A stretch of DNA of 64,000 nucleotides from Nitrosopumilus sp. (GTDB taxonomy: Archaea; Thermoproteota; Nitrososphaeria; Nitrososphaerales; Nitrosopumilaceae): positions 1,248,001 through 1,312,000 of the forward strand of contig OZ241981.1 in the NCBI GenBank assembly GCA_965204345.1. Direction: 5' to 3'. Made by a program: the position numbers and the translations under genes. Shown here piece after piece: positions 1-64,000 of the stretch. The notes beneath the pieces are model-generated. The model worked only from the letters and a program-made list of their open reading frames with translations, did no database searches and was not told the origin of the DNA. Position 1 is the first letter of the stretch; every line of letters begins with the position of its first letter.

Positions 1-152
1 TTAATAATTCCATACAGAATCTTAAACAAATAATCTTGGAGCAACTTAATGTAATTATAGAACTGACTAACACCCTAAAAAACACATTATTTGAAAAGCC
101 ATTTTCCAATATAGAACACTTGTAGAATTTTTCTAAATATACAAAGTAAGAT

Positions 153-344
153 TTACTTCTTAATTGATTCTAAAGAGTGACCGCGATTTGTAATCATTTG
201 AGTAACTGCCTCCATTGTATAATCAATCCCATGTTCTTCTTCAAAATGATTTCTCAACTTCTCAATTAGTTCTATGGATTTTTCTTCATCTAAAATATAA
301 TCACATTCAAAACCATAATCTTCACACCTGAGTTTTAATGTCAT
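153..344 (-). CDS. small metal-binding protein, DUF1059-like
   Basis: LRCEDYGFEC...HFEEEH pattern typical of DUF1059. Confidence 0.75.
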   Translation of the reverse strand: MTLKLRCEDYGFECDYILDEEKSIELIEKLRNHFEEEHGIDYTMEAVTQMITNRGHSLESIKK

Positions 345-474
345 TTAGTCTGAGAAAATACTGAACCTATAAAAATCATAGACATGTCTTTGTGAATCAA
401 AACCAAATTAGGCGTAAACCGCGCCAATTTCGTCTCAAATAGCACTAATAATGTCAGTTCATTCGTTACTATAG

Positions 475-858
475 ATGAAAGGCATGGAATTTATTTTTCT
501 AGCAATGGGTTCTGTACTTGGAGCGTTTCTTAGATACAAAATTACTGAATCGCCCCTACTTTTTAATACATTACCTGTCAACGTTTTGATTGTTAATGTT
601 CTTGGAGCTTTCATTCTTGGAGCTTTCATAATCGTATCCCAACACTGGCATATTGATGGAAGGTATTCTCTTTTTGCAGCTGTTGGATTCTGTGGATCAC
701 TTACAACAATGTCATCATTTGCACTTGATTCAAGTAATCTTTTTGAAAATAATCAATATGGAATGCTTGCAATTAACATACTAGCTAATGTTGGCTTGTC
801 AATTATGGCACTCATTGGTGGAAAATCATTAATGAGTGCAATTATCAACAGTAATTAG
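475..858 (+). CDS. crcB: fluoride channel Fluc/CrcB
   Basis: GAFLRY, NVLGAFILG and GFCGSLTTMSSF motifs; 4 TM segments. Confidence 0.93.
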   Translation: MKGMEFIFLAMGSVLGAFLRYKITESPLLFNTLPVNVLIVNVLGAFILGAFIIVSQHWHIDGRYSLFAAVGFCGSLTTMSSFALDSSNLFENNQYGMLAINILANVGLSIMALIGGKSLMSAIINSN

Positions 859-860
859 AA

Positions 861-1091
861 ATGGTTTATTCATATCAAGTTGTAAAGTTTCAGACAATTT
901 CTTTTGTTCAAGGCACTCATTGGTCCCAATCTGTGGGCGATAAAGGCATTTTATACAAATCACTAAAAGATCCATTCTCAAAACTTATTGTTCAATCCAC
1001 AAACGGTTCAAAAAAATTGTACCGTGTGCCAAAAGACAGGACAGTTATTGTGACTAGTGATATAATACATTTTCTAGGCGAATTAGCATAA
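861..1091 (+). CDS. hypothetical protein
   Basis: ATG 2 nt after the crcB stop; plausible composition. Confidence 0.65.
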   Translation: MVYSYQVVKFQTISFVQGTHWSQSVGDKGILYKSLKDPFSKLIVQSTNGSKKLYRVPKDRTVIVTSDIIHFLGELA

Positions 1092-1364
1092 TTATTTAAA
1101 AAACTGATCTACCTGATCCCGATATTTTAAAGCAATTTTTCCAAATTCTGTAAAATCATCTGGTGTAGGATACTTCATTCTCATTGCAAATTGATTGACA
1201 AATATGGATAATGCACTTCCAATAATCAAATTATAGACGCCGTCAGCCACATTATTTGAGTATGGAAATGCGACTCTGATAAATGGCAAATAAGTCTCAG
1301 TCTGAGAAATCATTAATTTGATATGCTTTTCAACAAATTCTTCTACGTCAGATGGAATTGCCAT
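1092..1364 (-). CDS. hypothetical protein
   Basis: non-overlapping 90 aa ORF with upstream TATA-like sequence. Confidence 0.7.
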   Translation of the reverse strand: MAIPSDVEEFVEKHIKLMISQTETYLPFIRVAFPYSNNVADGVYNLIIGSALSIFVNQFAMRMKYPTPDDFTEFGKIALKYRDQVDQFFK

Positions 1365-1517
1365 AATTATACTAGTATTGATTTCTTATAAGTAAAACCT
1401 TGGTCACTACGCATGCTTTATAGTATAATTTCTGTCATGCATATTTGTTTATCATTTCTGCCTTCCAAATTCTCCCAAATGAAATTAAATTTATAGCACT
1501 GCCTTGGTTTTTTATTA

Positions 1518-1826
1518 TTGCTTGAGCTAGACAAAAAAGTGTTCGGGAAAATCACAACTAAAGAAATTATTGGCGCTTATCCGCCAGCAATTCCTGACAG
1601 TAAAGATAATTTTGAAAAAGAACTTGCAATCTTGCTTGGAGAACTATCATCACAAACAAAAGAAAACATGGAAAAATTATTAGAGCAACAAAAAATTTCT
1701 GAATTACATATCAACAATAGACCAGGTGCCATGGCTTTGGCCCAAAATAAAATTCAGCTATTTAATGAATACAATAAAAAATATGTTCAAGCAATTAAAG
1801 AAGAACTCCAATCACCGTCCTGCTAA
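1518..1826 (+). CDS. hypothetical helical protein
   Basis: 102 aa ORF, TTG start, TTTATA about 25 nt upstream. Confidence 0.65.
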   Translation: MLELDKKVFGKITTKEIIGAYPPAIPDSKDNFEKELAILLGELSSQTKENMEKLLEQQKISELHINNRPGAMALAQNKIQLFNEYNKKYVQAIKEELQSPSC

Positions 1827-1868
1827 TTTGGATGACTAGTCATTTTACGTCTATTTCAGACATATTTT

Positions 1869-3347
1869 TTATTCATCTTGAGAATCATCCAGTTTTTTTC
1901 TGACAAATCCGCCTTCAATACTTTCACCTTTAGAATCACTGGATAACTTTTCTGTTGCTTCAATTGAATCTCCCTTAGAATCATCATCTGGCTTGACAAA
2001 TCCGCCTTCTGTTGATTCTGGGGGTGGTATCTTTTTTGATCTCCCTAATCCGATTGTTGTGATAATTACTGAGGACAAAATAATAAAAAATATGATTTGT
2101 GGGTATGCTTCGGCATTTGGCAACCCCAGAGTTATTGGATATGTTGCAAGTACTGCAGCAGCCAATCCTCTTGGTATCATAGAATTTGTAACCGCTCTAT
2201 CCAAGCGTGAAAATCTTTTTGTCAACGTTATTTTTCCGACTAGTATTCTTCCAAAATAGACAGCAACTGTTATTAGAATTCCAAATATCAGATATTCTAT
2301 TTGACCAAAGCTTGCCATCAGTCCTACAAATACAAAGAAAAATGACCGCACCAGGAACGTTAACTGATTATGCGTAGGATCATCGGTCTCAATTCGTGGC
2401 AATTTGAATCTGAGAATTTTTGAAAGGTGATTTTTATTCCCAATCATCAAGCCAAACACTAATGCGGTTAGTGCACCAGATTCTCCAAATGAATTTGCTA
2501 AGAAGAATAAAACAAACAAGATACCTAATGTAAGCATGTATGCGTGCTGAGCATTGCCTAACTTTGTCGAGACATACATCCAAGGTACCCCGACTCCAAA
2601 TCCAAGAACTAGACCGACTATTACTGCCCTGCCAATAGTTTCTTGTAATGTTTGAATATCAAAATGTCCTGCCAATACCGCTTCAAATAATATGAATGCA
2701 ACAATAGTTGCCAAAATATCAGTTAGTGCTGATTCAAAACTAAGCATGGATTTGGTTTCTTCTGAAATTTTGATATTCCTGACTAGTCCAAAAACAATAG
2801 CCGAACTACTTCCCCCTACGATGGATCCCAGCAAAATACTTTCCAGCCATAACCATCCTAATGCAAAATGAGCTGCAAGAGTAATCATTATGACTGATAA
2901 AATAAAACCAAGAGTAGCAAGTGTTACTGAAAAATGAGCCGTTTTTACAACGTGTTTGATATCTAAATTTAATCCGCCATCAAACATGATGATTATCAAT
3001 GCAAGTGCAGCAAAATATGGAACAACCTGAATTACTGCTTCAGGTTGAATGATTCCAAATACTGGTCCTATTATTACACCAAGAATCATCAAAAAAGCTA
3101 CATCTGGAATCCCAGTTTTTTTGAAGAAAGCTTCCCCTGCCACTCCCAGAAAAATTACTACACCTGCAGCAAGTAATATTACATGAGCTGACGCAATTGG
3201 GCCATCCTGAATTGCCAATGCTCCGATGGAATTTTGCAATTCGGCAATTTTGTTAAAAATTATATCCATATTAAAATTTGATAGTGAAACCGTGTCTTCA
3301 GTTTGTCCTCTAAATAAATTCAAAATTGACAAAATTATGGGATTCAT
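1869..3347 (-). CDS. cation:proton antiporter (CPA1/NhaP type)
   Basis: IIMFDGG and FESALTD motifs, about 13 TM segments. Confidence 0.9.
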   Translation of the reverse strand: MNPIILSILNLFRGQTEDTVSLSNFNMDIIFNKIAELQNSIGALAIQDGPIASAHVILLAAGVVIFLGVAGEAFFKKTGIPDVAFLMILGVIIGPVFGIIQPEAVIQVVPYFAALALIIIMFDGGLNLDIKHVVKTAHFSVTLATLGFILSVIMITLAAHFALGWLWLESILLGSIVGGSSSAIVFGLVRNIKISEETKSMLSFESALTDILATIVAFILFEAVLAGHFDIQTLQETIGRAVIVGLVLGFGVGVPWMYVSTKLGNAQHAYMLTLGILFVLFFLANSFGESGALTALVFGLMIGNKNHLSKILRFKLPRIETDDPTHNQLTFLVRSFFFVFVGLMASFGQIEYLIFGILITVAVYFGRILVGKITLTKRFSRLDRAVTNSMIPRGLAAAVLATYPITLGLPNAEAYPQIIFFIILSSVIITTIGLGRSKKIPPPESTEGGFVKPDDDSKGDSIEATEKLSSDSKGESIEGGFVRKKLDDSQDE

Positions 3348-3456
3348 TAATGAATGAATGTATATGTATCTGGATAAAAGTTAAACTAGACTTGGCTAAT
3401 AATTTCAGGCTCTCTCTATAACTGATTTTTAAATAACATACTAAAAATCAGAACAT

Positions 3457-3999
3457 ATGAGTGCAACAAACCAATTACGTGCTGATCATGATCAGGTTCG
3501 CCGTTTGGAAAAAATAGTTGGAAAATGTGCTGATGAATTATACAAAGGGACCAAAATACCGTTTTCGGATTTAACAAAAATCACAATCGTTATTTCAGAA
3601 TTTGTCGATACCATTCATCATTCAAGAGAAGAAGACTCGTATTTTCCATGTGTTGCAAGCTATGATTCACTAAAAGAAGAAATTCGAAAATTTATGATTG
3701 AACATGAATTTGGAAGAAATATTGCCAGACAAATATCACACCATCTAAAAAGATGGAAAGCCGGTGAAAATGCACGGGAACCAGTATCCAGATATTTGCG
3801 AACATACGGAATTTTTCTAAATGATCATCTTAACAAAGAAAATAAATTCTTTGATGAGGCAGAAGCCGAGGTACTGTCCAAAGAAGAAGAAACTGAAATG
3901 TATGAGCAATATAGATCAGTGTTTGCTATTGTAAAAAAAGTAGAAGAATTGATTGAGGATATTGATTATTTAGAAAACCAACCCTGGGCTAAAAATTAA
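3457..3999 (+). CDS. hemerythrin/HHE cation-binding domain protein
   Basis: DH, HHSREE, EH and HLNKEN ligand pattern. Confidence 0.88.
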   Translation: MSATNQLRADHDQVRRLEKIVGKCADELYKGTKIPFSDLTKITIVISEFVDTIHHSREEDSYFPCVASYDSLKEEIRKFMIEHEFGRNIARQISHHLKRWKAGENAREPVSRYLRTYGIFLNDHLNKENKFFDEAEAEVLSKEEETEMYEQYRSVFAIVKKVEELIEDIDYLENQPWAKN

Positions 4000-4011
4000 C
4001 GTAAGCTCTTT

Positions 4012-4551
4012 ATGGGTTATTCAGATGTTTCATTTATGAAACCTTTTATTCTTTGGATGACTGGACTTCCCTGTTCAGGAAAGACAACCATCGTAAAAGA
4101 TTTGCAAAAAGATATTCCAAATTTGGCAATGCTTGATGGTGATGAACTAAGAGAATGGTTCTCACCAAAAGATTTTTCAAAAGCAGGGCGTGATGAACAC
4201 AACAAAAAAGTTGCTCATTTAGCCAAGCTTTTGTTAAAACACGGTGTTCCAAGTGCCGTATCTCTAGTATCTCCATACATAGAGAATAGAGAAAATGCCA
4301 GGGAGATTATTGATGCAGGTGATCAGTTTGTAGAATGTTATGTAAAATGTTCTTTAGAAAAATGTGAGGAAAGAGATGTCAAAGGCATGTATGCCAAGGC
4401 TCGAAAGGGAGAAATCAAGGGATTTACGGGAATTGACGATCCTTATGAAGCTCCAGAAAAGGCAGACCTCATTATTGACACAGAAAACGAACCGCTCTCA
4501 GATTCTGCAAACAAAGTAAAGGACTTCCTTAAAGGAAGAAACCTACTCTAA
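4012..4551 (+). CDS. cysC: adenylyl-sulfate kinase
   Basis: TGLPCSGKTT, LDGD, RDVKGMY, FTGIDDPYE; true start may be the second Met (4036). Confidence 0.95.
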   Translation: MGYSDVSFMKPFILWMTGLPCSGKTTIVKDLQKDIPNLAMLDGDELREWFSPKDFSKAGRDEHNKKVAHLAKLLLKHGVPSAVSLVSPYIENRENAREIIDAGDQFVECYVKCSLEKCEERDVKGMYAKARKGEIKGFTGIDDPYEAPEKADLIIDTENEPLSDSANKVKDFLKGRNLL

Positions 4552-5358
4552 TTTTTTAAATTCTTCAACTATTTTATCATGAACCAATCCGTTGGTTGCT
4601 AGAATTCCATTTTGATGATACACATCTTTGTTGTTGTATGTGATATCATTTCCTAGCATATCAGTCATTCTACCACCAGCTTCCACAATGATACAATATG
4701 AAGCGGCCGAATCCCACTCTTTCATTTTATTTGTAGTTGTAATGTATGCTTCAGCCTCGCCAGAACTAATTTTTCCAACTTTTAATGAGCTTCCAATACT
4801 TGTGAAATCATCAATGCCTAATTTTTTAATAAATAACTTTTCTGCATCTGACAGATGGTGTCTTGATCCAACAGTTCTACATTTGCTGACTTCTGAAACC
4901 TGAGTCACAGCTATTCTCTTCCATTCTCCATTTGAATATCTAAATGCACCCTTATTTTTTTGTGCAACAAACAGTGTCTTTTCGGTAGGCCAATTAATCA
5001 CTCCAAGAATTGGTTTTTTATCTTCAATTAAGGCAATCATCACGGTAAACTCACCGGTTTTATCAATAAAGTCAGAAGTTCCGTCAAGAGGGTCTACAAT
5101 CCAAACCTTATCCTTTGATAATCGATCCGAATCATCCTTATCCTCCTCAGATAAAATCACATGTTCTGTTTGTGAGAGAATTTTCTTAATAATTTCATTG
5201 CTCTTTAAATCTGCATCAGTAATTGGCGAATTGTCATTTTTTGTAGCTGCCTGATAATCTCCATTATAAACCTCCAAAATTGCATCTCCTGCTTTTATTG
5301 CAGCTTGAACTGCCATGTCTAATTCGGGTATTTTATTAGAAATGGGAATAATCTCCAA
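4543..5358 (-). CDS. cysQ: 3'(2'),5'-bisphosphate nucleotidase
   Basis: SPITDAD, SEE, VDPLDGT, GSSLK and EWD motifs. Confidence 0.92.
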   Translation of the reverse strand: MEIIPISNKIPELDMAVQAAIKAGDAILEVYNGDYQAATKNDNSPITDADLKSNEIIKKILSQTEHVILSEEDKDDSDRLSKDKVWIVDPLDGTSDFIDKTGEFTVMIALIEDKKPILGVINWPTEKTLFVAQKNKGAFRYSNGEWKRIAVTQVSEVSKCRTVGSRHHLSDAEKLFIKKLGIDDFTSIGSSLKVGKISSGEAEAYITTTNKMKEWDSAASYCIIVEAGGRMTDMLGNDITYNNKDVYHQNGILATNGLVHDKIVEEFKKLE

Positions 5359-5367
5359 TTAAATCCC

Positions 5368-5574
5368 CTAAGTTGTAAGTTCTGGTTTTAGTGTCCAGAC
5401 TATTCCTAGCATGATAAATGGAATTGACATAATTCCTATAATGCCAAGTATGGTGTTAAATTGGGATGTCGATACCTCCGGGTTGTTTATTATCCATGGT
5501 AGAGGTAATGAAATAATTATCCAAATAATTCCCAAAAGTATAATCAGTTTTGCCTTTGCTTTTCTATCTTTCAT
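5368..5574 (-). CDS. small 2-TM membrane protein
   Basis: two hydrophobic segments; operon spacing with cysQ. Confidence 0.7.
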   Translation of the reverse strand: MKDRKAKAKLIILLGIIWIIISLPLPWIINNPEVSTSQFNTILGIIGIMSIPFIMLGIVWTLKPELTT

Positions 5575-5614
5575 TGGATTCTATCTCCTATAGCTGTATT
5601 AAATTCATGTGAAT

Positions 5615-6370
5615 TCATTTTACTGATTCTCCTCCGTCTACAGTGAGAATTGCACCAGTAATCCACGATGCATCATTTGAGGCAAAGTACAGAACTGCCT
5701 TTCCAATTTCTTCAGGCTGGCCTATTCTGCCCATTGGATGTTCACTATTCATAAAATCTTTGTCTTTCTCAGTTTTTAAAAACGGCTTTGTCATATCCGT
5801 ATCAACTACCCCCGGACAAATACAATTCACTCTAATCTTATTTTTAGAATATTCAAGCGCCCAGCATTTTGTTAGTAAAATTAATGCGGCCTTTGATGCA
5901 GAGTATGCATCTACATTGAATCCTTGGTATGCCTTTATGCCTGCATCTGATGAAATATTGATTATTGAACCAGACGTCTTTTGCAAATATGGAATTGCTT
6001 CCTTTGTAAATCTAAACTGTCCTGTAAGGTTTACATCCAATACTTCATTCCATTCATCTTCACTAATCTCATGCAGTTGCTTTATTTCTGGAAATATTCC
6101 TGCATTATTTACAAGAATATCAAGCTTGCCAAATTTTTCAATTATTTTACCTACCACATTTTTTACATCGCTTGTTTTTTTAATATCTGCTGAAATTCCA
6201 ATACCATTTGGAATTTCTGTTACTACCTTTTTTAGTCTCTGATTATTTTTTGCAGTTATGATTACTATTGCTCCATTTTCTGATAAAATTTTTGCAGTAG
6301 CTAGTCCAATACCACGACTACCACCAGTAACTAGAGCAACCTTGTCTGATAATTTCAATAATATTTGCAT
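5615..6370 (-). CDS. short-chain dehydrogenase/reductase (FabG-like)
   Basis: TGGSRGIG, NNAG, YSASK. Confidence 0.93.
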   Translation of the reverse strand: MQILLKLSDKVALVTGGSRGIGLATAKILSENGAIVIITAKNNQRLKKVVTEIPNGIGISADIKKTSDVKNVVGKIIEKFGKLDILVNNAGIFPEIKQLHEISEDEWNEVLDVNLTGQFRFTKEAIPYLQKTSGSIINISSDAGIKAYQGFNVDAYSASKAALILLTKCWALEYSKNKIRVNCICPGVVDTDMTKPFLKTEKDKDFMNSEHPMGRIGQPEEIGKAVLYFASNDASWITGAILTVDGGESVK

Positions 6371-6492
6371 GTGAATTTAGTAATTTATAGATCCATCAAT
6401 TATACATAGACATCAAAAATTACATAAAATATAATATTTTTTTATAAATTTTTGCACTAAATGTTAAATAGCTAAAGTTACTACAGTAATTA

Positions 6493-6624
6493 ATGTCGAA
6501 AGATATAATTGCTATCGACTAGTCTTGCGTAGCCCCGCAGAACGAAAAAGGTGATCAGACATTAAATGTCTACAAGGAGAGGAAATCTCTCAAAGTTCTG
6601 TAACAAAGGGGTTTACGCCTTTTT
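6493..6624 (+). ncRNA. candidate structured small RNA (family not recognised)
   Basis: TTAAATA at 6463-6469; nested helices 6527-6536/6608-6618, 6537-6543/6595-6601, 6557-6562/6566-6571, 6577-6581/6587-6591; T-run at 6620-6624. Confidence 0.55.
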
Positions 6625-7093
6625 AATTTTCTAAAATATCTACTGACACTGAACCCAGCAGATTTTCATTTGGGTCTATGCTAATTGCAACTTGTTGAGA
6701 TTCTAAAATTTCAAATTTTTTGACTCCGGCATATTCCCATGTATAATATTCTGAGATTTCTGTTTTGTGTAATGTATTTGTTAGCTTAAAATCTTCAGCG
6801 AAATTTATACTGGTACCAACCAAGTTAATCGTTAAAATTTCTGGACTGCTTCCATTTGGAACAAATCTAAAAACATATTCTCCTTTTTGAATAGTGAATG
6901 TGTCTCCATACGTTCCATCAACGTAAAGTTTAGGATTTGCAAGCGTTACATGAAATATAGCGTAATTTTCCTTTTCACTAGTCTTATCTGATGAAAAATT
7001 TACCAAGCCAACTGCTATGATAATTATTATTGGAATAATTATTATTGGAATAATTATTATTTTTTTATTCATTAAAATACACATAGAATTCAA
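6623..7093 (-). CDS. membrane-anchored hypothetical protein
   Basis: N-terminal hydrophobic anchor followed by a beta-rich domain. Confidence 0.75.
   Translation of the reverse strand: MNSMCILMNKKIIIIPIIIIPIIIIIAVGLVNFSSDKTSEKENYAIFHVTLANPKLYVDGTYGDTFTIQKGEYVFRFVPNGSSPEILTINLVGTSINFAEDFKLTNTLHKTEISEYYTWEYAGVKKFEILESQQVAISIDPNENLLGSVSVDILEN
7021..7061. repeat. 15-bp tandem repeat (TAATTATTATTGGAA x2.7) in the anchor-coding region
   Basis: exact copies at 7021-7035 and 7036-7050, partial copy 7051-7061; encodes IIIIP repeats in frame. Confidence 0.85.
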
Positions 7094-7157
7094 CTATAAA
7101 AATAAATTCTATATTCTGTCAATACGCTTAAGTTTATGATCAATTAGAAAATCACAA

Positions 7158-7442
7158 ATGAGTTTTATCTGTAAAAGATGCAGAAATACTTTCCAAGCAG
7201 AAACGGAAACAAAATCAGTCTGTGAAAACTGTAAAACTCAGTTAAATTTACTAAAAGAAGAACTATCAGTAAACAACGAGAGAATCAGAAAACTTGAGGA
7301 ACATAAAAAATCTGAACTACAAGATCCTAAAAACCCCAAAACTCATTTAGAGACCATGAAGCGAATTGAGCATAACCTGCAAATTGAATATAAAAAGCGA
7401 AACGGACTCACAAATCTAATAAATTCCAAAGACGAATTCTAG
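7158..7442 (+). CDS. zinc-ribbon / coiled-coil hypothetical protein
   Basis: CKRC...CENC followed by a helical segment. Confidence 0.7.
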   Translation: MSFICKRCRNTFQAETETKSVCENCKTQLNLLKEELSVNNERIRKLEEHKKSELQDPKNPKTHLETMKRIEHNLQIEYKKRNGLTNLINSKDEF

Positions 7443-7605
7443 ATTCAATTCAATACTCATTTCATTATTTTCAAAATTTGCTTTTTTTTAAACAATGAAG
7501 ATTGCTTAAAAGGAATTTTAAATGCTAACTTTAGTTAGTAATTTTTTATGTCCTGTAAACCATTCTTTACACAGGAGATTAAGTAGATACTCTAAAATCA
7601 AACTC

Positions 7606-8250
7606 ATGCCTAGTTTATCCAACAAATGGTCCCAGCAACCACGGGCAGGAATTACTGAAAAAATTAATGATACAATCAAGCCTAAAGGGGCTTTAAAACC
7701 ACGAGTACAGGAGGGCATTAAAAAATTACAAGTACAAATTAAAAAATTAGATACAATGTTGACAAGTTTGCAGGAACGTGATGCAAAACTGTTCCAAAGA
7801 ATCGTGGATGCAACCCAAAAACATGATACTCAAACTACCAAAGTTCTTGGAAATGAACTAGCAGAAGTACGAAAAGTTACAAAAATTTTGAGTAGTGCCA
7901 GAATAGCATTGGAACAGATTGAATTAAGATTAACCACATGCAGTGATCTTGGAGATACAGTAGTAGCAATTATGCCTACAATGGGATTGATGAAGAATAT
8001 CAAGTCATCACTTGGTAAAATTATGCCAGGTGCCGAACAAGAAATCGGTCAAATGGCAGAAATGTTAGGCGGTTTTATGACAGAAAGTTTCTCAGGCGAT
8101 GCAGCATTTGGCATGGATGAGACAACCAGTGCAGAATCCGAAAGCATCTTAAAGGAAGCAGCAGCAGTTGCAGAAAGTTCTGCAGGCCAAATGTTCCCCT
8201 CAGTTCCAACTGATACACAAGAAGAAGCTTCTACAACCAAATTCTTGTAA
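7606..8250 (+). CDS. ESCRT-III / Snf7 family protein (CdvB paralogue)
   Basis: NELAEVRKV, LEQIELRL and DLGD Snf7 core; start moved to ATG 7606 by alignment with the paralogue at 32798-33451 and TATA at ~7579. Confidence 0.9.
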   Translation: MPSLSNKWSQQPRAGITEKINDTIKPKGALKPRVQEGIKKLQVQIKKLDTMLTSLQERDAKLFQRIVDATQKHDTQTTKVLGNELAEVRKVTKILSSARIALEQIELRLTTCSDLGDTVVAIMPTMGLMKNIKSSLGKIMPGAEQEIGQMAEMLGGFMTESFSGDAAFGMDETTSAESESILKEAAAVAESSAGQMFPSVPTDTQEEASTTKFL

Positions 8251-8252
8251 TT

Positions 8253-8732
8253 TTAAAAATTTTCTTCAATTACAGAGTCTCTAGATTCCTTAATTTTTCT
8301 GACTCTGCTACCTTCATCGTCAATCACTCTGTCAACACCGGATAATTTTTCTCTTAAAGTATTGATGATCGAACCGACTTCGTCTGCCTCACTTTCTACC
8401 TGTTTTCTCTTACTTGCAAGCTCCTCAATTCCCCTGTTTTCTTCATCTATGTATTCGCTTACTTTTTGAAGTTTTTCTTTGAGATTTTTGATATCGACTG
8501 ATTCTTCTTCTATGTCTTTTTCAAGCATCGTTCTCTTTTCTTTGAGATTTTTAATCATTAAACCAACATAATCTATGGCCTCTTCCAGTTTTGCCCGTTT
8601 TCCCATTAATTCCCCTATTCCGATTTGGCTAGATGATTCTGTGGCTGAGACGGATTCTACAGATTCCTCAACATCTGGACTTCTTTCCTCCATCATCTCT
8701 CCTTCCTCTTCATTTTTGAATTTATCAAACAT
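8253..8732 (-). CDS. acidic coiled-coil protein
   Basis: E/K-rich heptad pattern. Confidence 0.75.
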   Translation of the reverse strand: MFDKFKNEEEGEMMEERSPDVEESVESVSATESSSQIGIGELMGKRAKLEEAIDYVGLMIKNLKEKRTMLEKDIEEESVDIKNLKEKLQKVSEYIDEENRGIEELASKRKQVESEADEVGSIINTLREKLSGVDRVIDDEGSRVRKIKESRDSVIEENF

Positions 8733-9146
8733 TTTATGATTTACTTTGCAAAATGGGAATAAAAAGTTACATTACATCTCAAAGCTGACCTTGTGAATGA
8801 TTTTTAGTCAATTAAAGAAAAAAGTGATTATCTTACAGGTATTGAATTTCTGAATTCTTGGCTGAATCTACGTCTGTGACAGCCTGATATTTTGTGTCAT
8901 TTCCAGACTTTTGATCATGGAATTCATAAATGAGATCGCAGACACATTTTTTGATATGTTTCTATAGTTTTTCAGAAAAAATGCGACTTGTAGATGAGAT
9001 TCTCATCAGAAATATCTTTCACCTATTGAATCTTCCATGGATTTTCTCCTACTTTTGATACTTTTACATCAAATAGAACAATTCTTGAATGATATGCATT
9101 GTGATTGACAAAGCACAAGCAAATATTCCTGCTGAAATGAGATTAG

Positions 9147-9180
9147 GAACAGCGGGGGATTGCCCTGTTCTTTATATATG
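9147..9180. promoter_or_regulatory. inverted repeat GAACAG-N12-CTGTTC abutting a TATA-like TTTATATA
   Basis: gaacag 9147-9152, ctgttc 9165-9170, tttatata from 9171. Confidence 0.4.
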
Positions 9181-9345
9181 AAATTTCATCAAAAATCGCA
9201 ATAATTTAGAAAATTGGGTAATTTTTTACTAAAATATTTGAAATGAGCATTTTTTAGAAAATATCTTTTTTTCTAATTATTTTTTCAGGCGTGTCATTTT
9301 CTCTAATAATCTTCAAAATCATCAAAATAATGATATTTTTTTGCT

Positions 9346-9401
9346 GAAACAGCCGTTCCGCTTTGTGTTCCGCTATAAAGTTTCAAAATGTTCCTAATAA
9401 A
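9346..9401 (+). promoter_or_regulatory. GTTCCGCT direct repeats upstream of the wHTH regulator
   Basis: gttccgct at 9355-9362 and 9367-9374; gttcct at 9390-9395. Confidence 0.45.
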
Positions 9402-9423
9402 CTACATAGTTGTATACAATAGC

Positions 9424-9711
9424 ATGTCAAAACAACAATACAGGTCCGAAATGGGCATAATGGGCGATATCTTAGACGTAACCGCTGATGGCGGTCGTGG
9501 CGGAGTCATTGTATCTGCAATCTCTCGCAAAGCCAACCTGTCTCACTATGCAGTACTAGACAAATGTGAGAAACTGGCAGTGGCAGGCTTGGTCGAATCC
9601 GTCAAAAATGGCAGAAATAGAGTCTTTTTGATAACGGAAAAAGGACTTCAGTTTTTCCAGGAATTCAAGAGATTTCAGGGACTAGTCGAAAGCATGAACC
9701 TAAGGTACTGA
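9424..9711 (+). CDS. winged helix-turn-helix transcriptional regulator
   Basis: YRS..IMGDIL..ISRKANLS..ITEKG pattern of small archaeal wHTH proteins; ATG 9424 preferred over 9388. Confidence 0.88.
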   Translation: MSKQQYRSEMGIMGDILDVTADGGRGGVIVSAISRKANLSHYAVLDKCEKLAVAGLVESVKNGRNRVFLITEKGLQFFQEFKRFQGLVESMNLRY

Positions 9712-9715
9712 TCAA

Positions 9716-10744
9716 ATGTATCCCGTAATCGAACCAATTCATAGGAAAGAATCCCTTCAGGAAGATGGAATGCTTTTTGTAAGGACTAGTGGTATTCATG
9801 AAACAATGGTAAAAGTACCTCTTTTGGTGGCTAGTGTAATCATTGTTGCATCCATGATGCCAATTCAGTCGTCATTTAGTTCTCCTAGGGTACTAGATCT
9901 AATTATTTATCCAGATGGCACAACCCATGTTTCTGCAGAGGTTGATCTTGATCCTTTATCAACTGATTATGAACTCGAACTTTTTGGAAGCGCAATTGAT
10001 AATTTCGTGGCTGTAGGTGAAAATCAATTCCTACTCTCTTCTACTATTATTGGCGCATCTGCACTGATTGAGACTTTTGGTTCATCAACCATTACTGTAG
10101 AATATGATATTCATGATTTAGTGTCTAAACAGGGCAGGGTTTGGACATTCTCTTTAGATACTCCTTCTGATTTTACATTACTTTTGCCAAAAAACTCTGC
10201 AATAGTTGGCATGACAAATCTTCCAATCAATATGGAAATAACAAATGAGCAAAACCTCTTAACATTGCCTGGAGGAAATACTGAGATAGACTACCTCTTC
10301 AGTACTACTGACGCTAATAATCCCCCTACTTTGCCAACAGCTTCAGAGCCGGATTCCACTGATCTTCTTGTTCTCATATCCATTGCCCTTCTCGCAGCTG
10401 TAGGAGCCGGGACGATATTATTTATAAAGAAAACAAAACAAACAAAATCCTTACCTGCTTTAGAAACAGCTTCTAGTCCCAAAACTACCGTTACATCCCT
10501 TGACCCTGAAACCATCTTTAGTTTGAGACCCGATATCAGAGAATATGATAAAGAGATAGTGAAGTTTATCTTCGATAGTGGCGGGGAAGTATTTGAAAGT
10601 AATTTGCGTAAAAAGTTTTTGCAGCCAAGGACCACAATGTGGCGTGCAGTAAAGAGATTAGAGCGTAATGGAATTATTGAAATCGAAAAGAAAGACTTGC
10701 AAAATTTGGTAAAACTACGTAAGGATATGGAGAAAGAAGAATGA
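9716..10744 (+). CDS. membrane-anchored regulator: extracellular beta domain, TM helix, C-terminal wHTH (COG2512-like)
   Basis: signal/anchor MVKVPLLVASV, TM LLVLISIALLAAVGAG, C-terminal GGEVFESNLRK..PRTTMWRAVKRLE..GIIEI; start probably downstream of 9716. Confidence 0.8.
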   Translation: MYPVIEPIHRKESLQEDGMLFVRTSGIHETMVKVPLLVASVIIVASMMPIQSSFSSPRVLDLIIYPDGTTHVSAEVDLDPLSTDYELELFGSAIDNFVAVGENQFLLSSTIIGASALIETFGSSTITVEYDIHDLVSKQGRVWTFSLDTPSDFTLLLPKNSAIVGMTNLPINMEITNEQNLLTLPGGNTEIDYLFSTTDANNPPTLPTASEPDSTDLLVLISIALLAAVGAGTILFIKKTKQTKSLPALETASSPKTTVTSLDPETIFSLRPDIREYDKEIVKFIFDSGGEVFESNLRKKFLQPRTTMWRAVKRLERNGIIEIEKKDLQNLVKLRKDMEKEE

Positions 10745-11553
10745 AAACATTAGCATTATTTGCAATATTTGTATTATTTTTTGGAACCGTATCTGCCTCA
10801 TTGACCAACTCTGCTTATGCACAAAACGATCCTGATATTTTGTTACGCATTGCAACACAAGCAGACAAGCAAATCTCTAATCAGCTAGATAGAATTTATG
10901 ACGATTCAGTACCTTCAGACATACAAACTCTATATCAACAAGGACATGCTGCAGTTAGACTACTAGAAAATTCTTTACCCGATGATTTAGAACAAGCACA
11001 AGAAAGTTTCCTTGTTGCCATGAAATCTTTCAAACAAATCACCAGAATGATCTCTGAACCTGTAGAAGAACCAGGAACCATATCTAATGCGTCGGATAGA
11101 GATCTTACAAGTGAATTAGATAGTTTAGACAATTATTTTCAGATCCTAAAGGCAATCTCTGAAAAACATAATATGGGAATTGATTTTTCTAAAATAAAGG
11201 AATTATTTGTTCAGGCACGCCAACAGACAAGCTCTGATGATATTCAAGAAGCAAACAAAACAATAGAAAAATTGGAATCTCTTATAGAAGCAATCAAAAA
11301 TGACATTTACGGTCATGAATCTCATTCTACATCAGACAGAGCCAAAAAATTTGCCCTGAAACAATTAGATGAAATTCAGGACACACTAGACAAAGCTGAA
11401 AATATGGATCTTGATATATCTGAAGTTCAACAAGCAAATTCCCTGGTTCAGGAAATTGAAACCTTGATTGATGATGATAATATCTCTGATGCAAAAGAAA
11501 AGTTTGGAGAACTCATCGAATTGGTAAAAATCATCAAAAGTTCAATGAGCTAG
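10741..11553 (+). CDS. secreted all-helical hypothetical protein
   Basis: signal peptide ending AYA-Q; ATGA overlap with the upstream gene. Confidence 0.8.
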   Translation: MKTLALFAIFVLFFGTVSASLTNSAYAQNDPDILLRIATQADKQISNQLDRIYDDSVPSDIQTLYQQGHAAVRLLENSLPDDLEQAQESFLVAMKSFKQITRMISEPVEEPGTISNASDRDLTSELDSLDNYFQILKAISEKHNMGIDFSKIKELFVQARQQTSSDDIQEANKTIEKLESLIEAIKNDIYGHESHSTSDRAKKFALKQLDEIQDTLDKAENMDLDISEVQQANSLVQEIETLIDDDNISDAKEKFGELIELVKIIKSSMS

Positions 11554-11587
11554 GTATCATAAGCTTCATATACATTTTCTAAAGAAT

Positions 11588-11788
11588 TTGTTCATGGCTT
11601 CAAAAACAATCGCTGTCGGCGTAGGCATTCCAATGATTATTGTTGGTGCGCTGATGGCATGGTTGTGGGGCTCTCTTGAAGGAGATTTTCAAAATCAAAT
11701 AGAACTTGTAGGAAGTACAATTGGTATTTTAGGAGTAATTTTCTTCATTTCAGGATTATTTTATTCCAACGAGCCAGTCATGCATTAG
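11588..11788 (+). CDS. small 2-TM membrane protein
   Basis: two hydrophobic helices. Confidence 0.7.
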   Translation: MFMASKTIAVGVGIPMIIVGALMAWLWGSLEGDFQNQIELVGSTIGILGVIFFISGLFYSNEPVMH

Positions 11789-11829
11789 AAACTCATTGAA
11801 TAAATAATGAAAAAAATTACAATTATTAC

Positions 11830-12543
11830 TTGAAAGTAAGACTGTTTGAAATATTTACCTCAGTTGAGGGAGAAGGAATTCTTTATGGAACAAAAACCCT
11901 TTTTGTCAGACTAGCTGGATGTCCCTTTACCTGTTTTTATTGTGATACAAAAGAATCACTGCCACTTGATTCTGGTACAGAATATTCTATTGAACATGCA
12001 ACCAAGCTACTTGATTCTAATCTGAAAAATCAAACTTATAAAGTAAATTTCACAGGAGGTGATCCATTAATTCAACACGAGGCCGTAGCATTACTTGCAA
12101 AGCATATACAGGATAAAAAAATTCCTACATATCTTGAATCATCATGTTTTGATATTGATAGATTTAATCATGTTTTGCCATTTATTGATATTGTTAAAAT
12201 TGAATTTAAAACAAAAGATTCTGATTTTGTTGATTCAAAACATTATGACAAGTTAATTGGCCATACAATGAAATGCCTTAGTTCATCTGTAAAAACAAAT
12301 AAAGTAACATACATCAAAGTTGTTGTTAGTTCAAAAACACATCCCAACGAGTTTCAAAAATTAGTAAAGGATATTTTTGAAATCGTCTCTAAAAATGATA
12401 TTTCTGGCTTTGTAATTCAACCTACATATGGGATTTCAGAACCGTCGCTAGATCTCTTATTGGAATTATATGATCTGGTATATCCCCATTACATTGATGT
12501 CAAGGTAGTGCCGCAATTACACAAATTTATTGGTGCCCCATGA
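11830..12543 (+). CDS. queE: 7-carboxy-7-deazaguanine synthase (radical SAM)
   Basis: EIFTSVEGEG, FVRLAGCPFTCFYCDT, PQLHK. Confidence 0.93.
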   Translation: MKVRLFEIFTSVEGEGILYGTKTLFVRLAGCPFTCFYCDTKESLPLDSGTEYSIEHATKLLDSNLKNQTYKVNFTGGDPLIQHEAVALLAKHIQDKKIPTYLESSCFDIDRFNHVLPFIDIVKIEFKTKDSDFVDSKHYDKLIGHTMKCLSSSVKTNKVTYIKVVVSSKTHPNEFQKLVKDIFEIVSKNDISGFVIQPTYGISEPSLDLLLELYDLVYPHYIDVKVVPQLHKFIGAP

Positions 12544-12607
12544 TGTTACCATCTGCCTAAAAATCTGATTACGTTCAAATACTAGAAAAATTCTGTGAGA
12601 ATATAAA

Positions 12608-13165
12608 ATGGATCAAGAACGTGTAAAAAAACTTGTTAGAGAATTAATTATTGAGGTTGGGGAGGATCCGACACGTGAAGGCTTACGGGAAACTCCAGAG
12701 AGAATTGCAAATATGTACAAAGAAATTTTTAGTGGCTATGATTCTGACTCGGAACTATCCGTCCAATTTTCGGAGGATTCTGATGTGGTCATTGCTCGTT
12801 CCATCCAATTTTATTCCATGTGTGAACATCACATGCTGCCTTTTTATGGAAAAATTCACATCGCATACTCTCCAAATGGCAGAGTGTTTGGAATATCAAA
12901 ATTAGTTAGACTAGTTGAAAAGTTTTCAAAACGACTTCAGATTCAAGAGCGATTAACAAAAAATATTGCTGATGAGCTATACTCTCAGGGAGTAAAAGGA
13001 GTAGTAGTTTTAGCTGATGCAGAACATCTTTGCATGAAAATGCGCGGTGTCAAAAATGATGCAACTCTTTCTTCATCTGCATTTAGGGGAATTTATGAAA
13101 ATAAAGAGGAAAAAGCAAGTATAATGTCCCTGATTAGAAAGCGTGCTTCAGACTCATCTTTTTAG
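12608..13165 (+). CDS. folE: GTP cyclohydrolase I
   Basis: ETPER, CEHH, LQIQERL, HLCMKMRG. Confidence 0.96.
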   Translation: MDQERVKKLVRELIIEVGEDPTREGLRETPERIANMYKEIFSGYDSDSELSVQFSEDSDVVIARSIQFYSMCEHHMLPFYGKIHIAYSPNGRVFGISKLVRLVEKFSKRLQIQERLTKNIADELYSQGVKGVVVLADAEHLCMKMRGVKNDATLSSSAFRGIYENKEEKASIMSLIRKRASDSSF

Positions 13166-13196
13166 CCAATACTGAAAAATTAAATAATCAATATTT

Positions 13197-13460
13197 TTGA
13201 CCACAAACATGGGGGCAAATCCATACATTCACATTCCAAAAGAATCATGGCCTAATTGGACATGGTATGCAATCGAATGTGTTATTGTAATTGCTGTTTC
13301 CATGTTAGCGTCAAGTAAAATTACTGATTCCATTGAGGGACTAACTCCAGAAATACAAAATTATGTATTCATGGGTATTGTAGGCGGGTTTTTCCTGGTT
13401 TGGTATATTGGGATTAGAGGTTTGATTCTAAAAAAGAAGATTCTTAGAAATAGCTACTAA
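13197..13460 (+). CDS. small 2-TM membrane protein
   Basis: two hydrophobic helices; start may be ATG 13209. Confidence 0.7.
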   Translation: MTTNMGANPYIHIPKESWPNWTWYAIECVIVIAVSMLASSKITDSIEGLTPEIQNYVFMGIVGGFFLVWYIGIRGLILKKKILRNSY

Positions 13461-13462
13461 AA

Positions 13463-14140
13463 CTATCTAAGATATTTTGTTTTATCTTTAATGCCAGCTT
13501 TTGCAAATGCAATCTTTCTATTGTTGCAGGATTCACAGATCCCGCAGTGATATTTCTTGTTAGAATAACAACTCCACGTTTTGAATATGGAACTGCCCAG
13601 CACACCCGTCATTCCAGCTTTTAACAAGTCACTTTTTGATAATCCATTGCGGTACGGCGACCAGATTTCAATACCCTTTCGTAATTTTGATTTAATGCCA
13701 TCAATTTCACCCTGGTTAAATGCTGTTTCCAATTTTTTTGCAAAACTTGGTCTGCAATCAGGATAATATCTGTCTCCTGTATGTGCGCCATACACAACTA
13801 AAGATGCATTAATTGTAAAAGCCCAAGCTGAGGCGATTGATAAGAAAACGGCATTCCTAATAGGAACGACAATCGAATATTCAAATTTTTCAGGAATTTT
13901 TCTTTTTGAACTGGTTAAAACGTTTGAATTCCCGTACAAATCTTTCATAAAACCGATATCAATTATTTTGTGTTGTTTTAGCCCTAATTTTTTTGCAAAA
14001 GATTTTGCAGCTGCAATCTCACTGTCTGCTTTTTGTCCATACGAAAACGTAATTCCATGCAACTCATATTTTGATTTTAAATACGAGGCCGCACACACAG
14101 AATCAATTCCTCCACTAAAAACAATAACTGCCCTTTTCAT
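13463..14140 (-). CDS. queC: 7-cyano-7-deazaguanine synthase
   Basis: SGGIDS, YGQ, VPIRN, YPDC, TWSCY..HCGICESC. Confidence 0.95.
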   Translation of the reverse strand: MKRAVIVFSGGIDSVCAASYLKSKYELHGITFSYGQKADSEIAAAKSFAKKLGLKQHKIIDIGFMKDLYGNSNVLTSSKRKIPEKFEYSIVVPIRNAVFLSIASAWAFTINASLVVYGAHTGDRYYPDCRPSFAKKLETAFNQGEIDGIKSKLRKGIEIWSPYRNGLSKSDLLKAGMTGVLGSSIFKTWSCYSNKKYHCGICESCNNRKIAFAKAGIKDKTKYLR

Positions 14141-14147
14141 AATCTAC

Positions 14148-15065
14148 TCATTTATCTATTGCGCCATTACTAGGTTTGCAAATTATCGTCTGGCATTTTG
14201 TATTTGATGATGCAAATCCTTTTGTCATGGCCAAATTAATTTTTTTCAAGTCAGCAGATCTTTTTGAAAATGCAATTACTGAAGGACCTGCACCACTAAT
14301 TGTGACACCCAATGCTCCTGCCTTTATGGCATTTTCCTTAACTTTTGCAAAGCCTGGAATCATGTCTTGTCTTGCAGGCTCAACTATTACATCCCTAACT
14401 GAATTTCCAATCATTTCAGAGTCTTTCTTCATAAATCCCACTACAATTGCTGCTGCATTTGCCAAGTTCAAAATACTATCTGTCAAGTTAATTTTTTTCG
14501 GAATCACTCCCCTTGACACTTTGGTTTTTTTCCTTGGCACCTCAATTGTTGGAACTGCAATACACATCCTAAGGTTAGCTGGAGGCTCAATTCTAATTAC
14601 ATCCAAAGGATCTGTTTTTACAATTACAAATCCGCCTAAAACGGATGCTGCAACATTGTCATAATGTACTGTTCCTGCACTAGCTTTTTCTCCAGATCCG
14701 GCAAATTCCACTAATGTATTTTTGTCCAGTTTTAGCCCAAATAATTTATCAAACGCAACTGCAGCCGCAGCAGCTGATGCGGCACTGCTTCCCATTCCAA
14801 ATCCCGCAGGAATTCCCTTCTTAATCCTTATCTCAATGCCTTCCTTAATTTTGAATCTTTTTCTCATATTTTTTACAACCAGTCCTGCTGTATTTTTTTC
14901 AGGATTTACAGGCACATCATCATCAGTAATTATCTTGATTCCGTTTTTTATTTTAGTTAATGTGACTGTATCATAAAATGCGTCTACTGCAAGTCCAAAT
15001 ACATCAAATCCTGGTCCTAAATTTGCAGTTGAAGATGGTGCCTTTATTGTAACTTTTGATACCAA
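14148..15065 (-). CDS. thrB: homoserine kinase
   Basis: PSSTANLGPGFD, PAGFGMGSSAA, HYDN, SGAGP. Confidence 0.96.
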   Translation of the reverse strand: MVSKVTIKAPSSTANLGPGFDVFGLAVDAFYDTVTLTKIKNGIKIITDDDVPVNPEKNTAGLVVKNMRKRFKIKEGIEIRIKKGIPAGFGMGSSAASAAAAAVAFDKLFGLKLDKNTLVEFAGSGEKASAGTVHYDNVAASVLGGFVIVKTDPLDVIRIEPPANLRMCIAVPTIEVPRKKTKVSRGVIPKKINLTDSILNLANAAAIVVGFMKKDSEMIGNSVRDVIVEPARQDMIPGFAKVKENAIKAGALGVTISGAGPSVIAFSKRSADLKKINLAMTKGFASSNTKCQTIICKPSNGAIDK

Positions 15066-15824
15066 TTAATCTTCTACCTCCTCACCCAAGTTAAGAATTC
15101 TACTTAGGGCTCCTTGAAGATTTACAAAACCTTCCCCAGTTACATTGGATATTGGAATTAATCCCTGTGCAAATCCACCCAAATTTAATCCTCGTAAAAT
15201 ATTGGTAGTTAATGTATACGTGTCGCCATCTGTATCATTAGCAATGGCATTTTCCAATATCTTCAAATTAGACGACCACTGTAAAATCTCTTTTATTTTG
15301 TCGCCAATAAGATCTGTTTTTGTTAAAATATTGATTGTTGGCAAATTCAAACGTAATCTTATGGATGTTGCAAGTAATGCAATTGAAACAAAATTTACTG
15401 GAGTATTAATCAGCGCACCATCAAAAAGAAATACATTTGTTTTTTCTTCTGATGTAATGTTCTCTATTATAAAGCGTCCGCTGGAACGATATGCAAATAA
15501 TTCAATTTGACCGGGCGTATCTACAATCAGATAATCTGGATTTACCTTGTCTACGTCATTTTGTATATCGTCAATCTTTGATGCGATCAAATCATTGGCC
15601 ATTACCATCGCCCCATTTGGTCCAAGATCATATTGTTGCATAATTGAAACGTAATCAACATAATCTCTAACGTCTATATCACAAGTATATGCTAAATTTT
15701 CTACACCAGGATCTAAATTTAGCACAGCAGCAAACGCCCCATTTTTTGTATAATATTCATGAAGCTTTGATGAAAGCAACGATTTTCCCGACCCCGCAGT
15801 ACCAGAAACAAAAATTGTTTTCAA
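15066..15824 (-). CDS. GPN-loop GTPase
   Basis: GTAGSGKS, NLDPG, LGPNGA, DTPGQIE. Confidence 0.93.
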   Translation of the reverse strand: MKTIFVSGTAGSGKSLLSSKLHEYYTKNGAFAAVLNLDPGVENLAYTCDIDVRDYVDYVSIMQQYDLGPNGAMVMANDLIASKIDDIQNDVDKVNPDYLIVDTPGQIELFAYRSSGRFIIENITSEEKTNVFLFDGALINTPVNFVSIALLATSIRLRLNLPTINILTKTDLIGDKIKEILQWSSNLKILENAIANDTDGDTYTLTTNILRGLNLGGFAQGLIPISNVTGEGFVNLQGALSRILNLGEEVED

Positions 15825-16193
15825 TCCGTCTAGTTTTCACCATTTGCCTATATTTCAAACTACTTGATTTTTGTATCATGTCTTTAAAATGCCAGATTGG
15901 TATTGAAAAATGAGACAAATTCCATTTGATATCTGGCTGACTAAATTATACTGTCTTTGCGATGTAAGGTGCAACTGAAGGGGAAAGATATCTTCAAAAT
16001 TTAGCCATAAAATTACTAAATGAAAGAAATCCTTCAGATTTTGACATGCCAGATTCATCTTTGAAGAAATTAGGCAAGAACTTTAGGATCAATAAAAAAA
16101 TTCTATTTTTGATAGATGATTTTCAAAATTAACTTTTTAATGACTAGAAACCTACTCAACTTTCATATTTGATTCCTTAAAAAAAATCATCAA

Positions 16194-17204
16194 ATGAACT
16201 GGAGAATTGTAGCCATCCCCATTACTTTAATTCCAATTTTTATCATTGCCATTCAATTTGATATTAAATTTGAAGATGTACTAGCCATTGGGTTATTTCC
16301 ATTTGTAGGCGCAGTCATTGCAATGATGATAAAGCTAGGTCTTCAAGGAGTCAAATTTGCATACATAACAAGAAAATACTTGGGTAATTTTGATTCATTT
16401 TCCAAACTGGTTGGCGTTAGAGTTGGCAGCGAATTTATCAAATTTACAACTCCAATGTTCATCGGAGCAGAATTTGTTGTAATTTATTATTTGCATAAAA
16501 AAGGTGCAAAACCTGCAAAATCTGCATGGATTGCAGTTATGGATATTGTAACTGAAGTCTTTGCGGCAGGCCTGTTATCTATTATGGCAGGAATTATTGC
16601 GTTGTTAAGCGGTGCATATGTTGTTGCGGCTGTTATATTAGCCACTAGTATTGTCATTACATCTTTATGGATGGTTGTGTTTTTCCTTTCTTCCAAACAC
16701 ACATTTCAAGTACCAAAAGTTTTGCAAAATCTTGCAACAAAATTTGGAAAAGAAAAAGGTGCAAATGCCATTGACAAAACAAACACATGGATGGAAGAAG
16801 TATGCACTATGAGCAGAGAAAATCTGAAAACCACCGAATCTAAAAAAATCTTTACAGTTTCATTTCTGTTTTCACTTGTGTCCTGGTCATTTTACGGAAT
16901 TTCTTTTATGATCATCGCAATGGGTACCGGATTTGTAATTAATGCGTTTGATTCTATTATGGCAGTTATGGGCGCAAATGCAATTGGAAACTTGCCAATT
17001 ACTATAGGCGGTTCAGGTTTAGCAGAATTTGGAATTATCGCATATCTGAATAATCTGGATCCCTTTGCATTTCAAATCACTGAAGACATAGTTGCTTGGG
17101 ATGCAGTAATTGGCTGGAGAATTGCAACATATTATGTTCCAATTGTAATCACTTGGCTACTTTTGGTTAAATTGGCATTAAGCAAAATACCTAAACAAAA
17201 ATAA
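16194..17204 (+). CDS. UPF0104 / lysylphosphatidylglycerol synthase TM-domain (flippase-like) protein
   Basis: TPMFIGAE, PITIGGSGLAE, WRIATY; multiple TM segments. Confidence 0.85.
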   Translation: MNWRIVAIPITLIPIFIIAIQFDIKFEDVLAIGLFPFVGAVIAMMIKLGLQGVKFAYITRKYLGNFDSFSKLVGVRVGSEFIKFTTPMFIGAEFVVIYYLHKKGAKPAKSAWIAVMDIVTEVFAAGLLSIMAGIIALLSGAYVVAAVILATSIVITSLWMVVFFLSSKHTFQVPKVLQNLATKFGKEKGANAIDKTNTWMEEVCTMSRENLKTTESKKIFTVSFLFSLVSWSFYGISFMIIAMGTGFVINAFDSIMAVMGANAIGNLPITIGGSGLAEFGIIAYLNNLDPFAFQITEDIVAWDAVIGWRIATYYVPIVITWLLLVKLALSKIPKQK

Positions 17205-17909
17205 AAATACAAATTATTTTTGATATTTTACAATGTTTCAAGACAAATTATTCCGGCAAACTCGTATGTTTTTTTATTGTTAGCTTTATCAGTGGCATCA
17301 AAATCAGTGCCCATTTTCTGATGGCTGAACCTTGAGACAAAACCGTGTTTATATCGTAACGTTTTGATTTTTCTGGGCTCCCCTCAAAAAATAAAGCAGG
17401 GAAATTTTCATGGCAATGACAAAAGTCATGTTAAATTTCTTGTGAATCCTATAAGGTATAGCTTATTCTTGCCAAACCCGGATTTATCATCATCTGCATA
17501 ATATAGAATCTTGATCTCAGTTTCATCACAGAACTATCCTGGTTTGATGCTTTGGCAGAATTGGCATGTCGTTTACATTTAGGTTATCTTAGATCTTTAT
17601 CACCTGTTTCTGCATAATTCAATGATATCATTAGAAGGCATTTGTGATCCTGACAATGTCTTTTTTAATACTAAAAAATCTCACAAAAATTATGTAGTTA
17701 CTGTACCAATGCATAGTAATCCTCATTTGTTATTTTAGTAAATTTTTGCATTCAGAATAATTTACAGGCGCAAATACTGAAAATGCTTTTTTGAGGGCAA
17801 ATGTATTCTAAAATGAAATTTCATATTTCATGGCTATGGGCAAATGTATATTTATACAACAAAATTTTCACAACGAAACTACTTTATCCTCAAACATTTT
17901 TTCTGAATT

Positions 17910-18710
17910 GTGGATTTTCAAAACAAGGTTGTTCTGATTACTGGTGCATCATCCGGTATTGGTAAAGAAACCGCGATAGAATTTGCCAAGCTTGGTGCAA
18001 TTATAATTTTAGTTGCAAGAAATAAAGACAATCTTGAGCAGGTTGAAAACGAGCTAAAAAAATTCAACACGTCCACACTGATTTGTCAATGTGATGTATC
18101 AAAAAAAGATCATGTGGAAGAAATGTCAAAAACAGTTTTGGAAAAATTTGGCGCTGTTGATATTTTAGTCAACAATGCAGGATTTGCCATTCATGGATAT
18201 GTATCTGAACTTAGTATTGATCAAATTGAATCACAGATGGAAACGAACTATTTTGGAATGGTCTATTGCATCAAAAATTTCCTTCCATCAATGCTAGATA
18301 AAAAAACTGGCCATATTGTAAATGTTGCATCTGTTGCAGCAAGTTTTGGCTTACCCAAAATGGCTTCCTACAGCGGTTCCAAATTTGCAATGTTAGGATT
18401 TTCAGAGGGATTAAAACATGAATTAAAAAATACCGGAGTTGGAGTTACCGTTGTTAGTCCTATCATGGTTAGAACCAATTTCTTTGATCATCCTTCATTT
18501 GAAAACATACCAAAATTTTCCCCGGTTTCCCTTAGTTCTAAAACTGTTGCAAAAGCAATTTTGAAAGCATCAAATTCTTCTAGATTGGAAATTATTGTTC
18601 CATCTGTGGCAAGAGTTGCAGTATGGGTAAAACATACATTTCCTTATATTATCAATCCAATCATAGGAAGTGTTTTCAAAAAACAGTTAGATTCAATCAG
18701 AAGGGATTAA
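17910..18710 (+). CDS. short-chain dehydrogenase/reductase
   Basis: TGASSGIG, NNAG, YSGSK. Confidence 0.93.
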   Translation: MDFQNKVVLITGASSGIGKETAIEFAKLGAIIILVARNKDNLEQVENELKKFNTSTLICQCDVSKKDHVEEMSKTVLEKFGAVDILVNNAGFAIHGYVSELSIDQIESQMETNYFGMVYCIKNFLPSMLDKKTGHIVNVASVAASFGLPKMASYSGSKFAMLGFSEGLKHELKNTGVGVTVVSPIMVRTNFFDHPSFENIPKFSPVSLSSKTVAKAILKASNSSRLEIIVPSVARVAVWVKHTFPYIINPIIGSVFKKQLDSIRRD

Positions 18711-18711
18711 T

Positions 18712-19104
18712 CTATTCATCATTATCATTTGATTCATTAGATCCTACGTCTAGCAATTCTAATGACTTTAGATCAAATTGATAAATTGCTTTCATTTCAA
18801 TTTCTTTTTCTTTTTCAAGAAATTCTGACACTTTTTTGCTTAATGGTGCTTTATGTTGATCAAAAACAAATTCATAAACTTCACCCTTTAGCAGATCATC
18901 AATTTTGATGGTCTTTGGTACATCCATTGTTACAATGTGTCGTCCATCATCTACGGCATCATACAATTGTACATCAATTTTGTTGTCTTCATAATAAAAT
19001 TCTAGAATATACCCTGATTTTTTTAATTCCTCAGGTTTCTTAAATTTTGCATTTTGAATTTCATCAGTAACCCATTTTGGAATATCGTCTTTCTTTTTTA
19101 CCAT
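18712..19104 (-). CDS. hypothetical protein
   Basis: 130 aa ORF, 12 nt from the upstream gene. Confidence 0.75.
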   Translation of the reverse strand: MVKKKDDIPKWVTDEIQNAKFKKPEELKKSGYILEFYYEDNKIDVQLYDAVDDGRHIVTMDVPKTIKIDDLLKGEVYEFVFDQHKAPLSKKVSEFLEKEKEIEMKAIYQFDLKSLELLDVGSNESNDNDE

Positions 19105-19116
19105 GATAAATCGACT

Positions 19117-19431
19117 CTAACTTTCTGCTTTTTCTTTTTTACTCTTTGACCACCATTCTAGATAGTCATCATGTTTATCATCACGTGTCCTTTCCTTCTG
19201 ATTTAATTTGAATCTAATATCTGAAACCTCTTCCCTTGTTGCATACAATCCGCATCGCTTACAGATAAAATGTCGCCTATTCTTTTCATCCATTTTCATT
19301 GGAATATCAATTTCATCAAATAACTTGAATAATGCGTCTCTGCTTCTATCCTCCTCTTCTGGGAAATCTTCTATGTATTTTGCTTCTATCTTCTTCTTCT
19401 CTCGTGATGTACATTCAGGACAGTTAGGCAC
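19117..19431 (-). CDS. hypothetical zinc-binding protein
   Basis: CPEC...CKRC; GTG start with upstream TTTTAT. Confidence 0.75.
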   Translation of the reverse strand: MPNCPECTSREKKKIEAKYIEDFPEEEDRSRDALFKLFDEIDIPMKMDEKNRRHFICKRCGLYATREEVSDIRFKLNQKERTRDDKHDDYLEWWSKSKKEKAES

Positions 19432-19491
19432 TGATGATTTGGCTTAATTTTTTCCATAAAAGCGTTCCCACATTCTTAATTGATCGATATT

Positions 19492-19559
19492 ATCTGACAC
19501 GCAGATTTTTTCATCATCCCTTTCGGTCCGTTCGCCCATCGAAATCCTACGTGCCAGAT
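19492..19559 (-). ncRNA. candidate K-turn (C/D-box-like) hairpin RNA
   Basis: minus strand AUCUGGCACGUAGG...UCUGCGUGUCAGAU 14-bp stem with G-U pairs; apex CGGA-CC-GAAA-GG-G-AUGAUGA. Confidence 0.6.
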
Positions 19560-19583
19560 GAACAAAATCATGTAAATAATGTA

Positions 19584-20819
19584 TTATCTCTTTTCCTCTA
19601 AGATCTGAGCAGCAATCCTGGCTGAATTTTCTGCCCCATTGGGAACAAAATTCTCTGAAAATTTATTCAAGCTATCTTGAAATTCATCATAATTTTCTTT
19701 AATTTTAGATATTCCCGCAGTTACCTGGTCTGTTTTTATGGCTAAAATTCCCAGTTTTTCTTCTTCTGCCCATTTGATATTATTAGTATGCTCATCATAA
19801 ACTGGAATCCCGATTATCGGCTTTGCTTTTCCACCCATTATTTCTCCCATTACCGTATGTGATCCATTAACTACTGCATACTTACATAAATTCAAAACTG
19901 TATCTTTTTCCTGTTCTGATAGAAATCCAACATCAATCTGTAACCAATCAATCTTTTTATCCAGTGCTTCAGATATTGAATATTTTTTTCCATCTTTTCC
20001 TAACACTGAATCTATATCTGGATTATTTCTTGCATGTGATATTATTCTTTTTTCATCTTTCATTTCATTCTGATGAAATACTTTTTCATATCTCTCACCA
20101 GTACCATCGTTTGTCGATTTATTTCCGGTTCTCATCCAATAACCAAATTCTTCATTCTTTACTAATTTTTCAAGATTTGAAGTTTTCTCCTTTTTAACTT
20201 GCTTATTGCCTGTAAAATGTCCTACATAGATAATCTTTTTTTCTACCTCTTTTGTAAAATTCAGGTTATATTCACACATTGTGTATGGCGGCGGCGAATC
20301 TGCAACAAGAATTTTTGAAGCTTTTTCAATCTGTTTTGCAATAAAAATTAGTGATGGATAAAGATATGCCCTTGAACTATACAATTTTGGTCTAAACTGA
20401 TTTGTTATAAACAGGCTTGGAATATTACGATTTTTTGCTAAAATATTTGATCCCATATCCCCATCATTAACCACCAGATCAAATTTTTCCTTGTCGTAAA
20501 GCTTTCTTTCTTCTCTTAAATAATCTACAACTTGTCTTACTAACGCAGGATTTTTTGAAACTGGTAATAACAAATTCATCAATGACAATGAAATACTAGG
20601 ACCGAATTTACCATCAATTGGCGTTGGCATTAAAATTTGATGGATTTTCTCTCTTTGATCAGGAAATTTCTTTAATAATTTTTCATAAACATGATCTTTG
20701 CTAGAAAAATGAACCTCAAATTTTTCTTTAAGATGATCCCCTAATACATCATTAAACCTCATCATTCGTGAATAATGACCGCTTCCCCAAGGGTAGATGA
20801 ATTCTCCTATTTTGAGCAC
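19584..20819 (-). CDS. GT-B glycosyltransferase (GT28/MurG-like)
   Basis: WGSGHYSR N-terminal motif; NGSHTVMGE..IGIP..EH C-terminal motif. Confidence 0.8.
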   Translation of the reverse strand: MLKIGEFIYPWGSGHYSRMMRFNDVLGDHLKEKFEVHFSSKDHVYEKLLKKFPDQREKIHQILMPTPIDGKFGPSISLSLMNLLLPVSKNPALVRQVVDYLREERKLYDKEKFDLVVNDGDMGSNILAKNRNIPSLFITNQFRPKLYSSRAYLYPSLIFIAKQIEKASKILVADSPPPYTMCEYNLNFTKEVEKKIIYVGHFTGNKQVKKEKTSNLEKLVKNEEFGYWMRTGNKSTNDGTGERYEKVFHQNEMKDEKRIISHARNNPDIDSVLGKDGKKYSISEALDKKIDWLQIDVGFLSEQEKDTVLNLCKYAVVNGSHTVMGEIMGGKAKPIIGIPVYDEHTNNIKWAEEEKLGILAIKTDQVTAGISKIKENYDEFQDSLNKFSENFVPNGAENSARIAAQILEEKR

Positions 20820-20850
20820 AATGTGGAATAAAATAATGCCGTTTAAATTC

Positions 20851-21984
20851 TCAATGATTTTCTAGCGAGTCCAAAATATCATGTAGGTTGTTTGGTCCCA
20901 CTTTGATTTTGATCTTTTTCTTTGTTTCAAGCCCATACTCTACATCTTTTTTTGAAAAAGAAGGAATTTCATTTGAGGTCATGGTGACCATCTTTTCTAA
21001 TTTTTTGATATTTCTTTCCAATCCAATCTCCTTTGCCTCTTCAAACAAATTAACATCAACACCAGTTAATGGAAGTATGGGAAATTTCTTTCTTTCAAAC
21101 ACCCGTTTTAATGAATTATCAACAAACTCTGGAGAAAAAACCAAGGGTGACAATGCCAATGATACCCGTCTGTTTGAATATTGTAGTAATATTTCTAATA
21201 TTGAATTTACATAAATTAAATAATTTTTAATTCCATTAGGATTAATTTTTAATTCCAGGAACTCAAAATCAATATTATCTTGCATCAATCTTGGTATTAT
21301 CTGATTAATTATTTTTGCAAGATTCATTAGTTCTGATTTTTGTCTAAAACAGACTATTATTTTTACGTCATAACCCTGCTTTATTGTCTCAAAGCAGGAA
21401 ACTGCTGAAATTTCATCATATACTGCACAAATGGTTTTTTCCTTTTGTGATCTATATGGAATTCCACCATTACCTTGATCTGAAAAAATACAGATATATG
21501 CATTATTTTTTGTCAAGTATGTGTAAAGCAGTTTATCAAAATCTTCATCTGTTCCTGGCCGTGCACCTAAATTTGATTTTTTTTCTATGATATCTGATGT
21601 AGCTGCAATTTCTGCATCTTTTGTTACAAATCCTTTTGATGTTCCTTCTACTTTAACCAAAAATTTTTCACCCCTTAATAGCAAATTACCTCCAATTGAT
21701 GTAATTTCAGAAACAATATCTTTGAAATTATTGTCTATCTGTCTTGCTATTGCTATTTTTTCAATACCGAAAAGCAAATTGATAGTAGATGATGCAAATA
21801 CTGGATCGTTTGCATCCACTAAAATTACATCACCATCGCGTTTAACAGACTTGAATTCCTGATTTTTCATTTTTAGAATTTTCTTGATGTTTGAAACCAA
21901 ATCTGGAATCTTATTTTTTGAAAATATTGTTGGAAAAACTACTACATATGATATTTCATTCATATTTTCTGTTTTAAAATTCAC
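20851..21984 (-). CDS. ThiI-like THUMP-domain protein with degenerate PP-loop
   Basis: FGIEK, THUMP-like segment, GNGGIP; no SGGxDS. Confidence 0.7.
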   Translation of the reverse strand: MNFKTENMNEISYVVVFPTIFSKNKIPDLVSNIKKILKMKNQEFKSVKRDGDVILVDANDPVFASSTINLLFGIEKIAIARQIDNNFKDIVSEITSIGGNLLLRGEKFLVKVEGTSKGFVTKDAEIAATSDIIEKKSNLGARPGTDEDFDKLLYTYLTKNNAYICIFSDQGNGGIPYRSQKEKTICAVYDEISAVSCFETIKQGYDVKIIVCFRQKSELMNLAKIINQIIPRLMQDNIDFEFLELKINPNGIKNYLIYVNSILEILLQYSNRRVSLALSPLVFSPEFVDNSLKRVFERKKFPILPLTGVDVNLFEEAKEIGLERNIKKLEKMVTMTSNEIPSFSKKDVEYGLETKKKIKIKVGPNNLHDILDSLENH

Positions 21985-22048
21985 TTGTTTATAATTTAGG
22001 ATAAAACCTACGGGTAATCAATATAAAACTAATAATTTCAGTAAAAAT

Positions 22049-22774
22049 GTGACAAAGTTTACACAAGAACAAGTAGATGATCTGAACTCTAAAATAAAAA
22101 CCACAGAAGAAGCGTTACAATGGGCTTCTGATAATCTTCATCCCAAAGTTGCAAAAGCGTCAAGTTTTGGCGCCGAAGACGCCGTCGTTATGGACATTAT
22201 GCTAAAAATCAATCCTCATTTCCGATTTTTCACCCTTGATACTGGAAGATTGCCACAGGAAACCTATGACATCATAGATATCGTTAGCAAAAAATACAAC
22301 ATTTCTGTTGAAGTCTTGTTTCCTGATACAAAAGAAGTTGAAGGCATGGTTCGGGATAAAGGCATGAATCTGTTTTATGAAAGTGTGGAAAACAGAAAAC
22401 TGTGTTGTGAAATTCGTAAAGTACACCCAATGAATAAGATGCTCAATACATTAGACGGTTGGGTTACCGGAATAAGGCGTGATCAGACCAAAAACAGAGA
22501 AAACGTAACAATTTTTCAGCTTGATCACGCTCATGATGGAATTTTAAAAATTAATCCAATCATTGATTGGACTTGGCAGCAAGTTCAGGATTATATAAAA
22601 AACAACAATCTGCCATGCAACAACCTTCTTGATAAAAACTATTCAAGCATAGGATGTGAACCATGTACCAGACCCATTAAGCCTGGCGAAGACATTAGAT
22701 CAGGTAGATGGTGGTGGGAACAAGATGGAAACAAAGAGTGCGGCCTTCATATAGAGCGTAAAAGAGCAGATTAG
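22049..22774 (+). CDS. cysH: APS/PAPS reductase (Fe-S-binding APS-type signature)
   Basis: [30 protein letters not shown]. Confidence 0.93.
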
Positions 22775-22775
22775 C

Positions 22776-23924
22776 ATGTCTGAAAATGATTCAATTAAAC
22801 CTCATGGCGGAGTCTTGATAAATAGAATTACCAAAATAGATGATGATCCTATCGGATTATTCTCACTAACAATTCCTGAAGATCTTGCTAATGATGTAGA
22901 AAATATAGCAGATGGAATTTTTAGTCCACTAGAGGGATTTTTAGGACAAGAAGATTTTGAAAGTGTTATTTCTAGGGGCAGATTATCAAATGATTTGGCA
23001 TGGACTATTCCGATTGTACTTGATGTTGATGAAGATACAGCTTCTAAAATGAAAGAAGCTGGAGATGTTTTATTGCAAAATCCACAAGGAGTCAGAGTTG
23101 CAGTGTTGCATGTAGAGGAAACATATTCTTTTGATAAAGAAAAAACTATGCAAGGAGTTTATGGAACAACTGATTCATCTCATCCAGGTGTTGCAAAAAC
23201 TGCATCCATGAAAGATTGCCTTGTAGGTGGAAAAATTGATTATATTCAGAGACCTGATGATACTGAAATTAGAAAAAATCGATTAACGCCAATTCAAACA
23301 CGAGAATCTTTTGCTAAAGCAGGTTGGAAAACAATCTGTGCATTTCAAACTAGAAATCCACCACACGTAGCACATGAAATGCTACAAAAGACATCAATTA
23401 CAACACGCGATGGCGTATTTGTTAATCCAATCATTGGAAAGAAAAAATCCGGTGACTTTGTGGATGAAGTAATTGTCAAGTGCTATGAAACCATGATAAA
23501 GTCATACTATCCAGAAAACAGGTGTCAACTAGGAACTTTGCATACTGAAATGAAGTATGCAGGTCCCAAAGAAGCAATACATCATGCGATTATGAGACAA
23601 AATTATGGCTGTACACACATCATTATAGGACGTGATCATGCAGGTGTTGGAAAATTCTATGATCCATTTGCTGCACAAAAAATCTTCGATGACTACCCAG
23701 AGCTGCACATTGCCCCCGTATTTTTCCCGCCATTCTTTTACTGCAGAAAATGTCTTACATACACAACCCCAAAAGCCTGCCCGCATGATAATGACGTTAA
23801 AGAACAAATCAGCGGAACTGCGCTTCGAGAAATGATTCAAAACGGTCAAGCACCTTCTGAATTCATCTTAAGACCAGAAGTGGCACAAGTAATCTTGGAT
23901 CATCCAAAACCTTTTGTTGATTAG
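22776..23924 (+). CDS. sat: sulfate adenylyltransferase
   Basis: [21 protein letters not shown]. Confidence 0.96.
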
Positions 23925-23955
23925 ATTTTTATTCAATCAGATCTGCACCTAGCTT

Positions 23956-24621
23956 GTGAAGTATATTCTTACATCAATTCTGTTATCTGTAATTTTTGCA
24001 TCTCCGGCATTTGCTCAGGAACAAAACAATCCGTCACTGATTATTGATACATTAGAAATTCCTGCAGACGAATTTAACACAGTATTACGTGAGGCGCCAA
24101 TAAGAGCTCTTGATGATTTACATGCAGTTAGTTGGCAAGTTACAATTGATAACAATTTGCTGTATGCAAATCCAAATGGCAATGCAGCTCTAAGACTGTA
24201 TGATCAAAGCACACACGATGAGTTTATTGAAGTTGGCATGGGTTCACAACCTGACAACAAGTTTTGGGTTGCAGTTCAAACTCCAAAGGAAGGTTATGTT
24301 GTTGTTCACAGGGATTTAGATAGAGGCTGGTATCCATCAGCAAAATCAATCATATCCTTTACTGATAGGGCAGGACTCACTGTCAATAACGGTGCTAGAA
24401 TTGTTGTAACTAATCTGGATATTGGGGAATTTGCAATTCATTCGTATTCTGTTCATGGAATGGAGAGTTCCACTGATCCTCCTGCAATAAATTCTGGCAG
24501 CATGATTGTAGAATTTCTATCAGGCGATCCTGCAAAGAACGTGTTTGCACTGTTTCCATTCTATGTTGCAGCAGGCATAGGCGTAATAGTTGGCGCATTA
24601 TTTCTAACTAAGAAGCGTTAA
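23956..24621 (+). CDS. exported protein with C-terminal membrane anchor
   Basis: signal peptide AFA-Q; C-terminal TM helix followed by KKR. Confidence 0.8.
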   Translation: MKYILTSILLSVIFASPAFAQEQNNPSLIIDTLEIPADEFNTVLREAPIRALDDLHAVSWQVTIDNNLLYANPNGNAALRLYDQSTHDEFIEVGMGSQPDNKFWVAVQTPKEGYVVVHRDLDRGWYPSAKSIISFTDRAGLTVNNGARIVVTNLDIGEFAIHSYSVHGMESSTDPPAINSGSMIVEFLSGDPAKNVFALFPFYVAAGIGVIVGALFLTKKR

Positions 24622-25282
24622 GTGACTTGTAATATTTACAGCTCTTTTTAATTTTACATACATTACACATTGGTGAAACTGGCTTGCAAATATTCTGACC
24701 ATACATTACAAATGTATCATTAATGTCAATCCAATACTTTTTTTTAATTTTTTTCATCAATTCCTGCTCTGTATCTTCGGGATCTTTTGTTCTGACTAGT
24801 CCCAATCTATTTGAAATTCTATGAACATGAATATCAACTGGGATTGCTGGCTTTTCAAATGCATAGACTAGGACACAATTTGCAGTTTTTCTTCCAACTC
24901 CTGGCAATTGGACTAGGGTCTCTAAATCATCTGGAACTTTGCCCCTGTATTTTGTACTAATTATCTTTGCAACTTCAATAATTCTTTTAGATTTTACGTG
25001 AAAAAATCCAATCGATTTAATTATTTTCTCTACGTCTCCTACTTTTGCATTTGATAGCTGCTTTGGATTCTTGTATTTCTTAAATAATTCCTTGACCGCT
25101 TTTGTTGTAGCCTCATCTTTTGTTCTTGCAGATAGTATAGTCCCAATCAAAATGCTAAACGGACCGGTTTCTGCATCATGAAGATCTCTTAATGCAGTAA
25201 TTCTTGGCGGCTTTACGGCATTCATGGTATCAGTCATTCCACGAAGAATCTTTTGCATTTCTAATTGAAAAACTACATACAA
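24608..25282 (-). CDS. nth: endonuclease III
   Basis: LPGVGRKTA HhH, VDIHV, C-x6-C-x2-C-x5-C. Confidence 0.95.
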   Translation of the reverse strand: MYVVFQLEMQKILRGMTDTMNAVKPPRITALRDLHDAETGPFSILIGTILSARTKDEATTKAVKELFKKYKNPKQLSNAKVGDVEKIIKSIGFFHVKSKRIIEVAKIISTKYRGKVPDDLETLVQLPGVGRKTANCVLVYAFEKPAIPVDIHVHRISNRLGLVRTKDPEDTEQELMKKIKKKYWIDINDTFVMYGQNICKPVSPMCNVCKIKKSCKYYKSLNAS

Positions 25283-25313
25283 GTATTATAACTGTAGTAA
25301 CAAATCAGTATTA

Positions 25314-26468
25314 TTGGAATTAACTAGAGAAGAGGAATCTGCACTAAAAGGCGAGCAGGGAGAAATAATGCAGATGGCATACAGAATTTTGGTTGCAACC
25401 GGTGAGGCAACTGATGCTGAAAAACTGGTACAGATAGATTGGGCACATCTTTCTGGCGTAAACTATAATACAATTGGGGATGCGGGAGAAGGATTTCTCT
25501 CCGGCATCAGTAAAAACGCACGCGTTAAGGTAAAAACCACTCTAAATCCAATGGGATTTGATATTGATAATGTAAAAAATTATAATTTAGATGAGAATTT
25601 CATCTCAAAACAGCTCTCAATCCAAAATTCATATGAAACAATGGGCGTTATTCCGTCATATTCATGCATACCATACGAAATTTTTGACATTCCTACAAAT
25701 GGATCACAGGTTGCATTTGCTGAAAGTAATGCAGCAATCCATGCAAATTCATATGATAATCTAAAAACAAACAAAGAAAGCGCATTTAGTGCATTAGCTA
25801 GTGCACTTGTTGGAAAGAGCCCATACACCTCATTACGGAAAGAAGATGCTCCTAATGTTACAATTAGAATGAAAGTACAAAATCCTAACGAGTTAACATA
25901 TGGAATGCTTGGATTTTTTGCAGGCAAGGTTGGGGATACGTCTGTAAATGTTTCTGGCCTTGCAGAGATGGACAAGAGACAAACAAAGGCAATGTGTGGT
26001 GGAATGGGGACATCTGGCACCTGTGCCAAGTTTATCTTTGGGGATGGAGATTCTGGCTGTGAAAAAATAGATTTTGATGAAAAAGAGATGCAAAACGTGC
26101 ATGATGAGCTAAATACAGCAGAGAAAGGCGACTTGATAACGCTTGGCAGCCCTCAACTAGGATTGGACGAGATCACTGATCTTGCCGGCAAATTAAAGGG
26201 CCGTTCATTTGAAAAAAGATGCATGGTGTTTATGCCAAGAACTGTAAAAGAACAAGCGACAAAAATCGGATATATTACTGAACTTGAGCGGGCAGGATGT
26301 GAAATTTTATCTGATTGTTGTACGTGTTTGTCTCCCCTTATAAACAAAGACAATGTTGATGCAGTCACAACTAACAGCATCAAGGGTGCATTTTATCTTA
26401 AAAATTCCAACGGCGTAGATGTTAATCTAAAACCATTATCACAAATAGTTGAAGATGAGACACAATGA
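25314..26468 (+). CDS. aconitase X catalytic subunit (putative phosphomevalonate dehydratase large subunit)
   Basis: AHLSG, CIPY, AESNA, DCC motifs; paired with a swivel subunit. Confidence 0.85.
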   Translation: MELTREEESALKGEQGEIMQMAYRILVATGEATDAEKLVQIDWAHLSGVNYNTIGDAGEGFLSGISKNARVKVKTTLNPMGFDIDNVKNYNLDENFISKQLSIQNSYETMGVIPSYSCIPYEIFDIPTNGSQVAFAESNAAIHANSYDNLKTNKESAFSALASALVGKSPYTSLRKEDAPNVTIRMKVQNPNELTYGMLGFFAGKVGDTSVNVSGLAEMDKRQTKAMCGGMGTSGTCAKFIFGDGDSGCEKIDFDEKEMQNVHDELNTAEKGDLITLGSPQLGLDEITDLAGKLKGRSFEKRCMVFMPRTVKEQATKIGYITELERAGCEILSDCCTCLSPLINKDNVDAVTTNSIKGAFYLKNSNGVDVNLKPLSQIVEDETQ

Positions 26469-26854
26469 AAAAAATTCTAGTTTCAGGAAAAATAAACGGC
26501 ATCGTTTTAAAATCTGATAATCCAATCAATTTTTTGGGCACAGTTGATAAAAAAACCGGGGTAATTAGTGACAGGAATCATGATCTATATGCCAAATCAA
26601 TCAAGGATACCGTTCTTGTCTTTCCATCAGGTGCAGGCAGCAGTGTAGGCGCATATACAATCTATTCAATAAAATCAAATAATGCGGCTCCGCTTGCAAT
26701 GATCTGTCAAAAAGCAGATCTTACAGTGGCTACCGGGTGTGCATTGGCAAACATTCCGTTAGTTATAGCTAGTGATGAAGAGTTTGTTTCTCTAAAGGAT
26801 GGAATGAAAATCTCATTTGATACTGATTCTTCTAGTCAAATTCATCACCAGTAA
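26465..26854 (+). CDS. aconitase X swivel subunit (DUF126)
   Basis: FLGTVD..TG, GSS, APLAMI. Confidence 0.85.
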   Translation: MKKILVSGKINGIVLKSDNPINFLGTVDKKTGVISDRNHDLYAKSIKDTVLVFPSGAGSSVGAYTIYSIKSNNAAPLAMICQKADLTVATGCALANIPLVIASDEEFVSLKDGMKISFDTDSSSQIHHQ

Positions 26855-28787
26855 AATCTCTCTTTTGTGAATTTCCCATCTCGACTTTTGCAATCTGACT
26901 CTTTCCAGCTGGCAATGCACGAACAAATTCATCTACGTGTATTTTTCTTGTAATATCTTCAAACATTTTTGAAAATTCTATCCGTATCTTCTTGGCAGCT
27001 TCTGCCATCTCTAATCCGTGTGGTTCAATTATTGCATAGCACAAAGAATTTTTTTTAATTGGCTCAGGCGGACCGCATGTGAGCACATAATCATCATCTA
27101 TAGGAATAATTCCAACAGCCAATCGAAGCGTTTCTGATTTGATAAAATTTCTCTGTCCCTCAATTGTAAAGGAACCTTTTGGAAGAAACTCTCCACTTGG
27201 TGCTGATTTTTTTACCTGTTCTGGCCGAACCCAATATGCGCTCACACCATACATTCCCTCTCTCCATGCCCTACTAAAGCAGACTGTAGCATGCGCAATC
27301 TCATTCATACTTGAATCTGGTGCGTTTTCTGCATCCTTTAAAATAAAAAATGGCGAACCAAAAATATCACCGTGAAATATCTTATCATTTTTATCCAAAT
27401 GTTTTCTAATTACAGCCGAATTTGACGCAGCATCCCTGCCACCTATTGTAAGTAATCCATCGGTGGTAAAGAACCACCTATATCTTTCATACCAGTTTTT
27501 CTTTCGAATCTCTGAGACTAGAACCAAATCTTTCTCAGATTCCGTTTTACTTTGGAATTTTTCTAGCTTTTTCTCTGTTTTTTCCTTGATTGCCTGAATA
27601 GACGATATTGCACCTGATTGTTTTTTGGATTCATTAAACAGTACTGATGCAATTGACTGCAAGGGTGATGCAGTGTTAATCTTTATTTTTTCATCCTGAA
27701 CAACTACCAACGAAATCCCTTTTTCATTGATCAATTTTGCGTTATTGTTTGCTAAAATTTCTTGTGCTGACGTATCCTCAATTGATATTATTCCTTTTGA
27801 TATCATCTCATAAAGAGAGTTTGCAACCAACGTAATATTCTTCGATCTCTCTTTTACAGTTTCAATTGCTTTTTCTTGTTCAGAAATTTGAGTTTGCAAT
27901 TCCTTAATTTTTTTATCTGAACCGCTTGATTGAACTGACTTTCCCTTTTCAACTATGTTTTCTGTAAAAACCGTATCTAGTCCCTCGATAAAGCTGTTAG
28001 CTTCTGTTACTTCTCCCTCCAATTTTCCTAACTTAACAGGAAGAACTTCTGTTTTTTCATCTCTGACTATTACAGCTTGATGGTTGCCTGATACCACATC
28101 TGAAACAATTTTCTTTACAGTTTCAAAAATTTTCCCTGTCTCTTCATCTGTTAATAAATTTCCAATTTTTTTACCATCAACTTGGGCAATCCCAAAAACT
28201 GCCTCAACATATTTTTTTGGCAATCCCAATGTTCTTCCAAACCATTTTGCTGCAACCAAATCTGTTGTTTTAAGCCCATCAAAATCTGGTTCTTTAAGAT
28301 CAAAAATATCCAATCCGCTAACCGGCGGTTGTGCATATTCTAGGCCAACACTTAGCTTTCTGTGTCTGACTTCTATTGAATGCTGTAATGCAAGAATTTT
28401 CATTTCGTTATTACACAATAAAATATTTCCATCACCAAAGAATTCCCCTACCAAAACAAACTCTTTTCCAAATCCCTCAAAAATAAAATACGCAATTCTT
28501 TCTGCTCCGATCTGTTCTATTTTTTTTAATTTTAGTCTGAGCAGATCACTTCTTAATCTTTTGAGTAATCTGTTTGGTTCTATCTGATCAATCTTTACTG
28601 CAGTCAACCAGACACCAGATGTTGATATCATCATAAAGAGATCACTTTTTTCTGTATGATGAAGCTTGAAGAGGATGCTATCTTTTGTGATTCCATAAAT
28701 ATTGCTTATGTAGTATCCTTGAACCTGCTCTGAAATTTTATTTACCAAATATCGTAATTCTATCCCTGCCAGTGCCATATTCATCAT
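26832..28787 (-). CDS. rqcH: ribosome quality-control protein NEMF/Rqc2 (NFACT family)
   Basis: ER, GN, WYERYRWF, GGRDA, KSAPSGEFLPKGSF. Confidence 0.9.
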   Translation of the reverse strand: MMNMALAGIELRYLVNKISEQVQGYYISNIYGITKDSILFKLHHTEKSDLFMMISTSGVWLTAVKIDQIEPNRLLKRLRSDLLRLKLKKIEQIGAERIAYFIFEGFGKEFVLVGEFFGDGNILLCNNEMKILALQHSIEVRHRKLSVGLEYAQPPVSGLDIFDLKEPDFDGLKTTDLVAAKWFGRTLGLPKKYVEAVFGIAQVDGKKIGNLLTDEETGKIFETVKKIVSDVVSGNHQAVIVRDEKTEVLPVKLGKLEGEVTEANSFIEGLDTVFTENIVEKGKSVQSSGSDKKIKELQTQISEQEKAIETVKERSKNITLVANSLYEMISKGIISIEDTSAQEILANNNAKLINEKGISLVVVQDEKIKINTASPLQSIASVLFNESKKQSGAISSIQAIKEKTEKKLEKFQSKTESEKDLVLVSEIRKKNWYERYRWFFTTDGLLTIGGRDAASNSAVIRKHLDKNDKIFHGDIFGSPFFILKDAENAPDSSMNEIAHATVCFSRAWREGMYGVSAYWVRPEQVKKSAPSGEFLPKGSFTIEGQRNFIKSETLRLAVGIIPIDDDYVLTCGPPEPIKKNSLCYAIIEPHGLEMAEAAKKIRIEFSKMFEDITRKIHVDEFVRALPAGKSQIAKVEMGNSQKRDFTGDEFD

Positions 28788-28880
28788 GGATTGTGTCTAA
28801 AATTATACTCTTGCTTTGATACGCTTAATCATGACCAAAGATATTAAACATGGTTTGCTTGAGACACGCTAGAAATTTAC

Positions 28881-29363
28881 TTGGCAAAATTCAAAAAGAA
28901 AAAATCCAGACCTACAATTGACCCTAATGATTCAAAAAAAGAATCCATAAAAGAAGATATTCCTACAGATATTCCAGAAACAGAAAAACCTGAACCCGCT
29001 CCCGACATTCCTTCTGCAGATCCTCCGATCAGTATTGCTGAGAAGAGTGAAAAAGATAGAAAGCTAGGTAAGTTATACTGGATGCGTGTTGCTCTGGCCG
29101 TAATTGCCGGAACCGCATCCACTTTCATCTTTGAAGATATTGAAGGCGAAGACAGAAGATGGGCATCAATTGGATTCATGATTATAGTCTTTTTTGCAAC
29201 AGTAATTGTGGCAAAACAAATGAAGATGCAGCTACCGTCATCTGATAGAAAGAAAGTTGTTACACAGGCCATTGGAAGCTATGTTTTTCTGTATCTGTTT
29301 TCATGGATCGTAAGCTACACGCTGACTCATTTAGGAAGTACATCCGGTATAATCAATGTCTAG
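28881..29363 (+). CDS. 3-TM membrane protein, EMC6-like
   Basis: YWMRVALAVIAG and GSYVFLYLFSWIVSYTL resemble TM1 and TM3 of the EMC6/Rab5ip family. Confidence 0.6.
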   Translation: MAKFKKKKSRPTIDPNDSKKESIKEDIPTDIPETEKPEPAPDIPSADPPISIAEKSEKDRKLGKLYWMRVALAVIAGTASTFIFEDIEGEDRRWASIGFMIIVFFATVIVAKQMKMQLPSSDRKKVVTQAIGSYVFLYLFSWIVSYTLTHLGSTSGIINV

Positions 29364-29378
29364 ATTCATAATTACAAA

Positions 29379-29981
29379 GTGGTAATGCTGATGTGGAATT
29401 TTAAAACACCTGGCATTCCTGATGAAGAATTCGAAAGGACAGACAAAGTTCCTATCACAAAAGAAGAAGTAAGATCCATTCAGATTAGTAAGGCTCGATT
29501 AAAGTCAGGACAAACTGTTTATGATATTGGGTGTGGCAGCGGTTCTGTCTCAATTGAAGCTGCATTGCAAGTGGAATCATCTGGTAAGATACTGGCAGTT
29601 GATTATGATGAAAATGCAATTGAGCTAACAAAAAAGAATATCAAAAAATTCAACGTTTCAAACATATCAGTAATTTATGGTAATGCCAAAGACAAAATTT
29701 TGGAACTAGAAGAAGCTGATACTATATTTATTGGCGGCACCGGCGGTGATACTAGAGATATCGTTGAGCTTTCTGAAGCTAAATTAAAATCTGGAGGTAG
29801 AATTGTAATTGGGATCATCCTAATTGAGACTCTATATTCCGTGCTGCAGGTCCTAAACAGACTACAATTCGAATCTGTCGATATTACACAAGTAACAATA
29901 TCAAAAAGTCGAAGAACCAGTACGGGAACTATGATGCTTGCACGAAATCCCGTAACTATCATATCTGCGACTAAAATCTAA
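29379..29981 (+). CDS. cbiT: cobalt-precorrin-6B C15-methyltransferase
   Basis: PITKEEVR, DIGCGSG, FIGG, NPV. Confidence 0.93.
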   Translation: MVMLMWNFKTPGIPDEEFERTDKVPITKEEVRSIQISKARLKSGQTVYDIGCGSGSVSIEAALQVESSGKILAVDYDENAIELTKKNIKKFNVSNISVIYGNAKDKILELEEADTIFIGGTGGDTRDIVELSEAKLKSGGRIVIGIILIETLYSVLQVLNRLQFESVDITQVTISKSRRTSTGTMMLARNPVTIISATKI

Positions 29982-30017
29982 TCTAGATTTTTAATTAGGA
30001 AGAAAATCATATTTTTT

Positions 30018-30740
30018 ATGCCTGGATTAATAGGAATAGGAGTAGGTCCCGGGGACGTTGATCTACTTACTGTCAAGGCAGTAAATGCAATTCAAAATGC
30101 TGATATCATAATGTGTCCTGCATCTAAGGAAGACAGACCCAGTATTGCATTTGGTGTTGTTTCGCCAATTATTGACAAATCAAAGAATCAGCAAATTGTA
30201 AAACTAATCTTTCCAATGACCAAAGACAAAGATGTTCTTGAAGCAACATGGAAGAAAAATGCTAAAATAATGGCAGAAACTGTCTTGACTGGAAAAAATG
30301 TCGTTTATCTTACAGTCGGAGATCCCTTCCTGTACAGTACCTGGATTTACATGCACAAAGACCTCAGAGCAAATTACCCAGAAATGAACATTAGCGTAAT
30401 TCCTGGAATTGTATCAATGTTTACATTTGCATCTAAAGTTGGCGTAAGCATAGCTGAGGGTGCAGAAAAAGTTGCAATCATTCCATCGTGCTATGATTTA
30501 TCTAGCGTTAAAGAGATTGCAAAAAATTCTGAATCCATGATATTTCTAAAGGATGGAAGATACTTTGATAAGGTAATTGATGTCCTAAAAGAATCCGGAT
30601 TTTCTGATGATTCCATTTTTGCAATCGGGCAAGATCTTGGAACAGAAAATGAAATTATTCGGAAAATGACCTTGGGCCAAGTAAATGATTCATCATTAAC
30701 CACAAAATATTTTTCAATCTTGGTGGTAAAACGTGTCTGA
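30018..30740 (+). CDS. cbiL: cobalt-precorrin-2 C20-methyltransferase
   Basis: GVGPGD, FPM, GDPFLYST. Confidence 0.92.
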   Translation: MPGLIGIGVGPGDVDLLTVKAVNAIQNADIIMCPASKEDRPSIAFGVVSPIIDKSKNQQIVKLIFPMTKDKDVLEATWKKNAKIMAETVLTGKNVVYLTVGDPFLYSTWIYMHKDLRANYPEMNISVIPGIVSMFTFASKVGVSIAEGAEKVAIIPSCYDLSSVKEIAKNSESMIFLKDGRYFDKVIDVLKESGFSDDSIFAIGQDLGTENEIIRKMTLGQVNDSSLTTKYFSILVVKRV

Positions 30741-31503
30741 TGTATTCTTTGTGGGCTGTGGCCCCGGCGATCCTGAACTAATTACAGTCAAAGCTAAAAA
30801 ACTAATCAAAAAAGCAGATGTTGTAGTTTATTCCGGATCTTTGATACCTGAGCCGATCTTGAAGCTCTGCAAAAAAGGCAAACTGCATGATGCTGCAAAG
30901 TTAGTTAGGGAAGAAATTTTTGATCTGTTATACAAGAATGCAAAAAAAGACAAACTCGTTGTAAGATTACACGACGGTGATCCCTCGATTTATGGCGCTA
31001 TCAAAGAACAGATTGACAATCTTGAAAAAAAAGGAATCAGGTCCACTGTTGTTCCCGGGGTTACCGCATTTTTGGCCTCAGCTGCTGCACTTGGAATGCA
31101 GCTAACACTGCCTGGAGTTACTCAAACTATCATTGTTACAAGGGCAGAATCAAGGACCAAAGTACCAAACCGTGAAAAAATTTCTGAGCTTGCAAAACAC
31201 AAAGCGACACTGATTTTTTATCTTAGCATCCAATTAATCTCTAATTTAGTTACTGAAGCAGTTGCAGGAGGATACAAAAAATCCACACCGGTTGCAGTAG
31301 TTTATCGTGCAAGCTGGAAGGATCAAAAAATAATCAAAGGAACCCTGGGTGACATTGCAAAAAAAGTAAGCGATGAAAAGATCACCAGAACTGCAATCGT
31401 AATAATTAGTGATGTAATAGATCCAGAGACGTATGAATATTCAAAGCTGTATGATAAAAAATTCAGTCATGGCTATAGAAAAGCCAAACTGACAAAAAAG
31501 TAA
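30733..31503 (+). CDS. cbiF: cobalt-precorrin-4 C11-methyltransferase
   Basis: VVRLHDGDPSIYGAIKEQ, SKLYD..FSHGYR. Confidence 0.94.
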   Translation: MSDVFFVGCGPGDPELITVKAKKLIKKADVVVYSGSLIPEPILKLCKKGKLHDAAKLVREEIFDLLYKNAKKDKLVVRLHDGDPSIYGAIKEQIDNLEKKGIRSTVVPGVTAFLASAAALGMQLTLPGVTQTIIVTRAESRTKVPNREKISELAKHKATLIFYLSIQLISNLVTEAVAGGYKKSTPVAVVYRASWKDQKIIKGTLGDIAKKVSDEKITRTAIVIISDVIDPETYEYSKLYDKKFSHGYRKAKLTKK

Positions 31504-31576
31504 TCTTGTTTTTTATATTAGTCAAGCTTTGAAAAATTAAGGTTTAATATCTATCAATTTTTGTGATTGAATAGGT

Positions 31577-32743
31577 ATGTTAGAACAAAGAATTAGTGAG
31601 AATGGCCAAGTCTCTATAATAATTCCTACGTATAACGAATCAAAAAACATAATCAAAATCCTATCGCATATTGGAGAAATACTCCCAAAAAACATTTCAA
31701 TACAGGCAATTGTAGTAGATGATAACTCATCAGATGGAACCGGAAAACTTGTAGAAGATTATTTAAAAAATGTTAAAAAAATAGCAGATTATACAATAGA
31801 AATCATACATAGAAAAGCAAAAGCCGGATTAAGTTCTGCCATTCTCAAAGGAATCCAACAGGCAAAAGGTGACATGATCGTAGTCATGGATAGCGACTAT
31901 TCACATCCGCCACAAATAATCCTAAAAATGATTGAAGCATTCAAACAATATCAATGTGATCTTGTTGTAGCTTCAAGATACATTGCAGGAGGAAACATTC
32001 ATGGCTGGACAATTAAGAGAAAACTAATGAGTAAAGTCGCTACAATAATTGCAAAGAAAGGACTAGATGTTAAAATAAAGGATCCAATGTCCGGATTTTT
32101 TGCATTTAAAAAAAATATCATTAAAGAATTAAATTTTGATGCATTAGGTTACAAATTCCTGTTAGAAATCCTTGTAAAAACCAAGGGAATTGACGTCAAG
32201 GAGATTCCATATACTTTTGAAAATAGAAAATACGGTTCAAGTAAATTAGACAGCTTGACCGTACTTGATTATTTTAAATCAGTATGGAAATTATACAAAA
32301 ATGGCAAGACAAAAACATCAAATGAAAAACGTAAATCAGTCCGATTTATTTCAAAAGCTGCAAGGTTTTTTACTGTAGGCGCCACTGGAATTGGTGTAAA
32401 CTTTATTGTCTCGACACTCTTTACATCTGGCTTAACTGAATTATGGTATATTCATGCAAATATTTTTGGAATTATTGCATCTGTATCTACCAATTTCATA
32501 CTGAATAAAATTTGGACTTTTGAAGATAAGGATTTCTCACGTAGGAAAACACTATCTCAATATGGAAAATTCAGCATGTTTAGCTCATTAGGCGCACTAG
32601 TCCAGATTGCCATGATGTTTTGGCTAATAGAATCTCATGACATTGAACATCATATTGCATTAATTCTAGCCATAGGAACTGGAGCATTTAGTAATTTCTT
32701 GTTAAACAAGAAATTTACGTTTAAAGAAAAACTTTGGAATTAA
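31577..32743 (+). CDS. polyprenol-phosphate glycosyltransferase (GT2, DPM1-like) fused to a GtrA domain
   Basis: IPTYNE, VDD, MDSD, DPMSGFF; C-terminal 4-TM GtrA with NFILNKIWTF. Confidence 0.88.
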   Translation: MLEQRISENGQVSIIIPTYNESKNIIKILSHIGEILPKNISIQAIVVDDNSSDGTGKLVEDYLKNVKKIADYTIEIIHRKAKAGLSSAILKGIQQAKGDMIVVMDSDYSHPPQIILKMIEAFKQYQCDLVVASRYIAGGNIHGWTIKRKLMSKVATIIAKKGLDVKIKDPMSGFFAFKKNIIKELNFDALGYKFLLEILVKTKGIDVKEIPYTFENRKYGSSKLDSLTVLDYFKSVWKLYKNGKTKTSNEKRKSVRFISKAARFFTVGATGIGVNFIVSTLFTSGLTELWYIHANIFGIIASVSTNFILNKIWTFEDKDFSRRKTLSQYGKFSMFSSLGALVQIAMMFWLIESHDIEHHIALILAIGTGAFSNFLLNKKFTFKEKLWN

Positions 32744-32797
32744 TGGAAAACTAAAAAAAATTAAAATAAAAAGAATGAACCGTTCGTACTAATCTTC

Positions 32798-33451
32798 TTA
32801 CTCAAATGTAGTAGTAGAGGATTGTGACGAAAGTCCAGTTGAAGATGGTACAGATGGGAACTTGTCTCCTACCTGTTGCTCAGCTACTGCAGATGCTTCT
32901 TGAAGAATCTTATCTGTTTCTTCACTTGAAACATCAGACTCCATATTAAACGAGTCTCCTGCAAGTGAATCCATCATTAGCCCATTAAGTGTCTGAGTCA
33001 TGGTATTCAATTCCGAATCAGCTTCTGGCATGAATCTTCCTAGCGATGACTTCAATCCCTTCATTGTAGACATTGCCGGTCCAATTGCTACCATAGCATC
33101 ACCAAGATCATGAATAGTTGTCAGTCTTAGTTGGACTTGTTCTAATGACATTCTTGCATTGCCGAGCATCTTTGTAACTTTACGAATTTCAGCTAATTCG
33201 TTGGACAAAACTCTACTTGTGCTAGTATCATGTTGTTGCATTGCAGTCACTACTCGTTGAAAGAGTTGCGCATCTCTTTCGTGCAGCTTACCTAACATAG
33301 AATCCATTTTTGAGATTTGGACCTGTAGTTTGTTCACCGCAGTCTGAATTCGTGGTTTTAATGCACCTTGAGGCTTTACTGCGTCTCGGAGTTTGCCAGT
33401 TACGCTTTGGGTCGTCTCTTGTCGAGCCCAAGTTTTATCGAAGTTTGGCAT
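32798..33451 (-). CDS. ESCRT-III / Snf7 family protein (CdvB paralogue)
   Basis: NELAEIRKV, LEQVQLRL, DLGD; clearly homologous to 7606-8250. Confidence 0.9.
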   Translation of the reverse strand: MPNFDKTWARQETTQSVTGKLRDAVKPQGALKPRIQTAVNKLQVQISKMDSMLGKLHERDAQLFQRVVTAMQQHDTSTSRVLSNELAEIRKVTKMLGNARMSLEQVQLRLTTIHDLGDAMVAIGPAMSTMKGLKSSLGRFMPEADSELNTMTQTLNGLMMDSLAGDSFNMESDVSSEETDKILQEASAVAEQQVGDKFPSVPSSTGLSSQSSTTTFE

Positions 33452-33561
33452 GGTTAGTGGTTTAGAAATTTAGTCTTAATCAACAGTGTAAATTTAGATC
33501 AGCTTTAGATTAAATTTAACTAACAAAATCTAAAATTGTATATGCATTATATCTAAACATA

Positions 33562-34317
33562 ATGAAGATTGTGGTATTTGATTCCGGATTAGGCTCACTT
33601 TCCATAATAAAACCAATTCAAAAAGTTTGCAAATCAGAAATAATCTATTTTGCCGATCAAAAAAACTTCCCCTATGGGAAAAAAACAATTGCAGAATTAA
33701 GACGTATAACCAATCACAGTATAGCGAGGCTAGACAAGAAATTCTCTCCTGACTTGATAATAATCGGATCAAATACCCTCTCATTGCTCTTTGAATTTAA
33801 ACATCACAAGAACATACTTGGTGTCTTTCCACCCATATCTCAGGCAATTCAAAAATCAAAATCTAAAAATATTGCAATTCTTGCTACATATACAATAATT
33901 AAAAATAATTATTTAAAAAAGATAATTACTCAAAAAAACAACCTTAATGCTATTCCAATCAATATTTCACCATTAATAGATTTAGTAGAGGATGGTTCTT
34001 TTATTGCTAACAAAGACAAGTGTATTAACAAGATTAAGACATTATTAGAGCCAACTTTTCTCCAAAATAATATTGATGTTGCCACATTATCTAGTACGCA
34101 TCTACCCTTTCTTTTGCCATTATTTAAAAAAATATTTCCAAATGTAATATTTTTAGATCCTGGCAACTATGTTGCTAGTCTCGTACTTGAAAAAAATAAT
34201 TCCAACCTGGCGCGTAATAAAATTTCCATCTTTACCACAGGTGATGAAATACAATTCAAAAAAAAGTTACATCAGATCAAAATTTTTAATAAAGTTAGAT
34301 ACCTATCATTATACTGA
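33562..34317 (+). CDS. glutamate racemase-like protein (Cys-to-Ser active site)
   Basis: FDSGLG, DQKNFPYGKK; SNT and SSTH in place of CNT and CTH. Confidence 0.8.
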   Translation: MKIVVFDSGLGSLSIIKPIQKVCKSEIIYFADQKNFPYGKKTIAELRRITNHSIARLDKKFSPDLIIIGSNTLSLLFEFKHHKNILGVFPPISQAIQKSKSKNIAILATYTIIKNNYLKKIITQKNNLNAIPINISPLIDLVEDGSFIANKDKCINKIKTLLEPTFLQNNIDVATLSSTHLPFLLPLFKKIFPNVIFLDPGNYVASLVLEKNNSNLARNKISIFTTGDEIQFKKKLHQIKIFNKVRYLSLY

Positions 34318-34339
34318 TAATTTTTTTTTCAAAACTGTT

Positions 34340-35797
34340 TTATGGATATGCAACTGACTCGATGATTTCTGAATCTAACTCAGAAATTCCAATTCTTTTT
34401 TGTTCCATGCTATCCCTACTTCTAATTGTAATTGTGCCGTCCTCCAATGTTTGATGATCTATTGTGATTGCAAAGGGAGAACCAATCTCGTCTAATCTCC
34501 TATATCTTCTTCCAATTCCTCCAGAGTGATCCAAAAATGCATCACATTTTCTTTTAAGCTGAAGATAAATCTCATCTGTTTTTTCTTTTAGTCCGTCTTT
34601 CTTTACCAGAGACAGTATTCCTACATGAACCGGTGACAAATATGGTTTTAGGGACAACACTATTCTCTCATGCTCTTTATCCTCTTTCAAACTGTGCTCC
34701 AAAATCGTGTACAGGCTTCTATCAATCCCCATTGAAATCTCAAACACATGAGGAAGAACCTTTTGGTCACCATCCATTATCTCAAACTTTTCCTTGCTCT
34801 TTTTTGCGTGACTGGACAAATCATAGTCTGATCTGTAGTTACATGCAACTAATTCAAGCCAGCCTATTGTGGTTTCCACTTCAAAATCAAATGCAACCTC
34901 AGCATAGAATGCCTTCTCTTTGTCTCCTAGTTTCCTAAATCTGCTTTTTGCCATATCAATCCCCGTTTTTTCGTAAAATTCAGTCAAAATTCCCAAGTAA
35001 TAGGCCACAAATTTGCTAGGAACAACGCCAGAATCTACTGCCTCTTTGCATGTCATTAAAACGGCTTTTACATCTGTCTGTACCCTGATTGTCACGTCTT
35101 GAATCTCTGAAAACCTATCCATTTCAGTCAGTTTCGCCGGATTACAAAATACCTCGATTTCTGCCTGATAAAACTCCCTTAGACGAAGTAGGCTTTGTCG
35201 GGGGGCTATCTCGTTTCTAAAACTCTTTCCCACCTGTGCAATCCCTAAAGGAAGCTTGCCTCTCATGGTTTTGTACAGTCTAGGAAAGTCCACAAAAATT
35301 GATTGGCATGTTTCAGGTCTTAGATATGCTTCTTCTTCCTGAGGACCAATACCGACTTTGAACATCATGTTGAAGTCTCTCGTATCATCAAAATCCCCCT
35401 TGCATTTTGGACACTTGATATTGTTTTGTGAAATGGCACTGTCAAACTCTTTCAAATCTGCGCTTTCGGGAATTTCAATATCTGCAATTTCAGAAATCGT
35501 TCTGTCTGCTCTAAACGTTGAATTACATTTTGTACATTTTATTATTGGATCAGCAAAGTTTCCTAAATGACCTGATGCCTCAAAAACTGATTTTGACATT
35601 ATTTGGGATCCATCAATCTCCAGCATTCCATCTCTTCTGATTAGCTCTCTTCTCCACAATTCGAGAAATTTATTTTTTAAACTAACCCCAGAGGGACCAT
35701 ATTCCCAAAACCCGGCCTGCGCATCAGAATAAACTTCACAGCTAGGAAAATAAAATCCACGCTCAAGTGCTAGTTTCATAACTGCTTCATAGTCCAT
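34340..35797 (-). CDS. glyS: glycine--tRNA ligase (alpha2 type)
   Basis: SGH, LRPETCQ, GKSFRNEI, R..EF.Q.E, IGRRYRR. Confidence 0.96.
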   Translation of the reverse strand: MDYEAVMKLALERGFYFPSCEVYSDAQAGFWEYGPSGVSLKNKFLELWRRELIRRDGMLEIDGSQIMSKSVFEASGHLGNFADPIIKCTKCNSTFRADRTISEIADIEIPESADLKEFDSAISQNNIKCPKCKGDFDDTRDFNMMFKVGIGPQEEEAYLRPETCQSIFVDFPRLYKTMRGKLPLGIAQVGKSFRNEIAPRQSLLRLREFYQAEIEVFCNPAKLTEMDRFSEIQDVTIRVQTDVKAVLMTCKEAVDSGVVPSKFVAYYLGILTEFYEKTGIDMAKSRFRKLGDKEKAFYAEVAFDFEVETTIGWLELVACNYRSDYDLSSHAKKSKEKFEIMDGDQKVLPHVFEISMGIDRSLYTILEHSLKEDKEHERIVLSLKPYLSPVHVGILSLVKKDGLKEKTDEIYLQLKRKCDAFLDHSGGIGRRYRRLDEIGSPFAITIDHQTLEDGTITIRSRDSMEQKRIGISELDSEIIESVAYP

Positions 35798-35828
35798 TAT
35801 ATCATCACACTAGTTATCGCATAAATTT

Positions 35829-36668
35829 CTACGCAAATTCCTTTGCAATTCTAACATTCTCAAAATCATCCCTTTTATCGTCAATCGGAGTCTCTAAAAT
35901 AATTGGGATTTTTTTCTTGTTTGCAAACTTGATTGCAGCTGCAATGCCCTTTTTGCCTATTCCTCCTAGTCCTAGATGATAATGCCGATCCAAATTGCAA
36001 CCAACATCTCCTTTGGCATCATTAAGATGAAGAATTTTCAAGTTATCAATCCCAACATATTTGTCAAATTCATAGAACATTTTTTTTACATTATCTTCAG
36101 TCTTCAAGTCATATCCTGAAACAAACGCATGACACGTATCTAAACATACGCCAAATTTCTTTGTAGGCTTTAGCTGCTTGAATATTTCTCCCAGCTGTTT
36201 AAAATCAGAACCAACAGAATTTTTCTGTCCTGCTGTATTTTCTAATAGAATCATTACGTCATTTTTTGTTTTTCCAGCTTTGCTCAATCCCTCTACCAAT
36301 CTCTTAATCCCAGCTTCTTCACCTGTTCCTAGGTGACTGCCAAGATGTGTAACAAGATATGGAATCCCCAGCTGTGAACACCTTTCCATTTCATCAATCA
36401 AAGTTTTGACTGATTTTGCAAATCCGTCATCTTTGGGGGTTGCAAGATTTGGCAAATAAGGCATGTGTGCACAGGTTGCAAATCTGTCAATTTTGCTTTC
36501 TTTTAATTTTGATTTAAAATTATCAATATCTTCATTGGTTAGTGCTTTTACATTCCAGCCTCTTGGATTTCTTGTAAATATCTGAAATGCAGAGCATTTT
36601 CTTTCCACAGCGTTATCTACTGATTTATCAATTGATCCTGATATTGAGACATGGCAGCCGATCTGCAT
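35829..36668 (-). CDS. nfo: endonuclease IV
   Basis: HVS, HLG, LENTAG, DTCH, HLND, DRH, ETP. Confidence 0.95.
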   Translation of the reverse strand: MQIGCHVSISGSIDKSVDNAVERKCSAFQIFTRNPRGWNVKALTNEDIDNFKSKLKESKIDRFATCAHMPYLPNLATPKDDGFAKSVKTLIDEMERCSQLGIPYLVTHLGSHLGTGEEAGIKRLVEGLSKAGKTKNDVMILLENTAGQKNSVGSDFKQLGEIFKQLKPTKKFGVCLDTCHAFVSGYDLKTEDNVKKMFYEFDKYVGIDNLKILHLNDAKGDVGCNLDRHYHLGLGGIGKKGIAAAIKFANKKKIPIILETPIDDKRDDFENVRIAKEFA

Positions 36669-36747
36669 ATGTCATATTTTTCATAAAACATAATTTAAAC
36701 CAGCATAAAAAAATCAGATTTTTAAGTAAACTAGGTCAACTATCCTT

Positions 36748-37773
36748 ATGCTTGCCCTTGGACAAGATGAGATTGCAAAGTATCCCTTCCTAGCAGATGC
36801 CGGTCAGTATCTAAAAGACATGGGATTTTCCCTTGAACAGTTTGGAACCGACCCTGACCTAAAACACCTAATTGAGAAGGCATTTGAACGAATCCAGGTT
36901 GCCGCAGATGGAAAAATCTACAAGTCAGACATTGATGGAGATCATGTTTCAAAAGAATCTACGCTTCCAAGAGAAGTTTTTTCATTTTTGCTCTCTATTG
37001 TACTTTTGAAACTAAGTGGAATGCATACTTTGATCAAAAGATTTGCATTAGCCGAGTCTAGACGTGCAGAAAAATATCTAGAAAAAGATCTTGGAAATAT
37101 CTCAGATGAATCAAAAAAAGATCTTGCAATCAGGGTCATAGATGACCTTTTTTCAGTCCAGATTGAAAAAATAGGTGACTTTTTTGTTATTCCAGTATCT
37201 GACTACCTAAAGCATTCCATTAACTTTCATGAAAGAGAATGGAAACTTATCAACAGACATGTAGAAAACGGCCAGGTTTTTCTTTCTCCACATGAGACAG
37301 TTAGATTAATCAGAAAAGAGTTAGGCATGTATATCAATTCAAAAATTATTAATGCAAAAACACCCACAATGATTCCCGGCTTTGAAGATTCAGTCAACAA
37401 ATTAGTTTTGTTATCAAAAAAGTTTGTGACGTATACTGTTACAACTGGAGAATATCCGCCATGCGTAAAACATGCAATTGACATGCTTGAAAAAGGCGAA
37501 AACCTTCCACATTCTGGAAGATTCATGCTAGCTACCTTTTTACTATCCAAGGGACAGTCAATTCAACAAATTGCACCGTTGTTCAAAAATGCACCTGATT
37601 ATAACGAGCGTGTAACATTATACCAGCTCAATCATCTGGCAGGAGCCTCAGGCAGTGGTACACAGTACTCATGTCCTTCATGCGAAAAATTAAAAACCCA
37701 AAGTTTGTGTTTTGCAACTTCAGAATGTGATAATATCATTAATCCCTTACAATTTGGAAGGAAGAAAAAATAA
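36748..37773 (+). CDS. priL: DNA primase large subunit
   Basis: YPF, YPPC, NLPHSGRF, YSCPSC Fe-S domain. Confidence 0.93.
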   Translation: MLALGQDEIAKYPFLADAGQYLKDMGFSLEQFGTDPDLKHLIEKAFERIQVAADGKIYKSDIDGDHVSKESTLPREVFSFLLSIVLLKLSGMHTLIKRFALAESRRAEKYLEKDLGNISDESKKDLAIRVIDDLFSVQIEKIGDFFVIPVSDYLKHSINFHEREWKLINRHVENGQVFLSPHETVRLIRKELGMYINSKIINAKTPTMIPGFEDSVNKLVLLSKKFVTYTVTTGEYPPCVKHAIDMLEKGENLPHSGRFMLATFLLSKGQSIQQIAPLFKNAPDYNERVTLYQLNHLAGASGSGTQYSCPSCEKLKTQSLCFATSECDNIINPLQFGRKKK

Positions 37774-38894
37774 TGCAAGAAGCTGATGCACAATTTTTAG
37801 AGAATTCATTTAAAAAATATTATTTTAACCACTTTGATCAAATCAACGTTCCGGAAAGAACATCTGAGAGAGAATTTGGTTATCAAAAATTCAATTCAGG
37901 TATGACTAGACATATCTCATTAAAAAATGACAAAGAATTGCATCTATTACTTATACAAAATGTCCCATCTGATGTCTACTGTTCAAATGCATACTATACA
38001 TTTCCAAATTTACCAATGAATGAAAAAGATTGGAAAGAAGCTGATCTGATTTTTGATATTGATGCAAAAGATCTCAATTTGTCTTGCAGAGAAAGTCACA
38101 GTGTATCAATCTGTAATGAATGTAACGGGGCCTCTAAAAATTCTAAACAATGTCCTAAATGTAGTTCATCTAAATTAGAAACAAAATCACTGCCATGTAA
38201 AAATTGCATTGATGCCTCAAAAACTGAAGTCTTAAAACTATCTGAAATCCTAATAAATGATCTTGCAGTTTCTAAAGATGACATTCACGTTTATTTCTCC
38301 GGCAATGAAGGATTTCATGTTTACGTATATAATTCACAATTTCAAGAAATAGGTTCTAAGGAAAGATCAGAACTAACTGATTATCTCTCTCTTAGAGGAA
38401 TTATTCCACAAACCCTCGGAATGAACAAATCCAAACCGGATCGAAATTCATTTCCAGTTCTTGACGAAAAAGGATGGAGGGGAAGATTCGCAAAATACAT
38501 TTTTGGCTCAAAGTCAAAACGCTCAAAAATTATTACGGAATTACTTGCAAATGGTTATGATTCTTTTCAAAAAACTCTGGATGACGTATCCCAAAATATC
38601 GGAGTAAAAATAGATCCTAATGTCACTATGGACATTCATAGAATTTTTAGATTGCCAGGATCTATCAATAGTAAAAGCGGTCTTGCAAAAACTCAATGCA
38701 ATGATGTTACAAAGTTTGATCCATATACTGAAGCATCTTTTCTTAGCGGTGATTCAATAGAGGTTTTGGCAAATTGTCCAATTGAATTTAGGTTAAAAAA
38801 TAAAAAATTCGGTCCATACAATAACGAAAAAATAACTGTTCCAACGTTTGCAGCAGTCTATATGATTTGTAAAAAATTAGCTAGAATAGCTTAA
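37773..38894 (+). CDS. priS: DNA primase small subunit
   Basis: REFG, LIFDID, FSGNEGFH, ID.NVT.D..R..RLPGS. Confidence 0.94.
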   Translation: MQEADAQFLENSFKKYYFNHFDQINVPERTSEREFGYQKFNSGMTRHISLKNDKELHLLLIQNVPSDVYCSNAYYTFPNLPMNEKDWKEADLIFDIDAKDLNLSCRESHSVSICNECNGASKNSKQCPKCSSSKLETKSLPCKNCIDASKTEVLKLSEILINDLAVSKDDIHVYFSGNEGFHVYVYNSQFQEIGSKERSELTDYLSLRGIIPQTLGMNKSKPDRNSFPVLDEKGWRGRFAKYIFGSKSKRSKIITELLANGYDSFQKTLDDVSQNIGVKIDPNVTMDIHRIFRLPGSINSKSGLAKTQCNDVTKFDPYTEASFLSGDSIEVLANCPIEFRLKNKKFGPYNNEKITVPTFAAVYMICKKLARIA

Positions 38895-38935
38895 TTTTGC
38901 TGGTAAGACATTAATTTACCGAATCACAAGAAAAT

Positions 38936-41800
38936 TTGGTTTTGTATAGCGCCACTACTGATAAACAAACTCCGCCTCCTGATGCTGGAAAATTCATCAA
39001 ATTAGCGATTATTGCAGTTATAGGAATCATAATTTTTACTCTTGCTGGCAATCAGGCAGTCATTTTATCAATGAATTTTACTGAATTTGGCGATCAATTC
39101 AGCAAGCCCCTGTATTACACACTTGTTTCGACAATAATTCTATCTGCAATTGCTCTTGTGCGCGTTAATATCGTTGGGCGCTCTTCAATTTTCTGGTATG
39201 CAATTAATACCGGAATTGGAGTTCTTGGAAGTGGCGGGAAACAACCTCTCTCAAACAACATTTTAAGTTTTAGGAATTACAAATTATCCCCCCCACAGTT
39301 TGTAATCTGGCAAATTACAAAGATCCTGCTTTTTGGCGCTTTCTTTGCAAATATTATGTTTGGATTTGCAGCAATGTCATTTATAGATGGAAATACTCTG
39401 GGAATAGAAAATCTCACATCACTCTTCTCCTTACCGTTTGTAACCCCTGATTCTAATCCAAACTATGCAGCTGAAAATGTTATACCAATGATTCCTGCAC
39501 TAGTAATACTAATTCCCCCATTACTTGCGGCAATTGGATTACGATTAATGCTGTATGTCGGAATACATAGAATAATTAATGTAATTACATCATTTTTACA
39601 AGACTCCAATGAAGGCAAGCCTAGATACCTAAATTATGTTTCAACTATTGAAGGCATAATAGGAATCGGTATTCTTTGGGCAGGATTTAACTTATTCTTT
39701 ACAGATCAAATTGACTATAATACGAGATATATAATTGGCGGTACACTTGTTATAGGCTTTGCACTGATTGCATTTTCAATCGTTGACAAAATTAGGGCAC
39801 GAGTTCTCACTCACATGTTCAAAAGAGATGTCTATATTCGTTTCTTAACAATTATTGCAATTGCAATTATTGTTGCTGGATTTGTTTCTGTTAACAATAG
39901 TATTGCTGATGCAAAAAAGATTGAATATCTGGGCCCGTATACTGCTCAACAAATTGGAGTCAATCGTTATCTCGGCGAATTAACTAATATTCAAGAAAAT
40001 ATTCATGATGTTCAACTGACTTCTGTTTCTCCAAATAATATCAATAACTATGTCAAACAAAATAATGATGTTTTAGATGTAATTAGAGTCTGGGATTGGG
40101 AGGCAGCTTTTGTCAAACTCCAGCCTCAGATAGGCCTTATTCCATATGTTGACTTTGAAGATAACGACATTCTACGATTTAACAATACATTGTATTGGAC
40201 TGCTTCAATGAAGCCAATTCTACCATCATCTGTTGCTGCTGATGATAAATGGTATAACGAACACCTTGTTTATACTCACGTTCCTAATGGCTTCCTAACT
40301 CTTGAAGCAACTGATGGACAAATTGTTGATAGCAGTGAGTTCTTCAAGCAACGAGAAATCTACTATGGTGAAGGGGGATTATTTAAAGAAACTTGGTCAG
40401 CCTATCCTAGCTCACTTGATGCCCAAGACAGTGCCGAACTCGGGGAGGTATCTTATTCTGGTCTAGGCGGATTGGATGTTTCACCTCCCCTAAGTTGGAT
40501 TTTTGAGCCAAACTTTTTGCTTTCATTTCCAACAGAATCTGTTCACATCATGAGATACAAAGATGTGCACGATAGAATGGAAATTCTATATCCATATTTT
40601 CTATATGACTTGTTTGGAAAAGAATTAGATTCACTACCCGTAACTGATGGAGAGAATTCCTATTGGCTAATTCCGCTTATTATTGGATTTGATACCGGTG
40701 ATGTTCCTTGGTCTATTGGCAATCCATACTTACGTTTAGTAGGCTATGCACTTGTTGATTCTTACAATGGAGACATCCAATTACTAAAGACTGGTGATGA
40801 TTTCTTCTCTGAGATGTTTGCTAGCCAATACTCTGAACAATTCCAACCAATGCCTGCCTGGTTAGAAGAACAAATTCGATACCCTGTTGAACTGTTTAAT
40901 TGGAAAACAGAGATGTATAACATCTACCATGTAACTGACGTAGTAACATTCATTCAAGCAAATGAATTTTATGAAATCCCACGTGGTCTTGACACTTATT
41001 ATGTTGAAGCAAAACCTCCCGGCTTTGATCAAACTGCATTTTTGGGATTACTTTCATTAGAACTAAAGGGCTCTCAGGGAAGAAACCTTGCCGGATATAT
41101 GGTGGTAGAAAATGATCTTGCTAGCTTAGGCGATTTGCAATTCTATGAAGTTCCATTAAACTCTACTACCAAATTGATTGGACCTACTGCAGTTAGAGAA
41201 GCACTTGATAGAGATCCTGAATTTGCTCAACTAAAGACCCTCTTAAGAAATCCAAGAATTGGTGATAATATTTTGTATCGTGTAGGTGATCATGATGTCT
41301 ACTTTATTCCGGTGTATACAGCAGGTGCCGGTGGCGTGGTTGCCCAACTAGGTACGATAGCCGCAGTAGGTGCAGCTTTCAATGGAGAATATTTCGTTGG
41401 TCTAGGTGAAACCCAAGAAGAAGCGTTTGAGGAATACTTGAAAAAAGTTTCCGGTGTGGCATCAACTACTACTATTGCTGATGATAATTATATCGAATTG
41501 GATCGGGTTGATAGAATTAATATCATAAGATCAGTATTTGAGGAAAATAACATCTCTGTATCTGAACCAACGTCTATTCAGATTCCATTGTCATTTAATG
41601 AAGGGGAACTGTTCTTCTTTACAGAAAGTGATCAAGATGATACTGAAAAATTCCTGTCTGAATTCATTGATGACTTTGTAGAACCACCTAACGACAGAGT
41701 ATTCATGTGGCAAGAAGAAACTAACCTCAATATTGGAACAGTATTTGTAAAAGATGGACTTCCTGAGATACATTATGTTTCAATAGAGGTAGGTAACTAG
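38936..41800 (+). CDS. UPF0182 family membrane protein
   Basis: N-terminal TM bundle; IRVWDW, WYNEHLVYTH, IYYGE, VDSYNG, RYP. Confidence 0.85.
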   Translation: MVLYSATTDKQTPPPDAGKFIKLAIIAVIGIIIFTLAGNQAVILSMNFTEFGDQFSKPLYYTLVSTIILSAIALVRVNIVGRSSIFWYAINTGIGVLGSGGKQPLSNNILSFRNYKLSPPQFVIWQITKILLFGAFFANIMFGFAAMSFIDGNTLGIENLTSLFSLPFVTPDSNPNYAAENVIPMIPALVILIPPLLAAIGLRLMLYVGIHRIINVITSFLQDSNEGKPRYLNYVSTIEGIIGIGILWAGFNLFFTDQIDYNTRYIIGGTLVIGFALIAFSIVDKIRARVLTHMFKRDVYIRFLTIIAIAIIVAGFVSVNNSIADAKKIEYLGPYTAQQIGVNRYLGELTNIQENIHDVQLTSVSPNNINNYVKQNNDVLDVIRVWDWEAAFVKLQPQIGLIPYVDFEDNDILRFNNTLYWTASMKPILPSSVAADDKWYNEHLVYTHVPNGFLTLEATDGQIVDSSEFFKQREIYYGEGGLFKETWSAYPSSLDAQDSAELGEVSYSGLGGLDVSPPLSWIFEPNFLLSFPTESVHIMRYKDVHDRMEILYPYFLYDLFGKELDSLPVTDGENSYWLIPLIIGFDTGDVPWSIGNPYLRLVGYALVDSYNGDIQLLKTGDDFFSEMFASQYSEQFQPMPAWLEEQIRYPVELFNWKTEMYNIYHVTDVVTFIQANEFYEIPRGLDTYYVEAKPPGFDQTAFLGLLSLELKGSQGRNLAGYMVVENDLASLGDLQFYEVPLNSTTKLIGPTAVREALDRDPEFAQLKTLLRNPRIGDNILYRVGDHDVYFIPVYTAGAGGVVAQLGTIAAVGAAFNGEYFVGLGETQEEAFEEYLKKVSGVASTTTIADDNYIELDRVDRINIIRSVFEENNISVSEPTSIQIPLSFNEGELFFFTESDQDDTEKFLSEFIDDFVEPPNDRVFMWQEETNLNIGTVFVKDGLPEIHYVSIEVGN

Positions 41801-42343
41801 TTGCTTCTTGTTGTTGATAATGGTTCCATCTATACAAAACAACTGACTGATTTTTTGGACCAAAAAAATATTTTATTTGAAAAACAGGCCCCTCATCTAT
41901 TATGCATAAACTCTCTTGAGAATTATGACTCTTTCATTCTTTCTGGAAGAAAAAGAAATGACAGAAAAATTAATGAAATAAATTCCAAAATTATTCTACA
42001 TTCTGTTAAAAATAATAATAAATTACTTGGAATTTGCTATGGTGCAGAAATTTTAGCGTTGACACTGGGAGGTACAATAAAGCAGGCAACACCACCTCAA
42101 AAAGGAAATGAATCAATCCAAATTTTTAGAAATAATCCCATATGCAATAATTCATTAAATGTATTTGAAAGTCATGGATATGAAATTTCTAAATTACCTG
42201 ATGTTTTAATTCCTCTTGGCAAATCAAATAATTGCAAATATGAAATCATCCAATACGAAAAAAAGCCAATTTTTGGAACTCAATTTCATCCAGAAATGAG
42301 CGAGGATGGCAATAATTTAATTGAGAATTTTTGTTTACTCTGA
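41801..42343 (+). CDS. class I glutamine amidotransferase (GMP synthase A-like)
   Basis: GICYG and QFHPE triad motifs. Confidence 0.9.
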   Translation: MLLVVDNGSIYTKQLTDFLDQKNILFEKQAPHLLCINSLENYDSFILSGRKRNDRKINEINSKIILHSVKNNNKLLGICYGAEILALTLGGTIKQATPPQKGNESIQIFRNNPICNNSLNVFESHGYEISKLPDVLIPLGKSNNCKYEIIQYEKKPIFGTQFHPEMSEDGNNLIENFCLL

Positions 42344-42377
42344 TTGATTTTAATAACTCCCAAAATTTGTTTATCTC

Positions 42378-43340
42378 ATGGAACAAGAAGACCATCAACT
42401 GTTTTTGCCTCTTGTTGAAGAAGAAAATATCTGTCTTCCATTACCTGTCAATGTTGTATCAAAGTATTGGAATATTGATTTGCCTATGGCCAAAGCCGCA
42501 GAGATGTCAAAAAAATATTCCGGTTTTGATGGCAGTGTTTTAATTGAAGGAATAGAACTTGCAGAAAGACACGGACTGACATGCAAAATAGTCAACTCAT
42601 CTTTAGATGAATTAAAGACAATTATTGATTCTGGGATCCCTCCAATTGTAATCTTGCCAGGAATTCCTGAAATAACCCAACATGCATCTGTACTTACCGG
42701 TTATAATGATGAGGAGCGAACAATTCTTCATTATATTCAAAAGGGAAACCAGGAAGGCAAGCAACAAGAGGGTGCAATACCTCAAGACATCTTTGAAAAA
42801 GAATGGTCTGAAGAAGGAAAACTCTTAATAATTTTAGGCCCTTCTGATATCTTATCTTCCATAACTCTCAAAAATAACTCAACTGATAAACCAAATCGCT
42901 TATGCTTTATTTCCGAAAAGCAAAATATCCTAAAAAATTCCTCAGATGCACTTGAATCACTAAAACAAGCAATAGAACTTGATGCTAACAATCCAACAGC
43001 TCTTAATCTATTGGGCGCAATGCTGAATTTGCAAAATTCTCCTGACTGTACAAAATATTATGAAAGATGCTTAAAAGTCAATAACAGATCATATCTGACA
43101 TATAACGGTCTAGGAAATTTTTATCTTAAAACAAACCAATTTGAAAAGGCTGAAAATTATTACAGCAAGGCCATAAAAATCAATCCAAAAAGATCTGCCA
43201 AAATCTACAAAAACCGTGCTTATCTTAGAGAAAAACAAAACAAAAACTCTGATGCAAAAGATGACCTAAAAAATTATCTGAAATATCATCCAAAAGCGCC
43301 TGATAGGGGAATCATAGAACAGGCCATTAGAGAATTGTAA
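42378..43340 (+). CDS. C39-like peptidase domain plus TPR repeats
   Basis: NIC..V..YW, GIPPIV, HASVLTGYN; C-terminal TPRs. Confidence 0.75.
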   Translation: MEQEDHQLFLPLVEEENICLPLPVNVVSKYWNIDLPMAKAAEMSKKYSGFDGSVLIEGIELAERHGLTCKIVNSSLDELKTIIDSGIPPIVILPGIPEITQHASVLTGYNDEERTILHYIQKGNQEGKQQEGAIPQDIFEKEWSEEGKLLIILGPSDILSSITLKNNSTDKPNRLCFISEKQNILKNSSDALESLKQAIELDANNPTALNLLGAMLNLQNSPDCTKYYERCLKVNNRSYLTYNGLGNFYLKTNQFEKAENYYSKAIKINPKRSAKIYKNRAYLREKQNKNSDAKDDLKNYLKYHPKAPDRGIIEQAIREL

Positions 43341-43414
43341 TGCGGAGTACGGGATTTGAACCCGTGACCTTCAGCTTGGGAAGCTGACGTCATACCAGCC
43401 TAAACTAACTCCGC
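43341..43414 (-). tRNA. tRNA-Gly (CCC), intronless, CCA not encoded
   Basis: GCGGAGT/ACTCCGC acceptor stem, TCAGC-TTCCCAA-GCTGA anticodon arm, GGTTCAAATCC T-arm. Confidence 0.97.
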
Positions 43415-43466
43415 CTAAAGCATATTTGTTAACTATGATTAAATATCTTAATTATTTAATCAAGGT

Positions 43467-43640
43467 ATGGACGCACGATGCCCCGAATGTGAACAAGTTG
43501 CGATCTTAGATGATGAGGTTACAAATGTCAAATGCCCACACTGTAAATTTGAAGCCGATTATGATACCTATCTTCAAATCATGAAAGACCAAGCAATCAA
43601 CATGTCCTCTGATTACATTCCAGATAGGCCCGGAATTTAA
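43467..43640 (+). CDS. 57 aa zinc-ribbon protein (not in ORF track)
   Basis: MDARCPECEQ...VKCPHCKF; TATA-like TTAAATA upstream. Confidence 0.8.
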   Translation: MDARCPECEQVAILDDEVTNVKCPHCKFEADYDTYLQIMKDQAINMSSDYIPDRPGI

Positions 43641-43763
43641 TTACCAGTAATTACCCTTGTCTGAACAGTCTAAATGAGATCCACAATTGGGGCAGAACAT
43701 GTGACATGCTTGCATATCTACCATTTTATTATCACATCTAGGACATTTGATTTCTTCTGGCAT
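43641..43763 (-). CDS. 40 aa zinc-finger microprotein (not in ORF track)
   Basis: MPEEIKCPRC...CHMFCPNCGSHLDCSDKGNYW. Confidence 0.8.
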   Translation of the reverse strand: MPEEIKCPRCDNKMVDMQACHMFCPNCGSHLDCSDKGNYW

Positions 43764-43838
43764 ATGCCTTCTATTGCCAATCTTGATTTAAAAATAATGT
43801 CCAAAGGTTAATTAGTCATTCATTTTTCTTCGTAATAC

Positions 43839-44240
43839 TTGGCAAATTTCAAGATTACAATATCTGATATCAAGGGGAAATCTATTTCCAAAGAGCTAAA
43901 AGATAGCGATGCCAATCCCTTGCTGGGACTGCAATTGGGAAATGAAACTGATGCGTCCATTGTAGGCCTAAGCGGAAAACTAAGACTCACTGGCGGAAGT
44001 GACAAGTCTGGCGTACCAATGAGAAATGATGTCCATGGTGCTGCAAGAAAACAAGTCTTACTTTCTAGAGGAGTTGGTTTACAGGATGCAGAAACTGGAC
44101 AAAGAAAAAGAAAGTTAATGCGTGGTAACACCGTATCTGAAGAAATCTATCAAGTAAATTGTAAATTCGATGGGGAACTACCAGTTGAAGCTCCCGCTGA
44201 AGATACAACAGAGGAAAAAACTAAAGGCAAAAAAGAATAA
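43839..44240 (+). CDS. rps6e: 30S ribosomal protein S6e
   Basis: LTGGSDKSGVPMR, GQRKRKLMRGN; upstream of aIF2 gamma. Confidence 0.96.
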   Translation: MANFKITISDIKGKSISKELKDSDANPLLGLQLGNETDASIVGLSGKLRLTGGSDKSGVPMRNDVHGAARKQVLLSRGVGLQDAETGQRKRKLMRGNTVSEEIYQVNCKFDGELPVEAPAEDTTEEKTKGKKE

Positions 44241-44271
44241 CTTAACATATACCGATTCTATTTTCTGACTC

Positions 44272-45534
44272 ATGCATTGGAGAGAAACGCTTCCTGATTG
44301 GTACATTAAAAAATATGGCTATCAGCCATGCGTTAACATTGGCACTGCTGGTCATGTAGATCATGGAAAAACTACCCTTATTCAGGCATTAACTGGCTCA
44401 TGGACAAGTGTACACAGTCAAGAACTCAAACGTGGGATTACAATTCGTGTAGGCTATTCGGATGCAGCATTTTACAAGTGTAAAAAATGTGAAGAACCTC
44501 TAGGCTATTCAACAACTCCAAAGTGTAATAATTGTGGAGAAGAAAGTGAATTATCTAGAGTTGTAAGTTTTGTAGATAGCCCAGGACACGAAAGTCTTAT
44601 GGCAAATATGCTTTCAGGCTCTGCATTAATGGATGGCGCATTATTATTGGCCGCAGCAAATGAACAAGTTCCCAAGCCGCAAACAAAAGAGCATCTTTTA
44701 GCCCTTCAAACTCTTGGCATTACGCAAATAGTTATAGTCCAGAACAAAGTTGATTTGCTTTCTTACAAAGAGGCGCTTGCAAATTATCAAGATATTACAA
44801 AATTTGTTAAAGGAACGCATGCTGAAAAATCACCAATAGTCCCAATCTCTGCACAGTCTGGACTAAACATTGATGCATTAATTGGAGCAATTGAATCAGC
44901 AATAAAGACACCAGAAAGAGACGAAAAGGCAGATACAATCATGCATGTTTTACGTTCGTTTGATGTAAACAAACCTGGAATAAAATTAAAAGATATCAAA
45001 GGAGGAGTTATTGGCGGCAGTCTCACTCAGGGAGTCTTTAATGTTGGCGATGAAATTGAAATTAAGCCTGGAATAATCAATGAGAAAAAAAAATCGTATG
45101 AGCCATTACTTACAGAAATTACTTCTCTGGGAACTGCTGCAGGCATTGTTGAATCAGTAAAACCTGGCGGTTTAGTAGCCATAGGTACAAAATTAGATCC
45201 TTCCATGACTAGGAGTGATTCCCTTATTGGTTCCGTTATTGGCAAACCCGGAACGCTTCCTGAAAACTCTAAGATTTTAAAATTGGATGTGAATCTATTT
45301 GATTCAGCAGTTGGCATCACCGAAGATATTAAAGTCAAACCAATCCAGTCTGGAGAAGCACTTCGACTAAACATTGGAACTGCTCCCGTATTGGGCAAAG
45401 TCATCAAAATTAAGTCTAATTCAATTGAAGTTGAGCTTATAAGACCAGCTTGTATCTTTGATGGCGGTAATGTTGCAATAAGCAGGCGAATTGCTGAAAG
45501 ATGGAGACTCATTGGTGCAGGAATAGTTGGTTGA
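44272..45534 (+). CDS. eif2g: translation initiation factor 2 gamma
   Basis: GHVDHGKT, RGITI, DSPGH, NKVD, WRLIG. Confidence 0.97.
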   Translation: MHWRETLPDWYIKKYGYQPCVNIGTAGHVDHGKTTLIQALTGSWTSVHSQELKRGITIRVGYSDAAFYKCKKCEEPLGYSTTPKCNNCGEESELSRVVSFVDSPGHESLMANMLSGSALMDGALLLAAANEQVPKPQTKEHLLALQTLGITQIVIVQNKVDLLSYKEALANYQDITKFVKGTHAEKSPIVPISAQSGLNIDALIGAIESAIKTPERDEKADTIMHVLRSFDVNKPGIKLKDIKGGVIGGSLTQGVFNVGDEIEIKPGIINEKKKSYEPLLTEITSLGTAAGIVESVKPGGLVAIGTKLDPSMTRSDSLIGSVIGKPGTLPENSKILKLDVNLFDSAVGITEDIKVKPIQSGEALRLNIGTAPVLGKVIKIKSNSIEVELIRPACIFDGGNVAISRRIAERWRLIGAGIVG

Positions 45535-45895
45535 AGTAATCTGTGACACAAATTTCCTCATTCATCTAGCTACTAGAAGAATCAAAAACATTGATAATTT
45601 AGATGTCGAAATTGGTCCTGTCACTTTTGTTGTACCACAGGTAGTAATAACTGAATTATCCGAACTTGTAAAAATTCCTGAAAAAATAAAAGACGTTGAA
45701 TTGACTCAAAATTATATAAAACATTTTAAGACAATTCCAATAGCAGGCACCTTTGCGGATAAAGAGCTGATTGACTATGTCTCAAAAAATAGAGTTATTG
45801 TTGCTACAATGGATAAGGAACTGAAAAAACGGATTAAAAACACTGGCAGTTCAATAATGTCTTTTTCAAATAACAGAATAGTTTTGGAATCTTAG
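45527..45895 (+). CDS. PIN-domain protein (Fcf1/Utp24-like)
   Basis: DTNFL, VITEL, AD, VATMDKEL; conserved position after eif2g. Confidence 0.88.
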   Translation: MVEVICDTNFLIHLATRRIKNIDNLDVEIGPVTFVVPQVVITELSELVKIPEKIKDVELTQNYIKHFKTIPIAGTFADKELIDYVSKNRVIVATMDKELKKRIKNTGSSIMSFSNNRIVLES

Positions 45896-45927
45896 AAATC
45901 TTTAATTTCAAGTAATCATTAATTTTT

Positions 45928-46383
45928 GTGATGAGTTTAATTTTAAAAAGTGATGCGTTTGAAAATGGAAAAGTAATACCTAAAAAATTTAGTTACAAGC
46001 ATGGCAATGCCAGTCCCCCCTTGATCATTGGCGGCATTCCTGAAAATACATCTTCGCTTGTCTTAATTATGGATGATCCTGATGCCATGGGAGCTGTTGG
46101 CAAGGTTTGGACACATTGGGTTTTGTGGAATATTGATCCTAGTACCACGGAGATAAAGGAAAATTTTATTCCACATGGTTCAATTGAAGGGGAAAATGAT
46201 TTTGGTGAAATTGGCTATGGTGGACCTGCTCCTCCTGATAAAGAACATACGTATATCTTCAAACTGTATGCATTAGATCAAAAATTAGAGGCTAATGCAG
46301 GCTCATCAAAGAATGAGATTGAAAAAATAATGGCTGATCATATAATTGAAGAAGCTATTCTTAAAGGCAGATATTCCCCGTAA
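45928..46383 (+). CDS. YbhB/YbcL (PEBP) family protein
   Basis: SPPL, DPDA, HW, GYGGPAPP, HTYIFKLYALD. Confidence 0.93.
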   Translation: MMSLILKSDAFENGKVIPKKFSYKHGNASPPLIIGGIPENTSSLVLIMDDPDAMGAVGKVWTHWVLWNIDPSTTEIKENFIPHGSIEGENDFGEIGYGGPAPPDKEHTYIFKLYALDQKLEANAGSSKNEIEKIMADHIIEEAILKGRYSP

Positions 46384-46448
46384 TTTAAAATCATTTTCTT
46401 GCATTTTATACAAAGAGTAATAAGCAAAGTTTTTTTGAAAAATAATGA

Positions 46449-48587
46449 TTGTTATCAAATACAAAACTCGTTACTATAGGCAATTTTGATTTAAAACTAA
46501 ACCATCTTCTAATAATCGGAATTCTTGGTCTTTCTTTTACAGTTTCACTTCTTCTTCGTTCTCAACCTGCCGATTTTGGTTTCGAACTGCATGAGTTTGA
46601 TCCTTTTTTTAATTACAGAGCCACACAATATATTGTAGATAACGGAATTGGTGCGTATTTTGAGTGGAATGATGATCTAAGCTGGTATCCATCTGGCAGA
46701 GATGTCTCTAAATCCTCTCAGGTTGTTCTTCACTTAACGGCTGCTGCAACATACTTTATTTTTGGTGGCGGAATGGATCTTTATGACTTTACTATTTTGT
46801 TTCCGGTAATATTTGGCTCATTATCTGCAATTGTAATATTTGCTTTAGTTAGAGTTCTTGGCGGTACTACTGCAGGACTGTTTTCTGCGTTATTATTTTC
46901 AATTTCCATACCCATTTTAATTCGTAGTCCTATAGGATGGTTCAAATCAGAACCGTTGGGGCTGTTTTTAGGTCTTTTAACCATCTATTTACTTCTAAGC
47001 GGACTAAATTCAAACAATAAAAGAATTGCACTTGCTAAGCTAATCGGATCCGGAATCTTTACTGCATTGTCAATTTCCGCATGGGGTGGAAATCAATTTT
47101 TTATAATTCCAATAGGCATCTTCTTTCTTGCGCTGCCATTCTTAAGAAACGATCACAAATTCATTAGATGGGCTGTTCCTCTTTATACCATAACTACAAT
47201 TCTGACTTCTCTGGGATTTGAAAGGGTAAGTTCCAGTTTTATTTTTGCGTTAGGCGGAATATCACTAATTGCGTCTACCGCATTTCTAGTAATCTGTATT
47301 CTAATACAAAATAAGAGCTCTGCACACAAACAAAGAAATGGACTATTGTTTTTATTGGCTCTCCTAGTAATTGCCCCCGGCTTCTTGATAATTAACTCTG
47401 AGGCAAATCTTGTTTCGTCTGGTTCTCATAGATATCTAAATGCCTTAAATCCATTTTTAACCACAACAGATCCATTAGTTGACTCTGTCTCTGAGCATGC
47501 AACCACAACATTAGATCAATCATTCCTATTTCATTCGGTTTTGATGATTTTTTCAGGCATGGGTATCTGGTTAATCATTAAAAATGTTCAGAACAAAGAT
47601 TCTCTTTTTATGAAAAATGACATGCTGTCATTTTCATTGATTCTAGGAATTATTGGAGTTTATGTTAGTTCTACATTTGTTCGATTAGAAGTTTTTGCAT
47701 CCATATCTGTAATCATTTTGGCATCTTTGGGATTAACTGCACTTACCAAAGAATTTTTCAACAAGCCTGTTGGCACAAAAAAACCCATTGGTAAATTAAT
47801 TAAATTTCCTTACGTTGCAGGCATTATCATTCTTTTAGCGATACCATTAGTTTATCCAACAGGATCTGCAGTAACTGATGTCACTAATGCACCTCCCACA
47901 ATCTTGAATGGAGGTTCAGCTTATCCCATTGCTACAAATGACTGGTTGGAAACACTAGACTGGATAAAACACAATACTCCAAAAGATGCTGTTGTTGCAT
48001 CATGGTGGGATTATGGTTACTGGATTTCTACTATGAGCCAAAGAGCTACCTTGGCAGATAATTCAACCATTAGTACTGTTATTATCCAAAATATAGCAAA
48101 GATGTTACTCAGCAACCCTGATTCAGCATGGCATTCTCTTAACGAAATGCAAGCAGATTATGTGCTTGTTTTTGTTGTTGGTGAAAGATTGAACGTAGAT
48201 TCTGCTGAATCATTTTATAGTTTGCGCGGGGGTGGTGATGAATCTAAAAAACAATGGTTTATGAGAATTGCAGAATATGATTTGTCAAAATACCTACACT
48301 CAGATAACATAAGTGGAACTGATTATTTTTGGAATGAAACCTTACTTGGTAAAACGTTCCCATTTTCTTTGGTAGGGTATGTTAATCCCCGTGATTCAAG
48401 TTTACGATCCGATAGTTACGTTCCTGGAATGATTGGCGTGTATCAAAAAGATATCAAATTCCCCCCTGATGGTGATGGCCCATTTAGACTAGTTTATGCT
48501 TCTTCTAGTTTTACCGAAGAAAAAATTGGACCGATGCTTGGAGTTTTTGTTTATGAAGTAAACAAAGACTATAAGCCTACGCCATAA
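46449..48587 (+). CDS. aglB: oligosaccharyltransferase STT3/AglB
   Basis: EFDP, SVSEH, WWDYG, ADN. Confidence 0.94.
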   Translation: MLSNTKLVTIGNFDLKLNHLLIIGILGLSFTVSLLLRSQPADFGFELHEFDPFFNYRATQYIVDNGIGAYFEWNDDLSWYPSGRDVSKSSQVVLHLTAAATYFIFGGGMDLYDFTILFPVIFGSLSAIVIFALVRVLGGTTAGLFSALLFSISIPILIRSPIGWFKSEPLGLFLGLLTIYLLLSGLNSNNKRIALAKLIGSGIFTALSISAWGGNQFFIIPIGIFFLALPFLRNDHKFIRWAVPLYTITTILTSLGFERVSSSFIFALGGISLIASTAFLVICILIQNKSSAHKQRNGLLFLLALLVIAPGFLIINSEANLVSSGSHRYLNALNPFLTTTDPLVDSVSEHATTTLDQSFLFHSVLMIFSGMGIWLIIKNVQNKDSLFMKNDMLSFSLILGIIGVYVSSTFVRLEVFASISVIILASLGLTALTKEFFNKPVGTKKPIGKLIKFPYVAGIIILLAIPLVYPTGSAVTDVTNAPPTILNGGSAYPIATNDWLETLDWIKHNTPKDAVVASWWDYGYWISTMSQRATLADNSTISTVIIQNIAKMLLSNPDSAWHSLNEMQADYVLVFVVGERLNVDSAESFYSLRGGGDESKKQWFMRIAEYDLSKYLHSDNISGTDYFWNETLLGKTFPFSLVGYVNPRDSSLRSDSYVPGMIGVYQKDIKFPPDGDGPFRLVYASSSFTEEKIGPMLGVFVYEVNKDYKPTP

Positions 48588-48593
48588 TTTTTT

Positions 48594-48749
48594 CTAAGAA
48601 TATCTCTCTGCTAATCTATATCTCATGTATTTGTCATCGGGTGAAAATTTTGCTGGATGAACAGAAACAGTTTTCTCGCCACATTTAGGACACTTTTCTT
48701 TTAATGTATAATGGTTACATTTGGGGCATTTTCTTAATAAAAATCTCAT
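48594..48749 (-). CDS. nop10: H/ACA RNP protein Nop10 (51 aa, not in ORF track)
   Basis: CPKC..YTLK..CPKCG..HPAKFSPDDKY; directly after eif2a. Confidence 0.95.
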   Translation of the reverse strand: MRFLLRKCPKCNHYTLKEKCPKCGEKTVSVHPAKFSPDDKYMRYRLAERYS

Positions 48750-48750
48750 T

Positions 48751-49548
48751 TTAATTTTCCCTAGTCTTCTTTGAATCTTCCCTAGTAAATTTGAATGATC
48801 CTTTTTTCTTTTCTATGTTATTTTTAATCTCCTCGATAATTGGTTTTAATAATTTTTCAGCAGATTTAAAATCTTCTGAAGTGATTGAAAGTCTATATTT
48901 TGGCGCTCCTAAATAAGTAATATCCATAGCAGACTCTTTTTTGATAACATCAAGTAATGTCTTTTTAATTATTTCAACACCGTCTGATTTGTTATTTGTA
49001 ATTTCCATAATTCCCCTAATCTCAACTGATGGCAGTTTGATTTTTGAACAAATATCTTCAATTACTGTCAAAGTTTTTTTGCCAACTTTTAGATCCTTGA
49101 TGGAATCTATTCCATTTCTGCCAATTGAAATAAACGCATCATATACTGAATCAAACTTCGAATAGATGCTATCCTCTAATTTTCCAATTTCTTCATCTGA
49201 TAACTTTGCCTTTTCTTGGACATTTTGTAGTAGTGTCTTGCCTTTTTCAAATTTTTTAACTTCTTTTAGTTTTTGTTTCTTCTGATCTTTAGAGACCTGT
49301 TTTAAAGATAGATCAATGTCTCCTCGCTGGGTATTTACTTTTTTTACAAGCAATACTTTTTTTTCACCGTCCTTGACAAATCTATTAACTGATCTTATCC
49401 AACCCGGTGCAATCTCTGAAATATGCAAAAATCCCTGAATATCATCATATTCATCTAATGTGACATATGCGCCATGGTCCATCACTTTAGTAACAGTTAC
49501 AAGAACAATCTCGCCCTGTTCAGGCATTTCTTGGATTTCAGCAGACAT
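48751..49548 (-). CDS. eif2a: translation initiation factor 2 alpha
   Basis: S1 domain GAYVTLDEY, HISE, IDLS; GAPKY. Confidence 0.96.
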   Translation of the reverse strand: MSAEIQEMPEQGEIVLVTVTKVMDHGAYVTLDEYDDIQGFLHISEIAPGWIRSVNRFVKDGEKKVLLVKKVNTQRGDIDLSLKQVSKDQKKQKLKEVKKFEKGKTLLQNVQEKAKLSDEEIGKLEDSIYSKFDSVYDAFISIGRNGIDSIKDLKVGKKTLTVIEDICSKIKLPSVEIRGIMEITNNKSDGVEIIKKTLLDVIKKESAMDITYLGAPKYRLSITSEDFKSAEKLLKPIIEEIKNNIEKKKGSFKFTREDSKKTREN

Positions 49549-49589
49549 TTCTTCTAAAACTCTGTTATGCGTAAATTAATGTTTGCTGG

Positions 49590-50132
49590 TCAGAAATCGA
49601 TCCCTTTCTTTGCCTTAATACCCTTCTGAAACGGATGTTTTATTTCTCTCATTTCAGTTACTAGATCTGCAATTTCAATAATCTCATCCTTGGCATAATT
49701 ACCTGTCAGTACTAAATCAACCTCTTTTGGTTTTGATTTGATTATACTTAGAACATCACTGACTGAAATCAAATTCAGATTTACTGCATAGTTTATCTCA
49801 TCTAAAATAACAATATCGTATCTTCCCGATTGAATTTTTTCATTACTAATCCTGATTGCCTCTTTAGCTACTTGTTTATGATCCTCCCTTGAACTTTTGT
49901 CATCAATTATTCCAACAAATCCCTTTCCAACTGCAACCATTTCAAACTCTGGTTTGAGTCTTTTAGATGAATCCATCTCACCATAATGCCATGAACCTTT
50001 GATAAATTGAATCATGCAGGTTTTCTTTTCATATCCTGTTGCACGTAACGCAATCCCCAAAGCTGCAGTTGTTTTACCTTTACCTTTACCGGTATAAACA
50101 ATGGTTAATCCTTCTTTTTCCACAAATAACAT
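49590..50132 (-). CDS. cobO: cob(I)alamin adenosyltransferase (CobO/BtuR)
   Basis: TGKGKGKTTAA, QFIKG, LDE, KHPF..G....GIDF. Confidence 0.95.
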   Translation of the reverse strand: MLFVEKEGLTIVYTGKGKGKTTAALGIALRATGYEKKTCMIQFIKGSWHYGEMDSSKRLKPEFEMVAVGKGFVGIIDDKSSREDHKQVAKEAIRISNEKIQSGRYDIVILDEINYAVNLNLISVSDVLSIIKSKPKEVDLVLTGNYAKDEIIEIADLVTEMREIKHPFQKGIKAKKGIDF

Positions 50133-50205
50133 CCAATGGTTCTCACTAAAAACATTGAGGATTTTTAAAAATCTATCAATTTAAATAAAAAAAACAGCTC
50201 TACTC

Positions 50206-51570
50206 ATGCAATTGAGAATTCCCAGAATTGTAATTGCAAGTGCTACTAGCGGAGCAGGAAAGACATCAATTACCTGCTCAATCATTTATGGCCTACAAAA
50301 AAAGGGTTTTACTGTCCAACCATTTAAGGTTGGACCTGATTATATAGATCCGGGCTACCTGTCAAGTATTTCAAAACATGAAACATACAACTTGGATGCC
50401 TGGCTAATGGGCGAGAGTCAGCTCTTCAATAGCTTCCTTTCAAGTTCAAAATCTAACATCTCTATTATAGAGGGCGTCATGGGATATTATGACGGATTTG
50501 GAGGGGATTCAAACTATGCAAGCACCCATCATGTGGCAACGCTAACCAAATCCCATGTGATTTTGGTTCTAGATGCAAGTAAGACTTCACGTTCTATTGC
50601 CGCAACTGCCTTGGGTTTTTTAAAATTTCATAGAAACTCTCGCATATCTGGAATAATTCTCAACAAAATAGCAAGTAAGAAACACGAACTTTTGTGCAGA
50701 GATGCTCTGAAAAGAACCAAAATCCCGATTGTCGGCGTCATTCCAAAAAATCCCTTGCTGAGTATGCCATCTAGGCATCTGGGATTGGTTTCAACCTTGG
50801 AGGGCAAAGTTCTTAAAAAACAAGTCAAAAAAATATCTAAAATTATTTCAGAAAATATTGATATCAGTCAAGTTATAAAAATTGCAAAAAATTCTTCTGA
50901 TCTTCCTCGACAGTCCAAACCTGTACGCAAGAAAGCAAAAAAAGTCACCATCGCTGTTGCACTTGATACTTCGTTTAATTTCTACTATCAGGATAATCTA
51001 AAAGCATTACGCCGTGAGGGCGCAAATTTAAAATTTTTTAGTCCAACAAGGGATAAAAAAATTCCAAAATGTGACGGTCTTTACATCGGTGGCGGATTTC
51101 CCGAAGTTTTAGGCGGTTCTCTTGAAAAAAACCAAGTCATGAAAAAATCAATAAAAAAATTATCTGAGAGCAGCCTTCCCATTTATGCTGAGTGTGGAGG
51201 ATTAATGTACTTGACAAAATCCATTTCATCTGAAAATAAAAAATACAAAATGACTGGGATCTTTGACGCTGAAACGAAAATGACCAAGAAAATGAAATTA
51301 AACTATACAAGGGGCAGGATTATCTCAAAAAATCCAATTGCAGAAAAATTACACAGCTTTCAGGGACACGAGTTTCATTATTCCCGTCTGGATTCTGTTT
51401 CGTCGGATTCAAAGTTTGCATATGACTTGGAAATAGGTCAGGGAATCAAGAAGTATCAGGACGGACTAATTCAAGATAATACTCTGGCATCCTATGGTCA
51501 TTTGTATTTTGATAGTTCAGACTATGCAGAAATTTTTGTCAAAAACTGTGCAAAATTCTCAAGGCGATGA
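50206..51570 (+). CDS. cbiA: cobyrinate a,c-diamide synthase
   Basis: SGAGKT, KVGPDYID, EGVMG, RHLGL, AECGG, GHEFHY. Confidence 0.95.
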   Translation: MQLRIPRIVIASATSGAGKTSITCSIIYGLQKKGFTVQPFKVGPDYIDPGYLSSISKHETYNLDAWLMGESQLFNSFLSSSKSNISIIEGVMGYYDGFGGDSNYASTHHVATLTKSHVILVLDASKTSRSIAATALGFLKFHRNSRISGIILNKIASKKHELLCRDALKRTKIPIVGVIPKNPLLSMPSRHLGLVSTLEGKVLKKQVKKISKIISENIDISQVIKIAKNSSDLPRQSKPVRKKAKKVTIAVALDTSFNFYYQDNLKALRREGANLKFFSPTRDKKIPKCDGLYIGGGFPEVLGGSLEKNQVMKKSIKKLSESSLPIYAECGGLMYLTKSISSENKKYKMTGIFDAETKMTKKMKLNYTRGRIISKNPIAEKLHSFQGHEFHYSRLDSVSSDSKFAYDLEIGQGIKKYQDGLIQDNTLASYGHLYFDSSDYAEIFVKNCAKFSRR

Positions 51571-52200
51571 TTCTGCCCTGATAAGCTTGAAAATTGCATT
51601 AATTGCAGCAGAAACTGTAGAACTTCCTCCCTTTCTGCCAATATTTGTGATAAATGGGGTTTCTTTTAGACTTGCCAACTCTTCTTTTGATTCAGCAGCA
51701 CAAATGAATCCAACTGGGATTCCAATTATTAAGGCAGGTTTTACTATGCCTTCTTTGACCATCTGAACTACTTCCTGAAGAGCAGTAGGGGCATTACCTA
51801 TTGCCACAACACCTCCGTCAATATCTGAAACTGCCGCTCTCATAGATACTTGAGAGCGTGTCTTGCCTTCTTTTTTTGCCAATTCCATGACTTTTGGTTT
51901 TGAAATATTACAAATTACATCATTTCCAAAATCCTTTGGATTCTGCTTGTTCATTCCTCCAATTACTCCATTAACATCAACTACTATGCTACAACCGTTT
52001 TTCAAAGCTTCCATACCGCTCTTGATTGCATCTTTGTGAAAGATTAACTTATTTTTATTTGCAAAATCAAAATCTGCCGTTGAATGAATAATTCTCCTAA
52101 CGACAGGCCATTCTTTTTCATTGAACTGATGTAATCCTATCTCATCTTCAATCATCTGTATACTTGCGTCTTCAATTGATTGACCTTTCCTAGTTTGCAT
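51559..52200 (-). CDS. cbiC: cobalt-precorrin-8 methylmutase
   Basis: RIIHSTAD, IGNAPTAL, PVGF, GRKGGS. Confidence 0.95.
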   Translation of the reverse strand: MQTRKGQSIEDASIQMIEDEIGLHQFNEKEWPVVRRIIHSTADFDFANKNKLIFHKDAIKSGMEALKNGCSIVVDVNGVIGGMNKQNPKDFGNDVICNISKPKVMELAKKEGKTRSQVSMRAAVSDIDGGVVAIGNAPTALQEVVQMVKEGIVKPALIIGIPVGFICAAESKEELASLKETPFITNIGRKGGSSTVSAAINAIFKLIRAESSP

Positions 52201-52942
52201 CCTCTACCTCTTTTGCCCTCTCTAATATCAAATCAATCATCTTTTGATCAGTTCCTATATGCTTTGTGATGTATGTATTTTTAATGGTGGATTTTTCAAT
52301 TGCAGGAATCAAGTCATTATTAATGTCAGTTTTAACATGTGCACCTTCATGAAGAAAATAAAACACGATTATCAATATCTTGGGATTGTCTTTCTCACAT
52401 TTTTTAATTCCTTCAAAAATATCAGGCTGTTCTATTTCCAACCAACATCTACTAACATTTCTGTACGAGTCTGTCAGCTCATTTACAATGTAATCCAATG
52501 ATCTCTGTGCATTTGGATCCTTACTTCCATGTCCAATGATCATCACATCTATTTCATTATTTGAAAGCGTGATTCTATTCTCTTTTAGTGTCGTAGATAT
52601 TCTGTTTTCAACAACATCTACCAAAGTTTTATGCATGCTCATCTGCTTTGTAACTACAAATTTCACCTTGGTATCTTTTTGATATTTCATTACTTCTGTG
52701 ACTGCGTTTTTTACTTTTTTACCCGGATACAGAAAATAGGGAACTATAGTTAGGGAGTCGATATCCTGATTTAGACACTTGGGAATCCCATCTTCAATAT
52801 ATGGAGGTTCAACCTCTAGAAAACAAAAATCTGTAAAAACATAATCCCCCTTTGCCTGGATTCCTTGGCAAATTACGTCTAATTCCTCAGACGCTTCTCT
52901 TTCTCTACTTCCTCTGTCAATTAGCAGTAATCCTCGTTTCAA
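52190..52942 (-). CDS. cbiX: sirohydrochlorin cobaltochelatase (long CbiX)
   Basis: two CbiX repeats; GHGS, FLHEGAHV. Confidence 0.9.
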   Translation of the reverse strand: MKRGLLLIDRGSREREASEELDVICQGIQAKGDYVFTDFCFLEVEPPYIEDGIPKCLNQDIDSLTIVPYFLYPGKKVKNAVTEVMKYQKDTKVKFVVTKQMSMHKTLVDVVENRISTTLKENRITLSNNEIDVMIIGHGSKDPNAQRSLDYIVNELTDSYRNVSRCWLEIEQPDIFEGIKKCEKDNPKILIIVFYFLHEGAHVKTDINNDLIPAIEKSTIKNTYITKHIGTDQKMIDLILERAKEVEDAN

Positions 52943-53997
52943 TTCACAATCCTCGCTATAGCTATGGTCAAATTTGGCGGGAATTTCTGCTTTTCTACTA
53001 TTAGTTGGCCTCCGGATATCTTGATGGCAGCAGCTTCTGAAACACTTGCAGTTCCTTCAAATGCCTTTACTGTTTCAGAAGGATTTGGAGCGGAAATCTC
53101 TGCCAGATCTTCTCTGTTTACATATTCTACTGGAATTTTCATTTCTTTTCCAAGATCTATTAGCCCTTGCACATCTTCAGGTTTTTTTATTGATACCAAC
53201 TTTGTAATTGACTTTGAACTTAGTCTGAATTTCTCTAGGCAAAATTCAATCCCTTCTCTAATGGTCTCTTTTGTAGTATCCCAATGCAATCCAATCCCAA
53301 TAACCAAACTTGGCGGACGGTAAATTACAGATTTCTTGCCTGTTTCATCATCAATCAGCTTGTCAGAAATTATAAGATGAGCTCTTGAATTTGATTTTTT
53401 TAATTCTTCCATGGTCTTATAATTTACAACGTTTTTTGGTAATTTTTTATACCAATTTTTTTCCCCCGCTTCTTGAAATATGCCTATTGGCTCTTCATTT
53501 ACCATGTGTGCACTAATTTCTGTTATAGTGGAGTCATCCTCAATTTTCCACCCAAATTCTCTTCCTACAAGGTCAACTGCAATTGTTTTATTTACATCAG
53601 CTGCTGTTGTAATTACCGATAAAGCTCCTATTTTTTCTGCAATTTCCTCAGCAAGTTCATTTGCTCCCCCTATATGTCCAGACAAGACACTAATTACAAA
53701 ATTTGATTTGTCATCAATAACGATTACTGCCGGATCTGTTTTTTTATCTTTTAGATATGGAGCAATCAGTCTAATTACTGCACCTAATGAAAAAATACAG
53801 ATTAATGCATTGTTATTTTTGAAAAGTTCAATAATCTTCTCTGTTGTAGGCTCAGAATACCACGTAATTCCTGCTACTTGAGTTGTTAATTTTGAGGGAG
53901 CAAACACCTTCCAATCCGGAAATAATTTTTTTAGATTTTTTCCAATATTTACCCCGTTTTTAGTAATAGCTAAAACTGAAATTTTTTCCATAATCAA
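52939..53997 (-). CDS. cbiG: cobalt-precorrin-5A hydrolase
   Basis: KKTDPAV, SGHIGGAN, ITTA, SVSEAAA. Confidence 0.94.
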   Translation of the reverse strand: MIMEKISVLAITKNGVNIGKNLKKLFPDWKVFAPSKLTTQVAGITWYSEPTTEKIIELFKNNNALICIFSLGAVIRLIAPYLKDKKTDPAVIVIDDKSNFVISVLSGHIGGANELAEEIAEKIGALSVITTAADVNKTIAVDLVGREFGWKIEDDSTITEISAHMVNEEPIGIFQEAGEKNWYKKLPKNVVNYKTMEELKKSNSRAHLIISDKLIDDETGKKSVIYRPPSLVIGIGLHWDTTKETIREGIEFCLEKFRLSSKSITKLVSIKKPEDVQGLIDLGKEMKIPVEYVNREDLAEISAPNPSETVKAFEGTASVSEAAAIKISGGQLIVEKQKFPPNLTIAIARIVN

Positions 53998-54022
53998 AAT
54001 TTTCTAACTTTAATAAAATACC

Positions 54023-55126
54023 TTACTGTTCAGATTTTCTCGCCAAAATATTCCCTTTAAAATCAAACAATATTACATCAATTGAAACCTTTTCTTCAGA
54101 ATGTTTTCTCATATGTTTATATGTCTCACTAGAAATTAAATCAAAAAAACCCTCAATTCTATTCTCTTGAATAATTTCCAAAACATGCCTGGCCGTATTT
54201 GCTTTTTTAATACTTTTAATTACATCTTCATTAGCATTACATTTTCTTGCCAATTCTGCTAGAAAACCCATATCCACTTTAGATCCTTTAACATGAGTTT
54301 GTTTTACCCCTGCTGCCATCTTTGCCAGCTTTCCAATGAAACCAACAACATATGCGCCCCTGATATCTTTTCTGCCACATTGTTGAATTGCATATCCTGA
54401 AAAATCACCTATCTGTACAAAACAGTGCTCTGGCAAATCTATCATCTTTTTTGCAAAATCTTCACTTCTTCCACCGGTTGTAAGTACTACTGTATCATTA
54501 CCAGATGCAACTGATACATCCAAATTCTGCCTGATTGATGCTGCATATGCTGCCGTAGAAAATGGAATAACGATTCCACTAGTTCCTAAAATAGAAATCC
54601 CATTTACAATTCCCAACCTTGGATTGTCTGTTTTAGGTCCTAGCTCCTTGCCCTTGGGCACTGAAATGATTATTTTGATTCCTTTTTCTAAAAGAATTCT
54701 GCCCCCTACCTCTCTCAGATTTTCAATAATCATATTTTTAGGAACCGGATTTATGGCAGGTTTGTTGATTTCCAAACCTAATCCCGGCTTGGTTACTATT
54801 CCTACTCCCTTGCCTCCATCAATCTCAATCTCATTTATTTTTTCGGTAAATAACAATTCCACAATAACTTCCGCGCCATGAGTGACATCCGGATCGTCGC
54901 CTCCATCTTTAATCACCGAACATTTTGCTTTGTCCAGTTCAAATTTACACGAATAAATTGGAATTTGAATATAGGATCTTTTTGGTAATAAAATATCCAC
55001 ATTCTCTATTTTTTCCTGATTGATTATTGATAATAAAGCAGCTTTTGCAGCTGCTGTAGCAGAACTTCCTGTAGTGTATCCTGTCTTCAGTTTTGTTTCT
55101 TCTTCTTTCACATTAACTATGTTCAT
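54023..55126 (-). CDS. cbiD: cobalt-precorrin-5B C1-methyltransferase
   Basis: GYTTG, KDGGDDPDVTHG, AINPVP, GISILGTSG. Confidence 0.95.
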   Translation of the reverse strand: MNIVNVKEEETKLKTGYTTGSSATAAAKAALLSIINQEKIENVDILLPKRSYIQIPIYSCKFELDKAKCSVIKDGGDDPDVTHGAEVIVELLFTEKINEIEIDGGKGVGIVTKPGLGLEINKPAINPVPKNMIIENLREVGGRILLEKGIKIIISVPKGKELGPKTDNPRLGIVNGISILGTSGIVIPFSTAAYAASIRQNLDVSVASGNDTVVLTTGGRSEDFAKKMIDLPEHCFVQIGDFSGYAIQQCGRKDIRGAYVVGFIGKLAKMAAGVKQTHVKGSKVDMGFLAELARKCNANEDVIKSIKKANTARHVLEIIQENRIEGFFDLISSETYKHMRKHSEEKVSIDVILFDFKGNILARKSEQ

Positions 55127-55205
55127 TTTGCAGTATTAACTCTTATTTCATAATTTTTCAAAATAACTCAAATAGATTTAAAATTAAAACAAACTTGGTT
55201 ATATT

Positions 55206-56075
55206 ATGGCTAAATCCCCAAAGATTGTTGTTACTGGTGCTAGTGGTTTTATTGCAAGGAATCTTCGAAAATATCTATCAGAAAAAAATGTTGAGCTAGT
55301 TTCAATATCTAGAAAAGATTTTAAGAATTTTGAATATGAAACCAAAATTATCTCAAAAAATTATAAAGAAAAAATTATACCTAAAAAAATTCAAAACTCA
55401 GATGCCATAATCCATCTCATTGGAATAGGAAAACAATCTGTGGATACTGACTATGATATGATAAATACTAATTTAACAAAACATATTGTAAGCCTAAGTA
55501 AGAAAGCCAGAATAAAAAAAATCGTTTTTTTGAGCGGCTTGGGCGTATCTTCCAATACGTCTTTAGGGTATTTTATTTCAAAATATAATGCAGAAAAACA
55601 AATTATTAATTCTAGATTAGACTTTACAATTTTTAGACCGTCATACATTGTTGGAAATGATGATTTGTTGTCCAAAATTCTAAAAAAACAAATCAAGTCC
55701 GGGGAAATTATAATTCCGGGTTCTGGAAACTATTCCATTCAGCCAATTCACATATCTGACGTTGTAAAAATTCTCTTTGAATCTGTACTACAACACAGAT
55801 TTAAAAATAAAACTATTGATCTTGTTGGGCCTGATCATGTAACTTTTGAAAAATATGTCAAACTTTTTTCAAAGGGAAAAAAAATCAAAATTAAAAGAAT
55901 CAATCTTGAGGATGCATATCATAATGCAATAACAAGTCCAAAGTCTGATTTTGGAATTGACGATCTTAATATTCTAATTGGTAATTTTAAAGGAAATTAC
56001 AAAAGATTGTCTAAAATATCCAAAATTAATTTTCAATCTGTCTTAGAATTATTACAGTCCGACAGATTGCTTTAA
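55206..56075 (+). CDS. NAD-dependent epimerase / atypical SDR
   Basis: [17 protein letters not shown]. Confidence 0.85.
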
Positions 56076-57218
56076 TGTTTCAGATTTGTCTGTTTTTTCC
56101 CAAGTAAACTCGGGCTCATTTCTTCCAAAATGGCCATAGGCTGCCGTTTTTTTGTATATTGGCCTCTTTAAATCAAGTTGTGCAATAATTCCAGACGGTT
56201 TCATATCAAAGTTTTTCCTAACTAAATCTTCAATTTGGTTTTCTGGAATTTTGTTTGTTCCAAATGTATTAACATAAAGTGATACTGGTTCTGCCACTCC
56301 AATTGCATATGCAAGTTGTACCTCACATCTGTCAGCTAATTTTGCAGCAACCAAATTTTTCGCAATATATCTACACATGTAACAGGCTGATCTGTCTACT
56401 TTGGACGGATCTTTTCCTGAAAAGGCTCCTCCTCCATGTCTTCCGAATCCACCATAGCTATCAACAATGATCTTTCTTCCAGTCAACCCTGCATCTCCAT
56501 GCGGACCGCCAATCACAAATTTACCTGTGGGGTTTATGTGAATTTTAATATCCTCATTCCAATGGTTTCCTAAGATTGGCTTGATTACCTTATCGATAAT
56601 CTCCCTTGAAATTTCACCCTGAGAAATATTTGGAGCATGTTGTGTTGATATGACTATTGTTTCAATCCTGGTTGGCTTGTTATCTTCGTATCGTACGGAT
56701 ACCTGAGATTTTCCATCTGGTCTAACCCATGGCAAAGACTGGTCTCTTCTTACCTGAGATAATTTCTGAATCAATTTATGTGCAAATAAAATTGGCATTG
56801 GCATTAATTCTTCAGTTTCATTTGTTGCATAACCAAACATTAAGCCCTGATCACCTGCTCCTTGCTCCTTGCTTTCAGTAGCGGTAACCCCCTGACTGAT
56901 GTCTGGGCTTTGTGAATGAAGTTTTAAATCAACCTTACACGTATCGCCATCAAACATCAAATCTTTATTATTATACCCAATTTCTCTTATTGTTTTTCTC
57001 ACTAATTCTTCTTGAGCCGTTTGGTCAAAAGCTGCATTTGATGTGACTTCTCCTGATACTATTACATAATCTGTTGTAACCATTGTTTCAACTGCAACTC
57101 TGGAATTTGGATCCTGTCTAAGATATTCGTCTAAAAATGCATCAGAAATATTATCACATACTTTGTCTGGATGTCCTTCTGTTACTGACTCTGAAGTAAA
57201 TAGAAAATTATTGCCCAT
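56052..57218 (-). CDS. metK: methionine adenosyltransferase (bacterial/eukaryotic type)
   Basis: [26 protein letters not shown]. Confidence 0.97.
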
Positions 57219-57235
57219 AAAACCGCACCACTAAA

Positions 57236-57484
57236 CTAGAGTTCATTTTCTAGTTTGATAAATAATACATTATTTCCTCTTACGATAACCCTACCGTAAT
57301 TGGCAATTGTTTTACCATCATGAATCTCTTCGGCATCAGTCATAATCAAATTCATATAGGAATCGACATTATCCATCTTTCCTTTGTATTCAATTTCATT
57401 TTTCAGTCTTACAGTAACTTTCTTCTTGGTACTTTTTTGAAGAGTTGTTAGAGGTCTTTTTGCACTATTTGATTGGGACACCAA
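57236..57484 (-). CDS. Sm-like (Lsm) RNA-binding protein
   Basis: DSYMNL, VRGNNV. Confidence 0.93.
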   Translation of the reverse strand: MVSQSNSAKRPLTTLQKSTKKKVTVRLKNEIEYKGKMDNVDSYMNLIMTDAEEIHDGKTIANYGRVIVRGNNVLFIKLENEL

Positions 57485-57588
57485 TTGTTCACTTGTTTTG
57501 CAACTTTGTTATCTAGCATAAAAGCCTTGCCTCTTTTCTAAATATTGAAATTCCTTAAATTTTTTCTTCTTTTTCTAATAATATACAA

Positions 57589-58251
57589 ATGATCTCTACT
57601 GGATTACAAAAATTAGACAAATTCTTGTCTGGGGGAATACCTCATAGTGTAATTGTAGATATTTTTGGTGGAAATGGAACTGGAAAGACGCTTCTCTTAC
57701 TGCAGTTGTTAATAAATTCAATAAAAGATGGTGGCGGAAATGTTTTGTATTTGGATACAACCGGAGGATTTAGACCAGAACGAATTTTAGAAATTCAAAA
57801 AGAATCTCAAATTGAAATTAACTTACTTGAAAAAATAACAGTATCTCGGATTACAAACACCTCAGAGCAAATCCAATCAATTAGCAATATAGAAGAAAAG
57901 AATTTTTCATTAATAGTAATTGATAATATCACTGATTTATTTTCATACGAGTATCAGAGAGACGAATTAGCTTTTGAAAAAAATTTAATATTTATGAAGT
58001 ATATGCATCGATTGGCAAATTTAGCAATCACAAAAAAAATTCCCATCATTATTACTAATATGATTCGGACAAGAGACGGTAATGAAGTTGAAAACATGCA
58101 AAATGCTATTGATCCCTTTACTCATATCAAAATTCATCTTTTTAGAAATTCATCCAAATTCCACGGTGAGATCTATTGGGCATTAGAAAAAGAATTTTTT
58201 AGTTATACTATTACCAAGCTTGGTCTTTCTGATAATCCTGAAGATTTTTAA
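57589..58251 (+). CDS. RadA paralogue (RadB-like ATPase)
   Basis: STG...LD..L.GG, GGNGTGKT, YLDTTGGFRPER; lacks the RadA N-terminal domain. Confidence 0.85.
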   Translation: MISTGLQKLDKFLSGGIPHSVIVDIFGGNGTGKTLLLLQLLINSIKDGGGNVLYLDTTGGFRPERILEIQKESQIEINLLEKITVSRITNTSEQIQSISNIEEKNFSLIVIDNITDLFSYEYQRDELAFEKNLIFMKYMHRLANLAITKKIPIIITNMIRTRDGNEVENMQNAIDPFTHIKIHLFRNSSKFHGEIYWALEKEFFSYTITKLGLSDNPEDF

Positions 58252-58273
58252 TGGTCTACTATTAGGTTAAACA

Positions 58274-58393
58274 ATGGCAGGAATTTTTGATTCAATACCA
58301 ATTATCACTGTTGTTTTGTTTGCATTAGGACTAGTCGGTGTAATTGTTTATGAAAGATCACGATCAAATAATTCAGTCAAATCAACGTCTTAG
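58274..58393 (+). CDS. 39 aa single-TM microprotein (not in ORF track)
   Basis: MAGIFDSIPIITVVLFALGLVGVIVYERSRS...; TTTTAAT about 25 nt upstream. Confidence 0.6.
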   Translation: MAGIFDSIPIITVVLFALGLVGVIVYERSRSNNSVKSTS

Positions 58394-58522
58394 TTCTCTG
58401 GTTGGTAAGTTAATTGGATTTTCTAAACTAACTGAGATTCAGAAAAAAGCATCCCCGATAATTTTACAAAAAAAGACGGTGTGGGTTGGCAAATTTTGGT
58501 GATCCATGCCACAAATCACAGA

Positions 58523-58723
58523 TTAGGAAATCCCTGAATTGGGCTTTGATGAATCATGCTTGTAAATCCAATCCATTTTGTAAATCTGATCCTGCAGGGG
58601 ATTTTTGGTGATCAGATCATTGTTTTGCGCAGAATCTGGCGGTTCAACTCGAGAACAGGATTCCCAGTCATGTTCAATCCGCTCTTCCCGACAAACCTCG
58701 CATACAGAAAATGAAGAAAACAC
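58523..58723 (-). CDS. doubtful small ORF or gene remnant
   Basis: GTG start, CEVC motif, lies in a GC-richer gap; no family recognised. Confidence 0.25.
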   Translation of the reverse strand: MFSSFSVCEVCREERIEHDWESCSRVEPPDSAQNNDLITKNPLQDQIYKMDWIYKHDSSKPNSGIS

Positions 58724-58807
58724 AGCTAAACTGGAACTGTTAGAACTGCAATTTCAAATAAAAAAAGAGGTGGCTTGTTGATTTCCAAGAAACAACTCTT
58801 TGCATCC

Positions 58808-60490
58808 CTACTGTGGATTTGTTATTCTTCCCATGAAGAGAATGTTGTCAGTTTTATCATCTGAAATTATAAAAATAAAGGGACGGTCTGCATGAAAAAC
58901 AGAGGTGTCTTTATTACTTGTATCCCGGTTTGAATTGCGTGAAGTAGCACCAGCTTCCGTGCCTTTTTCATTTACAACAACAAATGTTTTGTGTATTGCT
59001 TGACTGACATGCAGACCATCATTACTGGCAATGCCTGACAAATCAGCTTCTGTGAATTCAAATGCTTCATTTATTCCCAATTTTTGCAATGTCTCTTTTA
59101 GATCATATTCTGCATCAACTTCGAATTTTGGAATTTTTACATCAAGAAATGCGGGATAGAAAAGATTTTTCCACTTAAATAAACTCTCCACAGTCAATGA
59201 CTTTTCCAAAGAATCAAGGCCGTCTTTATCATCTGGAAGCAGAATCAGCATGGATATTCTGTCTCCCTTGTAAGGCATTTTGATAATGCTAAGATCATCT
59301 AGATGAGCAACAAATGCAAAATACATAGGATTGTGCATCATGGGAGTTTTGATTGATTCAGTAGGAGTTATCCAGAAATCATCATCTTGGGTAAGGTGAT
59401 CCTTAAACGGCGAAATCCACATTCCTTTAAAATATATGGCATTTGTAATAACTAGCTTCAAATATGGATCTGGATCCGACGAAAGAATCTCTGTAATCTT
59501 CTCGTTGGTCTTTTCCTTGACCCAGTCATTTACAATGCTGGGGCCATCTGTTTGAAAATCAACTGTGCGGGCCTCTGCATTATAATAGTCATTGACAGTC
59601 CTGGCATACTCTGGATAAGGCACAAAGGAGTTATCTAACCACAATGCGTTGGCTACAGACAACTGGTATTTCGAATCATCAGGATTTAGATCATCGATGA
59701 TATGTTTGAACTGGTCTGTCCTTTTGGTGTAATCTGCAGGAAAGTCAAACGTATTGCCTATCTCATCGGCTGTGTTGCCTGCTGCACCCTCATACAGTAT
59801 GGCAAAAGCATTGTATATGCTCCATGGGGAAAAGAAGATGTTGTCCTTGGATTCTTGTGATATGTCTGAATAGAAGTCCATTGCAAACTGGTTGCTGCCA
59901 TCAATGATTGGTATCTCGTGTATTGTATGGACGGCATCACCATGTATGATGCCAAAATCAACTGCCCATCCACGCTCAACTAATTTCTGGCTTGTGGATG
60001 GTTTTACGCATGCATGAGAGGAATCAGTTTGTTTGAGGATCATTGTCTTATCATCAGAACAGGGAAAGTCATCAAGATATGGTCCAGTGTAAGGAATACA
60101 TTTCTGTCTCCAGTTAGGTGGACATACACCTGGCGTAGCAAAGTCTTCTGTTGGTCCTCCGCTACACATTCCATAGTGAATATTTTGAACAACCAAAGGA
60201 ATGTGATTCTCAGAGTTCTGAAAGTCACGCAGATAATATTCAATGTATGGTATGTCCTCTTGTGGTACAGAACCTGAAACAGTCAATAACTTATCACCAT
60301 CTTCAAACAGACAATTAGTACGTGAATCAGTATATGAGAGATACCCAAGAGGATTCCGGGTTAGATAATTTCTTAAAACATCGTCATCAATTTGTGCATC
60401 TGCAAATGCAGTTGGGATTAATGAAAGTAAAAATGATACTGCAAATATCAGACCTATATCTCTATTCAAGTAACTCTTGAATTGCATCAA
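58808..60490 (-). CDS. secreted serpin with N-terminal Cys-containing extension
   Basis: signal peptide AFA; NIFFSPWS, NAIYFKGMW, EKGTEA, FHADRPFIF, LFMGR. Confidence 0.93.
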   Translation of the reverse strand: MMQFKSYLNRDIGLIFAVSFLLSLIPTAFADAQIDDDVLRNYLTRNPLGYLSYTDSRTNCLFEDGDKLLTVSGSVPQEDIPYIEYYLRDFQNSENHIPLVVQNIHYGMCSGGPTEDFATPGVCPPNWRQKCIPYTGPYLDDFPCSDDKTMILKQTDSSHACVKPSTSQKLVERGWAVDFGIIHGDAVHTIHEIPIIDGSNQFAMDFYSDISQESKDNIFFSPWSIYNAFAILYEGAAGNTADEIGNTFDFPADYTKRTDQFKHIIDDLNPDDSKYQLSVANALWLDNSFVPYPEYARTVNDYYNAEARTVDFQTDGPSIVNDWVKEKTNEKITEILSSDPDPYLKLVITNAIYFKGMWISPFKDHLTQDDDFWITPTESIKTPMMHNPMYFAFVAHLDDLSIIKMPYKGDRISMLILLPDDKDGLDSLEKSLTVESLFKWKNLFYPAFLDVKIPKFEVDAEYDLKETLQKLGINEAFEFTEADLSGIASNDGLHVSQAIHKTFVVVNEKGTEAGATSRNSNRDTSNKDTSVFHADRPFIFIISDDKTDNILFMGRITNPQ

Positions 60491-60989
60491 TATCTCATCA
60501 TCCTATATAAAAAAAATTAGAGAGACAATTCTATTTATTTATGATCGTTATTATGATAATTTTCTTTTTCTTCTTCACACTTCTATAATTTATTTTGTTG
60601 TTCAATAATTAATACTGCTGCAAATTGAGCATGTTCTTCATGATGAATGTTCAAGATGAATTTAGTCAATGACTCGATATGTTCTTCTTAGGTCATGATC
60701 CACAAATTATTTCCATAAAGGGAGTTTTGATATGTCTAGTAATTTCTTTGAATTTTGATGGATCAGGGGACCTTTTCATGTACTATATTTTCCCCAAGTC
60801 TGATCGTGCCTGGAAAGTTGCATCTTTAGTTGAAAATTTTGGAAAAATAGCCATTCACTAGTGTCTGGATATGGCGTTGGTGCATACATGCAGCAAGAAT
60901 TCTAAGAGACATGTAGATACTGAGCACTCATTCAAACAAATCTATCAAGCAGAAAAGACAATATGTTATAACACAAGACTTTGAGATTC

Positions 60990-62411
60990 TTAATTCTTCT
61001 TTTTAACTTTGGAAAATGCCGTGACAAATAATTCTATTCTTCCTTCTAACCCTTCTTTTGCATTAACTCCTGTAATGGAAATGATTTCCCCTAGTTGACA
61101 TTTGTCAATTATTCTTGCTTGATTTCTCCAACCCTTGACCCAAATTTGTCCTGTATCATCCTCAACAAACATTTCTGAAAGTGCTATTGATTCTCCTGCT
61201 TTTGTTTGAATTTCTCGTCTTTGAGGTAGTTTTAACACAATAGCTTCGATACAATAACTTGCATCTGCTTTAACCTCATTAATTTTTGTTCTAATTTGTG
61301 ATAATGAAGGAATTGATGTATCATTATCTAACTTTCTTACAAAAGAATTTTCATCTAATGTAATTGAATTTCCATAAACTTTTGATGGCATACACTCTAT
61401 TACATCTCCCTCTCCACAGATGCTAGTTGAGTTTGATAAATCACTAATATTGAATAAATTCCTTTTATCATCAACAGCTAAAATCATATTTTTCCCATTT
61501 TCTGTTGTTGATATTGAAAGAACTCTGGTGATTACCGGTTCTGTTTCCTTGCCACCCTCAATTTCAATAATTGTTGCATCATTTCCATGAATTTCCAATC
61601 CCTGATTTCCGGATTTTACTCTAACACCTAGTAATCTCACTTTGGCTGATTTTGAAATCATATTTGGAATAGCAGATTCATCCTTACCCCATAACACTAC
61701 TCTCATACCACTTCCATCCTTGCCTTTTAATCTCATCCTCAATGCTTTTCCAGGCATACCGCGAGAGTTAGTAAACTCCATACCACTTATCATGCCGTCA
61801 ATTGTGCCTGAAATGACTAAATCTTTTTGTCCTTCTTGGGACTCACTTACATCTTTTGTAATTGTATCGATGGTTGGAATCTCACTTTTAGTATCTGTAC
61901 TTTCTATGTTTGATCCAGAGCCAACATTAATTGTTGTTGAGCCATCAAGATCTGATTTAGTATAAGCTTTAATGATTTTGATTAAATCTCCCGGTTTTAG
62001 ATCTTCAATCCCTGGAAGATTTGCTTTTTCATCCCATAGTTTGACACTAGCTGTAGAATTTGTATCATCATATACGGTCATTGTTCTAAGATAAAATGGA
62101 GAGCCGTCTTTTCTAGTAAACTGCTTTGCAGGTGAAAGATTCAAAACTCTTGTTTCTAATGAAATTTCTTTTGCCCCTGCATATAGTTCCTTTAAGCTAA
62201 CCTCAGTTTTTAGTGGTTCAGATAATGCAACTCCGTAATCAGAGGCAATCAAAAACAATGCGCCTTTATCCGTCAAGTATCCCGCACCAATCTTTTCTTT
62301 CTTTAGCTTAATCTGTTCTTCAATATCCTCTCTGGTTAGCTCTGGTTTTTGCTCAAGAAATATATCAATAAGATTTTCAAATTCTGACATTTCACTTTTT
62401 ACTAGATTCAT
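60990..62411 (-). CDS. multi-OB-fold single-stranded DNA-binding protein (RPA-like)
   Basis: repeated OB motifs F.RKDG, V.LW, DDTGQI. Confidence 0.85.
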   Translation of the reverse strand: MNLVKSEMSEFENLIDIFLEQKPELTREDIEEQIKLKKEKIGAGYLTDKGALFLIASDYGVALSEPLKTEVSLKELYAGAKEISLETRVLNLSPAKQFTRKDGSPFYLRTMTVYDDTNSTASVKLWDEKANLPGIEDLKPGDLIKIIKAYTKSDLDGSTTINVGSGSNIESTDTKSEIPTIDTITKDVSESQEGQKDLVISGTIDGMISGMEFTNSRGMPGKALRMRLKGKDGSGMRVVLWGKDESAIPNMISKSAKVRLLGVRVKSGNQGLEIHGNDATIIEIEGGKETEPVITRVLSISTTENGKNMILAVDDKRNLFNISDLSNSTSICGEGDVIECMPSKVYGNSITLDENSFVRKLDNDTSIPSLSQIRTKINEVKADASYCIEAIVLKLPQRREIQTKAGESIALSEMFVEDDTGQIWVKGWRNQARIIDKCQLGEIISITGVNAKEGLEGRIELFVTAFSKVKKKN

Positions 62412-62613
62412 TCTATTAATAAAAATTTCATTATTGGCGATCAGTTATCTTATCTTAAAATGATCGCTAAACTGTGTTTTTATTATATATTCAAAATACT
62501 AAGCCAATCTACAAAGAAATCTCTACATATTTTATCTAAATCATTTCAATTTTTCCAGAATTCATCATATTTTATCTCATTACCTAAATTAATAGGAAGA
62601 TCGCATCTTTATT

Positions 62614-63552
62614 ATGAATTGTATTGATGTCAACCATTTATCCAAATCATATGGCTCATTTAATGCTGTAGATGATCTCGTTTTATCAGTAAAATCAGGT
62701 CAGGTTTTTGGATTTTTAGGTCCTAACGGTGCTGGAAAATCAACTACCATCAAACTTCTCACCACGTTAATTCCTCCTTCTAGTGGTTCACTATCCATTT
62801 TAGGATTTGATGCTGTAGCAGATTCTCTTGAAATTCGTCACAGAATTGGTGTTGTTTTACAACAACCCAGCTATGAGCCTACACTATCAGTTGAAAAGTC
62901 TCTTGAGAAATATGGCATGATGTGGAATGTTCCAAAAATTGAACGCAAAAATAGAATGGAACAACTTTTAGAAGACTTTGATCTAGTTGAAATTCGTAAA
63001 AAGCGCAATGAAGATCTATCTGTTGGTCAAAGAAGAAGAGTACAGGTTGCACGTGAATTTATGCATGATATGGAGTTATTATTTTTAGACGAACCTACTG
63101 TCGGATTAGATCCAAATGCTCGAAGGAAATTATTAGATTATTTGAAAAATAAAGTCAAAACAGGCCTGACCATTTTTTATACCACTCATATCTTAACTGA
63201 AGCCGAATACCTGTGTGATCAAATAGCCATACTTGACAAAGGCAAAATTATTACCGTTGATTCCCCTGATGCATTAAAAAATAGGTTTGGAAAAGAAAAA
63301 ACTATCAAAATTCATTTACTAGAAAAAATACCTGAGATAAATTCCCTCTTGGCTGAAATTACAGATTGTAAAATTAATTTTGAAACCGGAACTAATATTA
63401 TAATTCATTCAGAGCAATCCGAATTGGCCTTGCTAAAAGTTTTAAAAATACTTAATGATAATAATATTGAAATACAAGATCTATCTGCCGTTCCGACAAA
63501 TCTTGAAGAAATCTTTTTGAATATGATAAGGGAAAATGCATCCGATAATTAG
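62614..63552 (+). CDS. ABC-2 transporter ATP-binding protein
   Basis: GPNGAGKS, LSVGQ, LDEPTVGLD. Confidence 0.95.
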   Translation: MNCIDVNHLSKSYGSFNAVDDLVLSVKSGQVFGFLGPNGAGKSTTIKLLTTLIPPSSGSLSILGFDAVADSLEIRHRIGVVLQQPSYEPTLSVEKSLEKYGMMWNVPKIERKNRMEQLLEDFDLVEIRKKRNEDLSVGQRRRVQVAREFMHDMELLFLDEPTVGLDPNARRKLLDYLKNKVKTGLTIFYTTHILTEAEYLCDQIAILDKGKIITVDSPDALKNRFGKEKTIKIHLLEKIPEINSLLAEITDCKINFETGTNIIIHSEQSELALLKVLKILNDNNIEIQDLSAVPTNLEEIFLNMIRENASDN

Positions 63553-64000
63553 ACTTGTAAATAGAAATCTTACAATTTCACTTAATCCTGGATTTTTAAT
63601 CTGGCAAATTATCTTTCCACTAATCTATATTTTTATTGCAGGCTTTGCATATGCACCATTAATCAATGATATTCCATTTGGTAACAAAGATCTTGATTAT
63701 CCTGCATTCTTAGCATCAGGAATGATTGGATTTAATATAATGAATAGTACGCTAATCTCTGGCATCATTATTTGGAATGATAGAAAACATGGAATGTTTG
63801 AGCAGATTATGTCAGGGCCATTTACTAGGAGTCACTATATTCTTAGTAACATTTGCACCATTGGCATTATTGGATTAATCAGTGCTACACTGATAGCCGT
63901 AGTTGGATATCCTGTATTCTTTGAATCTGTGGAATTTTCTCTTGTAACAATACCAGTTATTGCATTTGGAGCCATCACTGGTTCAGTATTGTTTGGCTCA
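63536..64000 (+). CDS. ABC-2 transporter permease (partial, runs off window)
   Basis: MHPIIRLVNRNL...YPAFLASGMIG...DRKHGMFE; overlaps the ATPase end. Confidence 0.88.
   Translation, partial: MHPIIRLVNRNLTISLNPGFLIWQIIFPLIYIFIAGFAYAPLINDIPFGNKDLDYPAFLASGMIGFNIMNSTLISGIIIWNDRKHGMFEQIMSGPFTRSHYILSNICTIGIIGLISATLIAVVGYPVFFESVEFSLVTIPVIAFGAITGSVLFGS

Follow-up and report, generated by a model that had tools for sequence, protein, structure and literature searches.

A predicted family of structured small RNAs with a conserved leaderless micro-ORF, and a sibling family, in one archaeal family

The window analysed here, by which is meant the whole 64,000-nt stretch of DNA, contains a compact plus-strand element that very likely represents a previously uncatalogued small-RNA gene family carrying a conserved leaderless micro-ORF at its 5' end, and that has a sibling family; the existence of the genes rests on sequence comparison, and their expression and function are inferred. 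Comparison of homologous loci shows a two-module RNA, composed of a 5' module (micro-ORF and hairpin P0) and a three-way junction of about 100 nt (P2, P3 and P4) closed by the 10-bp stem P1. The family is referred to below as type A and its sibling as type B. The ends of the predicted RNA were placed from promoter spacing and a T-run, and are thus inferred from sequence alone. The features of the window that concern this RNA are the following.

5615-6370, minus strand: short-chain dehydrogenase ORF, the other neighbour of the RNA gene
6464-6470, plus strand: TATA box TTAAATA, the promoter, seen in the sequence
6480-6492, plus strand: YTAYA motif and pyrimidine-purine initiator just 5' of the ATG (..CTATA..TAAT T[A/G]ATG in the upstream alignment of 99 loci)
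6493-6624, plus strand: predicted RNA, type A copy 1, about 132 nt, from fold and covariance models
6493-6522, plus strand: leaderless micro-ORF ATG..TAG of nine codons, MSKDIIAID* (ATG 6493-6495, TAG 6520-6522)
6495-6519, plus strand: 5' hairpin P0, 6495-6502 pairing with 6512-6519 (GTCGA at 6495-6499, TCGAC at 6515-6519), from fold and covariation
6527-6536, plus strand: 5' strand of the closing (outer) stem P1, GCGTAGCCCC, from fold and covariation
6537-6543, plus strand: 5' strand of the second stem P2, GCAGAAC, from fold and covariation
6544-6556, plus strand: purine-rich junction strand J2/3, GAAAAAGGTGATC, variable between genera
6557-6571, plus strand: variable hairpin P3, AGACAT-taa-ATGTCT, from covariation
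6577-6591, plus strand: hairpin P4, GAGAG-gaaat-CTCTC (family motif GAGG-NNN-UCUC), from motif conservation and covariation
6595-6601, plus strand: 3' strand of P2, GTTCTGT, from fold and covariation
6608-6618, plus strand: 3' strand of P1, GGGG-T-TTACGC, GGGGTTTACGC, from fold and covariation
6620-6631, plus strand: T-rich stretch TTTTTAATTTTC (T-run 6620-6624), presumed archaeal oligo-T terminator, its function being inferred
6623-7093, minus strand: convergent gene c0, an ORF without a Pfam family, its stop codon (6623-6625) lying inside the T-run of the RNA

An earlier note on this stretch had listed a 5' hairpin, an outer and a second stem, two hairpins and a T-run; all are present, and the multi-branch structure that it proposed is exactly the minimum-energy fold of 6493-6624 (+). 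Its GC-enriched island in an AT-rich gap is confirmed (GC 0.40-0.45 in the RNA stretch, against 0.13-0.20 in the gap upstream), as is its placing of both neighbouring genes on the minus strand. The TTAAATA box that it put at 6463-6469 is real and lies one base further on, at 6464-6470. The leaderless micro-ORF, the multi-copy family with its sibling, and the overlap of the terminator with the convergent stop codon are absent from it.

The fold of 6493-6624 (+) has a minimum energy of -38.0 kcal/mol (z = -3.53), equalled by none of 200 shuffles, and the minus strand of the same stretch gives a weaker fold (-33.3 kcal/mol, z = -2.73). A structure model for type A, with five helices (P0-P4) and 37 pairs, was written on 55 full-length aligned copies from the genus. 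In the MAFFT alignment of these copies, 93.0% of cells are paired, compared with 35-44% when the 3' partners are slid, and both-sided changes occur in 13 of the 37 pairs, a level reached by 1 of 500 shuffles. In an alignment of 99 homologues to the model, the corresponding figures are 93.5% paired, against 36-47% when slid, and both-sided changes in 23 of the 37 pairs, and none of 500 shuffles reaches any of five measures. The 99-copy alignment was fitted to a covariance model and therefore leans to the structure, a bias that is absent from the 55-copy MAFFT alignment. Covariation support for the fold is also obtained from a third set of homologues (69 diverse copies).

Across the 99 homologous loci, compensatory changes are seen in all five helices, with differences in how each helix is maintained. 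Hairpin P0 has both-sided changes in 5 of 8 pairs, with 84% of cells paired; P1 has them in 5 of 10 pairs, with 95.4% of cells paired; and P2, nearly invariant in sequence inside the genus, has them in 5 of 7 pairs across genera, with 99.6% of cells paired. P3 has both-sided changes in 6 of 7 pairs and a loop that is free to vary in length and sequence. The P4 motif GAGG-NNN-UCUC is the most conserved motif of the family (134/139 unique copies), and its outer pairs covary (G-C 79, A-U 13 in the 99 homologues). Helices P1, P2 and P4 are kept in sequence as well as in pairing, and the junction strands differ between genera. Among paired cells, G-U and U-G together number 328, versus 124 for A-C and C-A, an excess that favours the plus strand.

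Of 141 copies, 121 have a TTAAATA box, exact or with one mismatch, whose first base lies 27 nt ahead of model position 1, and in 11 more the box is displaced from there by no more than 1 nt. The conserved upstream pattern reads ..AAAT-N-TTAAATA.., followed by YTAYA and T[A/G]ATG, and the box is visible in all 99 printed loci (70 nt each). The reading of 6480-6492 as a proximal element and initiator is inferred from general knowledge of archaeal promoters. The box is kept where the neighbouring genes differ, and so belongs to the RNA and not to an adjoining gene; its fixed distance amid varied neighbours argues for an own transcription unit and against a UTR. At the other end, 121 of 141 copies have a 7-nt segment with at least five T that begins no more than about 20 nt from the CGCC end. 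The fixed TATA box, the G-U excess and the 3' T-rich stretch together make an own plus-strand transcription unit very likely, with its ends inferred. The loop of P0 contains TATAA, and this was rejected as the true TATA box, since the start would then fall inside P1, whose fourth pair covaries. A scan for bacterial-type promoters and terminators, uninformative for an archaeon, gave no terminator here and only sigma-70-like hexamers in the AT-rich gap.

The convergent gene c0 encodes a hypothetical protein of 143-156 aa whose N-terminus appears hydrophobic by eye; it has no Pfam family, and its nearest ESM Atlas clusters contain only 'hypothetical protein' entries from Nitrososphaerota. It is the tail-to-tail neighbour of the RNA in 52 of the 99 loci, distant genera included, with a varying upstream neighbour, and in 45 of these 52 no more than 3 nt separate its stop from the model end. 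With the c0 stop inside the T-run of the RNA, the two transcripts would be expected to overlap or collide, a deduction from gene arrangement in which the transcript ends are inferred. About half of the copies have other neighbours and no adjoining c0, so the pairing with c0 cannot be the general function of the family; an added cis effect on c0, for copy 1 only, remains possible. In public RNA libraries, one metatranscriptome contig falls on the RNA (6520-6762, depth 4.6, 100% identical, strand unknown). It takes in the RNA core together with 140 nt of c0, matches neither of the predicted ends, and speaks neither for nor against the predicted 6493-6624 transcript. Three metatranscriptome runs were available as assembled contigs only, in which uncovered parts are meaningless; two further contigs lie in the dehydrogenase gene.

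No known RNA class accounts for the element. Rfam 15, run on the whole window at the gathering score, reported only a tRNA (43341-43414). At E<=10, window 6350-6700 gave two chance hits, both outside the RNA body, and 20 homologous loci gave three weak hits, none on the RNA; no ribozyme family matched the RNA. ARAGORN found no tRNA or tmRNA gene in window 6300-6800. Identity with 5S, SRP or RNase P RNA was rejected because the genome's own copies lie elsewhere (79.4, 103.7 and 195.8 bits, above the cut-offs). C/D box sRNAs carry a C box (RUGAUGA) and a D box (CUGA) near their ends, and H/ACA sRNAs an ACA (ANA) box 3' of a basal stem. Of 139 unique copies, none contains RTGATGA, 68 contain CTGA in scattered places, and only 3 have ACA in their last 12 nt; both classes were rejected. 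A riboswitch or cis-leader does not fit by gene arrangement and conservation pattern: in the window, as in most loci, the next gene downstream points towards the RNA, the T-run comes directly after the closing stem, and it is the helices that are conserved, with junction strands that differ from genus to genus. For a viral origin, viral contigs were scanned with an exact pattern, with 0 matches.

Several local motifs noticed by eye were likewise rejected. A hammerhead-like core, a K-turn in the P1/P2 bulge and a resemblance of ACGAGAGGA to the sarcin-ricin loop fail because the needed residues are not conserved or not unpaired. Kissing between the P4 loop and P0 finds no consistent complements in the second copy, and pairing of an A-run with the 3' U-tail is excluded because 17 bp of helix hold the tail too far from the junction. 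Complementarity of AGGTGATC / AGGUGAUC (6549-6556) to the 3' tail of 16S rRNA is carried by only 6 of 139 unique copies and is no family feature.

The RNA is undescribed in the literature searched, including passages of PMC5069720, PMC13475601 and PMC3840354 (the supplementary TSS tables of PMC5069720 were not covered), and no description of small RNAs of the host lineage was found in the searchable literature. The earlier note's remaining claims can be set against these results. Its view of the element as an independent RNA and not a UTR is supported by the fixed plus-strand TATA box among varied neighbours, the transcript of about 130 nt itself remaining inferred. Its remark that G-U pairs favour the plus strand held, as did its failure to find a match to tRNA, 5S, SRP or RNase P. 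It had held that an Rfam hit would remove the novelty, which stands in the absence of a family at the gathering score or at E<=10, and that homologous loci should show compensatory changes, which they do. The RNA-library evidence that it had looked to is limited to the one unstranded contig, from which neither strand nor ends can be read.

The family was followed across genomes by DNA search and with covariance models. The DNA search found the stretch in 35 of 36 same-genus genomes, usually in two copies, and in 0 of 24 genomes of other families. The second type A copy in the window's own genome (G000:C1:47468-47605) is 70% identical. Covariance models R1 and R2, the latter a broader model from 69 diverse copies, match the window copy at G000:C1:1254491-1254622 (window 6491-6622) with 130.6 and 114.6 bits. 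Within the window's family, R1 has hits in 131 of 151 genomes, representing 25 of 27 genera; the count includes three unpublished genomes, used in the tally only, and there are 1-3 type A copies per genome. R2 adds a 26th genus, and the last missing genus consists of small genomes (0.8-0.9 Mb, 0/2). Outside the family, the RNA was found in 0 of 127 genomes from 19 other families of the order under strict filters, in 0 of 5 complete genomes of other families at E<=1, and in 0 of 25 genomes from other orders of the class. These out-of-family genomes are samples, and absence means that the RNA was not found in those searched; the E-values of the home-built covariance models are rough, as a result of shortened calibration. 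Among the genomes searched, the family thus appears confined to one archaeal family, and it is very likely a real, independent and previously uncatalogued family of plus-strand RNA genes. The host lineage is likely Nitrososphaerota, as judged from the Atlas clusters nearest to the c0 protein, and the host family is apparently a widespread archaeal lineage.

The sibling family, type B, was found through weak R2 matches. It shares with type A the TATA spacing and a homologous closing stem (GCGYGG...CGCGCC), and has a different interior. At E<=0.001, its model R3 has matches in 48 of the family's 151 genomes, from 9 genera, a tally in which two unpublished genomes are counted and in which at least two of the five weakest matches are cross-hits on type A loci. 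The copy in the window's own genome lies at G000:C1:1872005-1872125, and types A and B together amount to 1-4 genes per genome. The type B structure also covaries (both-sided changes in 9 of 29 pairs, 96.8% of cells paired, matched by 0 of 500 shuffles). Most type B copies lack a P0-like hairpin, and all 30 copies keep a start (ATG 25, GTG 5), a length of 8-9 codons and a stop; in three of them, a 1-nt gap and a 2-nt gap jointly restore the frame.

In type A, the micro-ORF begins with ATG in 133 of 139 unique copies, and 131 of these 133 reach an in-frame stop after 8-9 codons (nine codons in 125 copies, eight in 6). The stops are TAA in 99, TAG in 27 and TGA in 5, and a non-stop replaces the stop in only 2 of the 133 ATG-bearing copies. 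Four genera contribute the six 8-codon copies, in all of which the distance from start to stop is 3 nt less; this segment shows 3-nt length changes only, whereas the P3 loop is rich in 1-nt and 2-nt changes. Of the six copies without ATG, four from one lineage have TTG or GTG as the next in-frame codon. Exceptions to the frame are loci L145 and L147, which run for 12 and 15 codons, L149 and L151, which lack the ATG, and L160, the sole copy examined from a GC-rich genus, which has neither ATG nor stop. The criterion that the frame be kept through indels and through start and stop substitutions is met by both type A and type B.

The position of the ATG relative to the promoter is that of a leaderless transcript. 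Genome-wide, relative to 345 TTAAATA boxes, the ATGs that open ORFs with 80 codons or more gather at downstream distances of 28-35 nt, with 16 at 28 nt and 10 at 29 nt, and offsets of 15-27 nt have 0-2 long-ORF ATGs each; leaderless or near-leaderless mRNAs are therefore usual in this genome. The ATG of the RNA lies 29 nt after the first T of its TATA box, on the long-ORF peak, and so meets the criterion of TATA-to-ATG spacing for a leaderless transcript, the transcription start itself being inferred.

The peptide is not conserved, with 77 distinct peptides among 131 micro-ORFs. Mean entropies at unpaired positions are 1.00, 1.24 and 0.83 for codon positions 1, 2 and 3; there is no third-position excess, and therefore no ordinary coding signature and no sign of purifying selection on the peptide. 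Substitutions in the micro-ORF track the pairing of hairpin P0. It may be observed that in type A the micro-ORF coincides with covarying P0, and that the conservation of its start, stop and length could possibly be in part structural or promoter-related. The micro-ORF is nevertheless rated as selected because type B conserves frame, start and stop independently of the P0 hairpin. It is judged likely that the micro-ORF is a selected, ribosome-engaged feature whose peptide sequence is free to vary, ribosome engagement being an inference.

The reading preferred here, to which a probability of about 0.55 is assigned, is a gene for a stable, structured sRNA of about 130 nt whose micro-ORF couples it to translation; expression and function are both inferred. 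Transcription would proceed from the RNA's own strong TATA promoter, starting at, or one base before, the conserved AUG, and would end at the oligo-T, which shares bases with the c0 stop codon. The junction domain would be an RNA body that binds protein or acts in trans by other means; P2 and hairpin P4 (GAGG-NNN-UCUC) resemble a protein-binding platform, an inference for which no partner or target has been identified. Ribosomes would load on the 5'-terminal AUG as on the leaderless mRNAs of the organism, translate a peptide of irrelevant sequence, and terminate with 3-5 nt left before P1. A ribosome at termination occupies about a dozen bases further on, and with the stop so near P1 it would therefore have to open the closing stem. 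Ribosome availability would then affect how the RNA folds, how its 3' end is formed or how stable it is. This specific mechanism of translation coupling is inferred, and is put forward as a tentative proposal with well below an even chance of being correct. A bolder reading, which is no more than possible, takes types A and B as a superfamily in which the start-stop micro-ORF serves as a built-in ribosome sensor gating domain folding, termination or survival.

Among the rival explanations, the one that survives best is a purely non-coding RNP scaffold or base-pairing sRNA, in which the AUG would be the initiator or 5' end, the stop a purine-rich linker, the 30-nt length a consequence of P0, and the frame incidental. 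This remains possible. In its favour, P0 covaries in 5 of 8 pairs; codon positions 1 and 2 are substituted as often as position 3; the peptides number 77; loci L149 and L160 retain the hairpin and lose the frame; and sequence-conserved helices such as P2 and P4 are typical of protein-bound RNAs. Against it, 133 of 139 copies retain the A and U of the ATG, which are unpaired; any of the three stop codons may serve as the stop, with a non-stop in just 2 of 133; and length changes are of 3 nt only, including the compensated 1-nt and 2-nt gaps of type B. Moreover, the frame is intact in all 30 type B copies, most of which lack P0, and their start changes only to GTG, and the ATG occupies the leaderless start position, where ribosomes are expected to see it.

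A cis role on c0, whether through antisense or polymerase collision by the RNA or its read-through, or through pairing of a c0 3' UTR with the RNA, is considered unlikely. It is supported by the convergent c0 in 52 of 99 loci, 45 of which have the stop no more than 3 nt from the model end, and by the RNA-library contig that bridges the RNA core and c0. However, the second copies present in most genomes and the type B copies of seen context are not beside c0, yet keep promoter, fold and micro-ORF; covariation maintains the RNA's own fold, which plain antisense would not need; and the bridging contig is shallow and of unknown strand. Less plausible still is an mRNA for a bioactive peptide of 8-9 residues, with the structured domain as a stabilising 3' UTR. 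Conservation of start, frame and stop across both sibling families, and the leaderless position of the ATG, would fit this reading, but the supposed UTR is far better conserved than the peptide, which occurs in 77 variants without third-position excess, and the reading is very unlikely. A minus-strand element, as a structured 3' UTR or terminator of c0, is all but excluded. In its favour, the minus strand also folds (-33.3 kcal/mol, z = -2.7), the structure begins right past the c0 stop, and the contig spans both. Against it, the pairing shows G-U over A-C by 328 to 124, the plus-strand TATA box is fixed in 121 of 141 copies, and about half of the copies have no adjoining c0.

The preferred reading, a structured sRNA coupled to translation by its micro-ORF, may be compared with several known systems. 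SgrS/SgrT, RNAIII/delta-haemolysin and SR1/SR1P are bacterial dual-function sRNAs that encode a short peptide. The likeness to SgrS/SgrT, RNAIII and SR1 lies in the combination of a structured RNA body and a short frame in one small transcript, translation being inferred in the present case. By contrast with the bacterial examples, the archaeal frame has 8-9 codons, is leaderless at the extreme 5' end, encodes an unconserved peptide and has no known target, and no sequence or Rfam relation connects the two. The trpL-type attenuators share a very short ORF that ends just before a long stem and U-run, a layout in which a ribosome at the stop codon would block stem formation. Unlike these, the archaeal RNA has no co-directional downstream gene in the window and no run of regulatory codons, and where attenuators have alternative terminator and antiterminator hairpins it has a sequence-conserved three-way junction; in archaea, termination is not known to require a hairpin.

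With 5S rRNA (RF00001), the new RNA has in common a size of about 120 nt and a three-way junction closed by a stem joining the ends of the body, but it has much shorter arms and a 5' extension, and is not matched by RF00001 at E<=10; the actual 5S gene of the genome lies at G000:C1:1509181-1509300 (79.4 bits). The Hgc RNAs of Methanocaldococcus are ncRNAs of GC-rich islands found by composition. They resemble the predicted RNA as stable, structured archaeal RNAs without known function in a GC island within an AT-rich gap, and differ from it in that it belongs to another archaeal lineage and has no Rfam match.

Near-universal presence in the family, a consensus promoter, and 1-3 copies in addition to a sibling suggest a core cellular function that annotation pipelines have missed. 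A leaderless micro-ORF ahead of a structured RNA body is an unusual architecture, which makes the hypothesis of a translation-gated stable RNA testable; to our knowledge, no translation-gated stable RNA of such a kind is known in archaea. If the ribosome-sensor reading were true, the activity of the RNA would report the translational capacity of the cell. The covariance models would permit annotation of the RNA in genomes and in stranded metatranscriptomes. Within the window's own genome, 22 sites combine a TTAAATA box and a start with an ORF of at most 20 codons, and the three RNA genes have the lowest fold energies over the next 140 nt (-44.7, -38.7 and -38.0 kcal/mol, versus -8.8 to -32.6 for the other sites).

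The predicted structured small RNA (type A) has a sibling family, type B, of ~123 nt, with matches in 48 of the 151 family genomes (E<=0.001), including a copy in the window's own genome (G000) that lies outside the window. The spacing from the TTAAATA box in type B is as in type A, and the micro-ORF architecture of a start codon, 8-9 codons and a stop is kept in 30/30 type B copies. The closing stem of type B is homologous to that of type A, the internal hairpins differ, and covariation is present in the type B structure; one of its internal hairpins is GAGGAG-AAUG-CUUUUC, with invariant G-U pairs. Tandem copies of the RNA, on the same strand and ~300 nt apart, occur in one genus, and in the tandem pair the micro-ORF has 9 codons in one copy and 8 in the other.

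RNA loci and other features (G000 is the window's own genome; G172 and G194 are relatives' genomes)
G000:C1:1872005-1872125, type B copy outside the window
L155-L159 and L164-L193, type B loci
G172:C184:9890-10719, tandem locus L130
G194:C1:1604173-1604997, tandem locus L131
Window 4543-5358 (-), neighbouring gene
Window 7522-8250 (+), neighbouring gene
Window 43341-43414 (-), tRNA (Rfam, 65.7 bits)

The convergent hypothetical gene (6623-7093) has its stop codon within the T-run of the RNA (window 6620-6631). The two genes keep this tail-to-tail arrangement, no more than 3 nt apart, in 45 of the 52 loci that have the convergent gene as neighbour, and across distant genera despite a changing upstream neighbour. 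A direct repeat (..ataattattattggaataattattattggaataattattatt..) at window 7017-7060 lies in the convergent gene's 5' part and encodes the protein's N-terminal run of isoleucines and prolines.

Across the whole G000 genome, the ATGs of long ORFs concentrate 28-35 nt downstream of exact TTAAATA boxes, with peaks at 28 and 29. On sequence evidence alone, this clustering points to common use of leaderless or near-leaderless mRNAs by this organism. At G000:C1:420498 (+), outside the window, a further TTAAATA box has an ATG 30 nt downstream that opens a frame of 8 codons (MTLILKKA). GC content over the 140 nt after this site is 0.40, and the stretch folds with an energy of -26.6 kcal/mol. The site is possibly an additional micro-ORF transcript.

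The junction strand AGGTGATC (window 6549-6556) is complementary to the 3' tail of this genome's 16S rRNA, GATCACCT. Because AGGTGATC is found in only 6/139 unique type A copies, this complementarity is probably not a family feature.

The tRNA is the sole Rfam match at gathering score in the 64-kb window. Among the neighbouring genes is one whose product belongs to the inositol monophosphatase family (E 1.2e-51), and a 242-aa ORF nearby has a sub-threshold Snf7 match (23.6 bits, versus the Pfam cut-off of 27.3 bits).

Follow-up and report, generated by a model that had tools for sequence, protein, structure and literature searches.

What is the function of the 68-nt hairpin that can be drawn on the minus strand at positions 19492-19559 of a 64,000-nt stretch of Nitrosopumilus DNA (the whole of which is called the window here)? 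The main ammonia oxidisers of the sea and of soils belong to the Nitrososphaeria, and to our knowledge almost nothing is known about the small RNAs of this class. The first-pass annotation of the window had placed at this position a long hairpin capped by a kink-turn, between a glycosyltransferase gene and a Zn-protein gene. On re-reading, the minus-strand letters that it quoted were in exact agreement with the sequence, and the location was found to be as described, all three elements being on the minus strand. The hairpin starts 24 nt past the stop codon of the 411-aa ORF and ends 60 nt before the 104-aa ORF. The parts of the locus are as follows, in the direction of transcription.

19584-20819, minus strand: 411-aa glycosyltransferase-like ORF (weak matches), the upstream neighbour
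19582..19587, minus strand: TATA-like ATAATA, a predicted promoter element that ends 22 nt upstream of the helix and overlaps the glycosyltransferase stop codon
19492..19559, minus strand: structured core of the small RNA, 68 nt (sequence, fold z, covariance-model match)
19546..19559, minus strand: 5' strand of the 14-bp closing helix (covariation, RNAalifold)
19542..19544, minus strand: UUU, a tentative extension of the helix past an A·A mismatch, pairing with AAA at 19507-19509
19531..19541, minus strand: CGAUGGGCGAA, a putative 11-nt single-stranded antisense element, guide positions 11 to 1 counted from box D (conservation, pairing)
19527..19530, minus strand: box D-like CGGA, whose GA is the non-bulged strand of the kink-turn (GA invariant in 45/45)
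19519..19526, minus strand: C-stem CC/GG capped by GAAA (paired in 100% of cells)
19511..19518, minus strand: box C-like GAUGAUGA (AUGA and the second GA invariant)
19506..19510, minus strand: A-rich linker from box C to the closing helix (alignment)
19492..19505, minus strand: 3' strand of the closing helix (covariation, RNAalifold)
19455..19462, minus strand: TATA-like CTTTTATG, predicted for the 104-aa gene, ending 23 nt before its GTG start
19117..19431, minus strand: 104-aa CxxC...CxxC protein, a syntenic neighbour in three families of the order

The closing stem consists of 14 bp, of which three are G·U or U·G pairs that would become A·C on the other strand, just as the first-pass annotation had it. 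Its further claim, that the structure exists at the RNA level and is strand-specific, was borne out by folding. The minus-strand RNA folds at -23.5 kcal/mol (z = -3.98), and none of the 200 shuffled sequences folded as well, whereas the plus strand reached only -11 kcal/mol (z = -0.88), a value that 40/200 shuffles could match. A local peak of G+C (0.486 vs 0.26-0.39 in the flanks) is present at the hairpin. The mature ends of the RNA probably lie a few nt outside 19492-19559. When the whole window was scanned with Rfam at the gathering score, the only match was a tRNA and none was observed at the hairpin; at E <= 10, the interval 19300-19760 gave chance-level matches only, at other coordinates or on the opposite strand. 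The archaeal sR12 family (RF01147) had no match anywhere in the genome. The tRNA, a tRNA-Gly (CCC) at 43341-43414 on the minus strand, is the only Rfam or ARAGORN match in the window. We also observed AUCGAUCA at 19474-19485 (minus strand), a few nt 3' of the hairpin, which holds the 6-nt palindrome AUCGAU. Most of the genus and parts of the family conserve this motif at a distance of 3-5 nt past the helix, where it might signal the 3' end or serve the next gene as a regulator site.

Of the 24 other genomes that represent the same genus, 20 gave matches at E < 1e-15 when 40 relatives were searched by BLAST with 96 nt; the central part of the element was also found in two other genera. In the alignment of these relatives, the interior was near-invariant and the closing stem changed by compensation. 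The covariance model R1, which was built on this alignment, found a single sense-strand match in the window's genome (97.4 bits, E = 2e-20; 22.5 bits on the antisense strand). Across the order, it matched 85 of the 151 genomes sampled, with one match per genome in 82 of those. The second match, where there was one, was the antisense of the same locus (G051 and G147) or a same-scoring copy on another contig (G111). Among the families of the order (designated f), matches were present in 23/23 genomes of f1, 9/9 of f4, 22/23 of f15 and 8/10 of f12, and in 0/15 of f14. A second model, R2, was built from 45 diverse sequences and detected the RNA in 113 of 151 genomes of the class, a tally that takes in one genome flagged as unpublished (G273), on which no other result depends; other orders were included (16/17 and 8/10). 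The 38 genomes without a match in this class-wide search include two whole families (0/14 and 0/8).

At the level of the phylum, 1/131 genomes outside the window's own family was matched, marginally. This locus (L120), from another class of the phylum, has the guide, a CAGA, the capped CC/GG stem and GAUGAUGA, and its closing region is shorter and arranged differently from the rest of the family. The MAG that carries it (G408) is 79% complete. Either the family may extend beyond Nitrososphaeria or this MAG may be contaminated. An exact-pattern scan over the genomes of 185,579 species yielded at least 117 loci. All 80 titles among the matches listed belong to Nitrososphaerota (Thaumarchaeota), the genera being Nitrosopumilus, Nitrosopelagicus, Nitrosarchaeum, Nitrosotenuis, Nitrosocosmicus, Nitrososphaera and Cenarchaeum. 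A structural scan of the genome for the same architecture returned this locus alone, which speaks against a family of paralogues with other guides. As judged from genome sequences, this is an RNA gene that most ammonia-oxidising archaea keep as a single copy. A literature search, mostly among papers outside the subscription journals, found no description of this RNA in Thaumarchaeota.

Covariation had been proposed in the first-pass annotation as a check on the hairpin. In a 45-sequence alignment, which was fitted to the covariance model and thus carries a bias towards the structure, all 14 pairs of the closing stem had changed on both sides and 91.9% of the cells were paired. The covariation score of the helix was 0.493 as against 0.192 ± 0.011 in shuffled alignments (0/500 reached it), and a control with slid partners gave at most 0.105. 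RNAalifold, used on the same alignment, independently predicted 13 closing-stem pairs, and compensatory changes were present in 13/13. The three U-A pairs of the UUU/AAA extension were kept in 78.6-79.8% of the cells and showed few compensatory changes. On the 3' side, the linker between box C and the helix is 4-6 nt long across the family, A-rich yet variable, and therefore too short to hold a second guide. In one homologue of the same genus (L021, genome G002), a 9-nt insertion, UGAAAGGGG, is present in this linker and the score is still 80 bits, so the linker tolerates a change of length.

At the apex, the letters CGGA, the CC/GG stem, the GAAA loop, the GAU bulge and GAUGAUGA are all as claimed earlier, and their assignment to the K-turn consensus fits across the 45 aligned homologues. 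Loss of the tandem G·A pairs would have spoken against that assignment; G·A and A·G were kept in 45/45 homologues, as were the bulge positions L2 = A and L3 = U. The 4b-4n C-G pair beside the sheared pairs was kept in 43/45, and 3b·3n varies freely. Read along its length, GAUGAUGA provides the bulge G-A-U, the sheared G·A and A·G pairs, the variable 3b and the G that pairs with the C of box D. Both pairs of the C-stem showed compensatory changes, and its cap spans from 4 nt to ~30 nt, being a longer hairpin in some lineages. In all the homologues, box C is RAUGANGA and box D is CNGA. The second letter of box D varies (CUGA being the commonest of CUGA, CGGA, CCGA and CAGA), and outside the window's genus the box is mostly the canonical CUGA. 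Box C/D letters in this arrangement make the apex a box C/D kink-turn, in the internal (C'/D') D-loop-C order.

The same annotation had noted one kink-turn and a long terminal stem, unlike canonical C/D sRNAs. This description extends to the family, as a second kink-turn was absent from every homologue. We looked for a terminal C/D motif: none of the aligned homologues has a box C past the 5' helix strand or a CUGA ahead of the 3' one, and a plain covarying helix occupies its place. There is next to no doubt that the locus is a conserved small RNA gene, structured and bearing a kink-turn. The missing second kink-turn motif, together with the lack of an Rfam match, indicated that it is not an ordinary member of an archaeal C/D family.

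The genome has the C/D machinery, the fibrillarin and Nop5 genes lying side by side and an L7Ae gene being present too. Five candidate sRNAs having both C/D and C'/D' motifs were found in the genome and none in three shuffled genomes. Candidates with all of the boxes C, D', C' and D are located on contig C1 at 262834, 263026, 779570 and 1149752, all on the minus strand and outside the window, and two of the candidates are tandem copies with AGGGCG...GCCCTC terminal stems. Some of their guides pair with rRNA, over 11 bp at LSU 1999, over 10 bp at LSU 2332 and at -18.4 kcal/mol in the region of the SSU 530-loop. In several of the canonical candidates, the rRNA duplexes are of -15 to -19 kcal/mol.

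We next consider the loop between the helix and box D. Its single-stranded length is 11 nt when the UUU/AAA extension is formed (~79% paired, with little covariation) and 15 nt when it is not. In archaeal box C/D sRNAs, the motifs on either side of a guide are spaced by ~12 nt, and the antisense element takes up some 10-12 nt next to box D or D'. Among 56 unique homologues, positions 4-7, 9 and 10 are invariant (56/56), position 3 is G in 52, position 8 is U in 31 and C in 25, and position 11 is C in 47, U in 7 and A in 2. Positions 1 and 12 onward vary. The best partner of the loop in the SSU rRNA is CGCCCGUCG (nt 1341-1349; 9 bp, -18.1 kcal/mol), a site that we take to be C1400-G1408 by E. 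coli numbering. This numbering agrees with the positions quoted in the available parts of PMC5389701 and PMC4644070. Guide positions 3-11 pair with C1400-G1408, with one G·U in this genome, and the box D+5 nucleotide faces C1402, which is nt 1343 of this 16S rRNA. As the invariance spans positions 3-11 and the pairing does so too, the conserved block is exactly the paired block. The two U/C-variable positions, 8 and 11, are each opposite a target G, where both U and C pair. Position 2 is a conserved A, unpaired with C1399; four homologues with G at this position gain an extra pair with C1399, and four with A at position 3 lose one pair.

The value of -18.1 kcal/mol lies among those of the canonical candidates (-15 to -19), and therefore this duplex is as strong as those of ordinary guides from the same cell; at 9 bp, it is shorter than the 10-11 bp of two of them. 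When the guide was shuffled, an equally strong duplex somewhere in the rRNA was reached in 23/500 cases. Loose genome scans revealed that 9-bp matches complementary to the C1402 site are not rare beside NNGA, many chance sites being present in coding DNA, and so the rRNA match by itself is not the main argument. In two genomes checked that have U at guide position 11, the 16S rRNA keeps G1408, so that a G·U is formed, which is a compatible change and not a compensatory one. As the 16S target is invariant, covariation between guide and target cannot show. A strict pattern for a canonical ancestor, having box C, the same guide and CNGA in the same register, gave 0/401 genomes of the phylum.

Other targets fared less well. 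The LSU site CUCGCCUAUUAAA (-13.7 kcal/mol) is weaker than the SSU site and interrupted, the best of 40 tRNAs pairs at 11/13 positions in wobble-rich runs, with none being convincing, and the tRNA-Ala that neighbours the RNA in other lineages offers at most 6 contiguous pairs. Complements of the 12-13-mer of the loop were not found elsewhere in the genome at <= 1 mismatch, and one 10-mer complement, at C1:1379793, is taken as chance. From the conservation and pairing patterns, it is likely, at about two in three, that the loop is an antisense element for the decoding centre of 16S rRNA.

In humans, SNORD43 is the guide for Cm1703. According to the available text of PMC11542601 and PMC5199042, this residue is the equivalent of Cm1402, a product of RsmI in E. 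coli, and the corresponding residues are Cm1639 in yeast (guide snR70) and Cm1645 in Arabidopsis (guide AtU43). In the parts of PMC5389701 that are available, Cm1402 was detected by RiboMeth-seq in Nanoarchaeum equitans, with no guide found there, and sR11 of Ignicoccus hospitalis was proposed as a C1402 guide. The target predicted for the present RNA is the same as that of Ignicoccus sR11, as far as that available text goes. We favour the reading that the RNA is an atypical, single-kink-turn C/D-type guide for Cm1402 made from an independent, trans-acting gene, to which we assign a probability of roughly 0.55 on the strength of comparative sequence data. Whether it directs Cm1402 through fibrillarin is, on the same kind of data, a matter of about even odds.

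What makes this RNA like archaeal box C/D sRNAs is its kink-turn of box C and box D letters, the putative antisense element that abuts box D on the 5' side, and the +5 register. It differs from them in having one kink-turn and not two, in lacking a second guide while keeping the internal D-loop-C order, and in having a Watson-Crick helix of 14-19 bp in place of the terminal C/D motif. No Rfam C/D model, sR12 (RF01147) included, matches it, which sets it apart from the curated families. It shares with the eukaryotic guides snR70 and AtU43 the cytidine equivalent to C1402 as target (by the available text of the two papers cited above for these guides), and the antisense cores resemble each other because this target is universal. 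The two eukaryotic RNAs are, however, canonical terminal C/D snoRNAs, and the Rfam scan gave the present RNA no match to them.

The 5' stem-loop of U4 snRNA is a kink-turn with a 2-bp C-stem and a small loop, which is bound by 15.5K/Snu13, a protein of the L7Ae family, and then by Prp31, which has a Nop domain. A kink-turn whose 2-bp C-stem carries a small cap is common to both RNAs, whereas in U4 the loop has its bulged strand on the opposite side, there is no antisense element beside box D, and the RNA is eukaryotic and spliceosomal. The RNA also resembles the synthetic half-mer box C/D RNAs of the Pyrococcus RNP crystals, with one kink-turn and one guide. These assemble with L7Ae, Nop5 and fibrillarin and bind the target (Xue et al. 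2010 in PMC6239191, from the available portion of that review, as is the description of the half-mers). Half-mers are laboratory constructs, while the RNA described here is a natural gene kept across a class and closed by a long helix. The more specific proposal, that it is a natural 'half-mer' guide which methylates C1402 in ammonia-oxidising archaea and their relatives, in the form of a circularly permuted single-domain C/D RNA, is put forward tentatively, its chances being somewhat short of even.

The guide reading implies the following course of events. The RNA would descend from the box C/D guide class and would have retained one of its kink-turns. This kink-turn would be bound by L7Ae, and Nop5-fibrillarin would assemble on the L7Ae-RNA surface, with the second Nop5 of the dimer either having no kink-turn or holding a second copy of the RNA. 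During maturation of the small subunit, loop positions 3-11 would pair with C1400-G1408 of 16S rRNA, and fibrillarin, following the box D+5 rule, would methylate C1402 on its 2'-OH; this nucleotide lies in the decoding centre, at the P-site. For as long as the RNA stays bound, it would also prevent helix 44 from closing at its top.

Archaeal C/D RNPs have been described as requiring two kink-turn motifs, and an RNA with a single one might fail to recruit an active Nop5-fibrillarin dimer. The absence of the second motif, which makes a catalytically competent dimer less certain, lends some weight to another possibility, namely that the RNA is bound by L7Ae and acts antisense on 16S 1400-1408 with no methylation, as an assembly chaperone or checkpoint. 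Its task would be to keep the decoding centre and the top of helix 44 from closing before a late stage of 30S maturation, after which it would leave. The evidence for pairing between the loop and 16S rRNA serves this alternative equally, and a retarding role has been proposed for Neq sR13, a decoding-site sRNA of Nanoarchaeum, in the available part of PMC5389701. A pure chaperone, however, has no need of a +5 register that falls exactly on a cytidine which is ribose-methylated in all three domains, and the box C/D letters contacted by Nop5 (the 4b-4n C-G and the A after it) are kept. We consider a role confined to pairing unlikely.

A different account of the invariant loop is that it is a binding site for a protein. 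The RNA would then be an RNP scaffold for L7Ae and the 104-aa zinc-ribbon protein, or it would titrate L7Ae. By tblastn, the 104-aa gene was found directly downstream of the RNA in families f1 and f15 and within ~1 kb in f4, an association that this account would explain. The protein has no match in Pfam, NCBIfam or PDB; its Atlas clusters consist of hypothetical proteins, and among the mere 9-11 members for which a phylum is known, Nitrososphaerota is the commonest. The protein thus belongs to no known family and is apparently confined to the same phylum as the RNA, and the rRNA match taken alone is only modestly significant, both of which suit a protein-binding loop. But the association does not extend to the deeper lineages. 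In these (L121-L124, L129, L131, L132 and L084-L088) the synteny with the 104-aa gene is lost, and a tRNA-Ala follows the RNA at a distance of 5-70 nt on the same strand. The anticodon of this tRNA is CGC or UGC, and several of the tRNA genes hold introns that are misread by ARAGORN. The shift of synteny between the Zn-ribbon gene and tRNA-Ala is as expected of a trans-acting gene. Nor does a protein site account for the pattern within the loop, which varies only between U and C opposite G, whose conservation stops exactly where the complementarity stops, and which abuts box D in the manner of a guide. We regard protein binding as an improbable primary role for the loop. Under the guide reading, the close 3' position of tRNA-Ala on the same strand suggests a dicistronic precursor cut by RNase P in many deep lineages, and this cleavage could make the 3' end of the RNA.

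A TATA-like element (CTTTTAAT, TCTTTATAG, GATTTAAT, GATAAATAA and others) is present ~22-30 nt upstream of the RNA in most of the 46 lineages listed. This box holds its distance whatever the upstream gene is, from which it follows that the RNA has its own predicted promoter. The locus is, by these sequence features, a gene for a structured RNA of ~70-75 nt with a promoter-like box of its own. Similarly, CTTTTATG, 23 nt before the GTG, predicts a leaderless mRNA of the 104-aa gene that would be separate from the RNA, and the block GAACGCTTTTATGGAAAAA at the box of this downstream gene is invariant or nearly so across most of Nitrosopumilaceae.

These elements bear on whether the hairpin could instead act in cis, as a stabiliser or terminator at the 3' end of the glycosyltransferase mRNA, or as an L7Ae-responsive leader of the downstream gene or of tRNA-Ala. 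Its location would be suitable, as a stop codon lies 24 nt ahead of it and the next gene begins 60 nt past it, and L7Ae-binding kink-turns are known in archaeal mRNA leaders, as given in the available text of PMC5539422 and PMC6298567. Four RNA runs were examined through their Logan contigs, which cannot show a small RNA: two contigs cover the downstream gene only, and one contig from a relative (15 differences in 170 nt) spans 19345-19514, thereby joining the 3' half of the hairpin to the downstream gene. One of the four runs had no Logan contig on the locus, again with the provision that contigs cannot show a small RNA. Against an action in cis, the flanking genes change among lineages while the spacing between the RNA and its TATA-like box is maintained, a second TATA-like box belongs to the downstream gene and is positioned for a leaderless mRNA, and the 11-nt loop would be left without a role. 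We therefore think a cis-acting element very unlikely.

In archaeal H/ACA sRNAs, an ACA/ANA box comes just after the lower stem on its 3' side, two strands make up the pseudouridylation pocket, and 5-6 bp of upper stem precede the kink-turn; in this family the ACA is 14-16 nt from the pocket. A pseudouridylation guide of this type, built as a single hairpin with an apical L7Ae-type kink-turn, would agree with our RNA in hairpin size and in the apical kink-turn with its distal C-stem (PMC2094053, from its available portion), but it is rejected on anatomy as scarcely credible, because the conserved ACA/ANA box after the helix, the two-stranded pocket (the 3' loop strand being the 4-6-nt A-rich linker devoid of complementarity) and the upper stem (only one conserved Watson-Crick pair, the 4b-4n C-G, lies below the G·A pairs) are all absent, and because a lower helix of 14-19 bp would place any ACA >20 nt from the pocket.

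The gene would join the known housekeeping RNAs, having so far been missed by Rfam and by current annotation, and the covariance model from this analysis is usable for annotating the family. If the guide reading is true, the RNA would be the likely agent in these archaea of a decoding-site modification common to the three domains, which is made by RsmI in bacteria and with snR70/U43 in eukaryotes. It would also mean that one kink-turn is enough for archaeal Nop5-fibrillarin to act, whether in an asymmetric particle or in one that contains two RNAs, and a natural guide with one kink-turn bears on the number of L7Ae-Nop5 sites that a working particle needs. Such an RNA would then provide a natural test case for the debate on mono-RNP versus di-RNP, which is reviewed in PMC6239191 (in the part available), in a mesophile that also keeps two-motif sRNAs.

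Two further ORFs lie near the locus. In several families of the order, the 104-aa gene is paired with a 130-aa gene (18712-19104, minus strand) downstream of the RNA, and this pairing is conserved; Pfam, NCBIfam and PDB give no relative of the 130-aa protein. On the other side, beyond the glycosyltransferase-like gene, a 377-aa ORF (20851-21984, minus strand) has a weak, partial match (residues 27-237, E = 3e-10) to ThiI, the tRNA 4-thiouridine sulfurtransferase, which falls well short of the curated cut-off. By this similarity, the ORF may carry a THUMP-like RNA-binding part.
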